Assembly: GCF_006345805.1 (NCBI RefSeq)
Contig: NC_043005.1
Span: forward strand, 104,346,001-104,410,000
DNA from: Octopus sinensis
Lineage: Eukaryota
Reading direction: 5' to 3'
Length of the DNA stretch: 64,000 nt
Shown here piece by piece: positions 1 through 64,000 of the stretch (its first letter is position 1; each line of letters starts with the position of its first letter). The position numbers and the translations under genes were made by a program. Below the pieces are notes generated by a model. That model made no database searches, was not told the origin of the DNA, and saw nothing but the letters and a program-made list of their open reading frames with translations.

Positions 1-311
1 GGGCCGACCAATGCCTTGTGAGTGGATTTGGTAGACAGAAACTGAAAGAAGCCTGTCGTATATATGTATATATATATAAGTGTGTGTGTATATGTTTGTG
101 TGTCTGTGTTTGTCCTCCTATCATTGCTTGACAACCGATGGTGGTTTGTTTACGTCCCCGTCACTTAGCGGTTCGGCAAAAGAGACCGATAGAATAAGTA
201 CTGGGCTTACAAAAGAATAAGTCCCGGGGTCGATTTGCTCGACTAAAGGCGGTGTCCAGCATGGCCGCAGTCAAATGACTGAAACAAGTAAAAGAGTAAA
301 GAGTAAAAGAG
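1..311 (+). mobile_element. tRNA-derived SINE, family A (3' part, cut by window start)
   Basis: Same body as the fuller copies at 22402-22860 and 30941-31350, with an internal TA/TG microsatellite. Ends GGCCGCAGTCAAATGACTGAAACAAG followed by a (TAAAAGAG)n tail. Confidence 0.85.
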
Positions 312-2270
312 TATATATATATTTATACACACGCACATACATTTGATGTGTTTGTATGCATGTGTGTGTATGTGTTTGTCTTACAGAGGGCTCCATATAA
401 AAGGGAAGGGAGAGGAAAAAAGAGAGGAAAAATAATTAGAAGGCCACCACATAGCACTAACGTCTACGAGATATTCATTTTTACATTGAAGAGATATCTA
501 GATGTCTTATTTTCTCAGTATTGCATTGATAAATTCAGTACAAAGTGCAGATTCTTGAATGGGAATGAACTCACAACCAACTGCTGAACCTAATAGTATT
601 TGGCACTGAAAATCCAAGCTGTCTTTCTACTAAATGGAAATATATTCATAAACATCTACTCATTGACACGTTTTCTAAATTTGGCACTGAGTCACAGAAT
701 CAGAATCGATAAAATATATCTAGCAATCTAGTATTTACGAATTCAGGACAGGATGCTACTTCATAAAGACATTATGATTGTTGTTGTTGTTGCTATCGTT
801 GTCGTTGTTGTTATTGGTGTTGCTAAAATCATCATTATCATCATCATGGTCATTGTACTTGTTGCTCGTATTGTTATTGCCATCTTGCCAGAGTCGTCGT
901 TATCACTCCTGTCGTAGAAATCGCGATTATTAGGAAGAAAAAAGAAAACGTTAGATAAATTTAGTCAAGAGATTTAAAAAGCAACAAAATCAACAACAAC
1001 AACAACAAAAACAACGACAACAACATCGGTATATCTCTTTTAGACAATGCGATTTACAATTTACATCTCATTATGATTGTTGCAGACATCATAACATTTA
1101 TGTATTGAGCTCTTTGAAAGAGTTGAAAATTTCATTTACATACATAAACTAAAGTTTGAATGTAAAAATAATTGACCCAATGTTAATATTTCTTAAGCTA
1201 GCCTTTTCCATTGATCGACCGAGTTCCATATTGGAGCGGCTTTCTATTCTCATTGGAGCTTATTCTAAATCAAAACATGTCTCCTCTTTTAAAATATAAG
1301 AATTCGTTAATATTCCCCTTCGGATGACACTTTATCATTTTAGACACCAAAAGTTCTTCATGGGGTGATATGTCTAAACAAGAGCCAGAAAAGATTTGCT
1401 GTTAGGAATCACATTTGTCTTAGTGCCTCATTTAGTAATTGTAACAATTTTGTGCAAAATTCTTACCATTCATAGACATATACATATGTACACATATATC
1501 TACACAGACACGGATACACACACGTGCACGCATATACATATAAACATAGATATATATCTATACATAAAAGATATACATAGATATTTATATACGAGTGCTC
1601 GTATACCTTTATATCGTTTATTTACATGCAGGACATACAGTCACATACAAACACACACACACACACACACACGCAACTAATAGTGAAGGATTATCAATCC
1701 GGGCAAGCTCTTTGTTGGGACTCCAGGCTAGCAATATTAGTGAAGAACTCCAGGTAATCTTGTAATAGTGTCCAAGGTTACGTTTCATCACAATTCTATA
1801 TTGCAAATCCGTAGATTTTTACACAGAGTAATATATCAGAAACAAGTTAAAATAATGATCAATACACATTTTTTTTTATTAGAGCAATTATGGCTGACAG
1901 CTGTTTCCAGTATTCATTACCGATAAGTTTATTCAATTGGTCTATTGATCAATTGAGGAAAATTGAACGATCTAAGAAAATTAATCCTACTTTCATCAGA
2001 GCCGTTTCTGGTTATATAACCTCTTATACTTACATACACACACATGCGCACACATACGCATATATGCTTATGGTGCATTTGTGTATAGTGTTCGTGTTTG
2101 TGTATATGTTCGTGTATGTGCGCATGTATGTGAGCCCATGCGCGCGTGTGTGTGAACATTTCTCAGTATATAAATACATACAGTAGTTCATACTCAGAGT
2201 GAAAGAGAAATACTAAAAGAGAGATGAGTACTACAGGATTACTGGGGAAACAATGTTGCTGTTGTTGTTG

Positions 2271-2302
<32 letters not shown>

Positions 2303-2580
2303 GGTGATGCTACTGCTGCTACTAATGATGATGATGGTGTTGATGAGGGTCTTGACGATGATGATGTAATAAACAAAAACGCTCACGAACACATAGACAT
2401 GCACGCGCATACACACATCCATCCATCCATCCATACTTACATAAATACATACCTACATACATACATATTACATTGTATTATATTATATCATGTATACTAG
2501 TAATCGAGAAAGGATTTATATCTGTGCTTCTGTATTTACACAATCAGTATATTCTTAGTTTTTCTTCAACTTTACATATC

Positions 2581-2706
<126 letters not shown>

Positions 2707-3022
2707 TTTTCGTTTACTTTTCTTCTCTGAACTCGCACGTCTTTATGTCTATTTCAAAATTTCTTCGAAACTGTACCAGTTAACCTATCTTTCTTCTAAT
2801 CGTACCGATTTATCTAGCCATACAAATAGTAGAATACAATATTTTATAACGCATCTGCACATGGTATTTTAATTGTAATCACCCAGCTAGGAATAAATAA
2901 TACTAACTACTATGCTTACCATTACCATTTACTCAGACATAAATATACCAGCACCTAATTTCTTCTACTTTCTAAATTTAACATAAATAATAATGGGCCT
3001 ATAACACTTGAATTACTCTTAT

Positions 3023-3250
3023 GGAAGCGCGTGGCTTAGTGGTTAGGCTGATGGACTCATGATCGTAAGATTATGGTTTCGATTTCTGGACCGGGTGGCA
3101 CAGTGTGCTCTTGAGCAAAATACCTCATTTCCGGTTCACTCAGCTGGTAAAGATGAGTAAGCCTACCACGGCCTGGCATTCCTCCACAGGAGGAATATAT
3201 ACATCACGGAAACCGGAAAACCGGTCCTGAGTCCGTATGAGTCTATTCTC
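3023..3250 (+). mobile_element. tRNA-derived SINE, family C
   Basis: A-box-like TGGCTTAGTGGTTAGG and B-box-like GGTTTCGATTTC, then GTGCTCTTGAGCAAAATAC. Related heads at 20513 and 50535. Confidence 0.75.
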
Positions 3251-3317
3251 TTTTAGAAATATATCTTTCCACTCACATCACAAATCAAACTTTTACCTAA
3301 AGCTCTTTCAATTCATA

Positions 3318-4290
3318 CCGTAAATCCTCGAGTATAATCCGCATTTTTCCCCAAAATTTAAAGGTCAAAATCCCAAGTGCGTACTATATACGAGGTTAAA
3401 AATGAAAAATATTTTCTAAGCAATGTTCCAGTCTCTATTTGCTGTCCGGCAATATTTATTCAGACGCATTTTGTGATGTCGGGCGCGAAAATACCTTAAG
3501 CTAAGCTTGAAAGCAATGATGTCATAACAGAATCATCCATAACTTGCAGTAAGCAACATTTATTAAAATAAAAGTATTCAGAACACAGAATAACATGTAA
3601 CAAAAACAATTTGAAAACATATTTACATTCCCATATAACAGTTAAAAACATCACCATTATTGTATTACGCATGCACGGAAGTGTTTGTTCGACTAGGTGC
3701 TGCTGGCTTAATTACGCATAAATTGTGCTTAATAGTTTAGCGCTAAATAGTTCATCCTGCTGTTTGTATTAGTAGTTTGCATCATTACCATGGTAAATAA
3801 TAGATACTTAATTAAATACCAGTATTAAATGTTTGTACTACTGAGGGTCTTTACTAGGGTTTTTTTTATATAAGCGGCACTTAAACCTGTACATTAATCT
3901 CCAATAAAACATTTTATACATTACATGCCCATAAAATGCCTCGTAGATATTATTCAGCTATGTTTAAACTTGAAGTTATATCATATGCTGAAGAGCATGG
4001 TAATAGGGCCGCCGGAAGAAAATTTGATGTTGACGAAAGCAATGTCAGGTTATGGAGAAGAAATAAAGATGAAATTAAACAGATGCCAAAGATAAAGAAG
4101 GCAAGAAGGCAATAATAAAGGACGTTACTGCATACATTCTTACAAATCAAGGACGTTATATAGACCTCCTTGACTCAAATTAGAGAAGGGATACGTATTA
4201 TACACAAGGTTTAGGTTTTTCAGAGGTACAGCCCCCTAAAAATCCCCTGCGTATTATACACAAGGGCGGGCTATACTCGAGGATTTACAG
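3318..4290 (+). mobile_element. Non-autonomous pogo-type (Tc1/mariner superfamily) DNA transposon
   Basis: Left TIR CCGTAAATCCTCGAGTATAATCCGC; right TIR as reverse complement CTGTAAATCCTCGAGTATAGCCCGC. TA on both flanks (3316-3317, 4291-4292). Subterminal GCGTACTATATACGAGG and two CGTATTATACACAAGG motifs. Confidence 0.9.
3936..4115 (+). CDS. Truncated pogo transposase N-terminus (Brinker-type DNA-binding domain), 59 aa
   Basis: Manual translation MPRRYYSAMFKLEVISYAEEHGNRAAGRKFDVDESNVRLWRRNKDEIKQMPKIKKARRQ*. Matches the pattern of the BrkDBD helix-turn-helix found at the N-terminus of POGK/Passer-type transposases, and lies inside the TIR element. Confidence 0.8.
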   Translation: MPRRYYSAMFKLEVISYAEEHGNRAAGRKFDVDESNVRLWRRNKDEIKQMPKIKKARRQ

Positions 4291-6120
4291 TATTCAAATA
4301 CAGAGAGCAAGCAATTATAAGTTAAACACCACACTTACCCCTTTAAATATATCTAATTGCTCTCTTTAGAATCATATCTATTACAGTACCCGCACATTAC
4401 ATTTTGAATCTATCTTCTGAACCCAGAAGCACATATCTCCATTTAACTGTAAAGCAATCTTTCAATAAAACACCGCGCTATTACAATGTGAACAAATGAG
4501 TAGCAACCATATTAATTTTTGCACATTATTATTCATAACGTCAATGCTATTCTAAAACGATTTTCTTCTTCTCCCCTTACATCAATTTTCCTTGTATATT
4601 TGTGCGTGCGCGCGTTTGTGAGTGTATACATACATATATATTAGCATCATTATCATACAGTTTAACTGTCATTATATTATCATAACAATATTGAACTCTC
4701 CACTTAATTAATTTCAACAATGGTTAAACTACTTTCACCTTAATTTTACGTGACACTGTATTTTACTATAATTGACTATGTATTATGTATAACCTCTAAA
4801 CCATCTTTTTACTACTGTTTCTTGTTATTTTTCTTAATCCACATCATCATACTTGCTCATTTAAGATGCTTTAATATGTCGTAAAACAAATTCCTTTACC
4901 ATCCTAAAATATTTACCAAAAATGCTTACTTCTCATATTGCTCATACCTAAACTGTCCTTCAGATTTAAATAAGTCAGGCAGAATTCTCACAAGAGTATT
5001 TATATTTCTTCTTCTAGCTTAGCAAGATAGGAGAAATAATTTTGGGATGTGTGATGAGGGTATGAACTGGTGGGTGCGACAGGAGGTGTAACTTTTTACT
5101 GCATGTTGGTATTGTTGTTGTTGTTGATTAACTCCTTGTCCATTCTGAATGAGTAGTCCTAAAGCCCAAAACATTCAAATTGTGACAATCATGTTCGTTT
5201 TTAAGGCATAGCTTGTCCTTTCTTTTCTGAGATGATATGGCAAGATTCAAGAAAGGCTTAGCTGGAAATTTAAGCAACAAGAAATAACCATTCTTACTAA
5301 CTCGTTGGATTTTTCTTGTCGTTATTGTTGCAGTTGATTAATCCATATCAGCCTTAGTCGAAAATACCTATGATTAAAATCATTCCAGGTATGAACTTAT
5401 GTTATTTTCTTTTCGTGCTATGTATTCCATACAAGGCTATCCAGTCTGTAGGGTGTGACTGGAAAGAGATTTGATTGTTAATCGACTTCTCCAGCCCTCA
5501 AAATTTCCGGCTTTGTGCCAAGATAAGAAAAGTTAATGATAACGTTGGTTGTGTATGATAGTTGTTGCTGTTGTTGGGGGTAATGCTGTTTAGCGCTAGG
5601 TCGTCAACTCCGACCAAACAGATCTATGATCAAAGATATTCCGAACATTATCATCCATATTTTGGACGACATTGTATAATGCCTACTTTTTAAAGACCAT
5701 TGGAAGAAATGGCTGCCACTTTTAGCAGAGCGAGCGTTCACATGGTTGTTATAGTTGTTGCTTAGAACCGAGGTTGAGGCCCTAATCAAGCACGCATGTG
5801 ATTAAAAGCATTCTAACTGTGATCCTACATTCTTTATTAATATGGTGTGATGTTATTTGGAAGACATTTGGCTACTGTTTCTTGAAGGTCGAGCAACCAC
5901 TGATGAATCATTTGAAAACTGTTTAGCTCTACATCAGCCCCGATTAAGTTGAGCTATGATCAAAGGGACTCCAATCACAACCTTCTCGTATTTTTTTTTA
6001 TTGGTTTCTTTGCTGTTTGTAGCAGGTCGAGCAACTGCAAAGAGTTTCCCGGGTATGCTTGTATGATGGTTGTTCAAGCTAGTCATAATTGAAATAATGT
6101 TTGATATTATGTTGCTGCAA

Positions 6121-6121
6121 A

Positions 6122-6167
<46 letters not shown>

Positions 6168-6201
6168 GCTACTACTACTACTACCACCACCACCACCACC
6201 G

Positions 6202-6250
<49 letters not shown>

Positions 6251-6290
6251 ACTACTACTATTACTACTACTACTACCACTACCCTCCACC

Positions 6291-6353
<63 letters not shown>

Positions 6354-6430
6354 GCTACTACTTAATAGCAGCAGCAGCAGTAGCAGCAGCAGCATTAGTA
6401 GCTACGGCTATAGCAGTAGTTGTAGTTGTA
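6121..6430. repeat. Compound trinucleotide microsatellite (CTA/CCA/GCA/GTA)
   Basis: Seen directly; source of the poly-L, poly-Y and poly-V ORFs. Confidence 0.95.
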
Positions 6431-8392
6431 GTTGTTTTGATGGTGTGAACTGGGGAAGAAGATTGTGATGCGAATGCTTTTGCCGATGTCGTTGCGCACT
6501 GAAACTGGTGATGGAAGTGTTCTCTTGTGTTGCGTTGTTCTAAATGAAGCCGCTGAGAAAGCGAAGACGTGGGGGATGCGAAGGTTTATAATTAGACCAC
6601 GCCAAATTCATTAATGTGCGAAGAACAATGCTTAATTAAATAGTCACCTGTCGTCGGTTTTCTTTTCATGTCGACTTTTACATGATGATGTTTAGGCGGT
6701 ATGGCTTTGTCTAAATGTCTGTATGTTAAATGACGTAGAATCAGTGGTAATGATAGTATTGATTGTAATGATGGTGATGCGTATGGTGATGGTTGTAGGG
6801 TAGTGATGCGGTTTCCAGATCTTTTTATGGGTGTACTGTACGATTAAAAAATGGTGGTGGTGATGCGTTTATATCAGCATAATTTTCATATTTGTTCTGT
6901 TCTGATCAAAGAAAATAATATCGATGTAAATTTAAATTTATATTTGTAGAAAACTAATTTAGGATTGAACACTGAAAAACCTACTTGTATTAAAAAAATT
7001 TTATGAATTCAAACTCAGCTCACATATACGACACATGCACAAAAAATGTATATATTTCAAAATTTAAACAACTTAAAAAAAAAATATGTATATATATATA
7101 TATATATAAAACAGTGGAAAGTTAGAAAGAAAATTAGAAGGAATATCGAGAGAATGATGAGACTATAGATATCAAATGAAAATCTTCTTTTGCCTGTTGA
7201 TAGCTGTGGGGAGGAGGAACGTAGATGGTGTGTGGATCTTAGAGTTGCAGTTCCGGGAGGGAAGAATTGGAAAACATTAAGTGTTGAACTAGTTAAAGAT
7301 CCGGAATGAGAAAATTTCTCCGAATCCGGCAGCAAATTACCAGAACTCTGAGATGTAAAGGGAACAATTATTTAGTATTCCGACACATGACATTGCTATG
7401 TTAATAGTCTAAAAATCAATTGACTCTGTCCCATATGAAGAAAACGTAACAGCTTAAAATATTCTGACATACCAGGCATATCACTTCTCAACTTAAAACC
7501 GAAAGAAAGAGTATCTTTCTATTTTGTGATCACAATATTTAATAATCAGTAAAAAAAATCCACTTGGTGGTGAATTAACTGATAGGCAACTCCAGTGAAG
7601 CAACTACTTGAAAAATACTCAATCACACTCACTCACTTAGATGTGTATACTCACTTCCATAATCATTAACAGTTATACCTACAGAAATACATTTAATTCT
7701 ACAATCACACAGATTCATATGTCTATAAGCTCGAAAATACACGCATACATTTAATAACACAATAAAAGCATTTGCTATATTTTCAAATATGTACAGTATC
7801 ATATTTCGCTACACATTCGATGACACTCACATGCATATATATCTGTGTATATGAGTGTCATATACACCAACCCAAAGCTAATATTTCACCTTCTCACGCA
7901 AATATTCTCAAATATACTCACATTCTTAATCTCTTACACAATCACATAAACAAAGCCACAGCCAATCTCCATTATACTTACAAATACTCTCCCGTTCTCT
8001 CTTTTGCTTTCACACTACCACGCGCGTGCACATATACACACACCCACACAAAGAAAACCACGCGCGCGCGCGCACACATACAATCATACACACACACAAC
8101 ACAAATATAAATACTCGAAAACATTCAGGTCTCCGTTGATTTAGCATAATTGCTATAATTAATTGAATGGCGAGTGTTTAAGTTTTAAAACTTTTTCTCA
8201 TTTCACCAACTCAAGTATTTATAATCACTTTCACACAATAAACTGCTTGCCCTAGATTTTCAGGCTTTTCATTTTAATTTGGCTTCCAATGAAATTCCTG
8301 CATAACAAAGGAAATCTACACTATACATGAGGGTGTATATATATTTTTAGATATTCTACTCTCTCCCCCTATCGCTCTCTCTTTCCATCATA

Positions 8393-8486
<94 letters not shown>

Positions 8487-8750
8487 GTCTGTCTGTCTGT
8501 CTAGCTATCAATCTCCTTCTCGTTCTCCCAAGCCAAGCTTCAGAGAATATACCTATATGTATAGGTACATTGTTTTATTTTCCTCTTTGCCTGTCCCTTC
8601 CCATCTATTTTTCTCTTCCCCCTCTTTCTATCTATATTGCATATATACAATATAATATAACATTATATTGTAGTACATTATATATATATATATACAAGTG
8701 TGTGTATATATATGTATGTAATGCATGTATGTATGCATATATATACGTAT

Positions 8751-8801
<51 letters not shown>

Positions 8802-8835
8802 TATATTATATATATAGATATATATATATATTATA

Positions 8836-8866
<31 letters not shown>

Positions 8867-9054
8867 GGTGTGTTGTATATATATAATGTACTGTTCCGTT
8901 ATGGTAAGATCAACAAAAAAGTACTCTATCTGGTGAGAGATAAATATTATCTAATAAAAGCAATATATGTTTTTATGTGCTACTATTAGTTTCATCTGCT
9001 GAGAGCATACCAGACAGTATTTTTATTAACAAATCTGGAGTCCTAGCATAATCA

Positions 9055-9102
9055 TCAGGCACTGCCCATATGGCATAACGAAGCCATATGGGCAGTGCCT
9101 GA
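9055..9102. repeat. Perfect 20-bp inverted repeat with 8-nt loop
   Basis: TCAGGCACTGCCCATATGGC - ATAACGAA - GCCATATGGGCAGTGCCTGA. Confidence 0.9.
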
Positions 9103-9146
9103 GGATTGTTGTAGGACACCAGTATTAAAAATTACTGTTATATATA

Positions 9147-9347
9147 GTACGACCGTCACTAAAGTGACTAAGGTTGCCTGTCAGCATCAACATTGTTACA
9201 GCAAAGCACTTATCTATTGACTAACAAAGGAGACAACCTCCCTAGAGCAAGCGAGAGTGTCAGATCATCGATGATTTTGGATTGAATTAATCTTCATCAT
9301 TGACACTTCTTTGCCTAGGTTTAAATTGAAACCGCTTTTTCAGTTTA
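9147..9347 (+). mobile_element. Degenerate partial copy of the adjacent TTAA MITE
   Basis: Aligns by eye to 9460-9700: CGTCACTAAA.TGACTAAGG, ACACTTATCT.TTGACT, CAAGCGAGA..G.CAGATCATCGATGATTT, TGCCTAGG.TTAAA.TGAA. Confidence 0.75.
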
Positions 9348-9414
9348 TAGAAAATACCATAGGAATCAGTGGCTCATTCGGTAAACTGATAAAGTGAAAA
9401 TTATAAGTTATTAA

Positions 9415-9734
9415 GGTGGTTAGTCGCAATTAATCGCAATTTAAAACCAGAAAGCACAAGTACAATCGTCACTAAAATGACTAAGGGTGCAAATCAGCAC
9501 CAGCATTGCTACAAATAGGAGTCTAAACAACTCTTAACCATGGGTATAACACTTATCTGTTGACTGACGAGGTAGACAACCTTCCTACAGCAAGCGAGAT
9601 TGCCAGATCATCGATGATTTCAGATTGAATCAATCCTCGTCAATGACACTTACTCCGTTGCCTAGGGTTAAACTGAATACGCCTTGTCAGTTTAGTGACG
9701 ATTGTACGTGTGCCTTTTGGTTTTTAAAATCACC
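9415..9734. mobile_element. MITE with TTAA target duplication (possibly Kolobok-like)
   Basis: TTAA|GGTG...CACC|TTAA. Imperfect TIRs share TTTAAAACCA.AA.GCACA.GTACAATCGTCACTAAA. RR...YY ends with TTAA fit Kolobok better than piggyBac (CCY...RGG). Confidence 0.7.
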
Positions 9735-10004
9735 TTAATAATGTGTGTATCTGCCTGTCTGTCTGTCTGTCTGTCTCTCTCTCTGTATATATATATATAT
9801 ATATATATAACGTTGAAAAGAGTGCTCAACACCGCATTGGTGGATATATAATTTCTTTATTTGTGAATTAAGGCTACCATTGGTTTTATGTGAAGACGAG
9901 TAGGAAAATATCCTAGTATCTTATAGAGGCGAACAACTTTATCCATGTGATCGGCTTGAAAAATTGTTAAGAGACTAGAATATTTTCCAACTCTTCTTAA
10001 ACTC

Positions 10005-10265
10005 TTCTTGTGTGGCATGGTGCAGAGTCCAGTTGCCAGATATAGGGTCTTCCAGCAGCCACCCTCTTGTCCCAGGCAACACTTCCTCCACCAAGCACTT
10101 GATGTAGGCCTCCGTGTTGAGTCTGAGGCTGTGTAGGAAGATGAAAGGAGGCATAACGTCGCCATCACTAATAATCACTCCAAACACTATGGTGTTGCCT
10201 GGATGCTTAATTTTTATCACTCTCGGTACAAGCCAACGGTTGTTCTGTGTATTAACCATCTGATG
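10005..10265 (-). pseudogene. Tc1/mariner (maT/DD37D-like) transposase DDE-region fragment, frameshifted
   Basis: QMVNTQNNRWL...KHPGNTIVFGVIISDGDVMPPFIF...LNTEAYIKCL, continuing in a shifted frame as VAAGRPYIWQLDSAPCHT (second catalytic D motif). Confidence 0.8.
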
Positions 10266-10455
10266 CTGGCAGATTGTGATGCCACAGCAAGACACACACA
10301 AGGCATTCCATTCATTTCCCAGCACAAAGAGGTAAGCCCCGTTCTATGCTCGGGTCATGGCATAGAACGTATAATTGAGTATAATAGAGTTAAAATTTAT
10401 AATTCTTAAAGAAGAATACTATTATATTCTTCTTAAGAATATTCTGAACATATCA

Positions 10456-11146
10456 CGGGAAAATCTGACACTGTTTCAGGCTGATCCAGCTGCTTTCCTT
10501 AAACGTTTCCTAACCCAGCATGAGTATTGATTTCATCACTTAGAGCCAGATACAAAGAGACAATTCATGCAGAGGAAACACTCTTCTCCAAAGAAGGCCG
10601 AAGTCGTTTCATCTGCAGGGAAGGTGATGGCCTCAGTTTTGGAGATGCAACAGGTATCGTGTTTATTGACTATCTTCAAAAGAGTCACAACTCGAATGGA
10701 AAGTATTATACCAATTTGCTGAAGCAGTTACAAAAGGCTATCAAGACCCAATACCCAGATAAATAGATGAAAAATGTTTTGTTTCATCAGGACAAGGCAC
10801 CAGCGCACAAGCTCTTGGTTTCAATGGCTGCTGTGCGTGACTGCAGCTTTGAACTGGTTGATCACTCTCTCCATTCTCCAATTCGGCTCCATCTAATTAT
10901 CATAAATTCCAACGTAAAGAAAAACACTTGACAGGAAACCAGTATCGCAGTGATGCTGACATCATATCTACTGTTGATGACTTCTATGACCAACAGGATG
11001 AAAGCTTCTTCACCAATGGGATCCAAGCGCTGCAACACCGATGGAAGAAATGCGTGGACCGCAAGGTGTTCTGTGTTGAAAAATAAGTAATTCGGTCACA
11101 TACCATGAAAATATCTACGTTAGTCTATGAACGTTTTAACCCCTTG
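10456..11146 (+). mobile_element. 5'-truncated mariner (DD34D) element with decayed transposase
   Basis: FLKRFLTQHEY*FHHLEPDTKRQ..SAGKVMASV / DATGIVFIDYLQK..NGKYYTNLLKQL..LFHQDKAPAHK..LAPSNY..GIQALQHRWKKCVDRK..VEK*. Multiple stops and frameshifts; the 3' end runs to TA at 11147-11148. Confidence 0.9.
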
Positions 11147-11174
11147 TATACATATATGATATATAATGTGTGTG

Positions 11175-11257
<83 letters not shown>

Positions 11258-11363
11258 ATTGTATGTATGTGTGTATATGTATATATAATATATATAATAT
11301 ATATATAATATTGTATGTATGTGTGTATATGTATATATATATATATATCTATAATATATATAT

Positions 11364-11398
<35 letters not shown>

Positions 11399-11399
11399 G

Positions 11400-11433
<34 letters not shown>

Positions 11434-11593
11434 CAGTGAGTTAAAAGAAGTAGAGAGTACAGTATAAAGCTCGTCCACCTTCAGATTTCACCCCGTGCTA
11501 TCCAGTAGTAGTATCATACGTACATCATGGTTTGTGTTCGGACATCTGTCGTGTGTGAATATACAACCGAAAAACGTTTTTCAATTGTAAATC

Positions 11594-11762
<169 letters not shown>

Positions 11763-11857
11763 TAACAATTTAACAAATAAAACATATGCATACATACATA
11801 CATATATGTACATACCTACATCTATATGTATATATACATGCATATATATATATATAT

Positions 11858-12318
11858 GAGTACAGGACACCACAAATAAACGTAGAACACAACGAGAAAC
11901 GAAAACATAAAAACAAACAAGGAAACGGACTTTTTTTAACAACGAAAAAACAGAGTACAAGACAAACAATACAAGGAATATTCCTCTTCATCAGCTGCCC
12001 CTGGTTCGACTCAATGCGTGTTTCGAAGGTAAGAGCAGAACATGAACCTGCCGAAGCAGTCCTTCCTGCAAAATGAATTAAATAAAATTCTTTTGCAGAG
12101 GGGTAAAAAAAGAAAAAAAGTGACAAGAACAGGACGTAAAAGCAATACAAATAAAAATACAGAACACATAAAGAATAAAAACAGGACAAGGAAACCAACA
12201 TTGAGGGCTTTTCTAAGCCTAGACGGTGGAAAAATTCTTTGGAGCGCAATTCAGAAGATCGACTTGCTAGAGACAGAAGAAGTCGATGTTGACTTGTAGA
12301 AATCTGCGAGCGAAAGGA

Positions 12319-12320
<2 letters not shown>
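11858..12320 (-). repeat. Microsatellite-flanked dispersed repeat, related to 50947-51388 and 18010-18345
   Basis: Shared ordered motifs on the pyrimidine-rich strand: TAGGCTTAG..GCCC (shared with 50947-51388), GAAA(C/T)...GT(C/A)...C(T/A)GATGA and a T-rich tail. Confidence 0.5.
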
Positions 12321-12417
<97 letters not shown>

Positions 12418-12467
12418 GGAGAGAGAGAGAGAGAGGAGAGAGAGATAGATAGATAGATAGATAGATT

Positions 12468-12532
<65 letters not shown>

Positions 12533-12549
12533 GTAGGTAGGTCGATAGG

Positions 12550-12602
<53 letters not shown>

Positions 12603-13208
12603 TTACAATTGAAAAACTTCTTTCGGATATTTATTCACACACACACACACATTTTTGTATTTTATATATATGTGTATGTGTCGATTTTAAACCTGTTTAA
12701 AATCTTCCACCCCTATCCTATTCCGTTCTCTCACCTCTCCTCTATATCTCTAAAACAATTTATTCTTATCTTCTCCACTCTACAATCAAATATATATGAA
12801 ATATATTTTACTAACTGAATCTTGACTTTCAGTTTTCTGGCTAAAGGAATAAATGAATTCTTGGAGAAAAAAATCAGACGGGAGCTACTAAAACAGCCTC
12901 GTTCTGGATTTGCTTTAGTCTGTTCTTTCATTTACAAATTTCGTACCGACTTTTTATAACTCTGAGACCCATAAACAGGATGTGGAGTTTCCTGGTCTCC
13001 AACAGGTATCCTTGCCAAAGCAGATGACTCCTGAATTTGCCTATCAATTTTCTAAAATTTGGAAACAATATAAATTTGTTACTATGGAAGTGTTACAATA
13101 TACAAAGTGTAGTAATATACTCACTCTTTTACAAAACATTTGAGTTCCAGTTTTATCTGACACGTGATAAATTGGTCAACTATATATACATGCATACATA
13201 CATACACA

Positions 13209-13650
13209 TATAATATATACATACATATATGAATGTGTGTAATGTGTGGGCGTATGTTAGTGTATATGAATATGTGTGTGTATGTGAGTATTCATACTCA
13301 TTCATACAGACAACATGCATATATTCATACACACACACACACATACACTGATACATTCATTATTACATACATACATTCATGCATACATACAGAGATACAT
13401 ACATACATGCATACATGCATACACATAGCTATAATATATACATACATATATGAATGTGTGTAATGTGTGGGCGTATATTAGTGTATATGAATATGTGAGT
13501 ATGTGTGTATTTATACTCATTCATACAGACAACATGCGTATATTCATATACACACTCACACACTAATACATACATACATTCATACATACATACATACATA
13601 CATACATACATACATACATACATACATACATACATACATACGTACATACA
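13209..13650. repeat. Tandem duplication, unit ~221 bp
   Basis: GAATGTGTGTAATGTGTGGGCGTAT at 13231 and 13452; ATACTCATTCATACAGACAACATGC also repeated at the same spacing. Confidence 0.85.
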
Positions 13651-13758
13651 TACATACGCACATACATATGAATGAACGTAAATTTCTTTGTTACCCGCTG
13701 TCTTTGTCTCTATATATGTCAGTTTTCGATCAGAAAGTAAGTCTGTGTCACGGAGAGC

Positions 13759-13802
<44 letters not shown>

Positions 13803-16227
13803 AACAAAAAAAAGATACTTAATGACTGCAAAAGGCGAGAGAAAGACGTTGAAAGTTTTATAATGGGAGGCAATGATAAGAAAAAAGAAAAGATAGAGTG
13901 AGAGAAATATGAAGGAGGGGAGATGAGAGAAAGGGAGATAGGGAGGCAAAGAGGAAGAGAAGGAAGGGAAAAGGGGGAAAATTACGCCTGATGACCTCAG
14001 ATCTGACGTCATACACTTGCTAACACTTAGATGATTTTAAACTTATTGTTTTACTTCGTTTCCAGCCAGCAGTGTTCTAACTTCTCTTTGATCTTCACTC
14101 TGTCCTTTTCCTTTCGTTTTCTTTGGGTTTTTTTTTTTCATTTTTCTCACAGTATTTCTGTTTTTCCTTCTCTCTGCTCTTTCTTCACTCACTTTTAGTG
14201 TGTTTGTTCAATCTCTCTGCTCGCTTTTCATTTTCATGCTCTCTCTCTCTCTCTCTCTTACTCTCTCGTTTTTTTTTTTTGTCTTAGACCTCTCTCCTTT
14301 CCACTCTGTCTATCTTTTCATTCTCCCTCAGTGTTTCACGTTCTTTCCCCTCCCCGCTTACATTTTATCTGTTTCCACCCTCTTACTACTTCGCAATATC
14401 CCATTCTTGTTCATCCTCTAAGCCTTTATAGAAACCTACTTTACCCAATCTCCCTCTCCTTACATTCAATTTCACTTTTTCACCTCAACACTTATTCCTC
14501 CACCACTTTTTTTTTCCACTCAAGACAGGAAGTAGTCTCTCTCACTCTCCATACTCTATCTTCCCCTCCATTCAATCACTCTTATTCAATCTGTCTCTAG
14601 GTTTTCATGCTACAAACGAATAAACTATCTCTCTATCCATAATTCCTACAAACTCTTCTATTTTCTTCTTTAGCCCTTTTCTATCCTTACGCACTGCCTT
14701 TCTCGCACATTCTTCTCTTTTTCTATTTTTTGCCCCTCTTATTATTTTTCTATCCTTGCTTCTTAACATCTCTCTCATTATTTTATCCTAACTTCTCTCA
14801 CTTTTAGCGTTTTATATTCTATCATTTTTCTCGATTATATTCTGCCTATAATTTAAAGTCCCCTGTCAATCACTACCCAATCACTATCACACTCGAATGT
14901 CTCTCACGTTCGTCACTCTTCACAAAATTTCTGTCCCTTAATTAATTTCATCTGTTCTAGTATTACACATACATATGCATATCCAGACACAGAGCTGATT
15001 GAAACAAATTAATTTAGTTCCTCTATATATTGAGATGAAATCATTGCACAAGCAGGAGTGGCAGTGTTATTCCTTTGCTTCTGTTGGTTTTTCGGTTCTT
15101 TTAAAAATAATTATTAAGCTAATCTTGACTTCATTCGTATTGAATCAATACTTACATATATGATCATGTATTTATTCAAATGGTCGAATATAACTATTTC
15201 ATAGATCTTCAGTTCACTTCCACTGCAGGATTTTAATTCAACATTTGGGCAATATACTTAAAATATTTGGGCAATATACTTCAGGCCCTGTTTATGTAGC
15301 TGCTTGAAATAAGTACCAGGTCTTTCAGGAATGGTACATCCCATTGATCTAACACCTCTACAAGCGAAAATGTTCTCGTCTCCACTTATCACTACGAAAC
15401 TAGAGTTAAGCATCGGCCCTTAAAACCTGCTCAAGGCTGAAGAGACATTTACTGTCATAAATACCTGTTTGGAGTAGCAAAAACGCAAGCATACTTAACG
15501 ATGCATACTCTGCGTATATAAATATACAGACAGATAACATATACAAGTTTAATACCAAGTTACATATATGTATATACGTACACGCGTACACACTTAGACT
15601 GAGAAAATTACGCAATCATACATAAGTATACATAACACTCACCACAAAGAAGGCCGTTTGGTTACAAGTAGTGGTGAGTATAAGTATTCTTGAAGTATTT
15701 CACAGACAAGTCACTGTCTGGAATTCATTCTATTTTACGGTATATGTATAGAAGATGTAGTACATAACACTTGTAGCACATGTAGTACCTACAGATATCT
15801 GAAGTCAACCAAGAAAACCTCTTCATCAGTGCATGACCAAGTGGAAATATTAGCCAGAAGTACCGTAAATCTTTAAAAAATGACAGCTACACTGGATAAT
15901 ATTGTCCTGAATATACTATTTTCTTAATAAGACTTGAATGTCATTAATCACACACTAGCTCAGTAAGGACTTCCAGGAGCTAAAGAACAATACGTACAAC
16001 AACGTAATGCAAAATAAATCGAGGGAGTCATTTGTTTATGAATATAACAACCTGCAGGTGTCAGTTTAACGTAACTTAACTATACTCTTTCTCAAGAAGT
16101 CACAGCAATCTATTTTTAAACATACCACGATTTAAATATGTAGAATTTAGTTTGTATAGTTTTCTTTCTAGTAATAGAGAAACTATGTTGAACAGTAAAT
16201 ATGCGTTGACATTATTTTAGACAGTTT

Positions 16228-16462
16228 TAAGGCAGTGAGCTGGCAGAGACGTTAGCTCGCCGGGCGAAATGCTTAGCGGTATTTCGTCTATCTTCATATT
16301 CTGAGTTCAAATTCCGCCGAGGTCGACTTTGCCTTTCATCCTTTCGGGGTCGATAAACTAAGTACCAGTTACGCACTAGGGTCGATATAATCGACTTAAT
16401 CCGTTTGTCTGTCATTGTTTGTCCCCTCTATGTTTAGCCCCTTGTGGGCAATAAAGAATTAA
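16228..16462 (+). mobile_element. tRNA-derived SINE, family B, near full length, with 17-bp TSD
   Basis: GGCAGTGAGCTGGCAGAGACGTTAGC...GAGTTCAAATTCC...GGGGTCGATAA...AGTACCAG. ATTATTTTAGACAGTTT occurs at 16211 and 16463. Confidence 0.9.
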
Positions 16463-16479
16463 AATTATTTTAGACAGTT

Positions 16480-16680
16480 TACGTTAAAGTATCAGACTAA
16501 ATACTGCGCGGTATTTGATACAGTTCTATACATTCTAAGTTCGAATCCCACCTCGATCAACTTTTGGTTTTATCTTACCGGGTCCATACTATAAAGTACC
16601 AGAGTAGAACTGGAGTCAATGTAATCGTCTAACCCCCTACCTTCAAAAGATCCAGTCTTATGCCCAAATTACAAACCACT
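16480..16680 (+). mobile_element. Older, 5'-truncated family B SINE
   Basis: AAGTTCGAATCCC...AAAGTACCAG...CTGGAGTCAATGTAATCG...TATGCCCAAATTACAAACC, followed by TATTTTAGACAGTTT. Confidence 0.7.
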
Positions 16681-17513
16681 ATTTTAGACAGTTTAATATA
16701 GATGTATATAAACATATACACCCTTCCACCAATTATGCAAATACATATACCCTCAAACTTACCTACATGACAGGTGTGATCACCAGTTGCTCAGAAATGT
16801 CATCAAAGCACCACCTCCAGTTGTTGCAAAGAGAATATATAATGCTATCCGAGAAGGAAGACCGTCTTGGATAAATACAGAGACCCTCTCCCTATTATTG
16901 AATACATATATAAATATCAATGCAAGGAATATTGGTAGAACAGTCGCATAAAAACTTCTACAAAGGGCAAACAAAATAGGTTGGTATCCTTGTTTGGGAG
17001 AGACAAGAAAAAGTATGAATAGTCATAAAGGTCAGCTGTTTTGCTGATGTGAATATCTCTTAGAAATAAACAAAAGCAAATGAGTATAACTATGGACAGT
17101 TGTTTCGAAAGCTTCAGCTTATAAATCAAGATTATAAATTCATATTTATACCAATAATAATTCATAGACATGATTTTGTTAGCAAACACGTTCTTCACAA
17201 ATATAATCTGTAAGCGAAACAGTAAACATATGTAAAACTTTTCTCAAATTCAAAATGCGAATTTGTTTTCATTATCCCATGGAGCTTCGTCATTGCTAGA
17301 AACTTCCAATAATTGAAAATAGAAGATAAAATATACAAACAGATATGTGTGCGTGTGTGTATGAAAATTTTTTTCTCTACAACCAAATTCCCTTTCGAAG
17401 TTATATGATACAGTGCAATACCTTCACCACTAGGTCACACGCCTACACAGTATATATATATATATATATATATGTGGTGTGTGTGTGTGTGTGTGTGTAT
17501 GTGTGTGTGCGTG

Positions 17514-17544
<31 letters not shown>

Positions 17545-17587
17545 CTATGTGCTTGTGTGCGTGTGTGTGTATACTTATATATATATC

Positions 17588-18001
17588 GTTTATCTTTTAC
17601 TTGTTTCAGTCATTAGATTGCGGCCATGCTAGGGCAGTGCTTTGAATTTTTACTCGAATGATTCAATCGACCTCAGTACTTCTTTTTAAAGCCTGGTACT
17701 TATTCTATCTGTCTATTTTATCGAAGCGCTGGTTTACGGGGACGCAATCACACTAACACCGGTGGTCAAGTTGTGATGGGGTACAAACACAGACAGAAAG
17801 ACACACACGCATAGATACATATACATATATAAATATGTCGGGCTCTTTTCAGTTTCCGTTAACCAAATTTATTCACAAGGCTTTTTTTTTTTTTTGAGGC
17901 TATAGTAGAAGACACTTACTCAAGGTGCCATGCAGTGGGACTGAACACAGAACCATGTGGTTGGGAAGCAAGCTTCTTATTACACAGGCATGCCTGCGCC
18001 T
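17588..18001 (-). mobile_element. SINE family A, full length, diverged
   Basis: Head AGGCGCAGGCATG..., GGTTCTGTGTTCAGTCCCACTGC; 3' end ...GACTGAAACAAGTAAAAGATA. Confidence 0.85.
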
Positions 18002-19333
18002 ATATGTGTGTGAAAAGGCTTTTCGTGTTTGTACTGTATGGTTTTAGTACTCTATATGTATAATTCTTGCTCTTACTTATTGTACAGCCGTATGGCATTT
18101 TCTATTATGTATAACGTCATTTTGTCCTGTCCTCGCATACATTCGTCAGCTTTTTCCTGTAGCTCTCTGCTCTGGTGCTCCCGGTTGATAACAGTGGTCT
18201 TGCTTTAAATAGCGTGAAACCACTATGACGTCTCAGATACCAACAGATGAGAAATGTTCCTGGTATCGTGTTTTCGTTTCTCTTTTCTGTCCATTATGGT
18301 TTCGCCCAGTTTTCTTAAATTTTCCCCCTTCACTGTATAACTTTTGGTATGTATGTATGTATGTATGTATGTATGTATGTATGTATGTATCTAAATCTAT
18401 ATCTATATCTATATATATATATAACGCCAATGTTAAAGTGGACATTCCATTTTTATTCATTTTTATGATTCCGAACAACACAATATTAAAAAATAATTTT
18501 TTCCATGGTGCGATTAATCAGAAGAGCATTTTGAACTCTCCAAGATTATTAGGAGTAACGAACTCTCTTCAAGCTATATCAATGGCAGTGTTGGATGAGG
18601 GATTAAGTTTATTACCCCAAACCAGTCCGTCTGTCAGACTTGAGATTACGGTACGTGCTCCACACTGAGCTCGAACCCGAAAGAATGTAAATACAAAGCA
18701 AACTTCTCAAACATACATATATATTTATACTCATGTGCGTGTGTATGCATATATGCATGTATGCATGCATCAGTGTATATAAATGTGTGTGTGTGTGAGT
18801 GTGTGTAATTAAAAAACACAAGTTCCGGTGTCAATGCTTCAACGAAGCCGTCTACAAACAAACGCATCACATACAGGACACATTACAATATTTCCATTAA
18901 TAACCATTTTACAAATCATCACACATTTTATAACAGCCATTAGCACCAAACTTTAGAAAACAATAAAAAAAAACCCAGAGTGGTGGAAGATCACAGACAA
19001 CATCCGTCAATCGTATGGTTGGATATCCTGATAAGGGGGTCACGAGACCATGAAACGTCGATAAGATGGACATGGTGAAATTTATATACAATGACCCAAT
19101 AGGAATAAAGAAATCAATATAAAGACCGAAAGACTAAATAAATTTTACAATAAAATAAAAAGAAAAAAATTCCGTGAAACTATAGATGCGTAAAATTGTG
19201 ATTTCTTAATGTCTATGCCTCCCTTTCTTTGGATATTAGGTACATATGTATGCATGCGTGTACGTATAGACTTAATTATGTGTGTGAATACACACACACA
19301 CACACACACACATACACACACACACACACACAC

Positions 19334-19370
<37 letters not shown>

Positions 19371-19705
19371 ACACACAATCACATGCACAGGAGCACGCAC
19401 ATGGTCGAAGAAACAGACGTATATCTATCGTACAAAACAAGCAGGCAACGTGTGAATCTTCTATTTTTGTTTCCTTTCATTTACATACACTTTGTAATCA
19501 TAGCTCTAATTAATTAAGTCTACATTTCGTATTGAGCACTCTACGGATAACACTTCGCCTTTAGCTGAAGTACAGTGATGTGTACTGAAAAGCATATATC
19601 TATTACCCACTCAGATTTACATATGCGCACTTACTCCCCACCTCTCTCTTTCTCTTTCTTTCTGTCTGCCTGTCTGTCTGTCTCTCATACACACACAAGG
19701 ATGTA

Positions 19706-19877
<172 letters not shown>

Positions 19878-19904
19878 ATATATTATATATATATATGTAT
19901 GTGT

Positions 19905-20102
19905 GACCGCGTGTGTACCGTTGGCGATTTTTTTCCTCTGTCTTCCCTTCTCTGGATCTTTCCTTCTCCTATGTTTCCGATGAAGAGCTCCGCTCGAAAC
20001 GTTAAACACTCCTTCTTTCCTTCTGAGCGTCCAATAATACTTTATTTGTTCCACGTCCTCGCGTTGCTGTGTTTTTTTTGTGTTTTCTTGTTTGGATTAA
20101 CT
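19905..20102 (+). mobile_element. Short microsatellite-flanked repeat carrying a minimal hammerhead motif (possible Penelope-like terminal-repeat remnant)
   Basis: Pyrimidine-rich ~200-bp unit between (TATC/TA) and (TA/TG) runs, containing the fold listed in the next feature. Confidence 0.5.
19972..20008 (+). ncRNA. Minimal type I hammerhead ribozyme-like motif (U4C core variant)
   Basis: Stem I TGTTT/AAACA; core CCGATGA; extra A; stem II GAGC-TCC-GCTC; GAAA; palindromic ACGT in place of stem III; predicted cleavage after GUU (20003). Confidence 0.55.
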
Positions 20103-20133
20103 TTATATATATATATGTGTGTGTGTATGTGTG

Positions 20134-20183
<50 letters not shown>

Positions 20184-20512
20184 CGAAGAAAGACACAATT
20201 TAGTAAATACACAGACTGCGGCGGAATAACCTCCCATTTGATGCGGTAAAGAATGTGACTCGGGTGTAAATTTTGCCCACCATCCAGTGTGGATACTAGC
20301 ATAATTTTATACACACATACATGGAACAAATCTACCACAGTACTTCTTTGTTAAAGCCCTGATCTTATTCTGCCACCCTTTCGTTTCATTTTTTTTTTTA
20401 TCAATTTGATCCGTAATGCCGATGTAGACAAACCAGCAGTGGTGGGTGACTGACACAAAGATGCATACACACAGTTATCTATACATATATACCTACCTAG
20501 ATACATACATGC

Positions 20513-20778
20513 TGGTTCGGAGGTTAAGGGTGTTGCACTCACGACGGTGAGATCGTGGTTTCGATTCGCAGACCGACTGTGTGTTGTGTTCTTGAGCAAA
20601 TCACTTCCTTTCACTTAGCTCTGCTGCAAATGGGTAACCACGCGACGGGGCGGGGTTGAGAGAATGTTGGGCTGCTTGCCTAGTCAGCGGGGTGGCATCA
20701 TTTGAAACCTAAAATGATGCAAAGCGCATTGTGACTAGCAGTGTATGATAACATCCGACAGTCTGGTCGATCACGTGA
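20513..20778 (+). mobile_element. tRNA-derived SINE (family C-related head)
   Basis: GGTTAAGGGTGTTGCACTCACGAC...GGTTTCGATTC...GTGTTCTTGAGCAAATCACTT. Confidence 0.65.
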
Positions 20779-21492
20779 AGGCTTTATTCGGCCCGGAGCT
20801 ATTGTAGAGGACATTAACCCAATGTGCCACGCAGTGGACTCAAACCCAGGATGCCATTTGTTTGGGAAAGAAACTTCTTACTACACTTCAATATACCTAC
20901 ATGCATACATACATACATACATTGTTATATATATATATGCCATATATATATATATGTTATATATATATATATTATATTATATATATATTATTATATATAT
21001 ATTATATCTAATATATATATGTATGTATTAAAGAAAATAGAGATATTAACGTTATAATACATGATTATGCTATAAAAAAAATATACTATACTATAAATAT
21101 ATATAATATGATATAATATAATATAATATAATATAATATAATATAATATAATATAATATAATATAATATAACATAAAATAATATAACAAATAAATAAAAC
21201 AAATATATATCCTACAATTTGTTTCGATTCATATCCAATAGTGAATTTATGAAAAATTCACATTTATGCATATGAATCTCGTCAAGATAATATTTATCTA
21301 AAAAATGGACAAAAATTTCATGCAATGACTGCTAAATCATAAAATATATATACATGCACACATACACAAACACACATGCACAGTGTATGTATATATATCT
21401 ACACGCACACACACATATATGCACATATACGTATATGTATACACGCGCACACACATGCACATATCTTTTATCTTGTATTTTTTACACACACA

Positions 21493-21525
<33 letters not shown>

Positions 21526-21549
21526 CACACACACATCTATATATATATT

Positions 21550-21612
<63 letters not shown>

Positions 21613-21621
21613 ACACATGTA

Positions 21622-22254
21622 TATGGTGTAATATGATAATTTATGTAAAGGTATCCCATAGAAACTCAAGTATGTTAAACGTGGAGAAGTGAAGCTGTTA
21701 AAATTTTAAAAGAATTTTAATACATGCATTCGATCGTTTCAAATAGCGATATTAACATGTAAATAGCATGGTAAAATAATTAATCACATAACCCAGTTCT
21801 CCTCAGTGCAAGAAGTATACAACAGGAATTATTATTACAGAAGACTTGATGAAGGAAATAGCAGATAACAGATTCGGATATGCATATTTTATCCTTTAGT
21901 TTATACACAGCTAGACTAAACAACATTCTTTAGTATGCTCTCAATTTTTCATAAAGATAAAATACGTATATCCGAATTTGTTATCTGCTATTTCCTTCAT
22001 CAAGTCTTCTGTAATAATAATATTTCCTGTTGTATACTTCTTGCACTGAGGAGAACAGTGATTTGTAATTTATCTAATTTAATTAAATTAATTTTAATTA
22101 TTCTACCATGTTATTTACATGTTAATATCACTTTTTGAAACGATCGTATGCATGTATGAAAATTCTTTTAAATTTTAACATCTCTTCTCCATTTTTAACA
22201 TACTTGTTGAGTTTCTATGAAATACCTTTCCATAAATTCTCATAACACACCATA
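21622..22254. repeat. Long imperfect inverted repeat (foldback/MITE-like), arms ~270-300 bp, spacer ~60 bp
   Basis: Left arm 21622-21893 matches the reverse complement of 21956-22254, including perfect blocks GTTCTCCTCAGTGCAAGAAGTATACAACAGGAA and TATTATTACAGAAGACTTGATGAAGGAAATAGCAGATAACA. Confidence 0.9.
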
Positions 22255-22401
22255 AACGTAATAATTTCGTATTCGCAAAAATCTTGCGCCAGTAAGCTAC
22301 CAGCAAAATATGAAGAATCTTTGTTAGAAATCACCCTTTGGAACCATCCAAAGTAAGGGAAGAAATATAATTCAACGTCTTCACATATATACACACATGT
22401 T

Positions 22402-22626
22402 TCTTTATCTCTTTTATCTCTTTTACTTGTTTCAGTCATTTGACTGCGGCCATGCTGGAGCACCGCCTTTAGTCGAGCAACTCGACCCCGGGACTTATTC
22501 TTTGTAAGCTCAGTACTTATTCTATCGGTCTCTTTTGCCAAACCGCTAGGTGACGGGGACATAAACACACTAGCATCGGTTGTCAAGCAATGCTAGTGGG
22601 ACAAACACAGACACACAAACACACAT

Positions 22627-22698
<72 letters not shown>

Positions 22699-22860
22699 TA
22701 CGACAGGCTTCTTTCAGTTTCCGTCTACCAAATCCACTCACAAGGCTTTGGTGGGCCCGAGCTATTGTATCTCTCAGGCATACACATTGCACAAGGTGCC
22801 ACGCAGTGGGACTGAACCCGGAACCATGTGGTTGGTATGCAAGCTACTTACCACAGCCAC
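22402..22860 (-). mobile_element. SINE family A, near full length
   Basis: A box TGGCTGTGGTAAG, B box GGTTCAGTCCC, internal CA/TA microsatellite, and a tail of AAAAGAGATA-type repeats. Confidence 0.9.
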
Positions 22861-25732
22861 ATATAATACAAGCACACTTAAGTTTTATGTCTTGAGTTCT
22901 TTATACACCAACTCCATATACAGACAATATGTGAATGCTAGTCTTTAAGCATATACAAGTTGTTTGTTTGCTTTTTGAAATTTATTTCACTATAACTGTA
23001 TATAAGTATGTATGTATGTATGTATGTATGTATGCATGTATGTATGTATGTATGTATGTATGTATGTATGTATGTATGTATGTATTTACTATATATATAT
23101 ATATATGCGTGTGCGTATATGCGTGTGTACGTGTGTTTGTTTTTGTTTGTGTGTAAGTGTGTGTTTGTGTGTGTATGTGCGTATACGAATGTGTGTGTGT
23201 GCGTGTGTGTGCGCGCGTGTGTGTGTGTGTATGAGCGTATACGAATGTGTGTGTGTGTGTGTGTTGTGTTGTGTGTGTGTGTGTGTGCTTGTGTGTGTGT
23301 ACGTGCGGTTTGAGCAGCATTAGTAGTAAGATTTGCTGTACATTCTGTTGGCTGCTAACTGCACTTACTGACCTCTGCAATCTGATTTCACTCTTTCTTC
23401 CGCACTTCTCCTTTTCTCTCCTTCTTCCGCTATGTTCTACCCTCACAACCTACTTAATTAGTTGCAATAACGACGACATTGACACAGTCATACCTGCACC
23501 ACCACCACCACTACCACCACCAACACCGTTAGCTCTGCCACTAATGACACTACCAACACTGCCTCTATCAATAACATCAGAACTACAACCACCAACTCCA
23601 ACACCAATAGTACATACACAACCACCATCGGCACCAGTGCTACCAGCACCAGCACCAACACCACCATAACTGTCACCAGTCCACATTCAGCTTGCTTCTT
23701 GCTACATCGCCACCACAACCACTACCACCGCCACTACAACTACTTCTATGAACACCATTCTCATTATCAGCACCAGCCTACACCATAATCATCACTACGC
23801 CACTACGACCAGCCGCACCATGACACTTAACACCAAACACTACAAAACAGCACTACTTCCCCACACCGCCATCACCATCCACAAATAACGGCAACAACAA
23901 TAAAAACAGTTTTAATACACTAAAAACAATAACACCACTCTCTCCCCATCTCCGGAAACAACAACAATAACATTAACATATTAACCATCACTGCCACCCG
24001 CAACAGCATGCTCACTCATACCATTATAATCATCATCACCATCACGATCAATGCTATCTCAACCACATTTACAACTACCACCACTTCCAGAAGAACTAAA
24101 GCCGTCTCAACTACCATTAGTATAACCTACATTCCTATAATACTACCACTACAAATAAAATGGTTTTGCCACTACCACTACAGCCGCCGCCGCCGCCACC
24201 ACTGCCGTCCTACCACCGCCACCACCACCAACATCATCATCACCATCACCATCTTCGTCATGACCACTACAAAAAGTACAATATCACCATCAGTATAATT
24301 TCCATCATTATAATACCAGCTCCCCACTATAACCATTACAGTCATCCCCTCGCCACATCTCCCACAACATCGCCTATTCTTGACCCAGAACACCGGAAAC
24401 TGTAATGTTATTGGTTCGAATCACTCGCACAGCCATCAAAGAGAATTTCTCTTTTTGAAATATGTATTTACAGTGTGTTCTACTTCCGGAGACAGCTACT
24501 CCAACTAACACATTAGCAAATGATGGCCTCTTTCAATTCCTGCTATTGTTGTAGCAGGTGTTGTTGTTGTTAATGATTTTTAAACTTAAAACAACTTCAT
24601 CATCTTGGCTGAATCGGCAGAGTGTCGGACAAAAAGGTTTGTCAATAACTAGTTACGTGCCTTAGTTCAAAACTCTCCGGCATCGACTTTGCCTTTTATC
24701 CTTCTGAAGTTAATAGAATAGAATCAAACATGTACTAGGGTCAATTAAAGCGACAATACCACAATACTGTAATTTGTGGTCAATAATTCTGTTAGAAAAA
24801 ATATGAAAATTAAATTAAGTTTGAGTAAAGAACTCGTGATAGAGAATAAAAAACTAAAAGAGTGAGTAAATGGACTTGGAAAGAGGATTGTATATATTAG
24901 TGGCAAAAATAGTTCTTGACCATTTTTTTAATGACAGCTGAACTGTTCGTACTAGAGAACATCGTGCTCTCTCAGGAATACACATATGTATATGCTACAT
25001 AGTAGTAGTAGTAGTAGTAGTTGTTTTTGTTGCCATTATTGCAGTAGTAAACGATGGAATCAATATACTAAAGGGGTCAATTTTGCCTTTTATCCTTGAA
25101 CTAGCAATGGACCCAATATATGGCTGCCACGTATCTAATTATAACGGGGTAAAGTGATTAAGAGATGAATATTTTTATGTAACTTTCTCTCCAGTCTTAA
25201 ATGAATAGTAAAAGCTTTAAATACCAATTTTAATACATTTTCAAGAAGAGTAGCTTTTCTGGTTCTCAATTTCCTGTTAGTTAAACCCCAAAACTCAATC
25301 TCATTTGCTGTGATACTCCCTGCTTTGCGACGCTCCCCCACCCCACCCCAGTCAACGTTAAACGTTTTTCACAGCATTTTTTAAGACAGGTACACACAGC
25401 AAAATTATTGTTGTTAAGAATCTAATAATTTTGAAATCTACAATAATATTGTTTTCGTGTCCTTTTCTGCATAACCATATAATTTAATTTATCAATGCTA
25501 TCAATAATTATGCTCTAGCTACAATAATTTTAAGCAACTGGGTTAATTCTTATTTTAACAGGCGTCAGGAAATGAAAATTTGAAGTCAAGGAATGAAAGC
25601 GAAACTATGAAATAGGTTCTCTGTGTACTTGCAATGTGTAATGTGCATTCATTTGTAATTACTAATATCAACAAAATATAATGTTACTATGAGAGAGCAC
25701 AATTTGTTAAGTTTAGAATAGATAGTAACATT

Positions 25733-25948
25733 TTTTATTCTTTTACTGGTTTCAGTCATTTTTCTGCAGCCATGTCGGAGCACCACCCTGAAAGGTATTA
25801 GTCTAAGAAATCGAGAACTTTTTTAGGCCTAGTACTCATTGTATCGGTCTCTTTTGCTGAAACGCTATGCTACGGGGACATAAATACACCAACACCGGTT
25901 GTCAAGCTTTGATGGAGGAACAAACACAGATACAGACACACACACGCA
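25733..25948 (-). mobile_element. SINE family A, 3' half, diverged
   Basis: TTTCAGTCATT...GCCATG.CGGAGCACC...ATCGGTCTCTTTTGC...GGTTGTCAAGC; ends at the CA run. Confidence 0.75.
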
Positions 25949-26002
25949 ATTCCAGTTTTAACGTAGTAGATCACTCTTGATGTGCTTCATCGTATACACT
26001 AC

Positions 26003-26672
26003 CTTGCTGGATTCTTCCTTTTCGCCTTCGGCCCAGTGCGTCCATGCTGCCAACAAAGCACGCGGAGTTCTGTTTTTGATTCGACGGTCATTCGGAATGC
26101 TCACAGCAGCCATATTCCTACCGCTCTATGTCACGTTGGTGAGACCCATATTGGAGTACGGGATTAAAGCCTCTTCTCCTTATCTCCTCAAAGACATACA
26201 TCATCTCGAAAGAGTCCAAAAGCTGGCTACCCGCATGGTTCTTGGTCTCAAGCATTTGTCTTATGAAGAAAGGCTGAAGACGCTCGACCTTTATTTTCTA
26301 GAAAAACGACGACGCCGCGGTGATCTCATTCTTGCTCACATCATAAGCGGAAAGTGTAACCTCTCGAAAGAGCTGTTCTTCACTCTTGCTCCAGAGCGTC
26401 GGCTGCGGGGTCATTCCGAAAAGCTCTATCTGCGACGATTTCATCTCAATCGAAGGAGAGGGGCTTTCTCCGTCCGGGTTGCGGATCCGTGGAATAAGCT
26501 GCCGGACGAGATAGTGAAGATGCCGACGACCACTCGGTTCAAGGTCTCTCTTGACCAGAAATGGCCTGAACTCTTTGCATGAACGCCCTCCCTGTACATA
26601 ACTCCATGTCCCCCTACATGGCCTTGCTTTTTGCTTTTTGAGCCAAATTAACTTAACTTAACTAACTAACTA
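26003..26672 (+). mobile_element. 5'-truncated CR1-clade LINE (ORF2 C-terminus, 3' UTR and TAAC tail)
   Basis: ORF 25977-26582 contains LPLYVTLVRPILEY, LERVQKLATRMV.GLKHLSYEERLK.LDL..LEKRRRRGDLI, LRGHS.KL and FS.RV.DPWNKLP, typical post-RT CR1/L2 motifs. Tail is (TAAC/TTAAC)n. Confidence 0.9.
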
Positions 26673-27020
26673 CTGAGCTGTCCTATTCCAGCTAATGTTG
26701 AAAAGCTGTTAAAGAAACCATTGAGCTATATTATAACTATTATTGTGTTGCATCATTTCAACCACCACCGAGCTATTTCAATGCAACCGACACAGAGCTG
26801 ACCTGTATAAATTCAACAACTGACCTGTGTCATTAAAATCACTTGTTAGATTTTTAAGTACAACAACTTATAACAACTGCTGAGATAGATATACTGCAAC
26901 CACCATTGCGCTGAGCCATTACATTCAACACCGAACTATTTCATATTAACCACAACTGAGCTATAGATCCATGTCATCACAACCGCCACTGAGCTGTGGA
27001 TTACATAGGTAATCCACATA

Positions 27021-27650
27021 GGTGTTTCGTTCAACATCCTAAAACAAGCCTTATTCAGGGACCTTTTGAGCGGGATGGTCTACATCACCTGAAGAAACTT
27101 CTAAATGGGCCCCAGCTGAAAGGTCTAACTGTTATCTTGATATGAGATCACCATGTCGCGCACATATGGTTGTGATGCATGTGCCAGGTGTTTCGTTCAA
27201 CATCCTAAAACAAGCCTTATTCAGGGACCTTTTGAGCGGGATGGTCTACATCACCTGAAGAAACTTCTAACTGGGCCCTAGCTGAAAGGTCTAACTGTTA
27301 TCTTGATATGAGATCACCATGTCGCGCACATATGGTTGTGATGCATGTGCCAGGTGTACCTTTATGAGACTGGTAGGCATGGTGGGTATAACTTAGATAA
27401 ACTTAGATATGTTTCGACCAGAGATTGGTCCAGGCCATGTCTAACTTAATAGCATCACCTGATAGGATTATTCGAATCCTGTTTAAGTCAAGTTTTGTTC
27501 AAGTAGTGAGTTCTTGTTGGGTGAGTTGTATCCAATTATGGGTGGCTTATCTGGTATTCTTTGAAGGAATCTATCCAGACTCTGTTTAAAGTTGATGGGA
27601 TCCTTTTCCTCTTTGATCTGGACATACTGGACTTCGTATATTTTACCCCA
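27021..27650. mobile_element. Partial copy of the ~560-bp AAT-associated element, with a 166-bp internal tandem duplication and a nested LINE end
   Basis: Matches 58225-58455. Duplicated units 27021-27186 and 27187-27352 are joined at AGGTGT microhomology. Confidence 0.85.
27391..27623 (-). mobile_element. Nested 3' end of a CR1/L2-like LINE
   Basis: Minus-strand translation VQIKEEKDPINFKQSLDRFLQRIPDKPPIIGYNSPNKNSLLEQNLT* (stop 27483-27485), short 3' UTR, repeated ATCTAAGTT tail. Interrupts the host at GGGTATA|CTGG. Confidence 0.7.
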
Positions 27651-27656
27651 TTAATA

Positions 27657-27688
<32 letters not shown>

Positions 27689-27737
27689 AATAATAATAAC
27701 AATAGACCAGAAAAAAAGAAGGGGAAACAAAAGAAGA

Positions 27738-28340
27738 AGTACAAAAAGGACATGAAGAAGACTTACGCAAAAAGGGACTATACAATCAATTCCATGTATC
27801 CACAACTGAAGTTGCTGGAAAAACAGGTGGGAATGCATCTGCAATAGAGTGGCCGAAACCATTGCTCAAACCCACTAGAAGCCGTGGAGACATGACCAGG
27901 TAGCGAAAATGCTACATTGGGAACTGCGAAAAGTGAGAGTTTGAGAGATGCAAGACGTGGTATGAGTACAAACCGCAGAGCCAGAGACTAGCGAAATCCT
28001 CTGGGATTGCCCAATCCAAACAGATCAGGTGTTAGAGCAATAGATACAACCCTCTTAAGTATTAAATTGCCCGGCAATGGAAAATGAAGAAGGTGAAGAT
28101 TGTGCCAATTATTGTTTGGTCTTTGGGAACAGTATCAGAAGGCATCATGGAGAATATAAAGGAAATTGGAATAGAGTCTCCAGTAGAACTGTTACAAAAG
28201 GTTTGCCTCCTTGGCACGGCCAGAATGATCAAGGAAGTATTAGATAGCTGAAAAGAACGAATAGCACGGTACTGTAAGTTGCAGGAGGTAAGCCCTCCAC
28301 GCATGCAAGACTCCAAGAGCTCCAACAAAACCTGTGATAA
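27738..28340 (+). mobile_element. R4/Dong-clade non-LTR retrotransposon 3' fragment, decayed
   Basis: RHDQVAKMLHWELRK, WYEYKP, EILWDCPIQTDQVLE, VKIVPIIVWSLGTVS and ELLQKVCLLGTARMIKEVL*. Bounded by (ATG/ATA)n and (CTA)n. Confidence 0.85.
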
Positions 28341-28346
28341 AGAGAA

Positions 28347-28385
<39 letters not shown>

Positions 28386-29466
28386 GATAATAATGATGAT
28401 AATAATGATGATGATGATGAAGATAATAATAATAATAATAATGATGATGATGATGATGATAATAATAATAATCTTGCTTTTCTCCTAATTTGTGATATCA
28501 TGCCTGTGTAAAATAATGTTACGATTATTAGTCGTCAGAAAATGCCTTCTTCCCGCTTTCACGTTCTGCTTTTAAATCTCACAAACTTAGCCTTTCATCC
28601 TTACAGAACAGATAAAATAAAGTTCCAGTCAGGTACTGGAGTCAATATAGTCAACTAATTCTACAACTAAATTTCTGGCTTTGTGCCAAAGTTAAAAAAC
28701 AATAATTATGTTAATTAATTAGTCGTCAAAAAAAAATGTCTGGCGGGATTTGTTCCAACTCTTAACATTCTACATTAAAATATCTATGAAGTCAAGTTTG
28801 TTTCGGATCTGAGCTGAAAACCAATTTTGTCTTTTATGTCTTTAGGATCTATAAAATAAAGTTCCAATGAAGTACTTGGACGACTTATTCGATTACTTTC
28901 CACATCAAAAAAGGAAAGAAAAGAAAAACGGAATTTATTGCGTTGTGTCAATGTTAGAAAATATTATTATGATTGTTTGTTATTTATGAAAAGATCGAAC
29001 TGTAGTTTTAAGTAACGGTCTTATACAGTCTAGATTCACATTCTACTCAAGTTAAGGGCATGTATGGTTCCTACATTTATATTTTCTGAACTGTTTACAC
29101 AGAGATCTTATAACTGCATCAATAATAATAATAATAATAATAATTGTTGCCGAAATAATTATTGCTGATTACGAAAACTTTTATTTTCATATGTAACATA
29201 TAAACATGTACATCTTTTAGAACATTGTGATTTTATAAGATTTTGCAATGTGGACTTAAACAAAATTCATTATGTGTAATTGAGATGTGTGCAATACTCT
29301 TATTTCTACATTTTTATCAAGTTCCACGATACATATTGCGAACTGCTCACAAATATAAAATATTGTTATTACACACACAGATGTCTGACACAATGACAAA
29401 TGCTTCACCAACAACACTATAACCGCTGGCTCACACATGCACTTTATGCTGTTTTTTTTCTATCAG

Positions 29467-29684
29467 TCGACAATAATCCCTGCTCTTCTAAATTAGAAAG
29501 CTCATACTACCTACTTACGAACCACAAAATTCAGCCACCATCTCTCATTACATCATCCCTACCGCAGATACCGGCAACAGAAAATCCGTCAATCATTTCT
29601 CCGTCGAGAAGTATCTCTTCGGAATTTTCCTCAGCCAAAGTTCAAATTGGACATCCTGACCATGTATTTTACCAAACTGAAAAG
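29467..29684 (+). CDS. Candidate internal coding exon of an unidentified host gene (Ser/Pro/Thr-rich)
   Basis: Acceptor GTTTTTTTTCTATCAG and donor AAG|GTAAAA. Only one frame is open (phase 1 to 0): xDNNPCSSKLESSYYLLTNHKIQPPSLITSSLPQIPATENPSIISPSRSISSEFSSAKVQIGHPDHVFYQTEK. Non-repetitive; no homology recognised. Confidence 0.5.
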
Positions 29685-29979
29685 GTAAAATAAATAGAAG
29701 TACTTGTGCATCTGGATGTATGTATGTATGTATGTATGTATGTATGTATGTATGTATGTATGTATGTACGCATGCATGCATGTATGTATGCTTCTATGTA
29801 TACATATGTGTACGAATATATGTGTGAGCCCATGTGTATATTGTTTATATGTGCGCATGTACGTGTATATATATAAGTACACATTATTTTCAAACATCCC
29901 TGTCTATATAAAGTTTGAGGATTCGTACACCGACTTAAGATCGTATATTGATGAGTATGAGTATACACATTTCAATATA

Positions 29980-30031
<52 letters not shown>

Positions 30032-30061
30032 ATATATATATATATATACACATATGTATAT

Positions 30062-30098
<37 letters not shown>

Positions 30099-30940
30099 TA
30101 TGTGTGTGTGTGTGTGTGTGTACATATGTACATACATAGACACACACACACATATACATACATATGTGTGTGTGTGCATGTATGTATATGCGTATATGTA
30201 AATATCTATGTATATATGTATGCATGTATATGCGTGTATGTATTTATAATCTATACATGCATGATGTGTATGTTCAGTAAAGATATACAAACACGTGTTT
30301 CTTGTTAAATTCTTGAGTGAAGAATCCTAAATGTGTTGTAAAATTAATCGGAATTTTATGCTAAATTAATAACGGCACCAAAATATCTAGAATAACTAAC
30401 TCGCTAGTAATTAGAACAATTAAGGCAATATGGGAAATTGAGAGAGAATGTGTGAATGAGTGTGTATGAGGTTCAGCCTCTGTGTGTGTGTGTGTGTGTG
30501 TGTGTGAGTGAGTGAGTGAACATGTATAAGTTTGTGAGTTTGTGCAGAGAAAAAGAGGGAGTGAGAAACACAGAGAGTAATGTATGTTTCTTATTTGTGT
30601 GTGAGTGTGTGTGTGTGTGTCTGTGTGTGTGTGTGTCTGAGTGAGTGTGTGCATGTGCGTGTATACACACACACACGCACTCACTCATATTCCAGTATAT
30701 GCTCATAAATATATTTACATAAAAGTATAATCACGCGCATGCGTGAATGTGTTTGTTTATTAGTTTCCTTCTCTCTTTCTGTCTATCTATCCATCTTTAT
30801 CTCTATCTGTGTGTGTGTATGTATGCATGTATGTGTGTGCACGCGCGTGCGTGTTAAGTCGATAAAAGCTAAACGACTTCCTGGATCGAAATGAGCATAT
30901 CATATGGGACATTCTATTTCTAACCTTAAGTTGGTTTACT

Positions 30941-31350
30941 CTCTTTTACTCTTTTACTCTTTTACTTGTTTCAGTCATTTGACTGCGGCCATGCTGGAGC
31001 ACCGCCTTTAGTCGAGCAAATCGACCCTTATTCTTTGTAAGCCCAGTACTTATTCTATCGGTTTCTTTTGCCGAACCGCTAAGTGACGGGGACGTAAACA
31101 CACCAGCATCGGTTGTCAAGCAATGCTAGAGGGACAAACACAGACACACAAACATATACACACACATACATATATATACATATATACGACAGGCTTCTTT
31201 CAGTTTCCGTCTACCAAATCGACTCACAAGGCTTTGGTCGGCCCGAGGCTATAGTAGAAGATACTTGCCCAAGATGCCACGCAGTGGGACTGAACCCGGA
31301 ACCATGTGGTTGGTATGCAAGCTACTTACCACACAGCCACTCCTGCGCCT
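30941..31350 (-). mobile_element. SINE family A, full length, young-looking
   Basis: Head AGGCGCAGGAGTGGCTGTGTGGTAAGTAGCTTGC, B box GGTTCAGTCCC, (GTAAAAGA)n tail. Confidence 0.92.
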
Positions 31351-31371
31351 ATGACAAGTAGAATTAAGTGT

Positions 31372-31560
31372 GGAGGCACATGGCGTAGTGGTTAGAGCAG
31401 CGGACTCGCGGTCGCGGATTCGAATCTCACACCGGGCGATGTGTGTGTTTATGAGCGAAACACCTAAGCCCCACGCGGCTCCGGCGGAAGGTAATGGCAA
31501 ACTTCTGCTGACTCTTTCACCACAACTTTCTCTCACTCTTTCTTCTTGCAGCTTACCTGC
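31372..31560 (+). mobile_element. tRNA-derived SINE (C-like head), 3'-truncated
   Basis: GGAGGCACATGGCGTAGTGGTTAGAGC (A box) and GGATTCGAATC (B box), followed by a non-tRNA body. Confidence 0.8.
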
Positions 31561-34500
31561 AATGTATGTTTTAAAACGCCTACAGTAGAAATAAACCCAT
31601 GACTCCCTGTTAAAGGTGCAATTCTGTCATTAGTTTCTACACTTACATACATCTCTCTGCTAATATTTTCAAGTATGAGCAGGGAGACATAGACAGAGAA
31701 GCCCGGACATTCCCGCAAATATATATATGTAAGACACCCATCACTCAGTGGGACATCAATGGTGAAGCTCAAATTCAAGTTCAGAAATGCATTCTTTGAA
31801 TGATGGCTGTATATACGTACTGCGTTGAGTGGGGTTTTGTCAACCAAATATTACACGCTGTATCCTATAATCTCAATCAGAGATTACAAGATGTAATTGA
31901 CAACTGGATCAACACGATATGCAGACATGATTAAAAATGACTTTTTCTCTGATAATATGAAACCTATTTCTGACAGGTACGAAAACTTAGGTGATGTGGA
32001 AGAACCTACCCTGTACATTGAAATTCCAAAAGCTGATTTGAATGTATAAGTTATGTATAGTTATGCACTTATATACGAATACACATATGGACATTTATGC
32101 ACACACTTATACAAACTCACGAGCACACACACACACACACACACATGCACATACACACACTCATACATGCGCGCACGCACACTCAAACGCGCATGCGCAC
32201 ACACTATTTTTTCATACATTTTCTTTCGAGTTATGTCTCCTAATCTCTATTTTATTACGTTTATTTCGTTCAACTTCGTCGTGGACTTTTTGTACGTATG
32301 TATGTATTTATGTGGGTGTATATACGGGTATGTATGCATGTGTATGTGGGTGTATATACGGGTATGTATGCATGTGTATGACTATATGTATACGCATGTG
32401 TGTATAATCATATATGTATGTGTATCTTTACGTACGTGTGTGTGTATCTTTACACATACATACACTTATACAGACACACACGCATACTCACACACAAACG
32501 CTCTCACAGACGAATTTATATATGTAATTGGGCATATACCCGTATGTACTTTTATAATACAACAAAGTGGATATTTGTCCCCATAACTAAAAGAGACATG
32601 TACTATTATTGGAGTTTGGCAGACACATAAACTTCACATCAAAAGTAAATAAGACAGACTATGTGGAATTAATAGGGAAACATCCAACCTTTATTTCCTT
32701 GTTCAAAAGTATATAACTTCATCTCAAATTAATGGAGGTAGACTAGTATTTAATTTAGAATCAGCGCACTATTTAAAAAGACAAGTTTACAATATTTGAC
32801 GTTGCTCAAATACAGTTGATCATGTCACCGATCATAGTTGTTTACATGAGTGTTTTTACTCTAATTTCATTTAGTTTTAAGTGAATATAATCCCTTCAGT
32901 GATTTGAGGTTTATACGGGTAATTTTTTTAAGTACACTGGTATCTGACTTTCGTTCAGGTAAATACTTATGAATCCTGTCCTAACTCAAATTCTAATTAC
33001 CATATTTATAAAGGAGTTTATACGCGGTCGCTAGATTTGCAGTTAAATATCATTCAAAATAACATTTTAATGTCTTTTTTTAAAATATACATCGAATAAT
33101 GTCTTGGAAATACTGTTTAATAAAAAAAAATCAGAATCGTCTTGGAACACTTTTTATCATGTCAACTCAGTTGTTACTTACCTTGGGATCAATAAAGACA
33201 GCATTCTTTTAGATGTGACCTTAAGTTTAACACTTAGACTATCTTGCATCATAAGATCATGTGGCTTATTAGAGTTCTACAATAGGTTCTATGAGGTCCA
33301 TTGAACCAAAATATATTTATGTCCTTTTTTTTTTATCTACTTTGAATCGTTCGTCCTTTAAAAGTTCTCATGGTAGGTATGCTGATAAGTCCAATGGGAA
33401 GTTACATTTTGTCTGAAACCTCTTAAGAAGGGTTCTGAAAATGGACTGAAGACGACTCTTAACCTAATTCTGTGAATTCATTAACTTCAAGTGCAACATA
33501 GTGATTGAGAAAATGCTTAAAATTATGGAATCTCTTCAAAGAGTATCCCCCCCCCAAAAAAAAAAAATTGCAGTTCTATAAATAAATCTAAGATGGGTAA
33601 GTAACGTGAAATGTATTGTTCATGAAAACAACAATCTGATTGCAGCAGAAAACTTTATCAATGGCATTGAGTTCGCATCATTTAAATATGTTCTTCGACA
33701 ATTAACCTAACCCGTTTGAAATGTGTACCACATATACTTCAAGTATCTCGTTTTATGAGAGATTAGGTGCTGACATTCATGTTTTTTTTTGCACTCAAAG
33801 ACCCTGGACTCTTTTACTGATCTTCAAACGAACGATATTAACGTAAGAACACTGAACTACAAGAAGTACATTGTAGCTAATTCCGATTCAATGCAGCCAA
33901 TTTCACTTCACTTACTCCAATATACCATGCGAAAAGTTACAGAACATCCCGTTTTCATCTAAAACTGTGGCCTTCTTTAAAGAAAACGATATTATCAAAC
34001 TTTGTAGTCTATTTACTTTACAAATACTAAAAAAAAAAAAAGGAATAATGACTGAGTATATGTATTACTGCATATTTATTTGATTTGTGATATCGCAGGA
34101 TTACTTCCAGTAAAAACTGCAATCTGTCCCAAGCAAAATATGAAACACTACATGAATTTCAAATATAACTCAATGTATGATAAATAGAATAATTTATTTT
34201 TGTTAGAGAGGTGAATATAGAACCTAGAAAAATCTATAGTGGAAGGATTTGATTTGATATTCATGCAAATAAAATGCTCCGAAGATAAAATCGAAAGAGA
34301 GTCGTAAGCTTCATTGGTCAAGAATTTAGTTCTCTAGCTAGCGATCGTTTGGTATTGACTTTTTAAAAAGCTGTAATTTGTTAAAGAGCGAGCTGAGATT
34401 GCGTACCTTTCAAGCTTATAGAAGGGATATCAAACTACTACGGCAACCCGAAGAGAAAGGTGATGTAAAACTTGTGACCTTTTCTAATGGTATCAAGATG

Positions 34501-35364
34501 TATAACTGAAATAAAAACATAATCGTTATAATCAGATCACAGAGGACTTGTATTTTGATAAAGCACCAAACCGCTTTTCTTTAAAGGACAATAATTTAAA
34601 TGGCATTTTCTCTTAAACAGTATCGACACCAATAATGAAGTGAATTAGCTTTGACTGAGAAATGAATGCTGAGTCAGACTATATACATACTATTTTTTGT
34701 AAATTGCTCGTGCAGTATAAATTTCTAATACTGACCAGGCACATGATCAGGCATCCACTTTCATTTAATATTGATTTCTACAGAGGCACAAGGCGACACA
34801 TTTCAGTGGAAGGAAACAGTCGATTACATTGACTTCGGTACATGACTAGTACTTTATTTTATCACCCCCGGATGGCAAAGTCGACATTTATAGCATAAAT
34901 ACCGCAGAGCATTTTGTTTGTCGATTGTTTTCATTTAATATTGATAACATTTCTACAAAGTACTTCACTCATACAAAATAAATATCTCGCTTAAAATAAT
35001 AAATCAGAAAGAGTTTCTTTTCTTCTTCTGCCTTGACATCATGTCTAGTTAAGATTTAAATATATTGGTTAAATTAATTTGGTTTATTGGAGGTCAAATG
35101 AAATACAACAGACCCCACTCAAAGATATAACAAAACAATAATAATAAAAAAATAGGACTGAATTTGTGTGATCTCCATAAATATAATTTCTAAAACTCAT
35201 AAATATACCAATTCTCTTTTAATTTGCAATGTATAAATTTCATCTTGGAAAGACAATATACATAATCTAACATATATTCATACACACCACACTCTCAATT
35301 CACACACACATTCACGTACATTTAGAGATTGACATAAACAAAAGCACGTAGCCAGACAGACATA

Positions 35365-35395
<31 letters not shown>

Positions 35396-36638
35396 CACAC
35401 ACACACACACACACTCACACACGCATACGCATACAAATGCATATACACTCATGTGTGTGTGTGCATATGTAAATATATATACACATAAATTCACACATAC
35501 ACAGACACAAACATACATGGGAGTAAACTTGAACTTACATCAAAGCACTCTCTCAAAGTCCGTATATTATTTATATGATGTGTCTATGGGTGTAAATAAA
35601 ATGTGTATGCTTGTAGATGTTTGAGAATATGTGTATAAGAATGGATGATGTACGTCTTTATGCCTATGTATATGTATGTGTGTTTGTGTGTGCATGTATG
35701 TATGTATGTATGTATGTATGTATGTATGTATGCATGTATGTACCCATGTATGCATGTATTTATGTATGTATATATGTACGTACGTACGTATGTACATGCA
35801 TACGTACCTATTTATTTCAATTATCTAGACTGATTAAAGTTGCAAGACAAGTAGAGAGTGGAATAGAATGATAGGTAGAGAAAGAGATTGAAGAATAAAC
35901 ACACTAACGCATCTACAGAGACATATGCACATACGGACGCTCTCGCAGAGAGAGAAAGACGGAAAGAAAGAGATTGAATGAGAGAAAGAGAGAGATCCAT
36001 TTATCAGACTTGGCCACCAATCTGATCAAAAAGAGCCCATTATAATCTGAAGCACTTACATGTGGATTTTTAACATAATCATAAAACATTCTACTGATTA
36101 AGTTTAAGACCCAATGACGTAGCGTTGGTGTTGTTATTGTTTTTTGTTTTATTGTAGCCCATTGTTGGTATAGATGTTGTTGTATAAATAGGGTGAGGAT
36201 GAAGGAGGTGGACAGAGAGAAAAGATGTGCGCGGGTGCGGTGAAAAAAGAGGAGCTGATAATGGCTCTGAGATATATTTCGTCCTTTTGTCGCTGCCGCT
36301 GGTTGACATGCGATAGCGGATGATGGGAAGACATGATAGGTAGGGAAGGATGGGTAGCTAGTGGTTGTGGAGGTAGATGGTGGTAGGTGGTGTTAGGTGG
36401 TTGTAAGTGATGGTAAACAGCGGCAGGTGATGGAAATGCGGGGTAGGCGGTGGTATTGGCGCTGGTAGATAATGGATATGTAAGGGGGGTTAGTTATTAG
36501 CAATAGCGGTGATGATAGTGGCAAGGGGGTAGTTGATGCTGATCAACAGCCTAGGTTATAGAGGTGTGCAATAAGAAGTGGTGGTGCTTACCAAAGCAAT
36601 ATAAATGTGTGAGTTAGGTGGATCGATATATATATATA

Positions 36639-36696
<58 letters not shown>

Positions 36697-37163
36697 ATAT
36701 ATATATGTATGTATATATGCATATATATATATATATACATATGTCTGTGTGTGTGTGTAATACTAGGGTGTATAACTTGTACTGATTGACAAGTGGATGT
36801 GGGATAAAGGGTGGGAAAAGTAGAAACGTATGGGGGTAGGTGTGATAACAGACAGGTGGAGTAGGATTTTGAAAATGGTGTATGGAGGGACCCTTTACTT
36901 ACATCAGTGGTCCAGAGTGGGGAATATGCGGGGTATTAAGTGGCAGAGGAGGGATATAAACATTTACGGTTTCTTTTTTCTCATATTAGAGCTGTAAAAA
37001 CGTTAGATGTTAGTGTTTTAGACGATTATGACGATGTTTGGAGATACAGATGATGGTTATTATAATGATAATGGTTATCATAATCGCAATGATGAAATTG
37101 CTATGATGATAACGATAACGACTAGTGTTCGTCGGTCATATTGTGCTGAACAGTAAGATTAAC

Positions 37164-37229
<66 letters not shown>

Positions 37230-37265
37230 ATCTATCTATCTACCTCTCTCTCCCTCCCTCTCTCC

Positions 37266-37344
<79 letters not shown>

Positions 37345-37358
37345 TATATATATATACA

Positions 37359-37618
37359 TATCTATACAATAATATGTTACATTACTCGATAGTCAAGATA
37401 AAGCTCTCAGATGCCGAAGTGGAAATCCACAACACCATCTCTTCGGTTATAGCCAGATAACCGAAGAGATGGTGTTGTGGATTTCCACTTCGGCATCTGA
37501 AACTCAGAGTTTTATCTTGACTATCGAGTAATGTAACATATTATTGTATAGATAAATTTCCTCTATTTACATAATATTGAGGTATCTTTCTTTCTGTTGT
37601 TATCTTACCGTTTTACCA

Positions 37619-37620
<2 letters not shown>
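37359..37620. mobile_element. Palindromic element, copy 1 (196-bp hairpin plus ~65-bp tail)
   Basis: Arms 37359-37450 and 37457-37554, loop AGCCAG; they differ by one substitution and a 6-nt indel. Tail AATTTCCTCTATTTACATAATATTGAGGT. Microsatellites on both sides. Confidence 0.85.
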
Positions 37621-37664
<44 letters not shown>

Positions 37665-37698
37665 ATATACATATAAATATATATACATATATATATAC

Positions 37699-37763
<65 letters not shown>

Positions 37764-37781
37764 ATATATATATATATATAT

Positions 37782-37908
37782 AACCACATGGTTCCGGGTT
37801 CAGTCCCACTGCGTAGCACCTTGGGCAAGTGTCTTCTGCTATAGCCCCGGGCCGACCAAAGCCTTGTGAGTGGATTTGGTACATGGAAACTGAAAGAAGC
37901 CATTCGTA
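37782..37908 (+). mobile_element. SINE family A, partial
   Basis: AACCACATGGTTCCGGGTTCAGTCCCACTGCG...GAAACTGAAAGAAGCC. Confidence 0.85.
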
Positions 37909-37999
37909 TACACACACACACTCACACAGAGTAAAAGGCATTTTGTCCAGCATATTAACTATTATGCAAGCTCGCCTAATAATAATAATAATCCTTTCT

Positions 38000-38435
38000 T
38001 CTTATAAAGCACATGGCTTGAAATTTGTGGGGAGGGAATAAGTCGATTACATCAGCCCCAGTGCTCTACTGGTAATTATTTGATCGACCCCGAAAGAATG
38101 AAAGGTAAAAACGACCTCGGCAGGTTTCGAACCCAGAACGTATGGACTGACGAAATGCCACTAAGCATCTTGCCTGGCTTGGTAACGATTCTGCCAGGTC
38201 ACTGCCAAATAATTTCAAATTATGGCACAAGGCCAGCAATTTTGAGGGAGTGGGTAAATCGATTACATCGACCCCGGTGTTGACCTGGTATTATTTTATC
38301 GTACCTGAAAGGATGAAAGGCAAGGTCGACTTCGATGGAATTTGAACTCAGAACGTAAAGCCGGACGAAATGCCGCTAAGCATTTTGTCCAGCATGTTAA
38401 CAATTCTGCCAGCTCTCATGGTATTGATAATAATG

Positions 38436-38508
<73 letters not shown>

Positions 38509-38540
38509 TAATAATGATAATAATAATAATAATAATAATA

Positions 38541-38578
<38 letters not shown>

Positions 38579-38579
38579 A

Positions 38580-38639
<60 letters not shown>

Positions 38640-38872
38640 TCAAATTTTGGCACAGAGCTAGCAATTTTGGGAGAGGAGGTAAGTCGATTACTTCGACCCT
38701 AGTGTTCAACTGGTACATATCGAACTCGCTAGAATGAAAATATTTGCATTGTTGCCAGATCAAATACTTTCCAAATGTCGTGTTGAAATTTGACGTCGGC
38801 CACTTTCGACAGGCGAAATACTGCTAAGCATTTCGTCCGGCGTGTTTAACGAGTCTGCCAGCTCGCCACCTT
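38000..38872 (-). mobile_element. Cluster of three family B SINEs (about 38000-38208, 38215-38420, 38638-38872) around an AAT/GAT/ATT microsatellite
   Basis: Each shows the reverse complement of GAGCTGGCAGA..CGTTA/GCTTAGC and the GTCGATTAC(A/T)TC core. Confidence 0.8.
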
Positions 38873-39896
38873 GATGTGAAGTTAAAATCAAATCAAATCA
38901 AGTAGAGTTATTTAAAACCAAATAAAATAAAATTAAATGCCGAATATAATTCTAATTTAAATTGAATTAAAAAGAATTTTAATAAATCAAACCATTATAT
39001 AGGGTAAGGACTAAAATTAAAAAATAAATCAAAGTAAAAATTAATTCTTAATTTGTAGGTTTAAATTTTAATTCTTCGTTACTAGGGAGAAGAATTCACT
39101 AACCGCTTTCGACAGTAAGTGTGCACTTTAACCCTTCAAGTCAACAATTTAAATTGCTCTTACGTGTCATTTCGCAGTCTGTAACTAAATGATATTTTCT
39201 CGTTAACTATGACGAGAAAAAGTAGAAAAAGTGTTTTGGAGTCTCTTTATCCAACAGATTATTTAGGTATTATAATCGTAGTATATCTGCACAATGAGGA
39301 GGTCTGGGAGTAACGAAGGAATATTCCCGGCCATACCTTGATGGTTCTGAGACAATCTGTTAAGCTTATACTCAATCGACTGAGTCATATCTTAAAATTA
39401 CTAGGCATATGACCGAAGAATCTTTACTTTCACTCTAAATATGAGGTAGAATGGTATCACTAACTGTAGCAATGATTTATGCAATTTTGATCTGCGAACA
39501 CCAGGAAATATCCTTTTAGTTCTCTTTCATTTGAAATAAATAGTGTTTAAATGCACTTCTTGTAGAGAACAGCAAAAATAAATCGATTGGAGTCATCGCA
39601 TTTGCAAGTATCTCCCTCCTGATAGTCTCTTATTTTGGCTTATTCCTTTCTACAATTTTATGACAATCCTTTCGTGTACAGATGAGATTCACAAAAAATT
39701 CAAAGTGGATTTATATGTAACAGTGCTTCTATGAGGAATCTTACGTTGCTGTTTTACTGGTGAGGTAACATTTTAAGTCCCCATTATAGAGTGATCTGAG
39801 ATAGAATAGTTTGGGAAAAGATAGTGTCCATTGATAAATGGTTCAAAGATGCATTTATTATTATGTGAAATAATAACATTTTTATTGTGTGAAATA

Positions 39897-40335
39897 AAGT
39901 AGTGAGCTGGCAGGATAGTCAGCACGCCGGACAAAATGCCTACTAGCATTTCGTCTGTTTTTATCTTCTGAGTTTAAATACCAAAGAGTTTGATTTTGGC
40001 TTAATACTTTCGGGGTCGATAAAATAAGTACTAGCTGAGCACTGGAATTGATGTAATCGACTAGATCTCTACCCCTAAATTTCAGGCTTTGTGCCCATAG
40101 TAGGAAAAGTTATTGTGAAATATAAAACAAATAAAGCGGTAAGCTAGCAGAATGGTTAGCACGCCGGACAAAATGCTTAGCGGCATTTCTTCCGGCTCTT
40201 TACGTTCTGAGTTCAAATGCCACTGAACTTTACTTTGCTTTTCATCCTTTCGGGTTGATGAAATAAGGACCATTTGAATACTAGGCCTCGTCCACAAACT
40301 TTCAAGCCTTTGTAACTTTATTAGAAATGATTATG
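39897..40335 (+). mobile_element. Two head-to-tail family B SINEs (about 39897-40110 and 40135-40330)
   Basis: Heads GTGAGCTGGCAGGATAGTCAGCACGCCGGACAAAATGC and GTAAGCTAGCAGAATGGTTAGCACGCCGGACAAAATGC. Confidence 0.8.
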
Positions 40336-41262
40336 TAAAATAAAGTAGGTCCTGGAAAGATTTGATCTCAGATACGATATACCGAGGCGTATTGATCGTT
40401 GACGTCCATAATACTGAAAGATTAAAATAAAATATAATGATCTGTTAGATAGTCACGAATAGTCTGCGAGACTTATTATCGGATGAGAGATATGACATTG
40501 ATAGTAGTCGATTGGTCAATAAACTTACTAGAATTTGTATTTTTCTCTTTATCATACCAAATTATAATTTAGAAATAAAATGAAAGCAAAATAAAAAAAA
40601 AAAGGTCACATTTCACTTGACCTCCTACTAACATTGAACAGAATCATTATACATAGTTGTCGTTCTTGACACTACTGCTATTCTATTACCACCATGTGGT
40701 GCACCTGACAACTTTAGTCTAATCAGCTGCGCAAAAATCCAAAGTTGGGCGCCATTTTTTCCTCCGGTTGTCAAGAAATCGGTAAAATTAAGATTAATTC
40801 TTACAGAGAAATTTAGAGATCTGTTTATTTTCTAAAGAACAGGGTGTATTTGTGTGTTATGTGTGCGTGCGGGTGTCCGATTGTATTTCGTACATTTGAG
40901 TAGGCGCATTACTTTTACAAGCCTGTTAATGTGCATGCGTTAATATAAAGCATGTACTAGTGAATAAACGATCGTGTAAAATTCTTGTGCGTGCATGAAT
41001 GTATATATGTGAAAGTGTATGGGATTTGGGTCAAGACATGCACACACATACAAATGTATACATGTGTATTTGGATATCTTTAATTGTGTATATGTATAAG
41101 AGTGATGATAATGTATTTGCGTAAGCGTGCATGATTTTATGTGGGCATTATGTGCACTTGCATAGATCTCTTTCTCTCTCTCTTTCTTTGTCTCAATTTT
41201 CCTTTTTATTTCCATCTCTCTTTCTCTCCCCCCTCTCTCTTTCTCTCCCCCCTCTCTCTCTC

Positions 41263-41320
<58 letters not shown>

Positions 41321-41326
41321 TGTGTG

Positions 41327-41373
<47 letters not shown>

Positions 41374-42943
41374 AATGTATATGCGGGAGTGTGTGTGAGG
41401 CAATGTAGTTAAAAAAGTTTGCCTAACAATCATGACTCCCCAGGTTTAATTTCCACTTTTTTTTTATCCATTCTTACGGTGGCTTTGATCAGTCCAAGCC
41501 TTGTGGTGAAACTGCGTAAACGGGAGCTGGTGTGGATGCCTGCCGGATGGACAAAATCTATAATCCAAAGGGCCAGTCTTACCACACACTGTGTTGCTGG
41601 TTCTGCCTAGGTATTACGATAAGGGTACACGTGTCTTTAACATTCTCAGCTGCTTATATGCTAATTGAATGTGTTGCTGGGTCACCTGATCGAACAACTA
41701 GAATTACTCATCGTCACAACCGGTTCTACATGTACTTATATTGGATAATAATTATATAACTTTTCATACAAGTTTGAGTATATGTTTGCATTATATATGT
41801 AAATATGTGTATATGATGCTGTGTGGAATATATATATGTTTGTGTATTCATGTGTACGTGTATTTTAGTTTGAATATATAATCTAGCTTAGCAATAAAAT
41901 AATTAGTAAATGGATGTCTTTATTTGCTTTTGGAATTAGGTGTAGAGTTTTGTTTATGGAAATGAATGTGGTGAGGTGAGGTGGGGATTGATGATGATGA
42001 TGAGGAGGAGGAGGAGGGGGAGAAAGAGAATGATGATGGCGATGGTGGTGATGGTGGTGGTGGTAGCAATAGTGTTTACTGGTGATAAAGGTAGTTACAA
42101 TGAGATTTGAGATAGATGATGGTGCTGGTTTTTGCAGTATTGGTCATTGTGGCTAGTGTGAGCATGATGATAACTTTGGTGCAGATGAATATGGTTGTAA
42201 CTGTGGTTAGCGTTGGTAATTAGTGTTGATAAAAACGTGTCTGTAATTATAGTGTGATTGGTGTTTTTGCTCCAAGTTCAAGCCTGATGAGTAGAGCTAA
42301 GACCAAAGAATTCCAGCAGCGAACATCTCATCATTTTTATACATCTAGGAAACCCAGGAATATATTATCGAACATACCTTTTTCTTGGACGGTGGAGTGT
42401 AATTTAAGGTAAATTTGACTGCTATTTCTAGCAACCCCAGCAACTTCACATAGTTTCGTTGGTTCGTTGTTGCCTGGTTGTTAGTAATGGTAATGGTGGT
42501 GGTCTCAGTAATGGCAGCAGTGGCGGTAGTGGCTGGGTTTTGATGTAGATGATAGTAGTGGTGACTATGATTGTGACGACTGTGGCTGAGGTATTAGTGA
42601 TGGCAATAGCGACTGTGATGATAGCGTGGGTTCTTGTGCTAACAACCTGAGTACTCGAGAACAACAAGCTGCCATGCACAGATCGCCCTTCCCAGTTATA
42701 CCATGTCTACAACTAGCAGAGGGACATACTGCTGACTTCAACATGTAGTACTAAATCACACTGTATCCTGTGTGACAGTTTGGACTTATTGCACGTAATC
42801 TTCTCTGAAGTCTATTCTTGCACACCCGTAAGTTTTAGTGGGGCTATCATTTATTTTTTATTTATTGTGTAAAGGCCCAGTGAAGCAGCTGAATATGTTT
42901 GTCCCGACTGAGACGGAGAGACTATATTTTTAGGATTTTGTGT

Positions 42944-43105
42944 GGAGTGGCTGTGTAGTAAGTACCTTCCTTACCAACCGCATGGTTCTAGATTCAGTCC
43001 CACTGCGTGGCACCTTGGGCGAGTGTTTTCTACTATAGCCTCGGGCCGACCAAAGCCTTGTGAGTGGATTTGGTAGATAGAAACTGAAAAGAGACCGTCG
43101 TGTAT

Positions 43106-43191
<86 letters not shown>

Positions 43192-43401
43192 CATATGTAC
43201 ATGTATATATATGTATATATGTGTGTGTTCGTGTGGTGTGTTTGTGTTCCCCCACCATCGCTTAACAACAGCGGTTCGGCAAAACAGACAGATAGAATAA
43301 GTACTAGGTTTACAAAGAATAAGTCTTGGGGTCGATTTATTCGGCTAAAGGCGGTGCTCCAGTATGGCCGCAATAGAATGACTGAAACAAATAAAAGAAT
43401 A
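42944..43401 (+). mobile_element. SINE family A, full length
   Basis: GGAGTGGCTGTGTAGTAAG head, TTCAGTCCCACTGCGTGGCACCTTGGGC, internal TA run, ends ACTGAAACAAATAAAAGAATAA. Confidence 0.88.
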
Positions 43402-44020
43402 ATTGTGGTAACAGTTGTGGCTCTGTGGTTGTAGTACAAGGGATAGCGGCGGCGACTGTAGTTTCAAGAATAGCTTTAGCAGTGGTGAATGTTATACAGA
43501 TTAATGCATTAGTTGTTGTGTGGTACCAACAACTATATTCTCTGCTGGAGAGTGAAGTGATTGTAGCATTATATTTCTTTTGTGGCTGCTGCATACAAGA
43601 GAGTCCTGCTTGAGTAGACCTTAATACCAAAGACCATGCTCATCTAATCTCTTCGTGGAGTGTAATTAGGAGTACAATGCCCACTTTATTTTTATGGCAA
43701 TTCAGCGTGGTTTGCAGCAGACTTGGCTACACTTTGCGATATGCCTGTCAAGAAATGATGCTCAAAGACAGAATTCTTCTGATCTTTGGATAACCCATGG
43801 CTGCACAACAACAACAGCAACAACGATAACAACGACAATCATATATACTGTTAACACGAAAATCCTTGATAGATACAGTAACAACATCAATGACAATATG
43901 AGAGAAGACCCTATTGTAATATCGCAAGAAGTTTATGGCAAAGCTGTCCTTGTTTATGTGCACGACGCAATCTAATTAGCGAACTAATCACTTTTAATCT
44001 CTAATTAGATAAGCAAGTGC

Positions 44021-44058
<38 letters not shown>

Positions 44059-45314
44059 GTGTGTGTGTATAAATATGTATATATATATTATGTATACATA
44101 TGTTTATATATATATGTATATATGTATGTACATATGTACATGTATATATATGTATATATGTGCGTGTGTGTGATCGGGAACACGATAGATACCTAAAGAG
44201 ATGGCAAAATAGATAAATAGGCTAATAAATTAACTACATAGATAAAATTAATGGACAAATAAAGCAGATAGCTAGATGTATGTTTAGACATGTTTACATA
44301 TATAGACATATGTATACAAAAACTCATAAACATGTATGTGAATATCTGTAAATAACCAAGTATCTGTAAATATATATATATATATATATAGAGCTATGTA
44401 TATAAATATTTTACACACTCACTTACGCACACGTACACACACACACACACACACATTTTACATGCATTTTTAAGCACAGCGAAATATGCTTATAAAAAAC
44501 TTTTGTATTAGCACGTTTCACTTTCTTTAATGTAAATGTCGCAATGCTATATTAATGCGTTAATTAATGATTCAATTAAAATTAATGTATATATATGTGT
44601 GTTTGTGTGTGTACATAGGTAAATATGTGAGTATATATGTATATATTTATATATATGTGTATGTATATATATATACATACACATACATACACACACACAC
44701 ACACACACATATATGTATTACTTGCTTATGCTTTGTCAAAGAAAGCGTATAATTATTGGGTACAATGCAGCAGAAAAGTAAGGAATCTAAGTTATTCATA
44801 CATTAGACACATTTATTTCAATATATACACTCATCTATTTCCATAAGTTTGCCATTGTTTTATATATTGTTTTTCTGTTCTATAGGTTTTTTGTTATCTG
44901 ACTGGAACACTGTGTTAAAACATATAGCTGATTAGACGTTATATGGTTTCTTTTTTATTTACTGACCTTGGAATTTGCTAAGCTAAGTCAGTTTGGCGAG
45001 GATTTGAATTCCGAAACCAATGAGATGTGGCTCGAAATTCTACTTAAGTTTTTCTACGATCTACCTACCTTCCACCTAAATAAGCATGTATAAATTCTCA
45101 CATCCACATACAAGCACGCACATACACACACACACACACACACACATACTCACACATACATATACTTGTGCATGTGTGTATCTATGTATATATATATGTA
45201 CATGTATATAATTCGATTCCAGACGAAGAAAAAACGGTAGCGTTTTATATTCCAAGCAGAAATGGATAAACATACAGAAATCATCATCTCTTACCGTAAT
45301 TTAATTAATATAAT

Positions 45315-45356
<42 letters not shown>

Positions 45357-46756
45357 TGTATGTGTGTGTGTATGTGTGTGTATGTGTGTGTGTGTATGTG
45401 TGTGTGTGTGTGTGTGTGTATGTGTGTGTGTGTTTTAATTTGTAAAAGGGTTTCGTCTCAGATTGTATTTCCTAATTCATATATTGATCATTCATCTCCA
45501 TATTCTGCTTTGCATTTCCTTTTTTGTTTATGAATCTTAAGCATACTTCTTTTTCATTTAAGTTTGATATTATGCATTGCCATCTTTTGATGTAATTAAC
45601 TAATACAAGGTCTTCATTTTGGTCGCCGTCACTTTGAAATAGGCCAAACGTTGTTAATTTTTCAAGAAAAGCAGGATTTGTTTTATTTCATAATGAATGT
45701 CGTAGCCACAGGATTATTAAGAAGGAACTGAAAGAAATGTTGCTATTCCATTAATCCCTATTCCAGAGCAGTCCGCCAAAATCAAGAAAGAGGGATGGTG
45801 TTTGAATAGCGGAATCCGGTTATAAAAGAGCAATCTGCTTTTCAAAAGAAATAAATGAAGATTCTTATTACTAACCTCTACTCAGAGCAGGCATTCTATA
45901 GTTTCCTCATTGAAGTATTTCATTACTAGACGTGTAAGTAATATATAAAGGTACGTCTTTAGAAGTTTTCTGAAAGAATTTAGAAATTGTAGTGGAGCTG
46001 GTGCTGAAAGCCTGATGTACCAAAGAAAAGAAAGAGAAGCGGTTTCATGGACAATACATTGCAAAATAGAGAAAAAGAAATGGTTTATTCAACTTGATAG
46101 TTGAAAAAAATCAACTGAAGAAATCAAGGAAGATATTTGAGAAGGTGTCATATTGGTTTTGAGATTACAAAACAGTCAAAATGTTTGACCTTTCATTCCT
46201 TAAACAGAGAAAATTTACAATGAAGCAATATTATAAATTCACATTCTTCCCTTATATGACAGATTGGTATTAACATGTGATCCTGATAACGTGTCTGTTC
46301 ATAATCACACGTTTGTACATGATCAGGAAATTGAGATTTTATTTTGTTTCAGCCAGTTCAAAAACTGAGTCTGTTGTAAAGTTTAAAGTTGCAGTAGAAC
46401 AAGAAATGAAACTAAATCTAACAATTTTCAAGAGAAAATTAATCTTTACTTGGAAAGATTCAAGTTTTATGGCACAAATTGCAGCCATTATTATAAATAT
46501 TTCTGACAATAAAGAGATTTAAAGCTTACAAAATAATCACTCCCAAAAGGATGGATCTTTAGTCTTTTGACATGAAATCTCTTTTTTCAATGTCAGTAAA
46601 AGTGAAAAAAAAAAAATGATTTTGAAAAAGATTATAAATTTTGTATACGCTTCTCTTATGTACTTTTATATAAAAATGAGCAAAAACATCATATATGTCT
46701 GTCTGCCTGTCAGTCTGTCTGTTAGTCTGTCTGTTAGTCTGTCTGTCAGTCAGCCA

Positions 46757-46862
<106 letters not shown>

Positions 46863-49800
46863 TTATCCATCTATCTATCTATCTGTGTGTGTAAATAATC
46901 TTAACATACACTTTTAATAGAATATAGGTTATATTTGTGTGTGTAACTCTGTGTGTGTGTGCGCGCGTATGTGAATGTGTGCAAATATGTTGTATATTTA
47001 TATATGTATATATATATTACATAGGTAATTTAATATGTATTGAAGTGGATAACTTAACAGATAAATGAATTGATGTTTCTTGCAGTCAAAAGTTTCTTAT
47101 AAAGTTAATGTTTAGCATCATTTTCTATAAATTTAACCGACCCAGGGGCGTAAATACGGGTGGATGGAACACCGTATTTTCGTGGCATCTCAGAAAATCA
47201 TGTGTTCATTACTAATAACATATCAGTTAGGATAGGTGGATGGATGGTGCTGCAAGTAAATTTTTTAAAAAATAACCATCACTTTTCAATTAAACACTAT
47301 AATTGAAATTTAATTAGTTGGAAATATTTCATCATAATTAACCCAAATTTCATGTCTTTAAACAATTTATTGTGTATTTTGGCTTGTAATGACTCAGAAT
47401 TAATAAATCCACTTGAGACTGAATCATTGTCTCACAATCATAGCTTATGTTTAGATTTAAAAAAAAATTTTATCGATACAATATTAGTTACATTGATATC
47501 ATATGTCAATTCGTTGGTTTTAGTAATATTGCTAACGACATCTTTATAAATGGTAATATTAAACGTAGAACAAACATCGTAAGTCGAAGTATGATATCTT
47601 TAATAAAATGATTACAAGCTGGTTGGATGACTGAAAGCTCTGTTAATCCGATGGTAACACGCTGAGACGATATAGATAGGGGAATATCAGGCAATGCAGA
47701 GAGAAAGGCTACATCCTATGTTGTTCGAAATCATGAAGAGTAATTTGATAATTACCTTCCGTCGCATCACAGATTATAGCTACATTGTAGTGAGATCATT
47801 TATCTCACGAAAATTTAATCGGCGTCAACACCGTCACCTTTTAATACACATTTGATCAATACCGCCACCATTACTATCACCAACTCCAACTTCATCACCA
47901 CAGCTTCACTAACGTTGCACCACAATCATAAACACTTACACCTCAGTCATCACTAGCACCAGTATAATATCATCACCATCAGAAGCAGCAGCACCAGTAG
48001 CAGTAGCAGCACCACCACCACCACCACTACCACCACCACCACTACCACCACCACCACTACCACCACCACCACTACCACCACCGGCACCAATGTCATCACC
48101 ACCAACAGAAGCAATAATCAGACATTAAAAGAACACAAAGATGAGAAACTATTTCACTAAACTGATTATTCAATAAGTAAATTAAAAACATTTGTCCGAC
48201 TGTTCTTTCCTGAAGATAGCAATGAATCAACTTAAAAAGTAAGTTCCGGTTCCGTCACAGACGTTTAATATCTTTAACTTTCATAAACACAAAAATAGAG
48301 TACTAGACACGTGACATACTTTTGTAAGGCGCAAAAGGAAAAAGATAAAAGCAAAAAACAATTAATGCTATATCGAATATTGCGTAAGATGTTAGTGGCT
48401 TCATATTTACAAAAGATTACGAGCAAAGAAAAACTGAATAATTCCCTATTAGACTTACATTATGTTTCACTATTGCTGCGCATGTATGCATGCAGTCGTC
48501 TAATGTAAATAAATAATTTTCAAAATACTTGACTTTCGTCAGGTTAACCAACTAGAGCATACACCAAAGTTTTGAACAAGTTAAGCAACGAAATAAATTA
48601 CAATAATTTTATATATTTCAAAGGGTTAAGTTGGCATATATCTAATGTTAAGAAATACGAATATGTATTCTGTGATTTGTCTATATTTCTCTGAACTGGG
48701 ATATGTTCAAGTCATTCGGTTTTCCGACTATATTTTAGTCACATACAACTATATTATAATCAGTGTTTTGAACGAAAGTTTTCTAAACTAAACTTCTACT
48801 AAAAATGTAGTTTATATTATAAGAAACGTTTCACACACGCAGGGGTTGGTGCGCACGCACACACACACACACACACACACAATCACAAACACGCACGCAC
48901 ACGCATACAGACGCCCACGCATGCATACACACATAAATGTACGTACACACGCAAAGACACATTCACGCACGCACATACAAACACTGGATTATATACAACC
49001 ACATATACACAAGCATGCACGCACACATAAACACACTTAAATTAAAATTACTTTTCATTAATTATTATTTGCAATTAAGTTATGAAACAAAAACAATGGT
49101 TAAAATATATGTATTCAGAAGATTGAATCCTTGTTGTATAAGTCATAAGTAAAGTGAGTAAATAGAATTACATAAATAGGTTTGCGAGTCGATAACTAAA
49201 GTTTATATGGAAAAAGATTCAGCTGGCTCTATAATTCACAAAGAATTTAAATGATTTTAACAGCTTATAGATGTAAAAAAAAAAGAAAAAAATGCCAGAC
49301 AGTGGTGTGGCTATTCATATTGGCAATTCAGCTTTTTCTTTTTTTTTTATGTGAACAGCTTATGCTTGAAAGACAAATGATTACATTTGTAGAAAATTAA
49401 TACGTATATGCAATACATACGCACGCGCATTCATGCTTTCACACGTGAACATACACAAACGAAAGATACACACAGACATACGTATAAGTATATATGATTT
49501 CTTATATACTTTTCTTGGTTTAGGTACTGGCAAATACTACACTATAGTAAATCTAACGAGAAATTACTGTATATTAATATAAATTCCAAATTTCTAATAA
49601 TTTGTAGAAACTTACTTAATCTTAGTAAGCGCATATCCTATTTATTTTTCTTTTTTGACGAAGGATTATTTAGCCATGCTGCTAATTATTATAACCACGC
49701 AAGTCAAAGACAGAATAAATAATATATAGAAAGAACATCACTAAAATTCAAAACAGAAAAACAGAAAACGAAATATTAACATGGTATAATCTCCCATTTG

Positions 49801-50475
49801 TTTAAATATTCATTTCTATGTTGTCTGGATTTTCTTATCAATGAATATTTTCCCTTCAGAGCACCATAGATTTCATGAGTTTTTTAAGAGAAATACCGTC
49901 GAGGTGAGCTACAAACGTACCAAAAACTTCCCTGCTTCCATAGTCAATATAAGCAGAAGAAAAACTTACTGCTAGTGTACGCAAAACTCTTCGCGATGTA
50001 ATTGCGACGACCTTAATATCTCTCCTCCACAAAACATATCTTTTTAAAGATTAGTTTATCTAGCAAAATTATCTCTCGTCAATATTTGTAAAAGAAAAAG
50101 TTATCTAGAGCTTCAAATTTCAGGAAAACGTTCAGCTGATAGTATTGAATCAAGCAGTTGTCTAGTACTCCAAAAGAACAAAGCAAATTTGAACTCGGAA
50201 CTTAATAGACTGTAAGAATCACCTCAATGCATTTCGTCCGACACTACAACGCTTCTGGGGATCCCTATCACCGTTCCCCACCTACACACATTATCGTTTG
50301 TAAACCAGCAAGATCATGGCTCAGGAGAGTACTCCATACGTCTGATGGTTAAAGGGAATATATTTATTTTCAACCAGCCGTATAGATGATTTCCTTCCAT
50401 TTGGGCACGTTATTGCGTCAATCCCGTCCAATTTTATAATCTATAACTAGATATATATAGGCATGCATATACATA

Positions 50476-50518
<43 letters not shown>

Positions 50519-50534
50519 AAGATTATTATACGCT

Positions 50535-50750
50535 TAGTGGCTTAGTGGTTAGGGTCTTACGTTCATGATCGTAAGATTTTGGTTTCGATTGCTACATCGA
50601 GTCTTGTTCTGTAATTTTTAACGAAACACTTTATTTCATGCACTGCCCCAGTTCATTAAGCTGGGAAAAATTCGGCATCCCGCAACGGACCGATGTCTCG
50701 TCCAGTGAGGGAATATTTAAGCCACAGAATCTGGGAATCTGGCGTTATGA
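50535..50750 (+). mobile_element. Degenerate SINE family C
   Basis: TGGCTTAGTGGTTAGGG...CATGATCGTAAGATT..GGTTTCGATT, matching 3030-3085. Confidence 0.65.
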
Positions 50751-50857
50751 TATGACTACTGATTCAAATTATTTTTGTGATTACAAAGATATATATATAT
50801 ATATATATGCATATATACATACGCATATATATATATATATATATGCATATATACATA

Positions 50858-50891
<34 letters not shown>

Positions 50892-50946
50892 TATATACAT
50901 ACGTATATTTACATACTTACATATATACGTAAATACATGTGCATAA

Positions 50947-51388
50947 GTTGCACGGGATGTCACAGAAAGTAAACAACATAAAATACGAAAACATGAAATA
51001 CAAAATACGAATACATGGAATATGAAATTTTTGCGAACAACGAATGAAACAAATGGAAAACAAGACAAGCAACATGAAGAATGACCCTTCATCAGTTGTC
51101 GGCTGTTTTACTAATCCGTATTTCGAGCAATTCACCACAAGATACGCCTTCGATAAAGAATTTACTCCTACAAAGCAAATTAAATAAAATATGGGATTTT
51201 GCGGAGGGTCAATTTGGAAACAAAAACAAAGCAGGGAAAACAAACAGGAAGGGCTGCTAAGCCTAAACGAGGTGAAGTGGTGAATGCAGAGGTGCAAGCT
51301 TGGACAGGAGGCAGACAAGAATGCGTCTGATCCCTCCAGCTGAATCAGAAAAAGAAAAAAAAAACAAGTTGGGGAAAAGAAGGAAAGA
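50947..51388 (-). repeat. Microsatellite-flanked dispersed repeat, related to 11858-12320
   Basis: Same motif order: TTCATCAG at 51089, TTTCGA at 51121, GCAAATTAAATAAAAT, CTAAGCCTA. Confidence 0.5.
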
Positions 51389-51428
51389 TATATATATGTG
51401 TGTGTGTGCGTGCGGGCGTGTGTGTGTA

Positions 51429-51515
<87 letters not shown>

Positions 51516-51540
51516 ATATCTATCTATCTATCTATCTATA

Positions 51541-51608
<68 letters not shown>

Positions 51609-51611
51609 ATA

Positions 51612-51642
<31 letters not shown>

Positions 51643-51669
51643 ATCTATCTATCTATATATATATATATA

Positions 51670-51741
<72 letters not shown>

Positions 51742-51746
<5 letters not shown>

Positions 51747-51975
51747 GTAAATGTAATATGTGACAATTATTCGGTAGCCATGATAAAACTCCGATGTTCG
51801 GATGTCGGGGTGGAATTTTTCATAGCATTATTTCCGATGGTCGGATAACCGACATCCGAAACTCGGAGTTTTATCATGGCTACCGAATAATTGTCACATA
51901 TTACATTTACAGATAAATTCCTCTGTTTACCTAATATCGAGGTTTCGTTCATTCTCTTGTTGTCTTACCATTTCT
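51742..51975. mobile_element. Palindromic element, copy 2
   Basis: Perfect 53-bp arms 51742-51794 and 51863-51915, near-perfect 14-bp inner extension, tail AATTCCTCTGTTTACCTAATATCGAGGT. Preceded by (TATC)/(TA)n. Confidence 0.85.
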
Positions 51976-52082
51976 ATCTCTCTCTATCTATCTATTTATG
52001 TATGTATGTATGTATGTAAGTATGTATGTATGTATGATGTATGTATGTATGTAGTATGTATGTATGTATGTATGTATGTATG

Positions 52083-52181
<99 letters not shown>

Positions 52182-52829
52182 GTATGTATATACACATCGT
52201 CATCATCATCTGATCATCATGTTTTTAATTTCAACTGTCCATTTGCTTTAGCCATCTGTATATTCCCTTATAATATTGCCTGAGCTCGTCGCTTAGATGC
52301 TTTGTATGGAATAAGTATCTCCATTCTATTTGTATGATATTTAATACCATTATGTACACACACGCTCGCGCGCGCATACACACTTGCACACGCCCGCACA
52401 CACTCACAAACACACACGCACGCATAAGAATAAACGAGCGTATTTCAATACCCCATTTCCACAATTCTTTCCTACATTATTTCCGTTGCCATCTCTCTCT
52501 CTCTCTTTCCCTCTCCCTCTCTCATCTCCTACCATTTCTCTCATCTGTACTCTATTAACTCTTCCTCATATTATTCTTTTACATCTAATTTAATTTTCCT
52601 TTTAGTGTTGCTATTCTTTGTGTTTTCTTTATATTTTATTTTTGTCAAACCTACTTTCTCCCGCTCATAAATACAAAAGCAGAACTTAGAATATATATGA
52701 ACACACACACACACATACCCCCCACACATATATAGGTATGAATGTACATGCGTGTGTATATATATGTATATATGTATCAATATATATATATATATATTAT
52801 ATATATATATTATATATATATATATATAT

Positions 52830-53424
52830 AATTTATGTATATATATTTGCAAATATATATATATATATGTATTTGCATATATATGTACATATACATATAC
52901 ACACACACACATATATATATAGATATATATACATACACATACATACACGCATTCACACACACGCACACATATACGCTTACAGAAAATAAAGATAAGGTAT
53001 ATTTCCTTACCGTTGAATTATTTTTTTTTTACCTATTTTCTTTTTTTTATTCCGTCGTTCCCTCTTCCTACTCTTTCGCCATTTCTATATTTCTATATAG
53101 ATATATTTCACCTTAATCGCATTTATTCTTTCAAAAATCTATCAAATCATTCAGTATTTAAAAAGTATATGAATTATGATACAAACATGCACACCTGTGC
53201 ATATATATATATATATTCTATATGTATGTATGTATGTAGTATGTATGTATGTATGTATGTATGTATGTATGTATGTATGTATGTATGTATATATATATAT
53301 ATATATGCATGTGTGTAAGTATGTATATACATACATGCATATATAGAGATGTATGTGTGTATGTGTGTGTGCATACGTACGCATATGTACGATAAATGCA
53401 TACACATTTATAAATCTAACACAG

Positions 53425-53465
<41 letters not shown>

Positions 53466-53857
53466 TATATAATTTATGTATATATATTTGCAAATATATA
53501 TATATATATGTATTTGCATATATATGTACATATACATATACACACACACATATATATATAGATATATATACATACACATACATACACGCATTCACACACA
53601 CGCACACATATACGCTTACAGAAAATAAAGATAAGGTATATTTCCTTACCGTTGAATTATTTTTTTTTTACCTATTTTCTTTTTTTTATTCCGTCGTTCC
53701 CTCTTCCTACTCTTTCGCCATTTCTATATTTCTATATAGATATATTTCACCTTAATCGCATTTATTCTTTCAAAAATCTATCAAATCATTCAGTATTTAA
53801 AAAGTATATGAATTATGATACAAACATGCACACCTGTGCATATATATATATATATTC

Positions 53858-53889
<32 letters not shown>

Positions 53890-54054
53890 TGTATGTATGT
53901 ATGTATGTATGTATGTATGTATATATATATATATATGCATGTGTGTAAGTATGTATATACATACATGCATATATAGAGATGTATGTGTGTATGTGTGTGT
54001 GCATACGTACGCATATGTACGATAAATGCATACACATTTATAAATCTAACACAG

Positions 54055-54060
<6 letters not shown>
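52830..54060. repeat. Near-identical tandem duplication, unit ~640 bp
   Basis: Copies 52830-53430 and 53471-54060 look identical outside microsatellite lengths; identical ORF starts at 53013 and 53652. Confidence 0.9.
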
Positions 54061-54098
<38 letters not shown>

Positions 54099-54136
54099 GT
54101 CAGACAGACACCGGCACAGATAAATATATATATACA

Positions 54137-54232
54137 TACATACATACATACATACATACATACATACATACATACATACATACATGTATGTATGTATGTA
54201 TGTATGTATGTATGTATGTATGTATGTATGTA
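54137..54232. repeat. Zero-spacer palindromic microsatellite (TACA)12(TGTA)12
   Basis: Seen directly; centre CATG at 54183-54186. Confidence 0.9.
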
Positions 54233-55221
54233 GACATATGAATCATGCAAGATCTTGAAATGAAAATATGGAGTAGAAAAAAAATGACAATAGAAAACAG
54301 AACCATTGTGTCATACTATTTAATTTCCGTGAAGGATTAAAAGTTCATCTTAAGAAGTAATTAAGACTTAGAGGTATTTAGGACGTGACAACAGAATGGT
54401 TTCTGATTGCTAATCGAAATAAAATGGCGAGATATAAATGCAAATGCTCACTAGTATGTACGCAGTACGTTTTAGATACGTAGCATGCTTAAAATAAATG
54501 TATATTTTACAGCAAGGTTTGTGGGATAAAGTATTTAGTGAACATGGCAACATATTTTCTTATCAAAATTTATAGCGAACCATAAGGCGCGAGTTCGATA
54601 CCCGCAAATAACTTTGAAATCCTTTTGAGGTATTCACGGCCTACATACTCATATAAGAATTATTTCAATGGATTCCATGTTTATTCGATCAGTCCTCTAA
54701 AATCTTTTTCTTAGTTTCTCCCTGTGTGCGTGTGTGCATATCTTGGGTAATTATATAAGAATGAAAGACAATTATGTACTTGATAAGTATGTGGTGAGTA
54801 TTATGAGAACTGGAAGATTTTGTAAATATTCAGATTTTACAGAATATGCATTATTTGACAGTTATCGTTGCAATGATCAAAAGGAAAACTAACTTCGCAT
54901 TGTTAATCAAGTTGCATCCCTGCAAGTGAAATCACAGGTTGAGCTTCGTAATCGCGAAGTGTGCAAACGGATCGATTTAATTTCTGAATTTGCGTGATAC
55001 ATTTAATGAAGTGCCAATGGAAAACATATCAAAAAGCTAAAGTACTGATTTATAAATTCTAAGATTTAAGAGCTAATATCTATTTCATTTCTTCCTGTTT
55101 TACATCTATAAAATAATATAAACTGTTCAATTCTGAATTTCTAGCAGACTATTTGATAAAATTTTGATTTAACCAGAAGTGCTGACCTTTCTTTTTGAAT
55201 GTAGATATAGGTATGTGTGTA

Positions 55222-55254
<33 letters not shown>

Positions 55255-55287
55255 ATGTATGTTGTATTTATATATGTATGTATATAT

Positions 55288-55517
55288 GTTTCTTTATTAC
55301 CCACAAGGGGCTAAACATAAAGGGGGCAAACAAGGACAGACAAACGAATTAAGTCGATTACATCGACCCGTGCGTAGCTGGTACTTAATTTATCGACCTC
55401 GAAAGGATGAAAGGCAAAGTCGACTTCGGCGAAATTTGAACTCAGAACCTAACGGCAGACAAAATACTGCTACCCATTTCGCCCGGCGTGCTAACAGTTC
55501 TGCCAGCTCGCCGCCTT
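55288..55517 (-). mobile_element. SINE family B, full length
   Basis: Reverse complement of GGCGGCGAGCTGGCAGAACTGTTAGCACGCCGGGCGAAATG..., with the same 3' end as 16228-16462. Confidence 0.9.
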
Positions 55518-55674
55518 AAATGTGTGTATGTATGTATATATGTATATATGTATGTATATGTGAGTGTGTATGATACGTCTTTGTGTGCGCGCGCGTACAT
55601 ATCTATATATATTTGCATATTTACATATATTTACATATAGTGCGAATGTTTATTCTGCTTCAGTTTAGTAATTC

Positions 55675-57283
55675 GAACGGCAACAGCAGGGTATCAGTTT
55701 AGAGATGGTAAAGGAAAACTTAACCATTTGCTCTACATGGATGGTCTGAAGCTTTTCATTAAGAATAAAAAATGAGATAGAATGTTATGAGGCTCCACAA
55801 CAGGACATTGTACGCTTAACAATGGAAGACGTAATTACACAGGTACCGGAACGGCCAAATTGGAAAGCAACAGGACCAGACGGAATCCAAGGCTACTGGC
55901 TCAAGTGGTTTAGGTCAACACAAGCGAATTGCTTTGCAGTTAAATAATTGCCAACAGAGTGGTGCAGTTCTGTAAAGGATTGCAGAGGGAAAGACAACAT
56001 TGTTCATGAAAGATCGGTCAAAGGTCGGGTGAGGTTGGGAATCACCAACCCATTGCTTGTCTTAACCTATTATAGAAAGTGTTAACAGGCATTCCCACAC
56101 AGAAAATATATACGATCCTTGCCGAAAACAATCTACTTCCAGTAGGACAAAAGGGATGCAGAAAAGGATTCCGTTTAGAAATAGTAACGGAAAAAATTAA
56201 TCCTTTGCTCTACATGGATGATCTGAAGCTTTTTAGTAAGAATGAAGCGATAGATTCCTTAGGACAGACTGTAAGACTCTTCAGCAAAGATATAGGTACG
56301 GAATTTGGCATAGATAGGTGTGCAATATCAGTCATGGGAAGGGAACAGGTAGTCAACAACGAAGGCATCCAATTATCAGATGGTCAGACATTAAAATCAT
56401 CGAAAGGAGGAGAGAATTATAAGTATCTAGGAATATTAGAATCTGATAGAGTACTAACTATAGAAATGAAAACGAAAGTTGAAAAGGAGTCCATGAGAAG
56501 AGTGACGAAGCTGATGAAGTCAAAGCTCAATGGTCCGAATCAAGTGAAGGTTGTCAATACTTGAGAAGTATCATTACTTAGATACTCAGCAACTTTTGTA
56601 GGTTGGACAAAAACTGAATTAGCAAGCTAGACAGAAGAACTACGAAGGAATTCAATATGATCACGGGCTGGAATAACAAGATTATACTTACCAAGAAAGA
56701 AAGGCGGAAGAGGGTCAATATCAGTAGAAGACTCCGCGGAGTTAGCTAGAATAGATATAGACTCCAATGAAGTTTATTAAAGGTTGCTAGTTTACTAAAG
56801 AAAGTTTACTAGAGGCTGCAATACAGAGGAAGACCAAAAACCTAAAACAAAGTTTAAAATCAGAAATAAGAACAGAAGTTATCTGACTGCTGCATATAGT
56901 AGTAGTGAAACATGTTTATGGTTGCAAAGAGGAAAGCTGAAAGGGGAGACAGCATTAAGGACTAATTGGATAAAAGTCAAGATAGACAAAAACCAAGTAG
57001 ATTCCCAATGTAGGTTATTGCAAATCAAAAGAGGAAAGTGTTACTCATGTAGTAAATGAATGTAGCATTCTGGCACAGAAAGAATACAAGAAAAGACATG
57101 ACAACCTAGGGAGAGTAATCCACTGGAAGTTATGTAGAAAACTAGGATCTGAACATAACTGGGAAGTAAGAAATATACGATGTCGTGGGACTTCATCATT
57201 CAGATTGATAGAGTAATAGAAGCTAGAAGGCCTGGTTTAGTAGTAGTAGATAAAGAGAATAGAAAGTGCCAGATAATTGACTA
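55675..57283 (+). mobile_element. Decayed, rearranged R4/Dong-clade LINE (RT, CCHC knuckle, RLE endonuclease)
   Basis: PNWKATGPDGIQGYWLK, HQPIACLNLL, QKGCRKG, LLYMDDLKLF, DIGTEFGIDRC, YKYLGILE, KLNGPN; C-x2-C..H..C (CRL/CKSKEESVTHVVNEC, frameshifted); RHDNLGRVIHWKLC; VVWDFIIQIDRVIEARRPGLVVVD..CQIID. Many stops and frameshifts. Confidence 0.9.
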
Positions 57284-57500
57284 ACGATATGTGCATCTCT
57301 GATCACGTGCAGAAGTAGTGGGGGAGTATCATAGCCATGTGTTCAGAGGAATTCTTTGGAGTTTGAATAATTCACCTTTGGAAACATGGGTGGTTCGTTC
57401 AACATCATTATTCAGGGACCTTTTGAGCGGGATGGGCTACTCGACCAGAAGAAAATTCTAGCTGGAACCCACCTGCAAGGTCATGCGCTGCTCTCTTACT
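57284..57500. mobile_element. Internally deleted partial copy of the ~560-bp AAT-associated element
   Basis: ACGATATGTGCATCTCTGATCACG.GCAGAAGTAGTGGGGGAG...CCTGCAAGGTCATG, then CTCTCTTACTCAATA; matches 58120-58335 plus the element end. Confidence 0.85.
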
Positions 57501-57517
57501 CAATACTACTACTACTG

Positions 57518-57571
<54 letters not shown>

Positions 57572-57654
57572 TACTACTACTACTACTACCACTACTACAA
57601 CTAATAATAATAATAATAATAATAATAATATAATAATAATAAAAATAATAATGA

Positions 57655-57868
57655 TCCTACCTACTAAAAGCACAAGGTCTGAAATTTGTGGGGAAGTGGC
57701 TAGTCGATTACATCGACCCCAGTGTTTCACTGGTACTTAATTCATTGACTCCGAAAGGATGAAAGGCAAAGTCGACCTCGGTGGAGTTTGAACTCAAAAC
57801 GTAGCGGCGGGCGAAATACCACTAAGCATTTCCTCTAGCGTGCTAACGATTCTGCCAGCTCACTGCTT
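57655..57868 (-). mobile_element. SINE family B
   Basis: Reverse-complement head GCAGTGAGCTGGCAGAATCGTTAGCACGC; core GGAAAGGATGAAAGGCAAAGTCGACCTCGG-like; sits in (AAT)n. Confidence 0.85.
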
Positions 57869-57891
57869 TAATAATAATAATAATAATAATA

Positions 57892-57931
<40 letters not shown>

Positions 57932-57935
<4 letters not shown>

Positions 57936-58489
57936 GCCTTGATGCAGTACCAGGCAGTGGCTCTCATGGCTTCTGATCTTAACTGATTGGAAGTGTTATC
58001 ATGTACATTGTTTTGTCTTGGTATAAAAGATGGGCTACAGCAAATATTCTGCTCAATACCACAGATTTGCTTGTCAGTTGTTTGACCGTAACCAGTTGAG
58101 CATGTCCCTTAGTGGCTGACGATATGTGCATCTCTGATCACGAGCAGAAGTAGTGGGGGAGCATCATAGCCATGTGTTGAGAGGGATTCTTTGGGGTTTG
58201 GATAATTCACCTTTGGAGATATGGGTGTTTCGTTCAACGTCCTTAAACAACCCTTATTCAGGGACCTTTTGAGCGGGATGGGCTACTCGATCTGAAGAAA
58301 ATTCTTACTGGGGTCCACCTGCAAGGTCATGTGCTGTTTATCTTGATATGATATCATCATGTCGCGCACATATGGTTGTGATGCATGTGCCTGGTGTACC
58401 CTTATCAGACGGGTAGTCATGATGGGTATACTGGGCTTCGTATATTTTACCCCAGTGTCACTTTGATGGCATGAACTACTCTCTCACTC

Positions 58490-58490
<1 letters not shown>
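57932..58490. mobile_element. ~560-bp non-coding interspersed element inserted in (AAT)n
   Basis: (AAT)n on both sides, no tRNA head, no TIR, no long ORF. Partial copies at 27021-27650 and 57284-57500. Confidence 0.8.
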
Positions 58491-58563
<73 letters not shown>

Positions 58564-59162
58564 TCACTGGGTAATTTGCAAAAACCTGGACCATGATAAA
58601 AACTGCTGGGAACACAAGCCCCCTCCGTTACTTGAAAATTATCACATCTCGCTCCTCTGGAACTTCACCATTCAAACTGACAGAAAGATAGAAGCGAATA
58701 GGCCAGACATTATATTGAAAGATTTCAGACAAAAATCATACCTCCTCATTGATATGACTGTCCCAATTGATATAAATGTATCTGTCAAAACCTAGCAAAA
58801 ACTAAGCAAGTATAAAGATCTTATAAATGTGGAACCTCAAGACTAAAACAATGCATGTTGTCATAGGTGCCCAAGGAATGGTAGCAAAAGGAGCTGATCG
58901 CTACCTAGCTCAGATACCACGGAGCTCCAAAATGGCAGAAATTCAAAGATGGTGCTGACGGGAACTGCCCATATCCTACGTAAAATACTGTTTGTGTAAT
59001 CTCAAATTTTAAAACAAACTCTTAATTTTCTTAAACATTCTCTAGAATAATACTATGTACAAAACCAAATATATGACACCTTAGGTATAACACCAACATG
59101 AACTTCTAACTTGTTATCTCTTGAGGTCTCTGTACAAATACAAAGCAAAAGTAAAACATAAC
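58564..59162 (+). mobile_element. R4/Dong-clade LINE 3' fragment (RLE domain and 3' UTR)
   Basis: HWVICKNL..WEHKPPPLLENYHISLLWNFTIQTDRKIEANRPDIILKD..LLIDMTVP..VVIGAQGMV..VLTGTAHILRKIL. Starts right after (AAT)n and ends at (ACA/ACG/ATG)n. Confidence 0.88.
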
Positions 59163-59169
59163 AACAACA

Positions 59170-59221
<52 letters not shown>

Positions 59222-60301
59222 TGATGATGATGATGCTTTCTATTATAAGCATAAGGCCTGAATTTGGGGGAGGTCTGTGATGGTAGGGTAATTTATATCC
59301 TTGAGCCAGGACTTTCCGGGTACTATATTTCAGTGACCCTGAAAGGTTGAAATAAATGTTGACGTCAACTACTTTTAAAGAAAAACATTTTTCTTGGTAG
59401 AATTTACTGATAGCAGGAAGATTATATGTTTGAAATGTTCAGTATGTTGGTGTTGATATAATTATTGTGACAAACAACTGCATCCCTTCCACGCTATCAT
59501 TGCCATTGTCATTTTTATTTCATTTTCTTCCACTTTTGCTAATTTTGTTTACGCACTTGCCACTGCCATCATCATCGTGTTCTTTTTATTCCTCTTCCTC
59601 CTCTCTCACTTCCTCCCTTTCCCTCCTCTTTCTCTCCCTCTTCCTCCTCATCATCACCATAATCATGATAAACATGATTATCGTCATCATCACGATCGTC
59701 AATATCATAACTTTTAACAACAACAACAACAATCACAATTAGGTATGAGGAAACAAAAGTCACCTGCAGTGACAATAATAATTTTTTAAACAACAACAAA
59801 GAATAAAAGAAATGCAATAATAACGCTAGGAACACGACAGCATTAACAACATAACAACAATAACAATAGCACAAATAGCAACAAAATATAATCACCCCTA
59901 CCATTAGCACGATAGCAACAACAATGATAAAACATTGGCAATGACAATATCAACAGCATCAAATATGACATCATCTACACCAAATGTACTTCTATCATCA
60001 TCATCATTTTCATCATTATCACCAGAAACTTCAAAACAACGACAACAACAACAACAGCAACAAACGAAGATTTTTTAATTTTTTGCCCGTCACCAATAGA
60101 GATCAATGTCAAAACAAGTTTCAACTTTTCATTTCGAAATTTTCGAAATTTCAAAGAAATTTTCACTAATTCTATATGACTTGTATTCTTTTGATTAAAA
60201 CAGATTAAAAGAGATTATTAAAAGCAGAAGGTAACAGATTAAATGTCTGCAGCAGAAGGTAACATGAGTAGAAATTCAAGAAAATTTTAATATAAATTTT
60301 A

Positions 60302-60338
<37 letters not shown>

Positions 60339-60487
60339 GAAATAATATTTTTTTATTATTTTTGCTTGTAGAAAGTGAAAGAAATTACTTTTAGATTGTT
60401 CTTGACATTTTTAATGTTTTTGAACATTTTTCGTCTATCATTGTGGAATTTTTAGAAAATATCTGATTATCTAATTCAAAATATTCA

Positions 60488-60553
<66 letters not shown>

Positions 60554-60650
60554 CATCATCATCATCATTATTATTATTTTTATCGTTGCCATTGTCATCA
60601 TCCACATTTTTAATATTTTTTATTATTGATATAGTGATGATGATATTATC

Positions 60651-60693
<43 letters not shown>

Positions 60694-61489
60694 TATTATT
60701 ATTATTATTATTATTATTACGTGATATAGTTGTTTTTTATCTTAAATACATGACAGCTGAACTTAGTTACTTTAAATTTGAAGTTTTCTAAAGGAAGAAA
60801 AAACTACAATGATGACTTTAGTAACATCAACAGCCATGTGAACAACAGCAGGAGTAGCATCAACAATAGTAAAGATTCAATAGAACGCTTGCAAGATTTC
60901 GCGTTTTCTTTTTTGATCACAGCTGATGATGTTGATCGTTATTATAATATCAAACGAAAACGATGATAACAATGAAGAGGACGACGAAGTCACCACCGCC
61001 GCTGCTGATATTGATGGTGACAGTGTTGATGGAGATGACGACGACTTCAGTGACGTGAATGAAACTGGCAGAATACGTTTTATATTAAGAAAATACCCAT
61101 AAATTTTCAAGAAAAAATATGGAACGTACGACGCAAGTTAAATTAGAAATAGAGTGAAATATAATAACAACAGAAGTGGTGGCGTCGTTGGAGGTGTCGG
61201 TGGATGTGGTGGTGGAGGAGGCGGTGGAGGCAGCGGTGGCAGCGACAACGGCAGCAGAAGCAGCAGCAGTAGTAGCAGTAGCAGTAGTAGTAGTAGTAGT
61301 AGTAGTGGTGGCGGCGGCGGCGGCGGCGGTGGTGGTGGTGGTGGTGGTTTAGAAAGAATAACAAGTCGTTTGCAGTACATTTCTGGTAGTTACTTTAGTA
61401 ACCCTGAAAGCTGAATAGTAAATTTTAAACATAGATTTGAAGACAGACATCACAAAATAAATGCACTGAAACGAAATATCTCACATTAG

Positions 61490-61806
61490 TTATTCATTTT
61501 ATCAAAAGAAATATGAAATTGATCCGCGTCACATCGTTATTTGGTAAAATTCCAAGCAAAGAAATCAGAGCTGGCCTCGGTCTGTTCCTCTCACATCCAA
61601 TCTGCCGATTTGGAAATATCTCATGCAAGCACGAACAGTTGTGATATAACGACAAAGTGTAAAGTACGGCAGTGATAATGACCTCATTTGGAATTAAACT
61701 AAGGTTAAGGAATTGCTGCAACATGTTGCGATAAAATTGTCTTGTAACTGTAGTTTCGGCAAAGAAACACGGCCTGAAAGACTTGGGTTTTGTTATAATC
61801 ACCCTG
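61490..61806 (-). pseudogene. Heavily decayed Tc1/mariner-type transposase fragment
   Basis: RPCFFAETTVTRQFYRNMLQQFL and EIFPNRQIG resemble the GPFFF..TVT...YL.ML and FP.RWIG motifs; a CAGGGTGATT-like terminus at 61797-61806. Confidence 0.55.
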
Positions 61807-63086
61807 ATATAAATTTTAGATGAGTTCTTTTCCCAAAATAAGGTCTACTTAGACGGTAATCCGCCCAGATGCAATAATCATGGAAATTTATATTTCCCAC
61901 ATTTCTGAAGTGTTGCTTCATCACAGAGAGCAATGCAGATACGTTCTACGAATTCAGCACACACTGCACTCCCTGCAAGATAATCTCCCTCATATATGTT
62001 AAGGTTGCAGATCGCAGCTGTACACCCTTCTCAATTTATTTAGAGGGTCCAAAAAGGAAGCATATATAAATTACACTGTCTCCATCGAAACAGGTAGGGA
62101 ATTTATAAATAATTTGTATAAAAACATACATCTAAAAATATAAACAAATGCTCAATCAAAGAGCAAATAGACTAGCTCAACACCCTCAACATTATATTTG
62201 CTAAATAAAAGTTCAAATGAGTTAACTTATCCGTCTTTTTTCAAACAAACCACCACTCTCTTGTGTCGTTAGAACAGTGCTTGAATTGTTAAAAAAAATA
62301 ATGTCAGCTGGTCAAGACGATGATCTAGTTCTGATTCGTAGTTTGAATAAGTTCACTTAATTTGATATCAATAATGGCTTTAAAGAGTATATGAAGATCA
62401 AACATACCAACTTTTTTCTCTTTCCTTTAAAATATCAGGATCCATGCTCACTTTAAGATCTCAATATATGAAGAAGTACCACACAGTTAACTATTCTATG
62501 CGAAATTAATTATCCACCCAATGAATTTGGGATAAAAGAATGATTTCGATTAACATTATTTAGAATGAAAGTGTTTCATGGAAAACTAGAAGAAAGCGGT
62601 AAATTCGCTTGATCCATTTTTTAATATTTGGTTGTAGTCATTAAAATTCATTTAAATTGCTATTCTCTTGTAGAAAGGCTAAGGCATGTATAAACAATCA
62701 ATTTTAAACGCAAACAGTTGAGCAGAAACAGAAGTGTCTTTTGTGGAAGACTATTACAGCTTGAGGTGACTAACTCTGGAAACATATAGATAATCATCTA
62801 AGGCTATCAACTGATTATTTGATCAATCACTCAGCATTTTCTTTCTCTCAGTTCTTTAGAAACTTCCAGCAATATAGATGATTTTGGACATTGGTTGTAA
62901 GCGACGCCTTTCCATAGATAATTAGGAATATAAGTGAAATACCTACTAACGCTTCGTGGATTTAGCTCGCCAGATCAACTTTCTTTCTATAGTGGTCGTC
63001 ACTAATCTTAGACTTTTAAGTAATTTCAGTCTTTCAGATTCATATTTCCACATTATTTTGACATCCAGTGTTTTCAGTTACCTCTC

Positions 63087-63126
63087 GATATAACACTACC
63101 TGTTTGAAACAGGTAGTGTTTATATC
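63087..63126. repeat. Short palindrome, 14-bp perfect arms with 1-nt spacer
   Basis: AACACTACCTGTTT-G-AAACAGGTAGTGTT, extended by GATAT/ATATC with one bulge. Confidence 0.85.
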
Positions 63127-64000
63127 ATTCATTTCTTTACTTTGTGTTGCTTGGTTAAATCTATATATTCGGACAATTCATGTGTGACTGCCTGAAAAAA
63201 TGTGCTTTTTATGGCCTAAATGCCCTTTCCTGTGCAAGAGATCAGTATGAAGTGAAAATTTAGGGAGATTTCTCGGATTTTTCTCTTTCCACTTATCTTA
63301 CTCACAAAGTCCCGTTATGATCTTGACACATAAAAGAAATAAGTTGCTGTAGAAAAAGGCCGCCTTATCAAAGGGCTGGTTTGATAGATTTCGTTTATCA
63401 GAAAGAAATTTATTAAAAGCCATTTTGATGTGTGGATGCCAGGATGGAGAGGGCGGGTTTAAGGTTAAACTTTCTGAGTCTTATATAGAAAAAAATACAA
63501 ACGCCTGCATGCCGTCATTTATTCACAGCTTGTATTTTGTTCACGTGTAATCTTTAATAAATAGCGAGGTTGTCTCAGTAATGGCGGTATTATTTTCATT
63601 TCTTCGACCAACAAACCAATGTTTGAAGAAATATCAGAAACAACGGAATTTTACGGTACCTGCCAGTCTTTTTGATGTCCAAATAGAAACGGCTTTAGGG
63701 AACGAATAAAATATATGAAATATATACAAAGCGGGAAAGAATGTAATGAAAGAGAATGCAAGGAAAGGGAGAAGCATAAATAGAGGCTAAAGAAGGGAAC
63801 AGAAAATAAAAGAAAGAGAACATATTTGAATTTCAATGCTATATCATAAATAATAACTTTAAAAATTCGGGGACTAAACCACAAAGGGGGAAACAGAATT
63901 GATGGAAGTCAATAGTTGTATTGTTGTATTCTTTAATCTTTTACTTATTGGACATATTTTAGTGTTTAGGTTTTCAATGAAAAAAATATCAGTTAAAGAA

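What the first reader, a model, noticed from the sequence alone, without database searches (positions are those of the whole stretch)
37359..37620. Microsatellite-anchored palindromic element whose arms evolve in concert within each copy
Seen: this element and 51742-51975 share one layout, (TATC/TA)n - long inverted repeat - conserved ~65-bp tail - microsatellite. The copies differ at six or more arm positions plus indels (e.g. GATAGTCAAGATAAA vs GGTAGCCATGATAAA; GTTAC vs GTGAC), and each difference is mirrored in the opposite arm of the same copy. The arms are 53/53 identical in copy 2 and differ by one substitution plus a 6-nt indel in copy 1. There is no TSD, ORF or tRNA head, and the palindrome is off-centre, so it is not a standard TIR MITE. 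Inference: one arm is templated from the other (foldback self-priming or template switching at insertion, or arm-to-arm conversion). It could be an unclassified non-autonomous family; Helentron/DINE-like and Penelope inverted-end derivatives are candidate relatives.
Basis: partly seen in the sequence, partly recalled or inferred. Interest (0 to 1): 0.75.

Follow-up and report, generated by a model that had tools for sequence, protein, structure and literature searches.

The report
Octopus hairpin repeat in TA microsatellites
Two diverged copies of a roughly 260-bp hairpin-plus-tail repeat sit inside (TA)n microsatellites of an octopus-like genome, and their matching arms are most simply explained by the head-to-head, self-templated insertions that Penelope-like retroelements are known to make, so this is probably an ordinary mobile-element footprint.

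Summary
Loci 37359-37618 and 51742-51973 are the only two copies in the window. Each is a long palindrome (arms 92-98 nt and 70 nt) followed on one side by a conserved tail of about 57-60 nt, and each is embedded in (TA)n/(TATC)n arrays.

In a four-way arm alignment, 13 differences between the copies are mirrored in the partner arm and none is arm-specific. Arm identity is 97-98% within a copy and 79-81% between copies. The two arms of a copy therefore share a more recent ancestor than the two copies do.

The window is from an octopus or a close relative, not a shrimp or insect.

The layout matches published Penelope-like element (PLE) insertions on four points:
- head-to-head inverted copies;
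- a palindromic junction;
- an extension at one end only;
- a (TA)n target.

PLEs are abundant in octopus. If both arms are copied from one template at insertion, mirrored differences follow automatically and no ongoing concerted evolution is needed.

I could not test membership. No further copies, orthologous sites or RT/GIY-YIG-linked relatives could be retrieved. The rivals are a Helentron/HINE-like or foldback DNA element, and in-situ arm conversion.

Verdict: probably a new member of a known kind, of modest interest.

The parts
37164..37361 (.). Copy 1 left-flank composite microsatellite: (ATCT)n, (TC)n, then (TA)n. The last 16 nt (37346-37361) are one half of a candidate target-site duplication.
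   Evidence: TRF; sequence; 16-mer match.
37359..37450 (+). Copy 1 left arm, an inverted copy of the right arm. It carries a private G/A substitution and a 6-nt deletion at about 37403-37413.
   Evidence: 91 matches, 1 mismatch, 6 gap columns against the right arm.
37451..37456 (.). Copy 1 centre of symmetry: the 6-nt loop or junction AGCCAG.
37457..37554 (+). Copy 1 right arm. It contains the local hairpin TCTGA-AAC-TCAGA at 37496-37508.
37555..37618 (+). Copy 1 one-sided tail. It is conserved with copy 2 up to CTTACCGTTTT (37604-37614) and has a weak CCTC...GAGG stem at 37560-37582.
37619..37782 (.). Copy 1 right-flank (TA)n array with periodic CA interruptions. Its first 16 nt repeat the left-flank 16-mer.
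51429..51746 (.). Copy 2 left-flank (TATC)n/(TA)n array, which runs into the TATCTG start of the left arm.
51742..51808 (+). Copy 2 left arm, paired part.
51809..51848 (+). Copy 2 unpaired inner segment. It is a continuation of the left arm whose partner is missing from the right arm; the gap lies between CCGAC direct repeats. Only 52% identical to copy 1's inner arm.
51849..51915 (+). Copy 2 right arm. It contains the local hairpin TCCGA-AAC-TCGGA at 51855-51867, a compensatory version of the copy 1 hairpin.
51916..51973 (+). Copy 2 one-sided tail, ending CTTACCATTT (51964-51973).
51976..52189 (.). Copy 2 right-flank microsatellites: TATC/TC remnants, then (TATG)n, (TATC)n and (TA)n.

Best explanation
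Each locus is the product of one insertion by a retroelement of the Penelope-like (PLE) type into a (TA)n-rich microsatellite. It may be a very short non-autonomous partner or the bare 3'-terminal (pLTR-like) part of a PLE.

Proposed steps:
1. The element's RNA, roughly 100 nt of body plus a tail of about 60 nt, is reverse-transcribed from the nicked AT-rich target.
2. A second, inverted copy of the body is made in the same event. [quoted passage not shown]
3. The result is two head-to-head arms, a short palindromic junction, and the tail at one outer end only.

Because both arms copy one template, they are identical at birth. The 13 mirrored differences are simply the divergence (about 20%) between the two source subfamilies. 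The few private changes are decay after insertion: one substitution and a 6-nt deletion in copy 1, and a dinucleotide swap and a loss of about 36 nt between CCGAC repeats in copy 2.

Shown here: the anatomy, the site pattern and the microsatellite context. Inferred: the RNA intermediate, the PLE enzyme and the order of events.
For: **1. Arms coalesce within each copy.** 13 mirrored and 0 positional differences; 97-98% identity within a copy against 79-81% between copies.

**2. The centre of symmetry is at a homologous position in both copies.** Copy 1 reads TCGG-TTAT-AGCCAG-ATAA-CCGA and copy 2 reads TCGG-ATAA-CCGA. This is expected if the copy turns round at a fixed template end.

**3. Both copies lie in (TA)n/(TATC)n.** (TA)n is only 3% of the window. 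The left and right arrays of copy 1 share the same (TA)nCA motif, as if one array had been split.

**4. Published PLE anatomy matches.**
- Frequent 5' truncation, an inverted 5'-truncated copy abutting the unit, a 30-40-bp tail often at one end only, and a (TA)n preference in Naiads (PMC8557442).
- Palindromes at inverted junctions, interpreted as self-priming; head-to-head is the commonest arrangement; a 31-bp tail on one inverted pLTR; TSDs of 8-10 bp or none (PMC3846280).
- A PLE protein that cleaves and extends both strands of AT-rich DNA and starts reverse transcription at two internal sites whose spacing is the tail (PMC11167929).

**5. PLEs are present in the host group.** Penelope is among the most abundant families in octopus, with octopus-specific expansions (PMC8967140). 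The window shares LINE and SINE families at 84-92% identity with Octopus vulgaris.

**6. The divergence gradient fits a retroelement.** The outer arm and tail are 80-84% conserved and the inner part only 52%. Retroelement cis-signals lie near the start of reverse transcription.

**7. A local stem inside each arm keeps pairing through a double change.** TCTGA/TCAGA becomes TCCGA/TCGGA. This suggests the single arm is a functional unit.
Against: - No RT or GIY-YIG reading frame, and no longer relative sharing this 3' end, could be examined. The window has none.
- The tail is 57-60 nt, not 30-40.
- There is no direct pLTR or tandem copy at either locus.
- No hammerhead ribozyme was found (and none among the 150 listed matches). 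This is acceptable only for HHR-less clades such as Naiad, and Naiads are said to be ancient remnants in cephalopods, whereas these arms are only 1-4% diverged.
- Both insertions have arms of about 100 nt. That fits a short fixed template, or a palindromic unit that moves as such, better than random 5' truncation.
- There are only two copies. Everything about the enzyme is by analogy.
Confidence: 0.5

Rival explanations
1. A non-autonomous DNA element moves as a complete palindrome-plus-tail unit. It could be Helentron/HINE-like, a foldback element, or an atypical MITE. The long hairpin would be a cis-acting structure of a single-stranded intermediate. Mirrored differences would then arise in the source lineage, through selection for pairing or through repair of hairpin mismatches at each round.
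For: - The geometry resembles HINEs. The 5' inverted repeat starts at the element end and the 3' one ends 57-60 nt from the 3' end; HINEs show 38-60. The 3' end is T-rich and there is a small conserved stem in the tail.
- The centre of symmetry and the arm length are shared by both copies.
- The paired arms are better conserved than the unpaired inner segment, 80% against 52%.
- The boundaries read A|TC...|T, as in rolling-circle elements.
Against: - HINE subterminal repeats are 11-15 bp, not 70-98 nt. Their targets are TT or T-rich and their microsatellite is internal. Here the flanks are (TA)n, and nothing upstream of the SSRs is shared.
- There is no CTRR end.
- Rolling-circle elements are described as a bivalve expansion rather than a cephalopod feature.
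- This explanation needs an extra homogenising mechanism that the retroelement model does not.
- A possible 16-nt duplication flanks copy 1.
Confidence: 0.22
2. The two copies are old insertions from one burst, and their arms are kept alike in place. Arm-to-arm gene conversion would act through cruciform or hairpin formation followed by mismatch repair. This would be true concerted evolution.
For: - The arms are far more alike within a copy than between copies.
- The arms and the tail differ between copies by a similar amount, as expected for old copies diverging in place, because conversion does not change the mean substitution rate.
Against: - Other short-spacer palindromes in the same window have decayed. 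At 21619-22257 the arms are 92% identical with 36 gap columns, and at 9014-9138 they are 87.5% identical. There is therefore no general homogenising process.
- A 6-nt indel in copy 1 and a loss of about 36 nt in copy 2 remain uncorrected.
- Conversion alone does not explain why the unpaired inner segment is much more diverged (52%) than the rest.
Confidence: 0.08
3. The hairpins are structured RNA genes, either miRNA or hairpin-siRNA precursors, whose stems are kept by compensatory selection.
For: The hairpins are very stable. There are sub-threshold hits to assorted miRNA models on both strands.
Against: - No hit reaches a gathering score, and the hits are to unrelated families on both strands. 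That is generic hairpin similarity.
- Perfect stems of 70-98 nt are unlike animal miRNA precursors.
- A survey of mollusc small RNAs found no evidence of a dedicated endogenous siRNA pathway.
- The conserved one-sided tail and the microsatellite context point to a mobile element.
Confidence: 0.04
4. The palindromes are assembly or read artefacts, such as foldback chimeras.
For: Palindromes next to long microsatellites are hard to assemble.
Against: - Two loci 14 kb apart carry the same architecture with about 20% sequence divergence.
- Each has its own private indels, a shared tail and different flanks.
- An artefact would not reproduce a diverged homologous structure twice.
Confidence: 0.02

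Closest known systems
Penelope-like element insertions with inverted pLTRs and a one-sided 'tail' (Penelope/Poseidon, Neptune, Naiad clades)
   Same: - Head-to-head inverted copies with a short palindromic junction.
- An extension present at only one outer end.
- Insertion into AT-rich or (TA)n DNA.
- A target duplication that is short, variable or undetectable.
- Arms produced in one event, so identical at birth.
- PLEs are abundant in octopus.
   Different: - Only about 260 bp, with no ORF and no direct pLTR.
- The tail is about 57-60 nt instead of 30-40.
- No hammerhead ribozyme was detected.
- Both copies have nearly the same arm length.
- Linkage to an RT/GIY-YIG element was not tested.
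Helentron-associated interspersed elements (HINE / DINE-1 / Cg_HINE)
   Same: - Asymmetric layout, with the 3' inverted repeat lying tens of bases inside the 3' end.
- A small stem and a T-rich terminus follow it.
- Association with microsatellites, and known from molluscs.
   Different: - HINE subterminal repeats are 11-15 bp.
- The HINE microsatellite lies inside the element, between left and right modules.
- HINE targets are TT or T-rich.
- Here the whole body is a palindrome, the SSRs are outside it, the flanks are (TA)n, and no left module is shared.
Near-palindromic MITEs such as human MADE1 (Tc1/mariner-derived)
   Same: Short, non-coding and almost entirely hairpin; a TA-type target is possible (listing, PMC1784062; otherwise my own knowledge).
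   Different: MADE1-type elements are symmetric and the inverted repeats are terminal. Here a conserved tail of about 60 nt lies outside the palindrome on one side only, so the true ends are not inverted repeats.
LINE-1 'twin priming' inversions
   Same: Both involve priming from the second target strand during target-primed reverse transcription, which gives an inverted segment (my own knowledge).
   Different: In twin priming the inverted and direct parts come from adjacent regions of the RNA, so no palindrome results. Here both arms copy the same region.

Membership tests
Penelope-like elements (PLE) | Full-length relatives encode a telomerase-like RT plus a GIY-YIG endonuclease and share the 3' end with the short copies. 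| not testable with these tools
   No octopus genome could be searched by DNA. The window has no GIY-YIG motif and no PLE-like frame. Collection scans gave nothing usable.
Penelope-like elements (PLE) | An inverted (head-to-head) truncated copy abuts the unit, with a palindrome at the junction. | tested here: met
   Arms of 92-98 nt and 70 nt with centres AGCCAG and ATAA. Feature as described.
Penelope-like elements (PLE) | [quoted passage not shown] | tested here: inconclusive
   A conserved tail is present at one end only in both copies, but it is about 57-60 nt long.
Penelope-like elements (PLE) | Insertion bias for AT-rich DNA or (TA)n microsatellites. | tested here: met
   Both copies are flanked by (TA)n/(TATC)n. 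(TA)n is 3% of the window.
Penelope-like elements (PLE) | A hammerhead ribozyme in the pLTR. This applies to canonical clades; it is absent from Naiad and Chlamys. | tested here: not met
   No hammerhead match at E <= 10 in either element. None at gathering score in the window.
Penelope-like elements (PLE) | Partial tandem arrangement producing direct pseudo-LTRs. | tested here: not met
   No direct repeat of the arm or the tail at either locus. Inverted-only arrangements are also described in the literature.
Helentron / HINE | Subterminal inverted repeats of 11-15 bp, lying 2-4 nt from the 5' end and 38-60 nt from the 3' end. | tested here: inconclusive
   The positions fit, since the right arm ends 57-60 nt from the 3' end. 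The repeat is 70-98 nt long and fills the whole body.
Helentron / HINE | A short palindrome 8-35 bp from the 3' terminus. | tested here: inconclusive
   A CCTC...GAGG stem of 4 bp plus imperfect pairs is conserved in both copies, about 31 nt from the end. It appears in the minimum-energy fold of copy 1 only.
Helentron / HINE | Insertion into TT or T-rich sites, with a microsatellite inside the element between left and right modules. | tested here: not met
   The flanks are (TA)n/(TATC)n. There is no shared sequence upstream of the SSRs.
Canonical Helitron | 5' TC, 3' CTRR, a 16-20-nt hairpin about 11 bp from the 3' end, and insertion between A and T. | tested here: not met
   A|TC at the 5' side and T after the 3' side are compatible. 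The 3' ends read ...ACCAA and ...CATTTC, which are not CTRR, and there is no such hairpin.
TIR MITE (Tc1/mariner-type) | Inverted repeats at the true termini, flanked by a TA duplication. | tested here: not met
   The conserved tail (83% identical between copies) lies outside the inverted repeat on one side, so the termini are not inverted repeats.
miRNA / known structured RNA families (Rfam) | A match to a curated covariance model at its gathering score. | tested here: not met
   only sub-threshold, strand-symmetric hits to unrelated miRNA models.

The most novel reading that the evidence does not exclude
The unit could be a previously unrecognised class of short non-autonomous element in cephalopods that always propagates as a hairpin and re-templates one arm from the other at every round. 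That would happen either by obligate snap-back synthesis of a mini Penelope-type RNA that lacks a ribozyme, or by hairpin repair in a single-stranded DNA intermediate. Arm identity would then be a heritable, mechanism-enforced property, and the element would also seed or target (TA)n/(TATC)n microsatellites.
Probability: 0.15. Interest if true: 0.6.

Novelty: new member of a known kind. Interest (0 to 1): 0.3.

Why it matters
If the PLE reading is right, these loci are compact natural records of the least understood step of Penelope-type retrotransposition, in which a second, inverted copy is made and a tail is left on one side. They occur in a genome where PLEs and microsatellites are both abundant. 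A census of such mini-insertions could map reverse-transcription start sites, turn-round points and target choice without an in vitro system. It would also show how far mobile elements that home to (TA)n contribute to the microsatellite-rich structure of cephalopod genomes. For annotation, it is a warning that palindromes with co-varying arms need not mean concerted evolution or selection on an RNA structure.

Tried and rejected
**Searches for more copies.**
- blastn at word size 7-9 and an nhmmer profile of the arms, against the window and 20 kb of O. vulgaris, found only the four arms.
- Degenerate DNA patterns against viral, metagenome and prokaryote-genome collections gave only chance hits or nothing.
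- A concatenated 12-frame translation of both copies against the protein collection, hoping for spurious ORFs from octopus contigs, gave no hit.

**Attempts to obtain more octopus DNA.**
- Searching with a window LINE ORF gave one O. vulgaris locus, L006, with no copy of the element.
- A pooled query of transposon peptides gave no octopus-level hits.
- The window's own LINE ORF is not on record.

**Ideas rejected.**
- Shrimp origin, my first guess from the SSR richness. The shared LINE and SINE families with O. vulgaris rule it out.
- A larger composite element with the SSR inside it. The two loci share nothing beyond the SSRs.
- tRNA-derived SINE: no tRNA-like sequence.
- Hammerhead or any other Rfam family.
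- CpG hypermutability as the cause of parallel changes. By my reading of the alignment, only one of the eleven mirrored substitutions is of CpG type.
- A conserved fold of the single arm beyond one 5-bp stem. The folds are not consistent between copies.
- Possible third copies at 47455-47494 and 34161-34197. These are AT-rich chance matches.
- Supplementary PLE consensus sequences are not held.

Full report
**What is there.**
Each is a long inverted repeat followed on the right by a conserved non-palindromic tail, with microsatellites on both sides.
- Copy 1: left arm 37359-37450, centre AGCCAG (37451-37456), right arm 37457-37554, tail to about 37614/37618.
- Copy 2: left arm 51742-51808, an unpaired 40-nt segment at 51809-51848, right arm 51849-51915, tail to 51973.

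As single strands they fold at -104 and -78.9 kcal/mol, with z-scores of -25 and -18.

No other copy exists in the window or in 20 kb of Octopus vulgaris DNA, by blastn or by an nhmmer profile.

**The key observation holds.**
I aligned four sequences: the left arm and the reverse-complemented right arm of each copy. Over 67 columns:
- 47 are invariant.
- 13 separate the copies and are mirrored in the partner arm (11 substitutions and two single-base indels).
- None groups the arms by position.
- The remaining 7 columns come from about four events private to one arm. These are a G/A change and a 6-nt deletion in copy 1's left arm, and a TG/GT swap in copy 2.

Arm identity is 58/59 and 65/67 within copies and 79-81% between them. 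The tail is 83% identical.

Only one mirrored substitution is of CpG type, so parallel hypermutation cannot explain the pattern. The data require that the two arms of a copy share a more recent ancestor than the two copies do. They do not say whether that is because the arms are made together or are corrected later.

**Further anatomy.**
1. The centre of symmetry lies at a homologous position in both copies. Copy 1 reads TCGG-TTAT-AGCCAG-ATAA-CCGA and copy 2 reads TCGG-ATAA-CCGA.
2. Copy 2's 'loop' is the inner part of its left arm. The matching part of the right arm is missing, and the gap is bounded by CCGAC direct repeats.
3. This inner segment is only 52% identical to copy 1 (17 of 33 positions). 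The outer arms are about 80% identical and the tail 83%.
4. Inside each arm a 5-bp local stem is preserved by a double change, TCTGA...TCAGA in copy 1 and TCCGA...TCGGA in copy 2. This is a post hoc hint that the single arm is a functional unit. No larger monomer fold is shared.

**Context.**
The window is not from a shrimp, as its SSR richness first suggested to me.
- A CR1-like ORF at 25977-26582 is 86% identical in protein, and 91% in DNA, to a locus on O. vulgaris chromosome OX597823.1 (GCA_951406725.2).
- Several SINE-like repeats match that locus at 84-92%.

Short-period repeats cover 15.4% of the window. (TA)n makes up 3.0% in 17 arrays, and (TATC)n 2% in 7 arrays.

Both copies are bounded by such arrays within a few bases. 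A rough post hoc estimate for all four ends is about 3e-7. Nothing beyond the SSRs is shared between the loci, so the SSRs are the target or context and not an internal module.

In copy 1 the last 16 nt of the left array equal the first 16 nt of the right array (ATATATATATACATAT). That 16-mer occurs at 4 of 149 positions in the right array. This is weak evidence, about 0.03-0.05, for a target duplication, or at least for one array having been split. Copy 2 shows no such repeat.

**Most likely mechanism.**
The combination seen here is head-to-head inverted copies, a short palindromic junction, an extension at one outer end only, a (TA)n target, and an uncertain target duplication. This is the published signature of Penelope-like element insertions.
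- Craig et al. describe frequent 5' truncation, an inverted truncated copy abutting the unit, a 30-40-bp tail often at one end, and (TA)n as the preferred Naiad target.
- Arkhipova et al. describe palindromes at inverted junctions and interpret them as self-priming. They report head-to-head as the commonest arrangement, a 31-bp tail on one inverted pLTR, and duplications of 8-10 bp or none.
- Frangieh et al. show that a PLE protein cleaves and extends both strands of AT-rich DNA. It starts reverse transcription at two internal sites whose spacing corresponds to the tail.
- Penelope is among the most abundant repeat families in octopus, with octopus-specific expansions.

Under this model both arms are copied from one template in one event. 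Mirrored differences between insertions from two subfamilies then follow automatically. The shared symmetry centre is the fixed 5' end of a short template. The few private changes are decay after insertion. The better conservation towards the outer end and tail is the usual retroelement pattern. I put this at about 0.5.

**Why not higher.**
- Membership could not be tested. No RT/GIY-YIG-linked relative, no further copy and no orthologous site could be retrieved.
- The tail is longer than described for PLEs.
- There is no direct pLTR.
- No hammerhead ribozyme was found (and none among the 150 listed matches).
- Naiads, the ribozyme-less clade that targets (TA)n, are reported as old remnants in cephalopods, whereas these arms differ by only 1-4%.

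**Rivals.**
- *A DNA element that moves as a hairpin unit (Helentron/HINE-like or foldback), 0.22.* It shares the asymmetric geometry, with the 3' repeat 57-60 nt from the end against 38-60 in HINEs. However, HINE repeats are 11-15 bp, their microsatellite is internal and their targets are T-rich. Rolling-circle elements are not prominent in cephalopods. The model also needs an added homogenising step.
- *In-situ arm-to-arm conversion, 0.08.* Other palindromes in the same window have decayed. The arms at 21619-22257 are 92% identical with 36 gap columns, and those at 9014-9138 are 87.5% identical. Uncorrected indels also remain in both copies.
- *A structured RNA gene, 0.04.* Nothing reaches an Rfam threshold. 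The stems are far longer and more perfect than miRNA precursors. A survey of mollusc small RNAs found no evidence of a dedicated endogenous siRNA pathway.
- *An assembly artefact, 0.02.* It would not yield two diverged homologous structures.

**Verdict.**
'Concerted evolution' is not demonstrated, and the layout is a known one. I classify it as a new member of a known kind, with modest interest (0.3). The decisive test is a genome-wide census of the monomer together with orthologous-site comparisons.

Noticed in passing
window 21619-22257 (flanks 21538-21624 and 22385-22395): A second, unrelated palindromic element of about 640 bp. Its arms are about 280-306 nt, 92% identical with 36 gap columns, and the spacer is 53 nt. 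It starts directly after a (CA)n(TA)n array. The 11-mer ATATATACACA occurs at its left flank and again about 130 nt beyond its right arm, so it may be another 'palindrome plus one-sided tail in a microsatellite' insertion. No other copy and no Rfam match.
   Followed up: partly
window 9014-9138: A palindrome of about 125 bp, with arms about 60 nt long and 87.5% identical, beginning ACAGTA. It looks like a small Tc1-type MITE. Single copy in the window.
   Followed up: partly
window 9860-11095: Frameshifted remnants of a mariner-type transposase on both strands. Motifs include DSAPCHT, HQDKAPAH and QALQHRW.
   Followed up: no
window 25962-26657: A CR1-like LINE 3' fragment. It is 86% identical in protein and 91% in DNA to a gene model annotated on O. 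vulgaris chromosome OX597823.1. In the collection that model carries a name taken from a bird genome (llap_6084), which looks like a mislabelled record.
   Followed up: partly
window 55750-57213: Pieces of a LINE reverse transcriptase (YMDD motif) in several frames. The best database relatives are only 45-63% identical.
   Followed up: partly
window about 114-308, 17576-18003, 22413-22860, 30944-31357, 37783-37909, 42944-43402: Many copies of two adjacent SINE-like repeats, also present in the O. vulgaris locus L006 at 77-92% identity. One copy lies just beyond the (TA)n array to the right of copy 1. ARAGORN finds no intact tRNA head.
   Followed up: partly
window 11551-11759 and 12436-12642: Two long (TATC)n/(GATA)n-type arrays in inverted orientation, about 700 bp apart. 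They form a microsatellite-based inverted repeat about 200 nt long and 90% complementary.
   Followed up: no
window 38425-38640: A compound trinucleotide array, (ATA/ATG/ATT)n, that reads as long poly-Asn, poly-Asp and poly-Tyr runs in one frame. It produces spurious long ORFs.
   Followed up: no
window 37619-37782: The (TA)n array to the right of copy 1 has a higher-order period of about 20 nt, (TA)8CA repeated. This suggests growth by duplication of a larger unit rather than by dinucleotide slippage alone.
   Followed up: no
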